Assembly: GCF_006345805.1 (NCBI RefSeq)
Contig: NC_043021.1
Coordinates: forward strand, 27,342,001-27,406,000
Reading direction: 5' to 3'
DNA: 64,000 bases
DNA from: Octopus sinensis
Lineage: Eukaryota
Shown: piece after piece, positions 1 to 64,000 of the stretch
How the letters are laid out: each line of letters begins with the position of its first letter
Position numbering within the stretch: position 1 is the first letter of the stretch
The notes under the pieces: model-generated
Told to the model about the DNA's origin: nothing
Databases searched by the model: none
The model's input: only the letters and a program-made list of their open reading frames with translations
Made by a program: the position numbers and the translations under genes

Positions 1-224
1 ATAAATAAAGTTTTCGCGAATTCATGAATTTCTATATTTTATGTATTAAAATAAATATAAATATTCATGAGAATAGGAAATAAATTTTCTTTAACCTGCG
101 CCAAAGAAGCTCATTGTGGTCACTGCATATTGATTTCTACTTAGAAAATAAACGACACCAACACTAAATCGTATTTATTATTTGTTGGTAGAAATGTTTT
201 TATTTTGTGAATTCGCTATTACTC

Positions 225-390
225 TTTTATTTGTTTCAGTCATTTGAGTGCGGCCATGCTGGAGCACCGCCTTTAGTCGAGCAAATCGACCCCGGGACTT
301 ATTCTTTGTAAGCCTAGTACTTATTCTATCGGTCTCTCTTGCTGAACCGCTAAGTGACGGGGACGTAAACACACCAGCATCGGTTGGGAC

Positions 391-426
<36 letters not shown>

Positions 427-555
427 CGGGCTTCTTTCAGTTTCCGTCTACCAAATCCCCTCACAAGGCTTTGGTCGGCCCGAGGCTATAGTAGACGACA
501 CTTGCCCAAGAACCATATGGTTGGTAACCAAGCTACTTACCACGCAGCCATACTC
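225..555 (-). mobile_element. tRNA-derived SINE family A (CORE-like, internal CA/TA microsatellite), internally deleted head
   Basis: Recurrent block TTTCAGTCATTTGA(C/G)TGCGGCCATGCTGGAGCACCGCC...CTACCAAATCC.CTCACAAGGCTTTGGTCGGCCCGAGG, present >15 times in the window. The minus strand carries the tRNA-like head and a CCTTGGGCAAGTG CORE-like motif. Confidence 0.85.
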
Positions 556-757
556 TTCCAGTTGTTATATGTCATAACTTGTTGCTTGAACAAGTCTCTC
601 GACTGAGAATTGCAGCTGCTGGTCGTACTAGAGCTGACAGTTCACACTGTTCTGGAAGCTTGCCAGGCAGAGACTTTGCGTTTATTTTCAAAGTGGATCA
701 ATGCTTGGTTGTATATGGTGGAAGTAAACTCTGGGCTTGACAACTGAAAAAACTCTT
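555..757. repeat. Unclassified dispersed repeat (inverted homolog at 24838-25062)
   Basis: TTTATTTTCAAAGTGGATCAATG.TTGGTTGTATATG.TGGAAGTA.ACTCTGGGC is the reverse complement of ~24862-24917. Confidence 0.7.
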
Positions 758-990
758 ATTTCTTTATTGCCTACAAGGGGCTAAACATAGAGGGGAGAAA
801 CAAGGACAGACAAACGGATTAAGTCGATTATATCGACTCCAGTGCGTAACTGTTACTTATTTAATCGACCCCAAAAGGATGAAAGGTAAAGTCGACCTCG
901 GCGGAATTTGAACTCACAACGTAGCGGCAGACGAAATAGCGCTAAGCATTTCGCCCGGCGTGCTAACGATTCTGCCAGCTCATCGCCTCT
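757..990 (-). mobile_element. tRNA-derived SINE family B (Meta-domain-like)
   Basis: Minus strand reads GGCGATGAGCTGGCAGAATCGTTAGCACGCCGGGCG...GAGTTCAAATTCCGCCGAGGTCGACTTTACCTTTCATCCTTTTGGGGTCGATTAAAT. The B-box and GCCTTTCATCC..GGTCG.TAAA motif resemble the MetaSINE core. Confidence 0.8.
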
Positions 991-1502
991 AGCTAGCTAT
1001 ATGAGGTCAGCCGCTTCCCCTTACTGCAGTATGTCACCTGTCGTGCTGTCCGGATGTTTATACCAGAATTACTCAGACTTAAATGGTAAAGGCATCCACT
1101 GTTGCTCCTCGGGAGCACATTTTCCAAAATTGGCGCCGTTTAAACAATTTTCTTTTCATTTGTGCGATAAAAGTGGAATCTTTTTTGTTTTCCGCTAATC
1201 GCTTGGCCTTCGAAGAACCTTCTGCAGTCATAACTTAATTTGACCAGCCTCCCATGTTTTTGAACTATCTGCTCAATCTGCTGTGTTGTGTTGGTGGCTG
1301 TCGACACCAGAAGAAGCAGAACAAACGCTGACGTCATAAGCTTTCGACACTTGGTTCGATCACGTGGACGTTCATCTTTATCCGTCACACCTCGCCCAGT
1401 CGCTGCTCAGCCACAGACGTAAAAGGACGTTGGGGCTGGATCGCGAAATTCATGAATGCCGAACGCAATCACGTATGTTCCTTCCTTCCTTCCTTCCTTC
1501 CT

Positions 1503-1965
1503 GGTTTCAGTCATTTGTCTGCGGCCATGCTGGAGCACCGACTTAAGGGGTCTTATTCGAGCAAATCGAACCCCAGGACTTATTCTTTGTAAGCCTAGTA
1601 CTTATTCTATCGATTACTTTTGTCGAACTGCTCAGTTAAAGGGACGTAAACATACCAACATCGGTTGTCAGGTGATAGTGGAGGACAACACAGACACAAA
1701 GACACACACACACATAAATATATACATCCATACTTACACACACACGCACACACAAACACACGCACACGCACACGCACGCACACACACACGTATATATATA
1801 TATGCATGTGTATACGATGGACTTCTTTCAGTTTCCATCTTTCAAATCCACTCACAAAGCTTTGGTCGGCGTGAGGCCATAGTAGAAGACACTTGCTCAA
1901 GTTGTCACGCAGTGGGACTGAACCGGAATCATTCTGATTGGGAAGGAAGCTTCTTACCGCACGTA
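1503..1965 (-). mobile_element. SINE family A copy
   Basis: Same diagnostic blocks as 225-555, with an internal (CA)n tract. Confidence 0.85.
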
Positions 1966-2239
1966 ACTAATGAAATATTTCGCACAATATCAGAGGTTCA
2001 AATTGTTTGGTACGTACCACAGGACCCTTTTTTTTATGAGTTCACTCTCACTAACTTAGAACCTGGCTACTCTATTAACTGGACATTGCTACCTCGAACC
2101 CTCGAAGCCGCTTACCATATTTTTATGCGGTTTATATGACTGATATCACAACATTTCCTCTGAATTGGGAAGCAAGTTTGTCACAGATTTATTCATTTAA
2201 AGCTTAGGACTGGCGCAACGTGGAGAGATGTTTTGCCCC

Positions 2240-2244
2240 CCCTC

Positions 2245-2315
<71 letters not shown>

Positions 2316-2360
2316 GCGTGTGTGTGTATGAGCGCGTGTGTGTATAAATATATGTGCACA

Positions 2361-2426
<66 letters not shown>

Positions 2427-2497
2427 AATACATACATACATATATGTATGTATATATATACGTATGTATATATGTATATGTATGTATATATATACAC
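2240..2497. repeat. Compound microsatellite (CTGT/CT/TA/CA)
   Basis: Directly visible simple repeats. Confidence 0.95.
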
Positions 2498-2498
2498 G

Positions 2499-2773
2499 TG
2501 GAGGCACATGGCGGTCGAGGGATCGCGCGTTCGAATCTCAGACTGGGCGATGTGTGTGTTTATGAGCGAAACACCAAAGCCCCACGCGGCTCCGGCAGAA
2601 GGTAATGGCGAACTTCTGCTGACTCTTTCGCCACAACTTTCTCTCACTCTTTCCTCCTGCATCTAGCACCTTACCTGCGATGGACCGGCGTCCCGTCCAG
2701 GTGGGGAACCTATACGCCAAGGAAACCGGGAAACCGGCCCTTATGAGCCAGGCATGGCCCGAGAAGGAACAAA
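2499..2773 (+). mobile_element. tRNA-derived SINE family C
   Basis: Truncated tRNA head (GGAGGCACATGGC...GTTCGAATCTC) and a CCTGCGATGGACCGGCGTCCCGTCCAGG block resembling V-/CORE-type SINE bodies. Confidence 0.65.
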
Positions 2774-2847
2774 CACATATATTTACATATATATATATAT
2801 GCATATACGTAAATACGTACATACATACAAACAAACACACACACACA

Positions 2848-2905
<58 letters not shown>

Positions 2906-2934
2906 GTATGTATGTACGTATCCTTTATCTTTTG

Positions 2935-3212
2935 CATTTTACTCGTTTCAGTCTTCAGACTGCGGCCATGCTGGGGCATCTACATGAAGAATTTTAGTTG
3001 AGCGAATCGACCGCAGTACTTTTGTTTTTTAAGTCTGGTACTTATTCTATCGGTCTCTTTGGCCGAGCCGCTAAGTTATGGGCACGTAAACGCACCAGCA
3101 TCGGTTGTCAATCAATATTGGGGAGGGGGCAATCACAGATACAAACATATACACACACGTACAATATATATATATATTATATATATATTATATATATATA
3201 TATATATATATC

Positions 3213-3270
<58 letters not shown>

Positions 3271-3435
3271 CGACGGGCTTCTTTCAGTTTCCGTCTACCA
3301 AATCCACTCACAAGGCTTTGGTTGCCCCGAGGCTATAGTAGGAGACACTTGCCCAAGGTGCCATGCAGTGACACTGAACCCGGATCCATGTGGTTGGTAA
3401 GCAAGCTACTTACCACACAGCCACTCCTACGCCTA
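2935..3435 (-). mobile_element. SINE family A copy (near full length)
   Basis: Tail at ~2945, internal (TA)n, head AGGCGTAGGAGTGGCTGTGTGGTAAG on the minus strand at ~3434. Confidence 0.9.
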
Positions 3436-3454
3436 TAACCTCTCTCCCCCTCTC

Positions 3455-3513
<59 letters not shown>

Positions 3514-3544
3514 GAGAGAGAGATGGTCATAAATATAATTGCTT

Positions 3545-3710
3545 CAAATATTAGCACAAGACATGCAATTATGACCAGGGGTGTGCTAATCGACGCCATC
3601 GAACTCGATACATGGGTGGGATTATATTCCATACCCTCCGAAAGACTAAAAGACAGTCGACCTCGGTAGGTTTTGAACTCAAAATGTCTTGAACCCCCCC
3701 AAAAATACCG
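3545..3710 (-). mobile_element. Degenerate SINE family B copy
   Basis: AGTCGACCTCGG...TTTGAACTCA homology. Confidence 0.6.
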
Positions 3711-3798
3711 CATGTAAATCAATATGTGTGTGTGTGTGTGTGCGTGCGTGTATAATTCGAAGCAATTATAGATATGTTTATGTTATATACGCTTAAGC

Positions 3799-3874
<76 letters not shown>

Positions 3875-3875
3875 G

Positions 3876-3948
<73 letters not shown>

Positions 3949-3961
3949 ATCTATCTATCTG

Positions 3962-4014
<53 letters not shown>

Positions 4015-4015
4015 T
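3799..4015. repeat. (TATC)n microsatellite
   Basis: About 54 units, directly visible. Confidence 0.98.
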
Positions 4016-4423
4016 TGAGTTCGAGTGTATCAGATTGCATGCATGTATGTGTACATGGCTAGAGAGATAAAACTATATAAGGATATACATATCTAGCTTC
4101 TGAAGTTTGTAATATTAGAAAACATTCTGCACAAGTGAACATATATATGTACATTATATATATATGCTTATGTGTGTCTATTCACACAGATAGGCAATAG
4201 TTTTGCTATGTAATTTTTGTATGTAGCTGGTGGTAAACTATAAACTGTATATTCAGCCTAGATTTGAAGAGGTGTACATCGCCTACTTCACTATCCTCCT
4301 TGAATTCCAATTCTCGGAACAGTGAGCTCTCTTGGAGATGAGGCGAAATAGCGTAAGGAAATTGCAGAACTGGTCATTCAACCGGTCGTCAATCCTTTAA
4401 TTTTTCTCTCATTTTGATATATG

Positions 4424-4456
<33 letters not shown>

Positions 4457-4514
4457 AGAAAGAGAGAGAGAGAGATAAACAGATATCTATGTTTGTGTAT
4501 CTTAATGATATTGA

Positions 4515-4725
4515 CTTCAAATATTGGCACAAGGCCAGCAAGTTTGGGGGAGGGTGTTAGTCGATTACTTCGACCCCAGTGCATAACTGCTACTTATTTT
4601 ATATCGGTCTCGAAAAGATGATAGGCAAAGTCGAACTCGGCGGAATTTGAACTCAGAACCTAAAGATGGACGAAACGACACTAAGCATTTTCCCGTCGTG
4701 TTAACGATTCTGCCAGCTGCCGTCT
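4515..4725 (-). mobile_element. SINE family B copy
   Basis: GGCAAAGTCGAACTCGGCGGAATTTGAACTCAGAAC...CTAAGCATTT...ACGATTCTGCCAGCT. Confidence 0.8.
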
Positions 4726-4894
4726 TTAATCATATAAACGTATCATAATCATATAGAAGGTGCGTAAGGTATTTGAGGCGAATTTTTTTTTCTAATTTTA
4801 GAAAAACATGCACATAATAACAGAAAACAACTTTATAAACGGCGGTGCACCATCATGGCCGCAGCACTGAGCTGAAACTAGAGAGAAAAAAAGC

Positions 4895-6655
4895 AGTAAC
4901 AATTGATTACATCGACATCAGAGAAGGTAATACTGGCCATGAATGAGGTAGATGCAAACTCAGCTGCTGGCCCCTGACGGATTCCCAGTAATCCTTCTCA
5001 AATCATGCAAACGAGCCCTTGCAAAATCACTGCAGCTTCCTTTCCTAGAACTTCCTTGCAAGTGGTAAGCTGCCAGGCAAATTGAAGGAATATACCCTAT
5101 CCATAGAGGAGGAAGAAGACCGGTTGCTAAAATTTATACGCCTATCTATCTGACTTCACATACCAGCAAAGTCATGGAGGGAATAGTCAAATTCGGCAGA
5201 ATTTGAACTCAGAACGTAAAGATAGGCGAAATACCGCTAAGAATTTCGACCGGCGTGCTAACGTTTCTGTCAGCGCGAATATTACCGCATGAAGGAAATT
5301 AATTGCATCCGTTGGGGAGAATGACTTGCTGACTGACACCCAACACGGTTTCAACTGGGTTGAAGCTGACACAGCTCTTGCGGCACTGTGCCTTGGGGTT
5401 GAAGCAGCAGTTGAACAACTTTAATCTCGACTTTGCGAGACCCTTCGACAAAGTTGCAAAACTTGGAGAGTGGTCACATGACTTTCTAAAGCTAGAAATC
5501 CGAAAGTAACAAGGAAACGCAAATAATGAGTGGTGTTCCACCGGGCAATGTCTAGGGGTTACTGCTATTTATAGTGGCCCTCTCAGACCTGCCTTCAGCT
5601 GCTCAGATAGCCAACCTTGCTAGCTATGCAGATGATGCAAAAGTCTATAAGAGAATATAGAACCCTGGAAGTACTGCGCACCTGCAACAAGAGTTTGGCA
5701 TAATATACAGGTGGACTGAGGACAACTACATGCAGTTTAATGCATGAAATTTCCATGCCCTGCGCTACCAGCACACAAAGCTGAATGAAATGCAAATGTT
5801 ATACACAGGTTCAGGGTGTGTGTGTGTGGGGGGGGACTGTAATCATTGAATCAAAATCAGTGCGCGACCTGGGTATTGGGGTATTGACATGAGTAATGAT
5901 GCTTCTTTCCAGGTACATATTAATAATTTGGCACTAAAATACACAAGGCTGGCTGGTTGGATCCTTAGAACTTTTACAACGAGCTGAAAACCATGACGGT
6001 CCTTTAGAGGACATTTATCTTCAGCCATTTCGACTATTGTCCCCAACTATGGTCACCACACAGTGTAAAATTAACAACGGAACTCGAAGAGACTGAAAAA
6101 GTTAAGATTCTACTCCTTAGAGCGAAAGCGGGAAACATATGCAATGATATATATCTGGAAAACCCTGGAAGAACTTGTACCAAACTTTGGCATTGAAAGT
6201 GACATAAACAAAATTGGACGTTACTGCATAGTGCCAAAAATCTCAACATTGCCATCAAGATACAGGAACAGCTACAGCAACAGGGTGTAGAGCTGGCGAG
6301 CTGGCGAAATGCTTAGCGGTATTTCGTCTGCCAGTTACGCACTGGGGTCGATATAATCGACTTAATCCGTTTGTCTGTCCTTGTTTGTCCCCTCTGTGTT
6401 TAGCCCCTTGTGGGTAGTAAAGAAATAGGTATTTCGTCTGCTGCTACGTTCTGAATTCAAATTCCGCCGAGGTCGACTTTGCCTTTCATCCTTTCGGAAG
6501 TCGATAAATTAAGCATCAGTTACGAACTGGGGTCGATGTAATCGACTTAATCCGTTTGTCTGTCTTAGTTTGTCCCCTCTATGTTTAGCCCCTTGTGGGC
6601 GATAAAGAAATAAGATCTTCATAGGGTGTCTTGAAAACAAAGCTGGATCGCGTAT
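4895..6655 (+). pseudogene. Decayed CR1/Jockey-group LINE reverse transcriptase, interrupted by SINE-B insertions (5187-5277, 6290-6615)
   Basis: Frameshifted translation gives NSAAG-PDGFPVILLKSCKRALAK, PIHRGGR..YTPIYLTSHTSKVMEGIV, QHGF, DFARPFDKV, ASYADDAKVYKRI, RDLG and LKTKLDR, in the normal RT domain order. Confidence 0.85.
6290..6615 (+). mobile_element. Dimeric SINE family B with Tx1-like tails
   Basis: Two successive units, each ending TGTCCCCTCT.TGTTTAGCCCCTTGTGGG...TAAAGAAATA. Confidence 0.8.
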
Positions 6656-7057
6656 ATTTGTTTCTTTATTAACCACAGAGGGCTAAACATAGAGAGGACA
6701 ACGGGATTAAGTCGATTACATCGACCCCAGTGCATAACTGGTACTTATTTAATCGACCCAAAAGGATGAAAGGCAAAGTCGACCTCGGTGGAATTTGAAC
6801 TCAGAACGTAAGACAGACGAAATACCTATTTCTATTTCTTCATAGGGTGTCTTGAAAACAAAGCTGGATCGCGTATATTTGTTTCTTTATTGACCACAGA
6901 GGGCTAAACATAGAGAGGACAACGGGATTAAGTCGATTACATCGACCCCAGTGCATAACTGGTACTTATTTAATCGACCCAAAAGGATGAAAGGCAAAGT
7001 CGACCTCGGTGGAATTTGAACTCAGAACGTAAGACAGACGAAATACCTATTTCTATT
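6616..7057. repeat. 221 bp tandem duplication (LINE remnant + SINE-B)
   Basis: TCTTCATAGGGTGTCTTGAAAACAAAGC starts at 6616 and 6837. The copies are nearly identical. Confidence 0.9.
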
Positions 7058-7265
7058 TCTTTACTACCCACAGGGAGGACAAACAAGGACAGACAAACGG
7101 ATTAAGTTATTATATCGACCCCAGTGCGTAACTGGTACTTATTTAATCGACCCCGAAAAGATGAAAGGCAAAGTCGACCTCGGCGGTATTTGAACTCAGA
7201 ACGTAACGGCAGGCGAAATACTGCTAAGAATTTCGCCCGGCGTGCTAACGTCTCTGCCAGCTCGT
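7058..7265 (-). mobile_element. SINE family B copy (head unit of a minus-strand multimer)
   Basis: Head GAGCTGGCAGAGACGTTAGCACGCCGGGCG on the minus strand at ~7264. Confidence 0.8.
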
Positions 7266-7285
7266 ATATTACCGTATATAATTAT

Positions 7286-7685
7286 ATGTGGTAATACGAA
7301 AAAAAAAAGAAAAAGAAAAAGAGACGACAAAGGAATAAGCGATTACCTTATGAACTTGATTAACTTATAGCTGTTTCGGACTTTAAGATGCGATGAGCTC
7401 ATAGTTTGAGTGTCTGAATAACAACTTATAACTTCATCGGAACCTCGGATATGGATGGCAATTTATTTTAGAAAACAGTTACATTTACATATATATACAG
7501 GAAGCATTGTAATTGTCTTTGCAGATATATTGCACTTCATGTTCGAGGCTCCGATGAAGCGATAAGGTATTACACAGGCATTCAACATTGAGTCACCGTA
7601 TCATATTGCAGAAACAGCTGTCAGCTTATGAAGTTCATAAGATAATCGCTTGTTTCTTTGTCATCTCTTGTTTCATATTACCACT
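7286..7685. mobile_element. Imperfect ~400 bp foldback element with a hammerhead-like motif in each arm (PLE-LTR-like)
   Basis: GTGGTAATACGAA..GAGACGACAAAGGAATAAGCGATTACCTTATGAACTT is inverted at AAGTTCATAAGATAATCGCTTGTTTCTTTGTCATCTC..CATATTACCAC. Plus-arm motif: ggct-CCGATGA-a-gcgata..tattgc-a-GAAA-CAGCTG-TC-agct (7547-7626). Confidence 0.6.
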
Positions 7686-8640
7686 CTAGACCCGACTAGC
7701 GCTTCGTTCAGAAGCATGTGTGTATTGAGTTAAGCGAATTATTAATTATATGTGCATAGCTTGCGTTTCTAAATATCTATCTGTCTGTCTGTCTGTCCTC
7801 TTTCATCTCTCTATGAGTATTTCTCTTAACTCACTGAATCTTTATATCATAAGATTCAGAACTTATATATAGTGTTTTCAATAGTTGGTTGAAGTGATTG
7901 CTGCCAGCAATTAAGACCTAATTTCTGGACACAAGGATTTAGAAGTGTGATAATAATATTTAGAATTCTCCAGATGTCTCGAAGACATTTTCTCTGTTCC
8001 ATTAAGTTCACGGTTAAAATCATTGCAAAATGGTACTTTCTCAGTTTTTCTTCTTTTCTCCCTTTCTACTCCTTCCTCCCCTTTTCTCTCTCTTTCATCT
8101 ACTTCTTTCTCCTCTCCCCACTTTTACCCCTCCCCCCACTCTCACATCTACTTCTTTCTTCTCTCCCCACATTCACCCCTCCCTCCCTAATCTCCTTCTC
8201 CCTTTCTGCTCCTCTATCTTCCTATCTTTTAGCTACTGCTTACCTACACACATTTTGCGGTCCACAGTTGCAGAAATGATTCGATCTCATGATATATAAA
8301 GGGGCGTGACAGGACGTCGAAAGACACAAAGTTGTTAATTATAGCAGTCTGACGGAATGTGGTACGATATTTTCTTTGGTTTTCCGCGCTCCGAGTTCAA
8401 ATCCTACGTGTTCCACTTTATACCGCCACACTTTTTTCTTAAAAAAGCATAAAAAAGAAAACCCTTTCGGTGTTGGTATATAAAATGCCATTCAGTCAAG
8501 TGAAGTTTATTTGCAACATAATTGTTCAAATCACGCAATGACCAGCTTTGTCTTCCTTCATTACGTGGTGGTTCAATAACGAACACATAGGATCGAACCT
8601 ACCTGTCTGCCTGTCTCTGAGGCTCACTTTACAGTCACCT

Positions 8641-8755
8641 GGATTCGGGTTCAGCCTTACTGCCCAACACCTAGAGCAAGTATCTTTACTCTAGCCCCAG
8701 GTCGACCAATGCTCCGTAAGTCAATTTGGTAGACGGCAACTGTGCGGAAGCCTGT

Positions 8756-8788
<33 letters not shown>

Positions 8789-8871
8789 GCACACACACAC
8801 GCACGCACACACACACGCACACACACACACGCACACACACGCACACGCACACACGCACACACACGCACACA

Positions 8872-8909
<38 letters not shown>

Positions 8910-9040
8910 CTCCCCACTGTTTGACGACCGTTGCTGGTTTGTTTACGTCTCAATTCATACTCGTTCGACTAAAATTGGTCGACTATAACACTTCAAGCCG
9001 GTGCCTCGGCATGGCTGCTTTCCAGTGACTGTGACTAGTA
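8641..9040 (+). mobile_element. Diverged SINE family A copy
   Basis: GGGTTCAG...TTTGGTAGACGGCAACTG..GAAGCCTGTC-(CA)n-...GCATGGCTGC..GACTG. Confidence 0.7.
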
Positions 9041-9129
9041 AGAGGTAATATATATATGATGATGATGATGATGATGGACTCTCCCGTCGAAGACGATGTA
9101 TGAGCGTTTCGCTTTTTGCCGAACGACTA

Positions 9130-9365
9130 GCACAAATGTTTTGTTTATAGTAATCAAACGTTCGTGCCACCCATTAGCTCACTCTTTCCATCAAATCGAT
9201 GTTGTCTGAAAAGGTGACACTGTGTGCCACGCGTCAGGTGTCGAAGTCATCGCAGAGCAACTTGAGATGAAGTATTTTGCTCAAGAGCACCGTCCGATCT
9301 AGGAACTGAAATCATGATATCGCGATCGTCAGTGCAACATCCTAACCCCTAAGCCATGTGCCCCC
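9130..9365 (-). mobile_element. CORE-type SINE family D copy
   Basis: TGAAGTATTTTGCTCAAGAGCAC...CGATCG...CTAACCCCTAAGCCATG, homologous to 54800-54916. Confidence 0.65.
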
Positions 9366-9709
9366 CATTATTTATAAATTGAGGTTACATATATTTCCTG
9401 GATAGCAGATCATCTGATGTAATAATTGCTCAACGAGGGGTCAGCTGCTCATCAGGCCGAAGATACCTTAATTATATGAAGGTTACTACACTGTCGTTAA
9501 GAAAGACCAAGTTAACACGCCAAAGATATATTTTGAGCTATAAAATTTTTTTTCAGCTGATCGATATGTGCAAAGCCTACAACCTTCGCCAATAAAATAT
9601 TGCTTCTGAACGTTGCTTTCCTATACCTCGAAGCTTACAATCTTCCTACACTCAGTTCCTTGGCTCTTATAATTACATATCAATGAAATAATGAAATATA
9701 TACTTTTAT

Positions 9710-9866
9710 TCATTTACTTGTTTCAGTCATATTGGGGAACCACTCTGAAAGATTTTTAGTCGAAGAAATCGATCCTAAGACTTCTTTTGCCTAGTACTTA
9801 TTCTATCAGTCTCTTATGCCGATACTTGCCCAGGGACTGAAACCGGATCCACGTGGTTGGGAAGCA
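9710..9866 (-). mobile_element. Internally deleted SINE family A copy
   Basis: Tail and head blocks joined with the middle missing. Confidence 0.65.
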
Positions 9867-10354
9867 AAAGAATCATACAATTAATACAGGCATGATAGGA
9901 AAAAAAAACAAACATTTAGTGAACATGAATAGCGTCTTACCTCCGCCAAGAATTTTGTGATCTTTCTGTATCTTAGAAGTATTTTGACTTCTATTTTTAG
10001 CATTGCAGGTGCTTATGTAGTACCCTATTATATATAGATATATTTATATATCTTATATTTAATTTATTAATTTGCCTATACTGCTCGCGGCATTCTAATA
10101 TTTATAATTTGTTTGTATCAATAGAGTTCGACCACTCAAATGAATTTACAGACATGCTAGTGGGTGAATTCCAGTAGCTATCACTGGCAGGTTTGACTGA
10201 GGAGATTCAAGCGCATTTGGCGCTAAATTTGAAATCACGACATCAAATTAACCAGCATTCCTTTGCATACTTGGCAGAGGGAAAACGCTTTTGTTGTTCA
10301 CTAAAATACGATATATATAAGATATATAAATATATTTATATATCTTATCACTTT

Positions 10355-10747
10355 TACTCTTTTATTTGTTTCAATCATTTGACTGTGGCCATGCTGGAGC
10401 ACTGCCTTTTAGTTGAGCAATTCGACCCCAGGACTTATTTTTCGTAAGCCTAGTACTTATTCTATCGGTCTCTTTTGCCGAACCGCTACGTTACGGGGAT
10501 GTAAACACAGCAGCATCGGCTGTCAAGCGATGTTGGGGGGACGAACACAGATACACAAACATACACGCACATACATATATTATCTATACATATGTATACG
10601 ACGGGCTTCTTTCAGTTTCCGTCTACCAAATCCACTCACAAGGCTTTGGTCGGCCCGAGGCTATAGCAGAAAATACACGCAATGGGACTGAACCCGGAAT
10701 CATGTGGTTGGTAAGCAAGCTACTTACCACACAGCCACTCCTGCGCC

Positions 10748-10748
<1 letters not shown>
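10355..10748 (-). mobile_element. SINE family A copy
   Basis: Diagnostic blocks present. Head AGGCGCAGGAGTGGCTGTGTGG on the minus strand. Confidence 0.9.
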
Positions 10749-10779
<31 letters not shown>

Positions 10780-11201
10780 TATATATATATATATATGTGT
10801 AAATTAACTCTACTTTTTAATTCATCTATGTTACATAAAACATTTAACTAAACCCTGGAACTTCTACCTTTATAAGTAGGCTGTAACATTCTTGGCACTT
10901 ACGTGAATTTTTGCTACTCTGGTAACTAATAATTTTTTCCGTGTTATTTGTACACAATGAAGAAAAAATACACATACATTTATATATATTTATAAATAAT
11001 GAGGGTGATAAATTGAATAATTTTAAATAATTATGTTCTCTAACCGGCAACATTAACTGCAGTGAAATATCTTCTGCAGAACTGTTTCCGGGATTTAGCG
11101 CGCCAGAACTGAGGCATTTGAATCGGTAGAACTGTACACACGTCTAATTTTATGAGGACAACTCGTATATAGTTCTACATATTATACTGAATTAGAACGA
11201 T

Positions 11202-11265
11202 CGTGCTGAAGAGTCCACGGACGGTGTTACGTAAGTAAAGTCGTTAATGATGAAACCGGTCTACG
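11202..11265 (+). ncRNA. Type I hammerhead ribozyme motif (minimal stem III)
   Basis: cgtg-CTGAAGA-gtc..(loop)..gat-GAAA-CCG-GTC-tacg. Stem I is cgtg/tacg, stem II is gtc/gat, stem III is the palindrome ACCGGT, with a GUC cleavage triplet. Confidence 0.6.
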
Positions 11266-11299
11266 TTTAATTTTTTATTTTGTATATTTTCTTCTGTCT

Positions 11300-11670
11300 T
11301 TCCCGCTTATGTACACTGCAACATAATTTCTTTTCCTCAACAGGCCCTTCCCTATTTAACATTGTCCCGAGGGAGATCAAAGAGGAAAAGGATCCCATCA
11401 ACTTTAAACAGAGTCTGGATAGATTCCTTCAAAGAATACCAGATAAGCCACCCATAATTGGATACAACTCACCCACCAAGAACTCACTACTTGAACAAAA
11501 CTGGATACAACTCACCCAACAAGAACTCACTACTTGAACAAAACTTGACTTAAACAAAACTTGACTTAAACAGGATTTAGATAATCCTATCAGGTGGTGC
11601 TATTAAGTTAGACATGGCCTGGACCAATCTTTGGTCGAAACATACCTAAGTTTATCTAAGTCTAAGTTTA
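11300..11670 (+). mobile_element. 3' end of a CR1-like LINE
   Basis: HNFFSSTGPSLFNIVPREIK...FKQSLDRFLQRIPDKP..GY...NSLL is typical of the ORF2 C-terminus. Ends in short (TCTAAG)-like repeats, with a local 43 bp duplication at ~11460-11545. Confidence 0.75.
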
Positions 11671-11786
11671 TGTTCTGGTGTTTGCTGAATTTTTCTAGAG
11701 AACATTCCTTTCTTTGTGGTTTGATCGTAGGTGATCTACTTCTAGCATATTGGATGTCCACTTAGTAGTCATCCCTTTATATACGC

Positions 11787-11839
<53 letters not shown>

Positions 11840-11843
<4 letters not shown>

Positions 11844-12952
11844 GTTGTCCGGAAAGTTCGTGCCATTTATAATAGCGTACTTATTTTAGAACATGGTTGA
11901 GTCCATAAAATAGGATTTGGCTACACCTCCATTTAGAGCACAGTTTAAGCTATCTTTTCGTGGAAGAAGGTTTATGTTCCTATAACCTGTGTTAGTTCTG
12001 TAACCCTTTAAAATGGAAGATAAGAAAGTTCATTTTCGGCACTTGATGCTTTTCTTTTTTCGTAAAGGGAAAAATGCCTCACAAGCAACCAAAGAAATAT
12101 GCGCAGTTTACGGTGATGTTTCTTTATCCGAAAGAACTGTACGGAAGTGGTTCGCAAGGTTCCAAGCTGGAGATTGTAGCTTATTGATAAAGAGCGATCA
12201 GGCAGACCATCCACTACAGATGATGACCAAATAAAGTCATTAATTGAGAATAACCCACATTGCACAACTCGACAGTTGGCAGAAAGCCTCAACCTATCGA
12301 AATCCGTCGAGAAATGGATTATCTACCGAAATGTTCAGAGAAAGCGGCCCTGGAATAAGCGACATGAGCCACCGTTAGCCACTCCGAAAGCGGGCTTCAC
12401 CCCAAAATAGTCTTGCTTTGTGTCTAGTCGGATTGGAAAGGAATTCTGTACTATGAGCTTCTCTTAAGTAACCCAACAATTAATTCTGAGAAATACTGCA
12501 CACAACTGGATGAGTTAAAAGCAGCAGTTGAAGTGAAAGGTCCAGAATTGGCCAACAGGAAGGGTGTTGTTTTTCAACATGATAATATAAGACCGCATGT
12601 TTATTTGGGAACCAGACAAAAATTGCTGGAGCTCGGCTGGGATTTGTTACTCCACCCTACATATTCATCAGATATTGCTCCTTCGGATTTCCACTTATGC
12701 AGGTCTCTGCAGAATAGTCTTAATGGCAAAAATTTCAATTCCTTGGATGCCGTAAAAAGATACCTTGACGAATGCTTTGCCATGGAACCACCTCAATTCT
12801 GGGAAGAGGGTATTTTCAAGTTAAAGGAAAGATGGAGACGCATTGTGCAACAAAATGGTTAATATTTGGTTGATTAAAAATGTAATGGCAAGTATTTATT
12901 GACCTTTATCTTTCCTTTAAAAATCAGCACGAACTTTCCGGACAACCCGGAA
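11840..12952 (+). mobile_element. Mariner transposon (mellifera-like), internally deleted
   Basis: TIRs TTGGGTTGTCCGGAAAGTTCGTGC / GCACGAACTTTCCGGACAACCC, with (TA)n on the left. Confidence 0.93.
12013..12862 (+). pseudogene. Mariner transposase pseudogene
   Basis: HTH MEDKKVHFRHLMLFFFRKGKNAS..TVRKWFARF and catalytic region ..PELANRKGVVFQHDNIRPH..HPTYSSDIAPSDFHL. Frameshifts, stops and a deletion near 12305. Confidence 0.92.
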
Positions 12953-12959
12953 TATATTT

Positions 12960-13100
12960 ATACACATACATACATATATATGTATGTATTTTACTAGTAC
13001 CATTTATACATACATACATACATACATACATACATACATACATACATACATACATACATACATACATACATGCACACATACACACTCACACACACACATA
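12960..13100. repeat. (TACA)n/(CA)n microsatellite
   Basis: Visible. Confidence 0.95.
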
Positions 13101-13419
13101 TATAATGATACACATCGCTTACTTGTCAGTGTGTTGACTTATATAATTTTGTTGGTTTAATTAACAGACACAATGACGGAAGCTGTGCCTAACATTATTT
13201 ATTTTCATACATTTGCTTAACACTGTCACGTGTTATAAGCACGTCTGTCTGTCTACGTCCACCTTGTTTTTATGGTTTGCTTTCAGTGTTTGTGTTTTTA
13301 ACATGCGGAACGGAAAGCTGTTTGCTCGTTCGTCGTTCAGCTTCGGCCCAGATGTTGGTGCAAGGACACCGAGAGGGGTTTCCCACGACCTTATCACAAC
13401 ATAGTAGAGCTAATTCTGT

Positions 13420-14001
13420 ATGAGTGTGAGTGAGAGAGAGAGAGAGAGAGAGGGACAGAGAGGGAGCGAGTGAGAGAGGGAAGAGAGAGAGGGAGAGGGG
13501 AGAGAGAGGGAGGGAGAAAGAGAGAAGAGGGGAGAGAGAGAGTGAGAGGGCAGAAAGAGGGGAAAGAGAGAGAGGGAGAGGAGAGAGAGAAGGAGAAAAT
13601 AAGTGAGAAAGAGAGCGAGAGAAAGAGAGCGAGAGAAGAGAGAGAGAGAGAGGCGGAGAGAGAAAGACATCGGTAAAGTGAGGGAGAATAAAGAAGAGAG
13701 AGCGATAATAAAAGAGATCAAGAGAGAGAGAAAGAGAGAGAAAGAGAGAGAAAGAGAGAGAAAAGAGAGAGAGAGAGAGAGGGACAGAGAGGGAGCGAGT
13801 GAGAGAGAGAGAGAGAGAGGGAGAGGGGAGAGAGAGACGGAGAGGGGAGAGAGAGAGGGAGAAATAGAGAAGAGGGGGAGAGAGAGGGAGAAATAGAGAA
13901 GAGGGGGGAGAGAGAGTGAGAGGGCAGAAAGAGGGGAAAGAGAGAGAGGGAGAGGAGAGAGAGAAGGAGAAAATAAGTGAGAAAGAGAGCGAGAGAAAGA
14001 G

Positions 14002-14034
<33 letters not shown>

Positions 14035-14467
14035 GCGGAGAGAGAAAGACATCGGTAAAGTGAGGGAGAATAAAGAAGAGGGAGCGAGAATAAAAGAGAT
14101 CAAGAGAGAGAGAGAGAGGGAGAGAAAAGAGAGAATGAGGGAGGGAGAGAGAGAAAGAGAAAGCGAGAATAAAAGAAAGAGCGAGAGAAGAGAGAAAGAG
14201 AGAGAGAGAGAGGGGAGAGAGAGAGCGAAAGAGAGTGAAAGAACTAGAAAGAGAGAAGAGAAAGAGAAAGGGAGAGAGAGAGGTGGAACGAAAGAAAGAG
14301 AGAGAGAGAGGTGGAACGAAAGAAAGAGAGAGAGAGAGAAAAAAGTGAGAATGAAAGGTAGAGAAAGAGAACAAGAGAGAGCGTGAGGGAGCGAAAGAAA
14401 GCAAGATAGAGTGAGAGAAGGAGAGAAAGAGGAAGAAAAAGAAAGAGGGTGGAAGATCACTAGAAAT

Positions 14468-14503
<36 letters not shown>

Positions 14504-14505
14504 TA
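13420..14505. repeat. 1.1 kb GA-rich polypurine tract with ~380 bp internal duplication
   Basis: Almost pure purine on the plus strand. Marker GACATCGGTAAAGTGAGG occurs at ~13666 and ~14048. Confidence 0.9.
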
Positions 14506-14904
14506 AGCGAGGAGGATTGTCATCAATAATTGATTGGTCTCTTTTTTCATTAATCCCCGTGATCAATAAGCTGAAGTGCTAATCAGGTATAGGCACAACA
14601 TCGATTTCCAGGGACATGTAGTGCCAAAGTCCTTTTCAGTCCCTGATTTTTGAAATTCAAGGGTGATAACCGGTGTCAACACAGACTGGGTTAAGCCATA
14701 GAAGCTGCCCATCTCAACACTCCTTTCCTTCCACCTAGCTGCTCATCAGTCGCTATGTTGCTGGACTCACAAGCTTGTATATATACTAATGATTGTAGGC
14801 ACGCGGTATTTCGTTAGACAACCGTAATATATTGCAAAGTATACGAAACGCTTTCATAAGTTAACACAATGTTCTACCGTGTTATCAGTGCGCTTTATAG
14901 AACT

Positions 14905-15653
14905 TGTTATGGTTATCTCTCCAGATATTCTCCAGAAATTATAGCCAACACTAATGTTTGTTTACATCTATAAATGGAAGGTTTACGATATCGGAAGAAT
15001 ATCGTCTTCTTCCATCATCTTTTTGTTCTTCGTGTAATTCAGGCGAAGAGAGAAGACTTCAAGTACAAATGCTATTTGCAACTGGTTTTATTTACAAGTT
15101 TTACAGGATAGGTGAAGCGTGCTGTTCTCAGCCACCATCTTTAGCTGTGTGCGGTGTGTAGTAGCTCCGTTAGTGCGAGCGCAAATTGCCTCTGGATGTA
15201 CACATGCGGACAGGCCCAGCTGGTGGTGTGTTCAGCCAGCGCTGCTGTGAAGTGGAGCCAAAAGACACAGGTCTGAATCGGTTTTCCCTTTATATACAGT
15301 TTTCCATCGCGAGCCTCGTTGTGATCTTGCGCATGGCAAATGGATGCAAGTGAGGTCTCGCTCCAGTCTCGCAGATGGCAATGGCTGCCTCGAGCTCTCA
15401 TCCAATACGGCGCTGACTGCTTGTGCCGCTACACATCTGACGTCTCGGATACGAAACTTCGTAACAAAAATCAGTGCTGGCTTTAGTTTTAATAAAATAT
15501 CTGTAGAGATAACAGTAGCAAATCTTGTACAGAATGTTTAGGCAGACAATGGGCCCAGAATTTTCTGCCAACTCGGAGGTTCTGTTTTTGGCTGCATGAT
15601 TCGTCCGTGTCAGTGTAAGCCAATTTAGTATAACAATCTAGTCCGTCATAATT
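14905..15653 (-). mobile_element. Putative solo LTR
   Basis: On the minus strand: TATATAAA (15289-15296), then AATAAA (15087-15092), ending ...CCATAACA (14905). The other end TTATGACGG is a degenerate TGTTATG. Higher GC than the flanks and no ORF. Confidence 0.4.
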
Positions 15654-15664
15654 CATTTGAATGG

Positions 15665-15880
15665 CTTCAAATTTTGGTGCAAAGTCAGCAATTTCGTGGG
15701 GTGGGAATACGTGGATTACATCGACCTCCAGTAATCAACTGGTACTTATTTTATCGACCCCGAAAGAATGAAAGCGAAAGTCAATCTCGGGAGAATTTGA
15801 ACTTAGAACGTAAAAACGGACGAAATGCCTCTAAGAGTTTTGTTTGGGATGATAGTGATTCTGCCAGCTCGCAGCCTTCA
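15665..15880 (-). mobile_element. SINE family B copy
   Basis: CTGGTACTTATTTTATCGACCCCGAAAG.ATGAAAG...TTCTGCCAGCTCGC. Confidence 0.8.
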
Positions 15881-16974
15881 TTTGAATATACACGTTAATG
15901 ATTTCTGTTCATAGTCAGCCTCTTGTACCAGTATCTACCCATTAGACTCTTCCTGGTGCCTACCCATTATGCAGTTTGCCTACAGCTATGGCGAAAACTG
16001 TACGGCTGATTGTATATGTTACACTGTCGAGGCTGGAACTGTATTTTGTCGTAACTAAATTTAAGCACGATGTATTCTGGTTGAAATAATTCTTTTCATT
16101 CTAGATCTCAGGAATGACTTGAGTGGTAGTGGTGGCGGGATGTAATCCCCATTTTTAACCTTATTAACGGCAATCCACATTGGCAAACCTTTTTAATCTC
16201 ATGACCAGCTTCACCTTGAAAACATTTACAGTATTTCAAAAGCTAAAAAAATACGTTTCTTTTTAGAATAAAGACTTTTCGTATTTTGACATGTTATTCA
16301 TCCCTTGCATTCAACGTAAAATAAATTGAATTTATTTTACGTATTATGATACCATAATATTTTTTCCATTTCCACCAAATTATTATTTTGATATAGAAGA
16401 CAGCATTTTATCAGCTTCTTACAGATTCAACGTTTTTCATTTCTTATCTCTCTTTTTTTTTTGTTTTCGTTTTTGCTTTATTCCTGATATTTTCTTCGAA
16501 TGCTATTCGTTGTTCTTCGTTTCGTCTGCTTTGCATTCATGATAAACACGTTATTCTGAATAGAAAGAACCAACTTGTCAATAAGCCCCCATACCGTATG
16601 CTACTGCTTTACAAACGGCCGATAATAATATACATTGAATACTTGTTGATGCGAAAAAGAAAATTCATTAGAAAAGTGCGTCTATTGAAAATAAATAAAT
16701 AAATAAATAAATAAATAAATACTGTTTGGATTAAATTGGTTTACTTACCAAGGAGCATAAGGTGAGAAATGAATGGGGATGAAAAGATTAGGAGAACGTC
16801 TGTGACGTCTGTGATTTCAAAACAGCATCAGGAACGTAAGAGAGAACAATTGGTGGTGATTAGCAAAACGGAAACAAGTTGCTCAGCTTGCAAGAAAGTA
16901 GGGGCCAAACCCCCTTCGAATCACACCAAAATCAGAAGGTAAATAGCCAGACCAAATAATAGAATTATTTCTTA

Positions 16975-17185
16975 TTTTGGAACAAGGCTAGCCATTTTGA
17001 CAGGACGGAAAAAAATCGATTACATATTGGCCCCAAATACGTGATTGGTATTTATTTTATCGATACAGAAAAAATGAAAGGCAAGGTCCACCTCAAGGAA
17101 ACTTGAACTCAGATAATCAGGACAGAAGATGTACCGCTAAGCATTTTGTCTGACATGCTAACGATTCGGCCATCTCGCCGCCTCA
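16975..17185 (-). mobile_element. Diverged SINE family B copy
   Basis: ATGAAAGGCAAGGTCCACCTC..TTGAACTCAGA..CGCTAAGCATTT..CTCGCCGCC. Confidence 0.7.
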
Positions 17186-17189
17186 GGTA

Positions 17190-17655
17190 GTGGCTCTCAT
17201 GGCTTCTGATCTTAACTGATTGTAAGTGTTATTATGTACATGTTTTGTCTTGGTATAAAAGATGGGTTACAACAAATATTCTGCTCAATGCCACAGATAT
17301 GCTTGTCAGCTGCTTGACCATAATCAGTTGAGCATGGCCCTTAGTGGCTGACGATATGTGCATCTCTGATCACGAGCAGGAGTAGTGGGGAATTATCATA
17401 GCCAAGTGTTGAGTTCTTTGGGGTTTGAATAATTCACCCCTGGAAACATAGTGTTTTGTTCATCAACCTTAACCCTCGTTCAGGCACTCTTTGAGAGAGA
17501 TGGGTTGCTCGACCTGAAGAAAATTCTAATTGGGCCATGTGTTGTTTTCCTTGATATAACGTCATCTTGTCTCGCACTGATTGTGATGCATGTGCCTGGC
17601 GTACTCTTATCAGACGGGTTCTCATGATGGGTATATTGGGCTTAATACCCCAAAT
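17190..17655. repeat. Unclassified dispersed repeat (inverted homolog at 37975-38370)
   Basis: GATGGGTT.CTCGACCTGAAGAAAATTCTAA.TGGGCC and GATGGGTATATTGGGCTT match the reverse complement at 38-38.2 kb. Confidence 0.7.
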
Positions 17656-17678
17656 GATATGTGCTTTAGTAGAAAGGA

Positions 17679-17779
17679 TTCTTCTTCTTCTTCTTCTTCT
17701 TCTTCTTCTTCTTCTTCTTCTTCTTCTCCTTCTCCTCCTCCTCCTCCTCCTCCTTCTTTTTCTTCTTCTTCTTCTTCTT

Positions 17780-17810
<31 letters not shown>

Positions 17811-17817
17811 TTATTAT
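17679..17817. repeat. (TTC)n/(TCC)n microsatellite
   Basis: Visible. Confidence 0.95.
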
Positions 17818-18028
17818 TCTATGTTTGACTTTTGCTTTATATTTGTACAAGTTGGCTCCAAGTCTCACCCAGAGACCTCAAGAGACAACAGGGTTGGAAG
17901 TTCATGTTGTTGTTATGCCTAGTGTGCCATATATTTGGGGGTGGGGATGTTGTACTAATGAATGTCTAAAAAAAAAAAGGTTTTTTTTTGTTTTTTTTTA
18001 AACCGAAAATTGTTTGTTTTAAACCTTA

Positions 18029-18089
<61 letters not shown>

Positions 18090-18490
18090 GGCGGTGAGTT
18101 AGCAGAATTGTTAGCATGCCAGACGAAATGCTTAGCGCTATTTCGTCTGTCTTTACGTTCTGAGTTCTAATTCCGCCGAGGTCGACTTTGCCTTTCATCT
18201 TTTCGGGGTCGATAAATTAAGTACCAGTTGCGCACTGGGGTCGATATAATCGACTTAATCCGTTTGTCTGTCCTTGTTTGTTCTCTCTGTGCTTAGCCCC
18301 TTTTGGGTAGTAAAGAAATAGGTATTTCGTCCGTCGCAATGTTCTGAGTTCAAATTCCGCCGTGTTCAACTTTGCCTTTCATCCTTTCGGGGTCGAAAAA
18401 TTAAGTACCACTTACGTACTGGGGTCGATCTAATCAACTAGCCTCCTCTCCCAAAATTTCAGGCCTTGTGCCTATAGTAGAAAGGATTTT
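18090..18490 (+). mobile_element. Dimeric SINE family B
   Basis: Full head GGCGGTGAGTTAGCAGAATTGTTAGCA. Unit 1 ends in the Tx1-like tail, unit 2 ends AATTTCAGGCCTTGTGCCTATAGTAGAAAGGATT. Flanked by (TTA)n. Confidence 0.85.
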
Positions 18491-18509
18491 TATTATTATC
18501 ATCATCATT

Positions 18510-18563
<54 letters not shown>

Positions 18564-18654
18564 GTCGTCGTCGTCGTCGTCGTTGTCGTTGTTGTTGTTA
18601 ATATTATTATTATTATTATTAATATTATTATCATCATTATTATCATTTTTTTTC

Positions 18655-19007
18655 CTTCTTTCTTCAAATTTTCCTCCGTTTCTCGCCGAGTGTTTTCCGT
18701 ACACCTAGGGCAGAGAAGCTCATTGTATGCATTCCCAGATTACACTCGCAAATTCACAGGTAAAATATGTATTTAAAAAATTAATAAATAAATAAATTCA
18801 TGAATGGATGTTGTTTTCACAGCAATAATGCTCTTCTCAGTACATGAGCCATTCCAGTTAACACGATTTTTTGCACTTCCTGTAGGGATGGTTGTCATTT
18901 TCAAATAGGTTTCAGTACCTTTTTAAAATCCTTCCTAGAGATCCTACAATCACTGGTACTGTAATCGCCTTGAGATGCCACATTTTTTCAATTTCTATTA
19001 GCAAGTC

Positions 19008-19010
<3 letters not shown>
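18655..19010 (-). mobile_element. 3' remnant of an R4/Dong-type RLE retrotransposon in (TAA)n
   Basis: Minus strand: KDLLIEIEKMWHLKAITVPVIVGSLGRI..QEVQKIVLTGMAHVLRRALL. Flanked by TTA/TCA repeats. Confidence 0.8.
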
Positions 19011-19066
<56 letters not shown>

Positions 19067-19091
19067 CATTATTATCATCATCAGCATCATT

Positions 19092-19177
<86 letters not shown>

Positions 19178-19212
19178 CATCATCATCATCATCAGCATCA
19201 TTATCATCATCA

Positions 19213-19279
<67 letters not shown>

Positions 19280-19317
19280 CATCATCATCATTATCATTAT
19301 TATTGTTGTTGTCGTTG

Positions 19318-19368
<51 letters not shown>

Positions 19369-19402
19369 TATTTATTATTATTATTATTATCTTCATCATT
19401 AT
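19008..19402. repeat. (TTA)n/(TCA)n microsatellite
   Basis: Visible. Confidence 0.95.
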
Positions 19403-19645
19403 TTTGTTTTTCCTCAGGTTTGGTTTTATTCCTGGTAGGATTTATGTGGATAGCGGGTTACTACATGTAACTTTAAGAATCCTCAAGTTTTCAGCAGTCT
19501 TTCAAGTGCTTAGGACCCTCCTGATAATCCTTGCTGTCCTTAAGACACAAACTTTCTGTAGGAGCTCTACTGAGCATTCCATTTCAATCTCCTCCAGCGA
19601 CATGTCTATATCTTGGCTTATTGTTCCCAGCAAACTAATTATTAT
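19403..19645 (-). mobile_element. 3' remnant of a second R4/Dong-type element in (TAA)n
   Basis: Minus strand: IISLLGTISQDIDMSLEEIEMECSVELLQKVCVLRTARIIRRVLST*, then a 3' UTR running into (TAA)n. Confidence 0.75.
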
Positions 19646-19647
19646 TC

Positions 19648-19708
<61 letters not shown>

Positions 19709-19709
<1 letters not shown>

Positions 19710-20102
19710 GCTGGCAGAATGGATAACGCGCCGGACGAAATGCTTAGCGATGTTTCGCCTGCCGTTACGTTCTGAGTTCAAATTCCGCCGAGGTCGACTT
19801 TGCCTTTCATCCTTTCAGGGTCGATTAAATAAGTACCAGTTTCGCACTGGGGTCGATGTAATCGACTTAATCCGTTTGTCTGTCCTTGTTTGTCCCCTCT
19901 ATGTTTAGCCCCTTGTGGGTAGTAAAGAAATAGAAATAGGTATTTCGTACGTCGCTACGTTCTGAGTTCAAATTCCGCCGAGTTCGACTTTACCTTTCAT
20001 TCTTTCAGGGTCGATAAATGAAGTATCAATGAAACACTGAGATCGATGTAATCGATTAGTCCCCTCCCTCAAATTTCAGGCCTTGTGTCTATAGTAGAAA
20101 GG

Positions 20103-20104
<2 letters not shown>
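19709..20104 (+). mobile_element. Dimeric SINE family B
   Basis: Same two-tail architecture as 18090-18490, between (TTA)n tracts. Confidence 0.85.
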
Positions 20105-20162
<58 letters not shown>

Positions 20163-20165
<3 letters not shown>

Positions 20166-23023
20166 TAGTTTTATTTTTATAGCGTGCTTTCACTTCACCA
20201 CCGAGCGCAGCTCTGTGTGCCTTAGGTATGTGCTGTGATTTGTTGTGATGCTCTGATGGTTATTGTATGGAAAGTGTTATGCGTAGGATGTGTGCAGTGC
20301 CTAGTAGTGCAATTTTTTGTATGTTATATGTGTTTGTAAGTCCTGGTGTTTTTGTTATGTATTTGTCTGAATATTTTTTTTATCATGCCTAATGCACCTA
20401 CTATGATAGGAATTGTTTCTGTTTTTAGATTCCACATTCTGGTTACCTCTATTTCCAGGTTTTTGTATTTTGAAAGTTTCTCCATTTCTTTTAGAGACAC
20501 GTTGTCATCTGCCGGTATTGATACATCAATTAGAAAGCATTTTTTTTCTTCATGATCTCTGACAACTATATCTGGTCTGTTTTCTCTATCTGTGTGTATC
20601 GGCATATCTCAGAGTATGGTTGCTTTCTCGTTTTCTGTGACCTTTTCTGGTGTGTGCCTATACCATCTTTTTTCTGTTGTTATTCCATAATGTTGGCATA
20701 GCTTCCAATGTATGTAGGTTCCAACTCTGTCATATCTGTGAATATATTCCTTCTTAGCCAGGACTGGGAAGCCAGAGATAATATGATTTATTGTTTCTTG
20801 TCCATCTCCACATATTCTGCAGTTACTTGTTATATTTCTTTTCATTAAATGTTTTTGGTAATTTCTGGTGGGGAGGCTTTGGTCTTGTGCTGCAATTAAA
20901 AATCCCTCTGTCTCTGCTTTGAGTCCTGAGCTTCTCCACAATTGCTGGGGTTTTTCTTTGTCTATTTCTTTTGCATTTAGTTTAGTCCAGTATTTACCAT
21001 GAAGGGGCTTTTCTTGCCATCGTTTTATCATGGTTCGTTGCTGTTCTATTTTTCGTTTGGATTTCATTTGTTTTATAGCTTTTGTTGTTTCTTCCTCTTC
21101 TTCTCTTCTTCTTCTTCTCTTCTTCTTTCTTCTTTTCTTCTTCTCTTCTTCTTCTTCTTCTTCTTCTTCTTCTTCTTCTTCTTCTTCTTCTTCTTCTTCT
21201 TCTTCTTCTTTCTTCTTCTTCTTCTTCTTCTTCTTCTTTCTTCTTCTTCTTCTTCTTCTTCTTCTTCATATTTATTAGGTGGTATGATTTCTTGTTTGTA
21301 TTTGTCAGCTTCCTTAAATACTGAGAACAGTTTTTTTTTGCTCGTGTTTTGCCGCTATTTGAATCAGTTTTCCTTCCTTCTGAAGTAGATATTTTTGCAG
21401 TCCTATGGTGGTTACTTTATAGTAGTTTTCCAGCTGTATAAGGCCTCTACCACCTTCTATACGCTGTATATATAGTCTTTCTATGTCAGATTTTGGGTGA
21501 TGCATCCTAGATCCTGTCATTATTTTTCTTGTTTTCCTATCTATTTTGGTCAGTTCATTTAGTGTCCAGTTAAGGATATTGTAGCTGTAACTTATAACTG
21601 GGACAGCTAAAGTGTTAATACCTATTATCTTGTTTTTAGCATTGAGCTCTGTTTTTAGTATTGATCTAACTCGTCTATAATATACTTTTTTAATTTTCTC
21701 TTTCATTTGTGTGTGTTGTGTCTTATCTAGTTCATGGATTCCTAAGTATTTGTAAGTTTGGCTTTGGTCTAATTCTTTTATTTCATTGGTTTTATCTAGT
21801 GTGATGTTGCTACTCTTAACTAGTTTTCCTCTTTTCATGGTTACTTTGGCGCATTTTTCTAATCCAAATTTCATATCTATTTCTTTGGTAAATCCATGAA
21901 CTGTCTTTAATAGTGTTTCCAGCTGTTTGTCATTTGCAGCGTATAGTTTTAGGTCATCCATATATAAAAGGTGGCTGATCGTTTTGCCGTAACATTTATA
22001 TCCGCATCCAGTTCTATTTAGCATATCAGATAGTGGTGATAGTGCCAAGCAGGAACGGAGTGGAGAGAGCGTGTCTCCCTGGAATATTCCTCTTCTAATG
22101 GGGATGGTTTTGGTTTTCATGAGTCCCTCTTTTGTTTGGAGCTGTAGCACTGTTTGCCATTTATTCATAGAGTGCCCTATGAATTTTATAATTGTTGGTG
22201 CTACTTTGTTAATGGCTAGTGTTTCGAGGATCCATGTGTGGGGGATGCTATCAAACGCCTTTTTGTAGTCGATCCAGGCCATACTGAGGCCTTTCTTCTT
22301 TCTGTGGCTGTCTTCAGTTATGGCTTTATTAATCATTAGTTGATCTTTACAGCCATATGAGCCTTTGCGACATCCTTTCTCCTCTTCTGGAAACAGGTTG
22401 TTTTCGTCCAGGTGCTTGTTCAACCTTTGCAATGTCACTGCAGTAAATGCCTTGAACATTGTAGGGAGACAGGTTATTGGTCTGTAGTTTTCTGGTTTTG
22501 CTGTCTCATTTGATTTGGGAATTAAGATGGTTTTCCCCTTCGTGAGCCATTCAGGCATTGTCTCTGGCTCTGCTAGTATGTTGTTAAAGTTTTCAGCCAG
22601 CTTTTTGTGCATCCCTGTTAGATATTTCAACCAGAAGTTGGGGATCTTATCATGCTCAGGTGCCTTCCAGTTGCTTAGTCTTTGCAGTGCCTGGGTGACC
22701 TCTTCAGTTGTTATGGGGGTCCAAAGTTGCTCAGATGCTGAGTTTGTTGTTTTGATACTCCTTTTTTTTGGTTGTTCGTTCGCCGACCATATTTCTCTCC
22801 AGAATTCTTCCACTTCTTCTGCCGTTGGTGCTCCAGTGATTTCTATTTTATTTTTGCCAAGTTCTTGGTAGAACTTTGTGGGGTTGGAGTTGAACTTTTT
22901 GTTTTGTTCAAAGAAGCGTTGGCGTTTCTCGTACCGGCGGATCCTTTGTGCTTTGGCAAGGATATCTTGCTTCAGCTTTTCTTTTATCTCAGGTAAATCT
23001 TTTTCTGTGATGTTATATTTGCA

Positions 23024-23024
<1 letters not shown>
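20163..23024 (-). mobile_element. 5'-truncated R4/Dong-clade non-LTR retrotransposon (RT + CCHC + restriction-like endonuclease) inserted in (TAA)n
   Basis: RT motifs NYRPITCL, WIDYKKAFDSIPH, GIFQGDTLSP and YMDDLKLY. Zinc knuckle CRIC..ETINHIISG and RLE NRPDIVV..CFLIDVSIP..EKLSKY..IPIIVGALG. Both flanks are long (TTA)n. Confidence 0.95.
20260..23024 (-). pseudogene. RT-RLE polyprotein of the Dong-type element (frameshifted)
   Basis: ORF-track segments 21314-23209, 20609-21067 and 20324-20605, plus terminal QKIALLGTAHILRITLSIQ*. The poly-I N-terminus in the ORF track is flanking microsatellite. Confidence 0.9.
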
Positions 23025-23113
<89 letters not shown>

Positions 23114-23127
23114 CATCATCATCATCA

Positions 23128-23203
<76 letters not shown>

Positions 23204-23220
23204 CATCATTTTTAAATTAT

Positions 23221-24660
23221 TATACCCCCATGGCAGTTAATTTCGCTAAGGCATATATTACGAAATTCGAAGATACAGTTACTTCAGTATCCCTACATGG
23301 TCATGAACCAATACTCTGGTTACAGTTCATTGATGTTGTCTTTTTGTCTGGGAAGAATCACAGGATAGTTTAATTGACTTCTTGTATTTTGTGACTGTTA
23401 TGCTAAAAACTATAGCTTTAAGCCCAACATAAAATTTACGTTTAGTTTTCCAAAATCTAGTGTTAGATTTTTGGACACAAAAATTAAGTTTTCTGGAGGA
23501 AGAATAATGACAGAGTTATTTTTCAAGTCCACATCATCCCTCGTCATCCCACCGCTGCTCCAATCATCAGCATAATTTAATTCGGTCGAATTCCAAATCC
23601 GAATGTTTGAGGATAAAACAGATTTGCACTGACATAGGGGATTACTGGAAACATGCAAATGCTTTTGTACACCATTATGTGAAATGTGATTACAGTGAAG
23701 GAAATAGCAAATGAGATAGCTAAGATTAGCAAAGTCAAACCTTCACGCATAATTTTTGCAAACACAGTACAATATGTGACAGAGTTCCTTCAGTGTTTAA
23801 CAGGCACCGAAATTTCGCTGGCATTTCAAAAGTGTTGCAGAAAAATATCCTCGTTTCAAACAAATATTTCCGGAGCCGCCTATTGTAGCCTTTAGACGGA
23901 ATATATAAGAAAACTGTTATCCTCTGCTTCTGTACCTTGGAGTATCTGAACGCTGTACCTTGAAAAAACAGTCGCAAGAGAGTTAAACCATGTTGATTGT
24001 GCAGCAACATGAGTCACGTTGTTTTGATTCCATCAGGAATCATAACAGAAATGTTATGATTTATACAGAAGGTGGGACGTGTAGAGATTCCTATTTGTCG
24101 TACGCAGCAGAATGCATCAAATACAACTTGATTCATCTTGGTTGTAAAACAGAACAATTAAACAAAAGATTCAATGGGCGCAAATATGACGTCAGGCACA
24201 ATAATAGTATTTCGACAGAACATGCCGAACATTTTGCCTCAAACGGCTGAAATTTTGAAAAAAACTTGAAAGTGCGTATTCTCAGAAAATATTCTGAATC
24301 TGCTACACTTTCAGTGCTCAAAATGCATGAGGAGAAATATGCTTGTAGGTTATTAACATCACGCCCTCGAGGAATGAATAAAATGGCAGGAGAATTTCAT
24401 AAAATTTACGCAAAAACTGTTTGATTAAACATTCTTCTATTCCCCATTCTTTTTCTTCTATTTTTTCGTTCTTTTATTTTTTGCTTGTTGTAAAATTGAA
24501 CTTTGAAGACTGATGATATCATTCCATCAACGTATGGATGCTGGTTGCTCTCGTTCACATTTTGGATTTGAATTTCTATAATTTTGAATTTGTATCACTT
24601 TTCATTTTGAACTCGACAAAGACAGGCTTGCTGTCAAAATATCTATTGCAATCGCATCAC
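23221..24660 (+). mobile_element. Decayed Penelope-like element (RT + GIY-YIG, Neptune-like)
   Basis: Frameshifted PMAVNFAKAYITKFE..PILWLQFIDVVF-VW, IKFT..VRFLDTKI..TELFFKST, then C..SY...C..NLIHLG.T..LNKRFNG..YDV..TEHAEHF..LKVRIL..KMHEEKYACRLLTSRPRGMN (ends 24424). A CTGATGA occurs at 24510 in the 3' region. Confidence 0.85.
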
Positions 24661-24675
24661 GATCTTCGTATTGTC

Positions 24676-24702
24676 TATTATTATTATTATTATTATTACA
24701 AT

Positions 24703-24755
<53 letters not shown>

Positions 24756-24776
24756 TACTACTACTACTACTACTAC

Positions 24777-24807
<31 letters not shown>
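24676..24807. repeat. (TAT)n/(TAC)n microsatellite
   Basis: Visible. Confidence 0.95.
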
Positions 24808-24837
24808 GCTGTGTATGATACATACTATCTCACACAG

Positions 24838-25062
24838 AGCAAGAGTTTTACAACTTTCACGCCCAGAGTCTACTTCCAGCATATACAACCAAACATTGAT
24901 CCACTTTGAAAATAAACCTAAAGTCTCTGCTGACAGTTCACACTGTTCTGGAAGCTTCCAGAACATTGTGAACTGTTTGCTCCAGTGCGGCCTGCAGCTG
25001 CAAATCTCAGTCCAGAGAGTGTTCAAGTAACAAGTTTTTGATATTTAACAACTGGAAGAGTA
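24838..25062. repeat. Dispersed repeat with central 44 bp hairpin
   Basis: Inverted homolog of 555-757. Contains ACAGTTCACACTGTTCTGGAAGCTTCCAGAACATTGTGAACTGT. Confidence 0.7.
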
Positions 25063-25504
25063 CGTCTACCAAAACGAATAACTAACACAAGATTAAGACA
25101 GTGTTATTTTTCTTGGGGTCATAAGTAGAGGTTAATGACTCTCTTATATTTTTATCCCGTCTAAAGGCTACAATTGGCGGCTGAAAAAATATATGTTTGA
25201 AACGAGGATATTTTTCCACAACATGCTGGTAGCTTATTATCAATATCATTTTTAAAAAATTATTACATTTTGGTAGTTGTAGTGTGTTACCACAACTACC
25301 AACATGTATTCCAATAGAAATGAGAGCAACGGAGATTTAAAAAAAACGATGTACGTTTTGATAAGTTACCTAACGAGTCATATCCACACCTTCGATGCAC
25401 AACTGCATGATGGGTCGAAACGATCGTAGTGAATAATATGAATCTCATGAATTCCATTTTCTTTCTCTCTCATGTGTGTGTGTGTGTGTGTGTACATATA
25501 TATA

Positions 25505-25742
25505 ATGCGTGTGTGTGTGTGTGTGTGTATCTTTGTGTTCCTCCGCTACCTCTTGGCAACCGGTCTCAATTTATTTATGTCCGCGTAACTTAATGGTTCG
25601 GCAAAAGAGACCGATAGAATAACTACTTGGTTTAAAATGAAAATAAATCCTGGGGTTAATTTTGCTGTCTCCGATTAAGCTCTTTAATGTGGGAGCCCTG
25701 GCATGGCTGCAGTCCAATGACTGAAACAAGTAACAGATAAAG
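25505..25742 (+). mobile_element. SINE family A, 3' half
   Basis: GGTTCGGCAAAAGAGACCGATAGAATAA...GCATGGCTGCAGTCCAATGACTGAAACAAG. Confidence 0.8.
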
Positions 25743-26019
25743 GAGAAGAGAAAAACAAATAAATAAGTAAATAAATAATTTATCGAAATGTTTCCCGGTG
25801 AATTTTAGTTGTGCATCTGGCAAAATTCGGAGAGATTTTGGGTGGAGGCCAGATCGCATGAGGCAAGAGGTTTAAACATAGAGGAGCGTCTTAGCGAATA
25901 GCGTTCTTTCTATCAAGAAAGAGAAGAAAAAGAAAAACTGCCGTCGTCTTTCTCATCCTCTCTTCTCAGTTCCTTTCTCTTGATCTCTTATCCTCATTCA
26001 CAATTTCTAAATCTGCTAG

Positions 26020-26172
26020 ACACACACACACACACACACGCACACACACACACCACCACCATCACAACCACCACCACCACCACCAACACCGACACCATCA
26101 CAACCACCACCACCACCACCACCACCACCACCACCACCACCACCACCACCACTATCACCACCACCACCACCA
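26020..26172. repeat. (CA)n/(ACC)n microsatellite
   Basis: Visible. Confidence 0.95.
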
Positions 26173-26499
26173 TTTACATGTTCTGCCACACAACGCTTTT
26201 ACCTCCTCCACGCTTCCATTCTGTCTGCTGATAAATCTGTCCAACATCATTTTTCCTTCTCTGCCTCCATCGCTCTTCCCCCCCTCTCTCTCTCTCTCTC
26301 TCCCTCTCTCTCTCTCTCTACTGTTCCTTCCTATTTGTTCTTCATCCTCTCTTATTTCTATCCTGCATCTCTCTCTTTTGCCTTCATAATTTCCGCCCGA
26401 ATCTCGTTCGGTTTGACAATATATTTTACAACTCCTCTACCCCCCTCTCTCTTTCTCTCTCGCTCTCCCCTTCTTTCTCCCTCAACTACATAATTAGTC

Positions 26500-26700
26500 C
26501 TGTCTACTAAAGGCAGAAGGCCTGAAAATTGAGGGAGGGGGAGGTTGATTGCATCCACCGCAGTATGTAACTGCTACTTATTCCATCGACCCTGAAAAGC
26601 AAAGTCAATTTTGGGGAAATTTGAAACCAGAATGTGAAGACGGACGAAATGCTGCTATGCATTTCATCCGGTGTGCTAACGATTCTGCCTGCTTACTGCC

Positions 26701-26703
<3 letters not shown>
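26500..26703 (-). mobile_element. Diverged SINE family B copy
   Basis: Tail GGCCTGAAAATT and head blocks present. Confidence 0.7.
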
Positions 26704-26755
<52 letters not shown>

Positions 26756-26782
26756 TGATGATGACGATGATGATGATGATGA

Positions 26783-27124
26783 TTTCATTTACCACAAGGG
26801 CGAAGGATGAGGGGACAATGCAGAGACAGAATAAAGTGTGGGAGTTTTTTTTTACATATAATAATGTATTCAATAAAAAAGAAGGGATATATGCGTAGCC
26901 TACAAAGATAAAAAAAGAAAAAAGGGGGGAGGATGATAGAGATGAACCCCCCCCCCCTTGATACGGGAACGTCTCTAGGGATAATCAAGGAACCCCACTG
27001 AAAGAGATTTTCTTGAAACCCCAGGAGCAAGTGTTCTCTCCAATTCCTTCTCTCCGATTCACAGGTCTACACTTAGAGAGGTTCCATCCACTCTTGCCAT
27101 TTTCGTAAGTTTCACTCACCTTTC

Positions 27125-27125
<1 letters not shown>
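26783..27125 (-). mobile_element. 3' remnant of a Tx1/L1-type LINE
   Basis: Minus strand VKLTKMARVDGTSLSVDL* resembles the C-terminus at 52090-52149. The 3' end TGTCCCCTCATCCTTCGCCCTTGTGGTAAATGAAA resembles the tail at 52546-52585. Flanked by (ATC/ATT)n. Confidence 0.6.
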
Positions 27126-27176
<51 letters not shown>

Positions 27177-27178
<2 letters not shown>

Positions 27179-27382
27179 CCTTTCTACTATAAGCACAAAA
27201 CCTGACATTTTGGGTGAGGGTCCTAGTCGACTACATCGACCCTAGTGTTTTTCACTGGTACTTAATTTATCGACCCCCAAAAGATGAAAGGCAAAGTCGA
27301 CCTTGTCGGAATTTGAACTCGGAATGTGAAATCAGATGAAATGCCGCTAAGCATTTTGCCCGGTGCGCTAACAATTCTGCCT
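27177..27382 (-). mobile_element. SINE family B copy
   Basis: Tail CCTTTCTACTATA.GCACAA..CCTGA and Meta-like core. Confidence 0.8.
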
Positions 27383-27609
27383 TCCCCGACCACATAATGA
27401 ATCTCTGGTGTTCTCTCTTTGTCCTTTGTCTTTCCTGCCTACACATTCCGTCTATGATTCTCAGTGTTAGTCAAAACAATCTTTTTCTTTTTCACGCACA
27501 CCTATATATACACACAAGTGCAATCTCCTTCTCTCACACACTGATACTGAACAACACATACACACAATACATACACGCATACACACATACATATACGCAC
27601 AGGCATTCA

Positions 27610-27657
<48 letters not shown>

Positions 27658-27690
27658 AATATATTATATATGTAGGTATATATATGTATG

Positions 27691-27721
<31 letters not shown>

Positions 27722-29054
27722 ATATATGTATATATATACGTGTGTATGTGTATCTCTCTCTTATATTAAGGGAGCAAGGCGAAACGGCTGTCTGCAACAT
27801 GCTTGAAACTAATGCCGAGGTACTAAAAAACTACCGAAAAACTCCAAAAAAAAACCAGAGGTTGTAGTTGGGCAAGTAAATAAATACTAACAAGGACTTC
27901 AGGTTAATAGTGAATTGGGTCCAATTTCTGAATTAAAGCCATAAAAAGGCATTTTTCCTTCGTCAGCACGAGAAATATATGTACAAATAATTATACATAC
28001 CAGTACAAAGCGGATTCGCGCGGCTATATACAAGTATGTGTACGTATAGATCAAAGATAAGTCAGATTTATACTTTTCCACGACAAACGCGTACATATTA
28101 TGAAAATAGCTCCGGAGGAAATGTTGTTTTGATCAGGAGTAAAGATATTATCTTGTTTAATTTAATTTATTTATTCATAACAAAAAGAACGATAAAATCA
28201 CGTTAATGATTATTATCAGCACGAAAGAGAAATTTATAGGTAATTTATATATTAAATTAAAAATGTGATGAGTATATAGGAATAAATTACCGGGGCAGGC
28301 ACCATACGAGAATTCAGGTGTACTCCAAGCTCTGGTTGACTGCATCGAGTAATAAGGAGCACCTAGGATTACTTAAGGTGAACAATCTCACTGTAATTCA
28401 TCCGATGGATAAATCCTGGGCTATCTTCACTGGATTATGAATATTTTCGGGTTATATATATTATACATATTCGTGTAATGTGAAAAGCAAGTCATGTTTA
28501 ACATGTTCCTGTGTATTCATACGCGAGAACACCTTATGTTGCAGACCTAGTCATGAGAGGAATTTCTTCTTCAAAACAGGTGTGAAGACACATCTTCGAC
28601 TGCGAATTACGTCATCGGGCCAAAGACGCATGCTTTTCTGCGATTTCTTACTTGTCATCCATGAAATCTGTTGGCCACAGTTTCATAAGAATCAAGGTTC
28701 TAGATTTCGTACATTGTAACCCGCCCCACAAACAGGCAAAACACGCACACACTCACACCTACACATACAGACACATACACACGCACTCATTTGACGAAAC
28801 TGACAAGAAAACAAATATGCAAATTAGGCTATCCTCTATTTTGCAGGTCTAATACATGACTGCTTTGAAAGCAGCTGAACTTTGCTAATAACTCGGAAAG
28901 GAGGGCGGGTACCATTTCTCTGAGAAAGGATCAAGAAACCGTGGAACGGTCCGTCAAGAGACCTCTTTATTCTCCTATCTACACATCAATAATATTCAAA
29001 GAATGTGTTTACATTCTTATTCTTATTTATCCCCGAGTGCGGCCTTATAATATT

Positions 29055-29190
29055 GTTTTCAAATTTTAGCACTAGGCCAGTAATCTCGGGAATAAGTTGA
29101 TTACATCCCCCCCCCCGTGTCAACAGGTACTTATTTTATCGATCTCGAAAAGATGAACGTCAATGTCATCCTCGGCGGAATTTGGACGAA
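29055..29190 (-). mobile_element. Partial SINE family B copy
   Basis: GGTACTTATTTTATCGATCTCGAAAAGATGAA..CCTCGGCGGAATTTG. Confidence 0.65.
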
Positions 29191-29237
29191 GTGAGGTTTT
29201 TATAATATTGAAATATATTTCAATTATTCTAATTTAC

Positions 29238-29668
29238 GCTGTGTTTACGTCCCCGTCACTTAGCGGTTAGGCAAAAGATATCGATAGAATAAGTACTAGG
29301 CTTACAAAGAATAAGTCCTGGAGTCGATTTGCTCGACTAAAGGCGTGCTCCAGCATGGCCACAGTCAAATGACTGAAACAGATAAAAAAGCATGCACTCG
29401 ACAGCGTACATCGGAACTAACAAATTCGCATATTTGTACTAATTAAGGACGATCTGTTAAAAGTACAAATATGCGAATTTGTTAGTTCCGATGTACGCTG
29501 TCGAGTGCATGCTTTTTTATTTTTTTCAGTCATTTGACTGTGGCCATGCTGGAGCACGCCTTTAGTCGAGCAAATCGACCCCCATGACTTATTTTTTGTA
29601 AGCCTAGTACTTATTCTATCGGTATCTTTTGCCTAACCGCTAAGTGACGGGGACGTAAACACACCAGC
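29238..29668. repeat. ~430 bp palindrome (arms ~205 bp, spacer ~21 bp): SINE-A tail plus unique flank
   Basis: ATAAAAAAGCATGCACTCGACAGCGTACATCGGAACTAACAAATTCGCATATTTGTACT (to 29440) is exactly inverted from 29462. Confidence 0.92.
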
Positions 29669-29723
29669 ATCGGTTGTCAAGCGATGTAGGGTGGGGGGGA
29701 CAAACACAGACACACAAACATAA

Positions 29724-29776
<53 letters not shown>

Positions 29777-29930
29777 CATACATATATACGACGGGCTTCT
29801 TTCAGTTTTCGTCTACCAAATCCACTCACAAGGCTTTGGTCGACCCGAGGCTATAGTAGAAGACACTTGCCCAAGGTGCCACGCAGTGGGACTGAATCCG
29901 GAACCATGTGGTTTGTGAGCAAGCCACTTA
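29525..29930 (-). mobile_element. SINE family A copy (right arm of the palindrome and beyond)
   Basis: Diagnostic blocks. Confidence 0.88.
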
Positions 29931-30136
29931 TTCATCAGTTCTTCCGCCCTTTGACTGGGCTTATGTTCTCCGTCCCGCAGGGTGTCCAACAATCACCCTT
30001 TTCACCAAGCCAGTTTAGTCGCTGGTGATCCGACCATGCGACAGGTTGCACTGGGTTACATGTTACCAGTAACGCTCATATATATATGGAGACAAAGAAG
30101 GAAACCGAACGAATAGAAACATGGAGGGTCATTAGA

Positions 30137-30180
<44 letters not shown>

Positions 30181-30254
30181 TATATAATATATATATATAT
30201 AATTGGTGAATTGAAGAAATGGAGCTGAACGCAGATTGAACAGAAATCGTTTTA

Positions 30255-30345
30255 TTTCATTCTACACACGTGTTTCGAAAGGCACAAATTACCAACATCC
30301 GATTGAATAATGGGACCATATATGTCTTTTCTCTTCAGGAAGAAA
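30255..30345 (-). ncRNA. Type I hammerhead motif (left arm)
   Basis: Minus strand: ttcttc-CTGAAGA-gaaaagacat..gtgcctttc-GAAA-CACGTGTG-TA-gaatgaaa. Confidence 0.6.
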
Positions 30346-31172
30346 AAAGGAAATCCGTTGGAAAAACAAAAACAGAACAGAGGCGGAGCAAAAAACAAAT
30401 CGAACTGTGCTCCTAAGGCCCCATGGCGAAACTGTTTATCAGTGTATGTTGAGAACCGGTGGCTGAAGAATTCAACGGGTCAGGCATCGGTCAATCATGT
30501 GGGTGAGGGTGTATAGATGTTCTTTGTGACCGAGAATAAGTTCTGACTATTTAAAGAATATTGGATGTTTTATAAGGGCGAGAAAAAATCTACTTAGAGA
30601 CGTGTGTGTGTGTATACTGTTCTATATATGTGTGTGTTGGCGTAGGGGTAGAAAACATGTGTGTTCATCTAAGCCTGCCTTGACAAGGAAACCCCCGGGG
30701 GGTTTCCTTGTCAAGGCAGGCTTAGATGAACACACCACACACACCATAAACATAATATATATATATAATTTTTTTATTTTTTTTCGTTCTGCCACCCAAC
30801 GGTTATCACGGCAGTAGCCACTGACAGCCGAACGATCAAACGCACACACGTACACAAAAAATGTTTTCTACCCCTACGCCAACACACACATATATAGAAC
30901 AGTATACACACACACACGTCTCTAAGTAGATTTTTTCTCCCCTTATAAAACATCCAATATTCTTTAAATAGTCAGAACTTTATTCTCGGTCACAAAGAAC
31001 ATCTATACACCCTCACCCACATGATTGACCGATGCCTGACCCGTTGAATTCTTCAGCCACCGGTTCTCAACATACACTGATAAACAGTTTCGCCATGGGC
31101 TCTTAGGAGCATAGTTCGATTTGGTTTTTGCTCCGCCTCTGTTCTGTTTTTGTTTTTCCAACGGATTTCCTT

Positions 31173-31260
31173 TTTCTTCCTGAAGAGAAGACACAATATG
31201 GTCCCATTATTCAATCGGATTTTGGTAATTTGTGCCTTTCGAAACACGTGTAGAATGAAA
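31173..31260 (+). ncRNA. Type I hammerhead motif (right arm)
   Basis: ttcttc-CTGAAGA-gaagacac..gtgcctttc-GAAA-CACGTG-TA-gaatgaaa. Palindromic stem III and a GUA triplet. Confidence 0.72.
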
Positions 31261-31892
31261 TAAAACGATTTCTGTTCAATCTGCGTTCAGCTCCATTTCT
31301 TCAATTCACCAATAATGTTTTAATTTCAATTATCCGCACCAACGCACGGTTGCAACGCCAGATGGTTGTACCTCCAACCGTGCTGTTTACTGCTGTGATT
31401 TTTGCTACTAAGGTATCGGTTAAACTTTTGATTAATCTACTACACAGATTATTCATCTTTCTATTTCACATAATATATATATATATATATATATAATATA
31501 TATATATATGTATATATATATATGTGTGTATATATATATGCGTACACACAAATATATTTGAATTTACTCCCAAATTTCTCTCCTTTGGTTGGTCGGGAGT
31601 ATCGTAGAAGACACTAGTGTTCTCTCTTTCTCTCCCTCTCTCCCTCTAACACACACAAACACATACACAACATCTTTCACTCACCACCACACACCCTTTC
31701 AATGCAATTACATGCAAATACACACGCACACACTCACTCACTTACTCACTCACTCACTCACACACACACACACACACACTTTTGCTGCTCATTTCTTTCT
31801 TCTTATTTCTCACTCCCTTTCACGCACAAATACGTCTCGTAACCAGCCTCTCTTACACGACCGCTCTTTCTATTACTCTACCTCTCCTTCCA

Positions 31893-31940
<48 letters not shown>

Positions 31941-32489
31941 CTACTAGCTCTGTTTTGTAACGTATACAAACACAATTGCCCCCAGACTCACTATTTATCC
32001 CCTCCCCTCTCACCACAACTCTCTCTCTCTCTTGCATTCATGTTCCCTTCTTACGCCTTCCTCTCTATCTCTTATCGTCTGTCTCAATCAATCTATTTAT
32101 TGATTGATGTCCAGAGATTAATACATTTACTCTGCCAACATTTTCCAGTTTCGTTCTAACCACACAAATTTATTCATTCATTCATTCAGATCTCAGGTAA
32201 ATTGCCAGCCATTCACAAACGTACGCGTGCGCGCACGCAAAACACATAGCCTCGCATACATATGAGCAACACGAAGGTGTATATGCAGGTATGCACGTAT
32301 GTATGCATGTATGCTTGCAAATATTTATGCATACACTCACACACACACAAATGATATGCAATTGTGTGTGTATGTGTTTTACACATCAAAAACTCTATAT
32401 ATTCACTTGATGTGTTCAGTTTAAATGTGTACGAATATATACATACATATATAGACATACATCCATATATATATGTACATATGCATATC

Positions 32490-32618
<129 letters not shown>

Positions 32619-32778
32619 AAAATAAAATAAATATAAGAGAGTGGTCACTATATTGCTCACTCTAGCACCAGTTAATCCAAAAGGTTTCAACCACGAAAAT
32701 ACATGTTTCCCATGAAAGCCAGTACGACTGTTAGCTCACACGGACAGGGCAATAAAAAATAACAAAATACAGATTATT

Positions 32779-32855
32779 TTGGGACAATTGTTTCGCTATT
32801 AATGAATTAAATGTAATATTACTTACAAAAAATCCATTTGTAGCTCGTCAGCCAA
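32779..32855 (-). ncRNA. Type I hammerhead ribozyme
   Basis: Minus strand: ttgg-CTGACGA-gcta..tagc-GAAA-CAATTG-TC-ccaa. Confidence 0.85.
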
Positions 32856-32921
32856 GACTACGCGTATTTATCGTTATGGTAAAATCTGGCGTGTGATTGA
32901 GTGGATTTCATCCAGATAGTC

Positions 32922-32996
32922 TTGGCTGACGAGCTACAAATGGATTTTTTGTAGTAATATTACATTAATTCATTAATAGCGAAACAATTGTCCCAA
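32922..32996 (+). ncRNA. Type I hammerhead ribozyme
   Basis: ttgg-CTGACGA-gcta..tagc-GAAA-CAATTG-TC-ccaa. All core nucleotides are canonical, with a GUC site and palindromic stem III ACAATTGT. Confidence 0.88.
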
Positions 32997-33451
32997 AATA
33001 ATCTGTATTTTGTTATTTTTTATTTGCCCTGTCCGTGTGAGCTAACAGTCGTACTGGCTTTCATGGGAAACATGTATTTTCGTGGTTGAAACCTTTTGGA
33101 TTAACTGGTGCTAGAGTGAGCAATATAGTGACCACTCTCTTATATTTATTTTGTAAAAATATTATAATATGTTATAAAATATTATAATAATCCAGGTTTC
33201 TCGTAGCACTAGGCCACTTGGTGTTGAATAAATATACTATTAAATTAGTATCTAATTCTCTCACCTTATTAATTAATTATAATTATGCTGCATTTATTTC
33301 TAAATGCTGTATTTGTTTTCCGTGAAAGTTTGGCGCGCTGTTGGTTGGGGCATTTGAATTATAACGTCGGATGTAATCAATTGAACCACACGCGTATTTA
33401 TCGTTATGGTAAAATCTGGCGTGTGATTGAGTGGATTTCATCCAGATAGTC

Positions 33452-33527
33452 TTGGCTGACGAGCTACAAATGGATTTTTTGTAAGTAATATTACATTTAT
33501 TCATTAATAGCGAAACAATTGTCCCAA
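33452..33527 (+). ncRNA. Type I hammerhead ribozyme (tandem copy)
   Basis: Same motif 530 bp downstream. Confidence 0.88.
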
Positions 33528-33955
33528 AATATCTGTATTTTGTTATTTTTTATTTGCCCTGTCCGTGTGAGCTAACAGTCGTACTGGCTTTCATGGGAAA
33601 CATGTATTTTCGTGGTTGAAACCTTTTGGATTAACTGGTGCTAGAGTGAGCAATATAGTGACCACTCTCTTATATTTATTTTGTAAAAATATTATAATAT
33701 GTTATAAAATATTATAATAATCCAGGTTTCTCGTAGCACTAGGCCACTTGGTGTTGAATAAATATACTATTAAATTAGTATCTAATTCTCTCACCCTTAT
33801 TAATTAATATATATATATATATATTATATATATATATATCTATATATATATATATATATAAGTTCAGCAAAATTAGATTCAGATGAATATGGTACTTAAG
33901 TCAAAGGCACCACAATTTGGTATGGTATTATCCATATAAATCAAATGGGGTGATT

Positions 33956-34024
33956 ATAATCAAAATAAGCAACAAGGTAGAGTAGATATACTCTACCTTG
34001 GATATACATATTGCTTATTTTGAT

Positions 34025-34027
<3 letters not shown>
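33956..34027. repeat. Interrupted inverted repeat / hairpin
   Basis: ATAATCAAAATAAGCAA-CAAGGTAGAGTA-GATA-TACTCTACCTTG-(10 nt)-TTGCTTATTTTGATTAT. Confidence 0.85.
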
Positions 34028-34060
<33 letters not shown>

Positions 34061-34177
34061 GAGGGCATTATTATACATACATGCCACACGCTAAGAGGGA
34101 CAAAATTAGTCATTTCTACCAAAAATTTTACTAATCCCACCGAATGCAATTTTTCAAAGTAAGACATTTAAAATATG

Positions 34178-34224
34178 GACTTGTATCACCTGTGATTTCA
34201 TACCTCTGTATTCATCAGCAAGTC
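34178..34224 (-). ncRNA. Compact type I hammerhead ribozyme
   Basis: Minus strand: gacttg-CTGATGA-atac-agag-gtat-GAAA-tcac-ag-gtga-TA-caagtc. Stem I is 6 bp, stem II is 4 bp, and the triplet is AUA. Confidence 0.88.
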
Positions 34225-34636
34225 TGGGCGTATCATAAATAAACGACCCTACATCGTCAAAGCCGGGCAGCCAACTGACCAACATCAACGACGCACATGG
34301 GTTAGTTTACATATATTACATCCGGTAAATATCAGACTTTTACGAATTGCATTTCGGGAAAGGAAAAGTTATTTCGGAATAAAAATTTAGCAATTAAGGA
34401 CAACTTCTTAATAAGGAAAACTTAACAAGAAATTATCGGGTAGATAGCGTGAAAAACCTCATAAGAGAAAAAATTTCGAAAATAATTCTTTCTCATTGAG
34501 CATATTAAATTTATATATAGAGGGCATTATTATACATACATGCCACACGCTAAGAGGGACAAAATTAGTCATTTCTACCAAAAATTTTACTAATCCCACC
34601 GAATGTAATTTTTCAAAGTAAGACATTTAAAATATG

Positions 34637-34683
34637 GACTTGTGTCACCTGTGATTTCATACCTCTGTATTCATCAGCAAGTC
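34637..34683 (-). ncRNA. Hammerhead tandem copy with U16.1-to-C substitution
   Basis: Identical to 34178-34224 except gtgaCA instead of gtgaTA. Confidence 0.7.
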
Positions 34684-49754: not shown

Positions 49755-52586
<2,832 letters not shown>

Positions 52587-52593
52587 TTATCCA

Positions 52594-52706
<113 letters not shown>

Positions 52707-52711
52707 CTATA

Positions 52712-52943
52712 TTCTTTACTTGTTTCAGTCATTTGACTGCGGCTATGCAGGAGCACCGCCTTTAGTCGAGCAAATTGACTCCAGAACTTATTCTTTGTAA
52801 GCCTAGTACTTGTTCTATCGGTCTCTTTGGCCGAACCGCTAAGTTACGAGGACGTAAACACACCAGCATTGGTTGTCAAGTGATGTTGGGGGAACAAACA
52901 TAGACACACAAGCACCCCCCCCACACATACACACACACACACA

Positions 52944-52984
<41 letters not shown>

Positions 52985-53142
52985 GACGGGCCTCTTTCAG
53001 TTTCTGTCTACCAAATCCACTCACAAGGCTTTGGCCGGCCCGAGGCTATAGTAGAAGGCACATGCCCAAGGTGCCACGCAGTGGGACTGAACCCGGAATC
53101 ATGTGGTTGGTAAGCAAGCTACTTATCACACAGCCACTCCTG
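52712..53142 (-). mobile_element. SINE family A copy (near full length)
   Basis: Diagnostic blocks. Confidence 0.9.
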
Positions 53143-54111
53143 TGTACACACACACACACACACACACACAAACGTTTCACGTTTCTGTCTATCAAATACA
53201 TTCACAATATTTAGTGGGTTCAATCGGTCCCTAAAGCACATGCTTGACCAGCGTGCCAGGCAGGTGGACTGAAATATACGCAAGTCGATCTGAAAGAAGA
53301 TAAAATTGTAACTCGTTCCTCATATAACAGGGTGTATATAGGATGAATTTACGGATTCACACGTTATTCTTGTAGATTAATTTTCCTCTCTAAAGCTATG
53401 TTGAAATATCTTTCCATAAACGAATGATTAAATATACAAAAGTTTCATTTTCCCCGCAAAATATACGTTTAACCCTTTGCCTCTTGTCTGTATCACATAC
53501 AAAATTTGCCTTTTCCCCCGCAAAATTTATCATGCGTTTAACTTTTTGCCTCTCATGTGTATCACGTGCGACACACAGGACTCCCCGGGGTTCATGTATT
53601 ATGTACGGTACACATTCCCAGTTCTTTATAATCACCAGAGAAACTTGAAACTTAAGAAAGAAAAGCTTCGTATTACCCAGAACGTATAAAAGAAGGACTA
53701 ACCAAAAGTCTAAAAGGAAAAAATAAAAAAGGATGGAAGTTTACGACAAATCTATGCAAATGCTTTGGACTTGGAAAAGATTAAATTAAAACCGGTTTCA
53801 AATTGAATGTTTTATCCAATGGTTACATAATGTTCATCAAATATTTAATCGATATTTATTCTTGAGCTCATTGGTTGACCTCGATTACGGAAATTTCCTT
53901 TGATAAAAAACCCCCACCATATATGGATCGTTTTCATGTTGGTTTTTCTGACTTTTATTACAACTCTCTACATTAAGAATTTATGAGTGTGGTGCCAAAC
54001 CATTTAAAATCCTGATCCACTTTCAAAAAAATCTATAATTCTCTACAGACCCAACTTATTTTTATTGCTTTGATAATTATTTCAAAAATAAATGTTAAAG
54101 ATATATGTTTT

Positions 54112-54480
54112 ACCTTTTACTTGTTTCAGTTATTAGACTGCGGTCATGCTGGGGCACCACGAAAAAAATCGTTTAGTCGAATGCATCGACCTAAGGACTT
54201 ATTTTTCAAACGCCTGGTCCTTATTCTATCGGCCTCTTTGCCGAACCGCTGAGTTACACCAGCACCGGTTATCAAGCAGTGGTGTAAGACAAACGCAAAC
54301 ACACACACACACATATGACGGGCTTCTTTCAGTTTCTGTCTGCCAACTTCCCTCAGAAGGCTTTGATCGGCGTGAGGCTATAGTTAGAAGACATTCGCCG
54401 AAGGGGTCACGCAGTGGGTCAGACCACGGAACCATGTGGTTGGGAAGCAAGCTTCTAAGCGCACAGCTATGCCCGCGGCT
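54112..54480 (-). mobile_element. SINE family A copy
   Basis: Diagnostic blocks. Confidence 0.82.
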
Positions 54481-54584
54481 ATATATTTTAAATAATTTTC
54501 TAAATTACTAAAATTAACATTTGATCGTTATTTCTTGTTTGCAGAATTATTCTTCAGTTTTTGCTAGTAGAAAATGTAAAAGGG

Positions 54585-54916
54585 TAAAGACCCCCTTCGG
54601 TCATGAATGACCATGGGATTGCACCTAGAAAGTTACCCTCCTAGACACAAGTCTGGGCAAGGTTGTTTATGGAAGACCAGCAGTCGCCCATGCATACCAG
54701 CCTCCCCTCTCCACGCCACCAGTGTTATCCAAGGGAAAGACAAAGGTCGATACAGCTTGGCACCTGTGACGTCGCAACTCATTTCTACAGCTGAGTGAAC
54801 TGGAGCAACGTGAAATAAAGTGCCTTGCTCAAGAACACAACACGCAGCCCGGTCCGGGATTCGAGCTCACAACCTCACGATCGTAAGCTCGACGCTCTAA
54901 CCACTGAGCCATGCGA
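54585..54916 (-). mobile_element. CORE-type SINE family D (near full length)
   Basis: Minus-strand head CGCATGGCTCAGTGGTTAGAGCGTCG..GTGAGCTCGAATCCCGG (A/B boxes), then TTCTTGAGCAAGGCACTTTA (CORE-like). A plus-strand fragment lies at 49240-49360. Confidence 0.85.
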
Positions 54917-55124
54917 ATGTATTCTACCTCTAATGACTATAAATTATTTTATAATTTATTCATAAACATTTCACATTTTATTTAATATTTAAAAATTACA
55001 AGTGTAGCCGACTGTTTAAGAATTATACAGTTACATAGGTGGGGAAGCGTTTATTTACACGCGCTTTCAAGCACTTCTGGTATAAAGCAAGGCTCCCATT
55101 GGCTTCTGCATGTATGTATATATA

Positions 55125-55290
55125 GGTGTAGATATTGTTATGTGGTTGATAGCTGTGTTTTGCAATCAGGTGGTTTCGGGTACAGTTCCGTTGCGCAGCA
55201 CCTTGGGCAAGAATCTTTGACTGTACCTCAGGTCTATCAATGTCTTGTGAAAGAATGTGCTTGACGGCAGCTGTGAAGAAGCTCGTCGTC
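55125..55290 (+). mobile_element. Diverged SINE family A head
   Basis: GCAGCACCTTGGGCAAG..TGACGGCAGCTGTGAAGAAGCTCGTCGT. Confidence 0.6.
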
Positions 55291-55294
55291 TTTC

Positions 55295-55389
<95 letters not shown>

Positions 55390-55393
55390 ATAT

Positions 55394-55520
55394 TGTTGAA
55401 GAGCGTAGGCTCGAAACGTAAAAGACTCTCTCACTTTCTCCAACGAATTCACCTGCTTATTGTTCATACACCTGTCTTCCTCCGTTATTTTTCTGTAAAT
55501 TTCAACTATATAATATATAT
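55394..55520 (+). repeat. Inverted copy of the PLE 3' LTR end
   Basis: Reverse complement of ~55665-55788, starting inside the hammerhead core. Confidence 0.88.
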
Positions 55521-55570
55521 ATACACACACACACACACACATATATATGTATATAAATATGCATGTAATC

Positions 55571-56540
<970 letters not shown>

Positions 56541-56899
56541 AGAATTCCCAAACTGATCGATCAGTTTCGGCAATTTCTGTAAGGACTGGCAGATTCCGGA
56601 CTGAATTCTCTGTCAGTTTGTATGTTTTCACCATAAAAAAATTTATGGATGACTTAGCGAATGGCTAATGTGTATTGTGAAAATTAATATAGAGAAGAGT
56701 GTGCAATGTTTTACCAAAAAGGAAAACTATAATTGTCCCTAAATATAACTAAGGTGTTAGAAACAGCTACATTGCTAGAAATAAGAGCTAAAATGCTCTA
56801 AGGCTGTATTCAAAGCACATAATTGTATAAATATTTACTGACAGATTTTCTTTTTTGGTAAAACATTGTACACTACTCTTATATTAATTATATACATAT

Positions 56900-57065
56900 A
56901 GGTGCAAGAGTGGCTGTGTGGTAAGAAGCTTACTTCCCAACCACATGGTTCTGGGTTCAGTCCCACAGGTGGTACGTTGGGCAAGTGTCCTCTACTATAG
57001 GCTCGGGCCGGCCAAAGCATTGTGAGTGAATTTGGTAGACAGAAACTGAAAGAAGCCCGTCGTAT
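56900..57065 (+). mobile_element. SINE family A head half
   Basis: GAGTGGCTGTGTGGTAAGAAGCTT..GGGTTCAGTCCCAC..TTGGGCAAGTGTC..GAAACTGAAAGAAGCCCGTCG. Confidence 0.85.
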
Positions 57066-57150
57066 ATATATATATATAAATAATTTACATTTGATATGCT
57101 GGCCATTGATAAAATTTTTTTCTCGAAAAAAATTTTATCCTACAGTAGTT

Positions 57151-57178
57151 ATATACATACATATATATATATATATAT

Positions 57179-57229
<51 letters not shown>

Positions 57230-57314
57230 GTATGTGTATAATATATATATATATGTATGTATATATATATATGTATATATGTATGTATATATATGTATAT
57301 ATATATATATATAG

Positions 57315-57395
<81 letters not shown>

Positions 57396-57400
57396 TGTAT
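57151..57400. repeat. (TA)n/(TG)n microsatellite
   Basis: Visible. Confidence 0.95.
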
Positions 57401-58111
57401 CAGGCAAAGAATGACGAGTTCTGTTTTTGCATAGCATTATTCACTGTTATGAACGTTTCAAATGTTCCCAGAAACTGTTCGCTATATAATGGCTTGTAAT
57501 CATAGTCAATCAATTAATTAATCATTTGATTAAGGGAATACTTAGCACTCAACCTTTCTCTTCACAGCTTATAGTTATTGCGGTAGATTTTCAGATTCTC
57601 CTACAAGCGTACGAGTGGAATTGGGATTATAGATAACGGACATATCAAATTGCATTCCTTGATTTATTATACACTTGCCAATTTCACAGTGCTAGGATGT
57701 CAAGATGTCATCAAGTATAGGAGCGTGCTATTCTATGAGAACATAGCACAGGGTAAATTATTACCATCAAATATATTTATTTCCCGACCAATCTGTGGAA
57801 GAATGGTATATTAAAGTAACTAAGGGAACGGCGAAATTTTGAATAAGTATCAAACATTTGTAAAATTTACAACTTTATTGTCCGTCTCTTATAAAGAGTT
57901 CGAGAAATATCGGGTAAAATGAAGTTAGTTAAAATGAATTTCAATTAAATAACGTTAAATAGAATTAAACTGCATTAATTTAGGTGTAATAGTTTAGGAT
58001 TTGATGAAAGATGAAATTTAGTTAGGCAAAACGTGCTTGGTATATAATATATAATACATAACAGATAATTTAAGAAGGATGAAGGAGATAACATGGGTTC
58101 GCACATCCGCG

Positions 58112-58957
58112 TACGAAGTGTTGTCAAAAAGTATCCGACATTGATTTTTTTTTTTGCACAAAATAATGCGTGAACAAAATCCGCATGGGTATTATGTGGC
58201 TGCATCCTTCCTGAGCATGTGCAAACATTTTCCTGTCTGTAGCTTGTGCCATTGGCCCGCAGTGACGCGTTGAGTACAGACGTGAAGAGTGTACTGTGCG
58301 ATTTTTCTTTTTGAGTCAAGATGACCGAATGCATTGAGTAAAGATATTGTATCAAATTCTGCCCAAAAATTGGCGATGCGCATGTCTAGACTATCGAGAA
58401 GATTCAGAAGGCCTTTGGGGATGATGCTATGGGAAAAACACAAATAAAGGAGTGGTTTATCGGGTTCAAAGATGGCCGCACCTCAGTGGACAGGGAAGTA
58501 GGTTGTGGCCAGACAATTACCAAAGAATCCTACTTGGGGATTTTTCTTCGCCGTTGTGAAGCTGTGCTGCGAAAACGACCCGATCTTTGGGCAGCAAATG
58601 GCTGACGATTCCTGCATGACAACGCCCTCGCTCATTCGGCACGTGTCGTCCAAGCATTCCTCGTCAAGCAAAACACACCACTTGTTCGTCAGGCTTCTAA
58701 CTCCCTTGACTCCGTTTGATTTTTTGCTATTACCAAATCTCAAAAACACCCAAAGGGAGAAGATTTGAGTCAACAGGGGACATTAAGCAAATTTCAACGG
58801 CACAGCCCTACAGCATCCCAAAAAGTGATTTCCAGAAATGTTTCCAGGAACGCTGGCAGAACTGTGAGAATACTTTGAAGGAAACGAAATCAAAATGGTG
58901 AGTTTTTTAATTACTTGTTTTTGGCCAAAGGTCGGATACTTTTGACTACATTTCGTA
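58112..58957 (+). mobile_element. Mariner transposon (irritans-like), internally deleted and decayed
   Basis: TA-flanked TIRs CGAAGTGTTGTCAAAAAGTATCCGAC / GTCGGATACTTTTGACTACATTTCG. Remnant peptides RYCIKFC..IQKAFGDDAMGKTQIKEWF..FKDGRTSV, LHDNALAH and DFLLLPNLK..KGRRF. Confidence 0.88.
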
Positions 58958-59625
58958 TATACCATACACAGACACGCACATACATACCCATGCATATACA
59001 GACATATTCATACACTTACATGTACATGTAAATGCATACATTAATATTCACATACGAATAGGTATACATGTACATGAAATCATATACCTATGGACACCGG
59101 CATGCAGTTTCACGATCCAAAGTAAGTTTCAAATCCAGCATAGTGTAATGTTCCAGGTAAGGTGTTTACATACAAAAAGAACACAAATGAGTTATGGTTC
59201 ACTACAACTGTTTCTGACACGTTATTTATTTATGAATAATTCGATTACATTCCCCCTTCCTTCATTCTCAGCTCCACGTCTTATGGTGTTGTTGTGGTTC
59301 TGCTCTGTGTATATCTCTATATCTAACTGTCTATCTTTAGCTTCCATATACAACTAACAACGATCGCCTTATATTACATCCTGACACGCTCGCGGTCAAA
59401 ACAAGATGTGTATAATTTTATGGTTCACTGTTTCAGGTAAAACATACAAACAAACATGAAAAAAGCCGTTTTCTTCAGATATATTAAAAACAATACAAAG
59501 ATGTAGAATATGGATTTCGGCAAAAAAGATGATAGTCTCTCTTCTTTGTTGCAGAAATGAGAGGGTCATCCGTATCCCACAATTTCATTTTTTATCTCCG
59601 AAACAAATTTTAATTTTTGATTTTT

Positions 59626-59712
59626 AGTTCACCTGAAGAAAACATTTATTTTTATAATGCAATCGAATTATTCATCAACAGAAAAACTCACCTGAAACAG
59701 CGGTAGTGAACT
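59626..59712 (+). ncRNA. Hammerhead-like motif next to (TA)n, with a diverged inverted copy at ~59421-59490
   Basis: agttcac-CTGAAGA-(52 nt, weak stem II)-GAAA-CAGCG-GTA-gtgaact, with a perfect 7 bp stem I. Confidence 0.55.
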
Positions 59713-59727
59713 TTAATCAATTTGTAC

Positions 59728-59742
59728 TATATATATATATAT

Positions 59743-59773
<31 letters not shown>

Positions 59774-59874
59774 ATTATTATATATATTATATATATATAT
59801 AATATATATATATATTATATATATATGATATATATAATATATATATATATAATATATTATATATATATTATATA

Positions 59875-59934
<60 letters not shown>

Positions 59935-59935
59935 T
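59728..59935. repeat. (TA)n microsatellite
   Basis: Visible. Confidence 0.97.
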
Positions 59936-60333
59936 TATAATAGGATTAGCTCGTATACGAGTAGGTATATATTTGTAAAAAATGAAGTTCGAAAATGCTG
60001 CTATATTATACAATTTTTAATTTTATATATACATTATAACATGTTTCAGTTCCTGAAATGAACCTTATCAAAAAAAGTTTATATATAAAAAAAGACAGCT
60101 CATGCCGTCAAACACAAGAAATTCATTTACAATACACAACGGAGTCAGACATCTTAAAGTTCAAATATAGTTTGAAGTAAGTTCATTCATGCTATATGTT
60201 CAAAGTGTTCGATGCAGTGGCCCCGGTGGCGATACGTATTCAATACAAAAAACAGATCAAAGTGGTGGAAAGCAGTCTATACAGAAGATTGATGTTCCCG
60301 AAAGAGCGAGAAGGTCTCTAGTAATTGTTCGGG

Positions 60334-60880
60334 TTTTATAATGCCTGTTAGGTGGTCAGTCCAGCGTAGCGTGACGTCATCAACGTTTGACCAATCGTTT
60401 CGTTAGGTGGCTTAGTCAAGCAGAACGGTACGTCATCAACATTCTGACCAATCGTGACCTATCGCTGTTTTATACTGCCTCTTGTCTGTATCCTGTTTTG
60501 ACCAGTCGTTTCGTTAGGTGGCTTAGTCAAGCAGGACGGTACGTCATCATGATTCTGACCAATCACGACTTATAGCTGTATTAGATCTGCCCCTTTTCGT
60601 TAGGTGGCTTAGTCAAGCAGAACGGGACGTCATCACATTCTGACCAATCGTAACCTATCGCTGTGTATAACTGCCTCTTGTCTGTATCCTGTTTTGACCA
60701 GTCGTTTCGTTAGGTGGCTTAGTCAAGCAGAACGGGACGTCATCAAGATTCTGCCCAATCACGACTTATAGCTCCATTAGATCTGCCCCCTGTCTGTATT
60801 TTGTTAGGTGACTAGTCAAGCAGAAAGGTACGTCATCAATATTCTGACTAATCTCTGCCCCCTGTTTGTATCCTTGTCCA
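60334..60880 (-). promoter_or_regulatory. TATA box preceded by six tandem CRE/CCAAT modules
   Basis: Minus-strand TATAAAA at 60334-60340 and TGACGTCA at 60372. ACGTCA at 60374, 60430, 60541, 60627, 60737 and 60830. CCAAT at 60391, 60448, 60559, 60644 and 60755. Repeat marker GTTAGGTG. Confidence 0.55.
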
Positions 60881-60887
60881 TTATATT

Positions 60888-60946
<59 letters not shown>

Positions 60947-60949
60947 TTT

Positions 60950-61319
60950 TATCTTTTTACTTGTTTCAGTCATTTTGACTGCAGCCATGACGGAGCACCA
61001 CTTTTAGTCAACCAAATCGACTCCAGGATTTATTCTTTGTAAGCCTAGTACTCATTCTGTCATTCTCTTTTATCGAACCGCTAGGTTAAGGGGACGTAAA
61101 CACACCAACATCAGTTGTCAAGCGGTGTTGGGGGTACAAGCACAGACACACTCACACAAATATATATATATACAACGGGCTTCTTTCAGTCTCCGTCTAC
61201 CAAATCTACTCACAAGGCTTTAGTTGGCCCAAGGCTAAAGTAGATGGTGCTACACAGTGAAACTGAACCCGAAACCATTTAGATGGCAAGCAAGTTCTTA
61301 CCACACATCCAATCCTGCA

Positions 61320-61322
<3 letters not shown>
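60950..61322 (-). mobile_element. SINE family A copy
   Basis: Diagnostic blocks. Confidence 0.82.
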
Positions 61323-61350
<28 letters not shown>

Positions 61351-61352
<2 letters not shown>

Positions 61353-64000
61353 AGTCTGCGCAGTGATATGATTAGTTAGGGAGAGTAATTCATTAGACGC
61401 ACATGCTTCTAGTGAGTTAGGATCCCAGAAAAACAGTGGGTCTCACTGAAGAATTCTCCCTGGCCAACATAAATAAATTTATTTATTGCTGAAAAGAAAG
61501 AAACTGCAGTCTGAGAATTACCGGTTTAGTAAATGTTTTTATCTTCATTTCACTTAATTTATCAAGCTTCTGTATTCCTAGCACATATTTCGCCTTAATG
61601 TACTGATATATGAAAAATATATGGCTTGTGTTAGTATACCAGCGATTATAATTATTTTTATTTTATCGCAATTTGATTTGTTTACATATTTCTCGATAAA
61701 TTATGAGCGCCAGGCGATATAACCAGAATTCCCTAGTGTGTCGGGACGTTCGGAGTCTGCGCAGTGATATGATTAGTTAGGGAGAGAATTCATTAGACGC
61801 ACATGCTTCTAGTGAGTTAGGATCCCAGAAAAACAGGTCTCACTGAACGAATTCTCCCTGGGCAAATAAATTATCTTTATTGCTGAAAAGAAAGAAACTG
61901 CAGTCTGAGAATTACCGGTTTAGTAAATGTTTTATCGTCCATTCACTTAATTTATCAAGCTTCTGTATTCCTAGAACATATTTTCGCCTTATGCTTAATG
62001 ACTGATATATGAAAAATATATGGCTTGTGTTGTATATACCAGCGATTATAATTATTTTTTTTATTTTATCGCAATTTGATTTGTTTACATATTTCTCGAT
62101 AAATTATGAGCGCCAGGCGATATACCAGAATTCCTAGTGTTGTCGGGACGTTCGGGTCTCTGCGCTGAGTGATATGATTAGTTAGGGAGAGTAATTCATT
62201 AGACGCACATGCTTCTAGTGAGTTAGGATCCCAGAAAAACAGGGTCTCACTGAAGAATTCTCCCTGGGCAAATAAATTATCTTATTGCTGAAAAGAAAGA
62301 AACTGCAGTCTGAGAATTACCGGTTTAGTAAATGTTTTTATCTTCATTTCACTTAATTTATCAAGCTTCTGTATTCCTAGCACATATTTCGCCTTAATGT
62401 ACTGATATATGAAAAATATATGGCTTGTGTTAGTAATACCAGCCAGCGATTATAATTATTTTTATTTTATCATCGCATTTGATTTGTTTACATATTTCTC
62501 GATAAATTATGAGCGCCAGGCGATATACCAGAATTCCCTAGTGTTGTCGGACGTTCGGAGTCTGCGCAGTGATATGATTAGTTAGGAGAGTAATTCATTA
62601 GACGCACATGCTTCTAGTGAGTTAGGATCCCAGAAAAACAGGGTCTCACTGAAGAATTCTCCCTGGGCAAATAAATTATCTTTATTGCTGAAAAGAAAGA
62701 AACTGCAGTCTGAGAATTACCGGTTTAGTAAATGTTTTTATCTCTTCATTTCACTTAATTTATCAAGCTTCTGTATTCCTAGCACATATTTCGCCTTAAT
62801 GTACTGATATATGAAAAATATATGGCTTGTTTTAGTATACCCAGCGATTATAATTATTTTTATTTTATCGCAATTTGATTTGTTTACATATTTCTCGATA
62901 AATTAATGAGCGCCAGCGATATACCAGAATTCCCTAGTGTTGTCGGACGTTCGGAGTCTGCGCAGTGATATGATTAGTTAGGGAGAGTAATTCATTAGAC
63001 GCACATGCTTCTAGTGAGTTAGGATCCCAGAAAAACAGGGTCTCACTGAAGAATTCTCCCTGGGCAAATAAATTATCTTTATTGCTGAAAAGAAAGAAAC
63101 TGCAGTCTGAGAATTACGGTTTAGTAAATGTTTTTATCTTCATTTCACTTAATTTATCAAGCTTCTGTATTCCTAGCACACATATTTCGCCTTAATGTAC
63201 TGATATATATGAAAAATATATGGCTTGTGTTAGTAATACCAGCGATTATTATTTTTTTTATTTTATCGCAATTTGATTTGTTTACATATTTCTCGATAAA
63301 TTAAGAGCGCCAGGCGATATACCAGAATTCCCTAGTGTTGTCGGGACGTTCGGAGTCTGCGCAGTGATATGATAGTTAGGGAGAGTATTCATTAGACGCA
63401 CATGCTTCTAGTGAGTTAGGATCCCAGAAAAACAGGGTCTCACTGAAGAATTCTCCCTGGGCAAATAAATTATCTTTATTGCTGAAAAGAAAGAACTGCA
63501 GTCTGAGAATTACCGGTTTAGTAAATGTTTTTATCTTCATTTCACTTAATTTATCAAGCTTCTGTATTCCTAGCACATATTTCGCCTTAATGTACTGATA
63601 TATGAAAAATATATGGCTTGTGTTAGTAATACCAGCGATTATAATTATTTTTATTTTATCGCAATTTGATTTGTTTACATATTTCTCGATAAATTATGAG
63701 CGCCAGGCGATATACCAGAATTCCCTAGTGTTGTCGGGACGTTCGGAGTCTGCGCAGTGATATGATTAGTTAGGGAGAGTAATTCATTAGACGCACATGC
63801 TTCTAGTGAGTTAGGATCCCAGAAAAACAGGGTCTCACTGAAGAATTCTCCCTGGGCAAATAAATTATCTTTATTGCTGAAAAGAAAGAAACTGCAGTCT
63901 GAGAATTACCGGTTTAGTAAATGTTTTTATCTTCATTTCACTTAATTTATCAAGCTTCTGTATTCCTAGCACATATTTCGCCTTAATGTACTGATATATG
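61351..64000 (+). repeat. ~400 bp tandem array with one hammerhead per unit (retrozyme-like), at least 6.6 units, running off the window
   Basis: Units start at ~61351, 61752, 62154, 62557, 62953, 63352 and 63745 (GGAGTCTGCGCAGTGATATG or a close variant). The array begins immediately after (TA)n. Confidence 0.95.
62644..62715 (+). ncRNA. Type I hammerhead motif, representative array copy (others at 61441, 61838, 62245, 63041, 63438, 63833)
   Basis: tctca-CTGAAGA-a-ttct..gcaaataaa-ttatc-tttattgc..agaa-a-GAAA-CTGCAG-TC-tgaga. Stem I is 5 bp, stem III is the palindrome ACTGCAGT, and the site is GUC. Confidence 0.75.

Follow-up and report, generated by a model that had tools for sequence, protein, structure and literature searches.

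The tandem array at positions 61351 to 64000 of the window, the 64,000-nucleotide stretch of Octopus sinensis DNA analysed here, is one copy of a young, dispersed family of non-LTR retrozymes. The retrozyme class is already known; what is new here is the anatomy of the insertions and an odd closing pair in the hammerhead. That the family is a hammerhead-bearing, reverse-transcribed and non-autonomous element we regard as nearly certain. The mobilising enzyme is very probably that of a Penelope-like element (PLE), self-cleavage by the hammerhead is predicted and probable, and it is somewhat probable that a circle serves as the main template. As a whole, our best explanation, which we hold with modest confidence, is a PLE-type retrozyme whose reverse transcription runs round a monomer circle; the insertion anatomy fits Penelope-type priming on such a circle better than it fits the copying of linear masters. 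Why does this matter? The origin of the tandem arrays of retrozymes and Penelope elements is disputed between reverse transcription of circles and local amplification of DNA, and the ribozyme was dispensable in one in vitro study of a PLE. In a young family the answer can be read from the insertion ends, and a mapped start site and target, together with intact PLE frames, make the choice between circle and linear template testable.

Within the window, TRF reports for 61351-64000 a period of 397, 6.6 copies and 94% matches, directly 3' of the (TA)n tract at 61322-61350, just as the original prediction of a homogeneous tandem repeat following (TA)n had stated. When the adjoining stretch is included, the whole array is 5491 bp long and comprises 13.9 units with 14 hammerhead motifs; it begins 242 nt beyond a cut site and ends at window-equivalent 66822, where (TA)n follows. 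The prediction had also named seven in-phase motifs, single-base indels in the cores of copies 2 and 6, and the lack of a real ORF. All seven motifs were recovered, at a spacing of 394-405, both indels are present, and the sole frame of at least 90 aa in the array is a 105-aa stop-to-stop frame on the minus strand. The two core indels are probably assembly noise, and single-base indel noise appears to account for most differences between the units in the window; the core is intact in 12 of the 14 motifs of the full array. All counts in this work depend on one indel-rich assembly (2.72 Gb). The features are as follows.

61351..64000, plus strand: retrozyme array, comprising the first 6.7 of its 13.9 units (each about 396 nt, 35% G+C), from TRF and flanking sequence
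61322..61350, strand not assigned: 5' part of the (TA)n target, whose 3' part lies beyond the window, after the last unit
61441..61516, plus strand: type I hammerhead copy 1, predicted cut after 61511; distal stem II unlike that of the other units
61838..61910, plus strand: hammerhead copy 2, predicted cut after 61905; core with one extra base in CUGAnGA
62245..62315, plus strand: hammerhead copy 3, predicted cut after 62310
62644..62715, plus strand: hammerhead copy 4, predicted cut after 62710; Rfam Hammerhead_1 21.2 bits
63041..63112, plus strand: hammerhead copy 5, predicted cut after 63107
63438..63508, plus strand: hammerhead copy 6, predicted cut after 63503; GAAA without one A
63833..63904, plus strand: hammerhead copy 7, predicted cut after 63899
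62880..62892, plus strand: internal copy of the fixed 3' end and putative priming site, GUUU/ACAUAU (break at the slash), 173 nt beyond the cut; in the other internal copies the break falls before 61684, 62087, 62490, 63284 and 63677

What is the evidence for a hammerhead? Each unit contains a 5-bp stem I, CUGAAGA, stem II, GAAA, an 8-nt palindrome that forms stem III, and GUC. In copy 4, stem II opens with A·A, the mismatch that the original prediction had flagged at position 10.1-11.1, and continues with a 4-bp proximal part and a long distal hairpin. A search pattern consisting of the core and stem III has 540 matches in the genome and the reversed control has 1, so the motif is not due to chance. 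The check proposed at the outset, a comparison with Rfam Hammerhead_1, succeeded in part: this model is the best match on a 151-nt stretch of one copy (21.2 bits, E 0.0045), but the gathering score of 34 is not reached, and no hammerhead was reported when 6 kb or the entire window was scanned. The core and stem III pattern also exposed a sister subfamily, B, which is 82% identical over 403 columns to the subfamily just described, A. Hammerhead_1 is likewise the best match to B, at 30.6 bits, below the same gathering score. The proximal stem II reads GCCUA/UAGGC in subfamily B but AUUCU/AGAAA in subfamily A; the 10.1-11.1 closing position is thus a canonical G-C in B, and in A the G10.1-C11.1 pair gives way to A·A. 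In a gapless alignment both sides of the four pairs behind the closing position differ between A and B (MAFFT put a gap there instead). Similarly, a C-G pair of stem I has become U-A in six of 18 haplotypes. Across these haplotypes 97.6% of cells are paired, a value reached by none of 500 shuffles, a control that kin sequences can beat and that is read here against few compensatory events. Stem I is 98.9% paired and stem III 100%, the latter a constancy that is not independent because the stem III letters formed part of the search pattern; the free position N7 is A, U or C. Since stems I and II have changed in a compensated fashion, the fold appears to have been kept, and we consider a hammerhead fold supported by the compensatory changes between the subfamily sequences.

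The A·A is retained across A-type subfamilies up to about 7% apart, one of which also carries U4C. This last subfamily (A'', L211-L222, 17 matches) has the core CCGAUGA, the A·A and a compensated stem I; it is still inserted as multi-unit arrays and is found too in contigs of runs X1 and X6. In another hammerhead family of the genome, 10.1-11.1 is C·A. According to the accessible text of PMC3088659, this pair is the most conserved after A15.1-U16.1, and a natural U·U is known; our literature search on mismatches at 10.1-11.1 did not find A·A. The subfamilies provide a natural hammerhead series on one scaffold: G-C, A·A, and A·A with U4C. With regard to folding, the MFE structure of a lone motif is an inactive one, 7-8 kcal/mol below the active fold. 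Two motifs that form a common 8-bp stem III are about 15 kcal/mol better than two monomer folds and lie 6-9 above the overall minimum, so the expectation that a short palindromic stem III favours the dimer is borne out by fold prediction. From these modelled energies we infer that cleavage would be dimer-dependent and that a monomer circle would be protected. The circle itself is not strongly self-paired (65% paired; z -1.4 for A and -2.2 for B against 60 shuffles).

We propose that the insertion ends hold the record of how the family spreads. A search with one unit yielded 193 matches in 38 arrays (38 scored of 764 candidates), spread over 16 chromosome-scale and 4 small contigs. One common end, 173 nt beyond the cut and followed by (TA)n, is found in 37 of these 38 arrays, and the remaining one ends at the ribozyme; the 5' ends are scattered over the unit. 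Likewise, subfamily B has the same end point in 14 of 14 loci. The exact 3' junction occurs 212 times genome-wide and not once in the control, in agreement with the anticipated dispersal of TA-flanked arrays. Inversions of the 5' end are present at two loci. Past the 3' end the unit would read ACAUAU, one letter off the target. Among 118 ends, 111 read as target and seven keep the unit's next letters, the background rate being 4 of 777 sites (Fisher p 1e-4), and two copies of subfamily B retain their own unit variant past the 3' end. The unit letters kept at those seven ends argue that each insertion was primed anew, inside a template that continues. A concentration of 5' ends immediately beyond the cut is a hint only: it involves five of 14 first-pass ends (p 0.05, in a window chosen afterwards) and none in later passes. 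A count of 358 matches in the sequence directly following the cut was uninformative. At L087 and L129, insertions have been doubled or tripled along with flanking sequence (600 bp and about 730 bp), by local DNA duplication or by misassembly around (TA)n.

With a non-coding unit in the range of 150-450 bp, low G+C, a hammerhead in each unit, a dispersed distribution and no LTR structure, the family matches the retrozyme class. The initial reading of a retrozyme array is upheld by the dispersed, TA-flanked, non-coding repeats, in which every unit has a single type I hammerhead whose stem III is palindromic. Could it instead be an ordinary satellite spread as DNA, by extrachromosomal circles or rolling-circle DNA transposition, its hammerhead a fossil or a chance resemblance? 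The Rfam score below the gathering score is in keeping with that idea, and conservation of the core relative to the rest of the unit, which we rejected as a test, cannot be fairly demonstrated, since copies were found via the core letters and U4 itself varies. Such a satellite would not be expected to show a fixed, strand-specific end opposite a random one in 37 of 38 arrays, nor to have one third of its insertions shorter than 100 nt, nor to carry compensatory stem changes. We regard this explanation as largely refuted and highly improbable.

The lengths of the insertions bear on the nature of the template. For the census, all junctions on C1-C5 were listed and 72 of 78 rows were kept, the six dropped rows being both ends of an inverted element, three duplicates that include their flanks and one interrupted array (L059). 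The 72 insertions have a median length of 218 nt, and 24 are shorter than 100 nt; at least one cut site is crossed in 40 of them, at least two in 20, at least three in 12 and at least four in eight. Lengths past the first cut are exponential (KS p 0.83) and the 5' phases are even (Rayleigh p 0.32). The drop-off rates, 1.39/kb between 178 and 396 nt and 1.54/kb beyond unit length, do not differ (p 0.86), and the survivors predicted from the drop-off (23.2, 13.4, 7.7 and 1.6) compare with 20, 12, 8 and 1 observed. The class shorter than one unit cannot be amplified by crossover, yet its drop-off predicts the longer classes, which argues that most arrays were born multi-unit. Furthermore, a cut linear monomer would yield at most 173 nt, and jumps from end to end should blur the joint at the cut site, yet the joint is exact in 196 of 200 copies; the template would therefore be either circular or an uncut multimer. 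At 4.3-11 kb, four arrays, among them that of the window, are longer than a constant drop-off allows (for each array of 5.5 kb, p is about 3e-4). An array of 28 units (L085) has a 190-nt AT-rich interruption at 8030-8222, either a real insertion or assembly noise.

The chief competitor to a circle uses the same enzyme and the same priming site. It holds that the template is an uncut linear multimer RNA transcribed from long masters and that arrays regrow by unequal crossover, with circles, if any, as by-products and a hammerhead that acts slowly, needs a protein or can be dispensed with. There is precedent for it, as uncut RNA was the main substrate of an anole PLE in vitro and the hammerhead was not needed (PMC11167929, accessible text), and the accessible part of a 2026 preprint (bioRxiv 10.64898/2026.07.22.740005) favours local amplification. 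In addition, the A·A and U4C may weaken the ribozyme, and the longest arrays (11-28 units), which head four haplotype groups, could be the masters. What do the variants within arrays say? In arrays of at least four units, 76 variants are fixed and 24 occur in a subset of units; many of the fixed ones are inherited lineage markers rather than independent events, and the subset-shared ones are about as numerous as a duplication model gives. Shared variants with a period of three units are commoner than those of other periods in L039, L058, L042 and L056, which indicates that DNA duplication lengthens arrays too and, like the flank-including tandem duplications, accords with regrowth at the DNA level. 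Trimer circles were considered as a source of the period-3 variants; two sites in L058 mismatch, and DNA duplication is preferred. On the other side, arrays of five to six units carry all-unit variants found in no other array of the assembly. Two such sets were counted genome-wide and each is private to one array, with four matches for that of L053 (5.5 units) and six of six units for that of L060. A linear master should carry these variants elsewhere, and a circle would copy one monomer's changes to every lap, so that private array-wide sets favour the circle. Similarly, the daughters of the 28-unit haplotype bear extra fixed variants that are absent from the 28-unit array. The sub-unit drop-off that predicts the longer classes and the compensated changes in stems I and II, with the fold kept, also weigh against linear masters, although masters may be absent from this haploid, indel-rich assembly. 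We consider copying of uncut multimers unlikely, while a circle as main template remains the reading we favour.

Which enzyme would prime on such a circle? GIY-YIG matched 147 of the 150 loci scored among 5029 candidates, and two PLE families have intact frames with RT and GIY-YIG, of 781 aa at L179 and 775 aa at L186. By a cysteine motif, on our own reading of the accessible text of PMC8557442, these frames appear Neptune-like. Copies of the first family (L179 type) are 98-99% alike, end in (TA)n and bear a small hammerhead-like motif. We detected no sequence common to the unit and the PLEs in 32 GIY-YIG loci (150 of 5029 candidates scored), and the likeness at the priming site is equalled by 43 of 925 control windows. 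Within the window, 59926-60885 on the minus strand is a 3' fragment of the young L179-type family of RT and GIY-YIG PLEs, with the optional tail, in (TA)n; it lies 470 bp upstream of the array on the opposite strand, and the 57/196-bp repeats at 60374-60853 are part of it. A tblastn search of the window with two PLE proteins yielded no coding remnant, so that the earlier description of PLE remnants as common there was overstated. According to the available portion of PMC11167929, reverse transcription by a PLE begins within its RNA and AT-rich DNA is nicked. Internal start, tandem copies, 5' truncation and 5' inversion, the marks of the PLE type, are all present in the retrozyme family.

A LINE that targets microsatellites could have mobilised the retrozyme in place of a PLE. 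The PLEs examined show no sequence link to the unit, and the two-site tail is absent: no optional 30-40-nt PLE tail (two start sites) was seen among the 38 loci plus 20 loci found regardless of end. LINE remnants do lie in microsatellites within the window. Yet priming inside the RNA is a habit of PLEs, the PLEs of this genome bear hammerheads and end in the (TA)n target too, the two-site PLE end occurs in a family whose stem III is identical, and no tail in common with a LINE was seen among the sequences examined. We judge mobilisation by a LINE improbable and retain a PLE as the likely source of the enzyme.

The stretch is present in 19 of the 24 runs listed, which come from four organisms; none of these runs is recorded as RNA, and 14 are RNA by guess only. 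The head-to-tail joint is seen in two of the latter and in two others, as is the same (TA)n end, and the ends do not accumulate at any point. In the RNA-guess runs the unit occurs as low-depth contigs, in which a transcript is not distinguishable from DNA, nor a circle from a tandem. In run X1, a contig ending one base past the cut and another with A before and B after the cut were considered as ligation of unlike monomers; they belong instead to a genomic subfamily with 17 matches.

Several other elements deserve mention. Family C (window 32624-33808) is an unrelated hammerhead tandem element with a unit of about 530 nt and a canonical stem II, ending in (TA)n; its motifs lie at 32921 and 33451 on the plus strand, an inverted 5' partial copy has a motif near 32856 on the minus strand, and it is 90-95% alike to copies in L181/L182. 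Family E (L191-L210, for example L203-L205 and L209) has a unit of about 357 nt and the same palindromic stem III as the retrozyme family, with C3-G8 and U3-A8 core variants, and a stem II closed by C·A or G-C; its 5' end is often inverted, and its two 3' ends are separated by about 45 nt. The search pattern by which it was identified gave 1098 matches against 101 in the control, with several families mixed, and Rfam gave no match on locus L209. Family D (L206; G000:C1:149304136-149306252) is a tandem unit of about 505 nt with the same stem III, an A-U pair closing stem II and an inverted first copy. Distinct hammerhead-like motifs with a long stem II and a palindromic stem III of 6-10 nt occur in the flanks of the unrelated loci L098, L113, L080, L082 and L051, which suggests that the genome contains many such hammerhead families. 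A UUUACA-plus-hairpin motif common to the 3' ends of the retrozyme family, family E and the L179 PLE was not above control and was dropped. Elsewhere in the window, 20324-23236 on the minus strand is a LINE remnant with RT (Pfam RVT_1), interrupted by trinucleotide repeats, which we take to be R4/Dong-like; 50335-52149 on the plus strand is presumably an L1/Tx1-like remnant, and 12428-12862, also on the plus strand, presumably a mariner-like fragment.

We propose the following cycle. Hammerheads would pair up as dimers and cut the read-through transcripts of a tandem array, and a host ligase would close the 396-nt monomer to a circle, in which the single hammerhead would be folded inactive. 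The GIY-YIG/RT protein of an autonomous PLE would then nick a (TA)n tract, and the nick would prime reverse transcription at one fixed internal site of the RNA, 173 nt beyond the cut. The enzyme would lap the circle with a roughly constant chance of falling off, so that a new insertion would comprise 0.1 to about 6 identical units, its 3' end being fixed and its 5' end random. DNA duplication would later lengthen some of the arrays, probably that of the window among them. More tentatively, the genome can be imagined as a fossil record of rolling-circle reverse transcription, with up to six or more laps of a ribozyme-made circle written into (TA)n per event, in which a hammerhead mismatched (A·A) at a pair regarded as nearly essential works only as a dimer and is silent in the circle, and several unrelated hammerhead families follow the same route; this broader picture is possible, and we would not yet lean on it.

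How does the family compare with known systems? Our search of the published literature, which covered article texts, found neither a retrozyme from a cephalopod nor an analysis of the ends of retrozyme insertions, and ribozymes are not mentioned in the accessible part of an Octopus vulgaris repeat annotation (PMC13282606). For the sources compared below, the likenesses and differences refer to the text accessible to us. Animal non-LTR retrozymes are known in coral, mussel and axolotl, and copying of circles to tandem cDNA has been proposed for them (Cervera & de la Pena 2020, PMC7229834); PMC4209133 and PMC7761336 likewise propose that circles are reverse-transcribed beyond one unit. Like the coral, Mytilus and axolotl retrozymes, the family here consists of non-coding tandem units of 150-450 bp with G+C below 45% and one type I hammerhead per unit, in dimers to long multimers; the Mytilus mussel unit is 350-390 bp and that of the family here 396 nt. 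Unlike those retrozymes, it has A·A at 10.1-11.1 and a long, two-part stem II, and its short palindromic stem III is amphibian-like though the host is an invertebrate. It also has a strict (TA)n target, a single fixed 3' end and no visible target duplication, where PMC7229834 gives no insertion-end data.

A survey of 35 genomes, no mollusc among them, links retrozymes to PLEs (Li, Clavereau & Pollet 2026, bioRxiv 10.64898/2026.07.22.740005). There, as here, retrozymes co-occur with Neptune-type PLEs as monomers to multimers, and PLE machinery is inferred. Homology to the pLTR was reported for 21 of 57 Xenopus families and none was found here, and eight of nine Xenopus retrozyme dimers did not cleave. 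While that survey favours local amplification, the length and variant patterns here point to arrays mostly born multi-unit. With Chlamys PLEs (MRC1) and the (TA)n-targeting Naiads (Craig 2021, PMC8557442) the family shares multicopy, head-to-tail, non-autonomous elements and a microsatellite target; the MRC1 and Naiad clades are without canonical hammerheads, and their non-autonomous copies resemble the 3' end of their partner. Finally, both the family here and Poseidon of Anolis (Frangieh 2024, PMC11167929) start inside the RNA downstream of the hammerhead, at an AT-rich target, with tandem copies, 5' truncation and occasional 5' inversion. Unlike Poseidon, the unit here has no ORF and one start site rather than two, and whereas the start site of Poseidon is not homologous to its target, that of the family here resembles it (UACAUAU and TATATAT).
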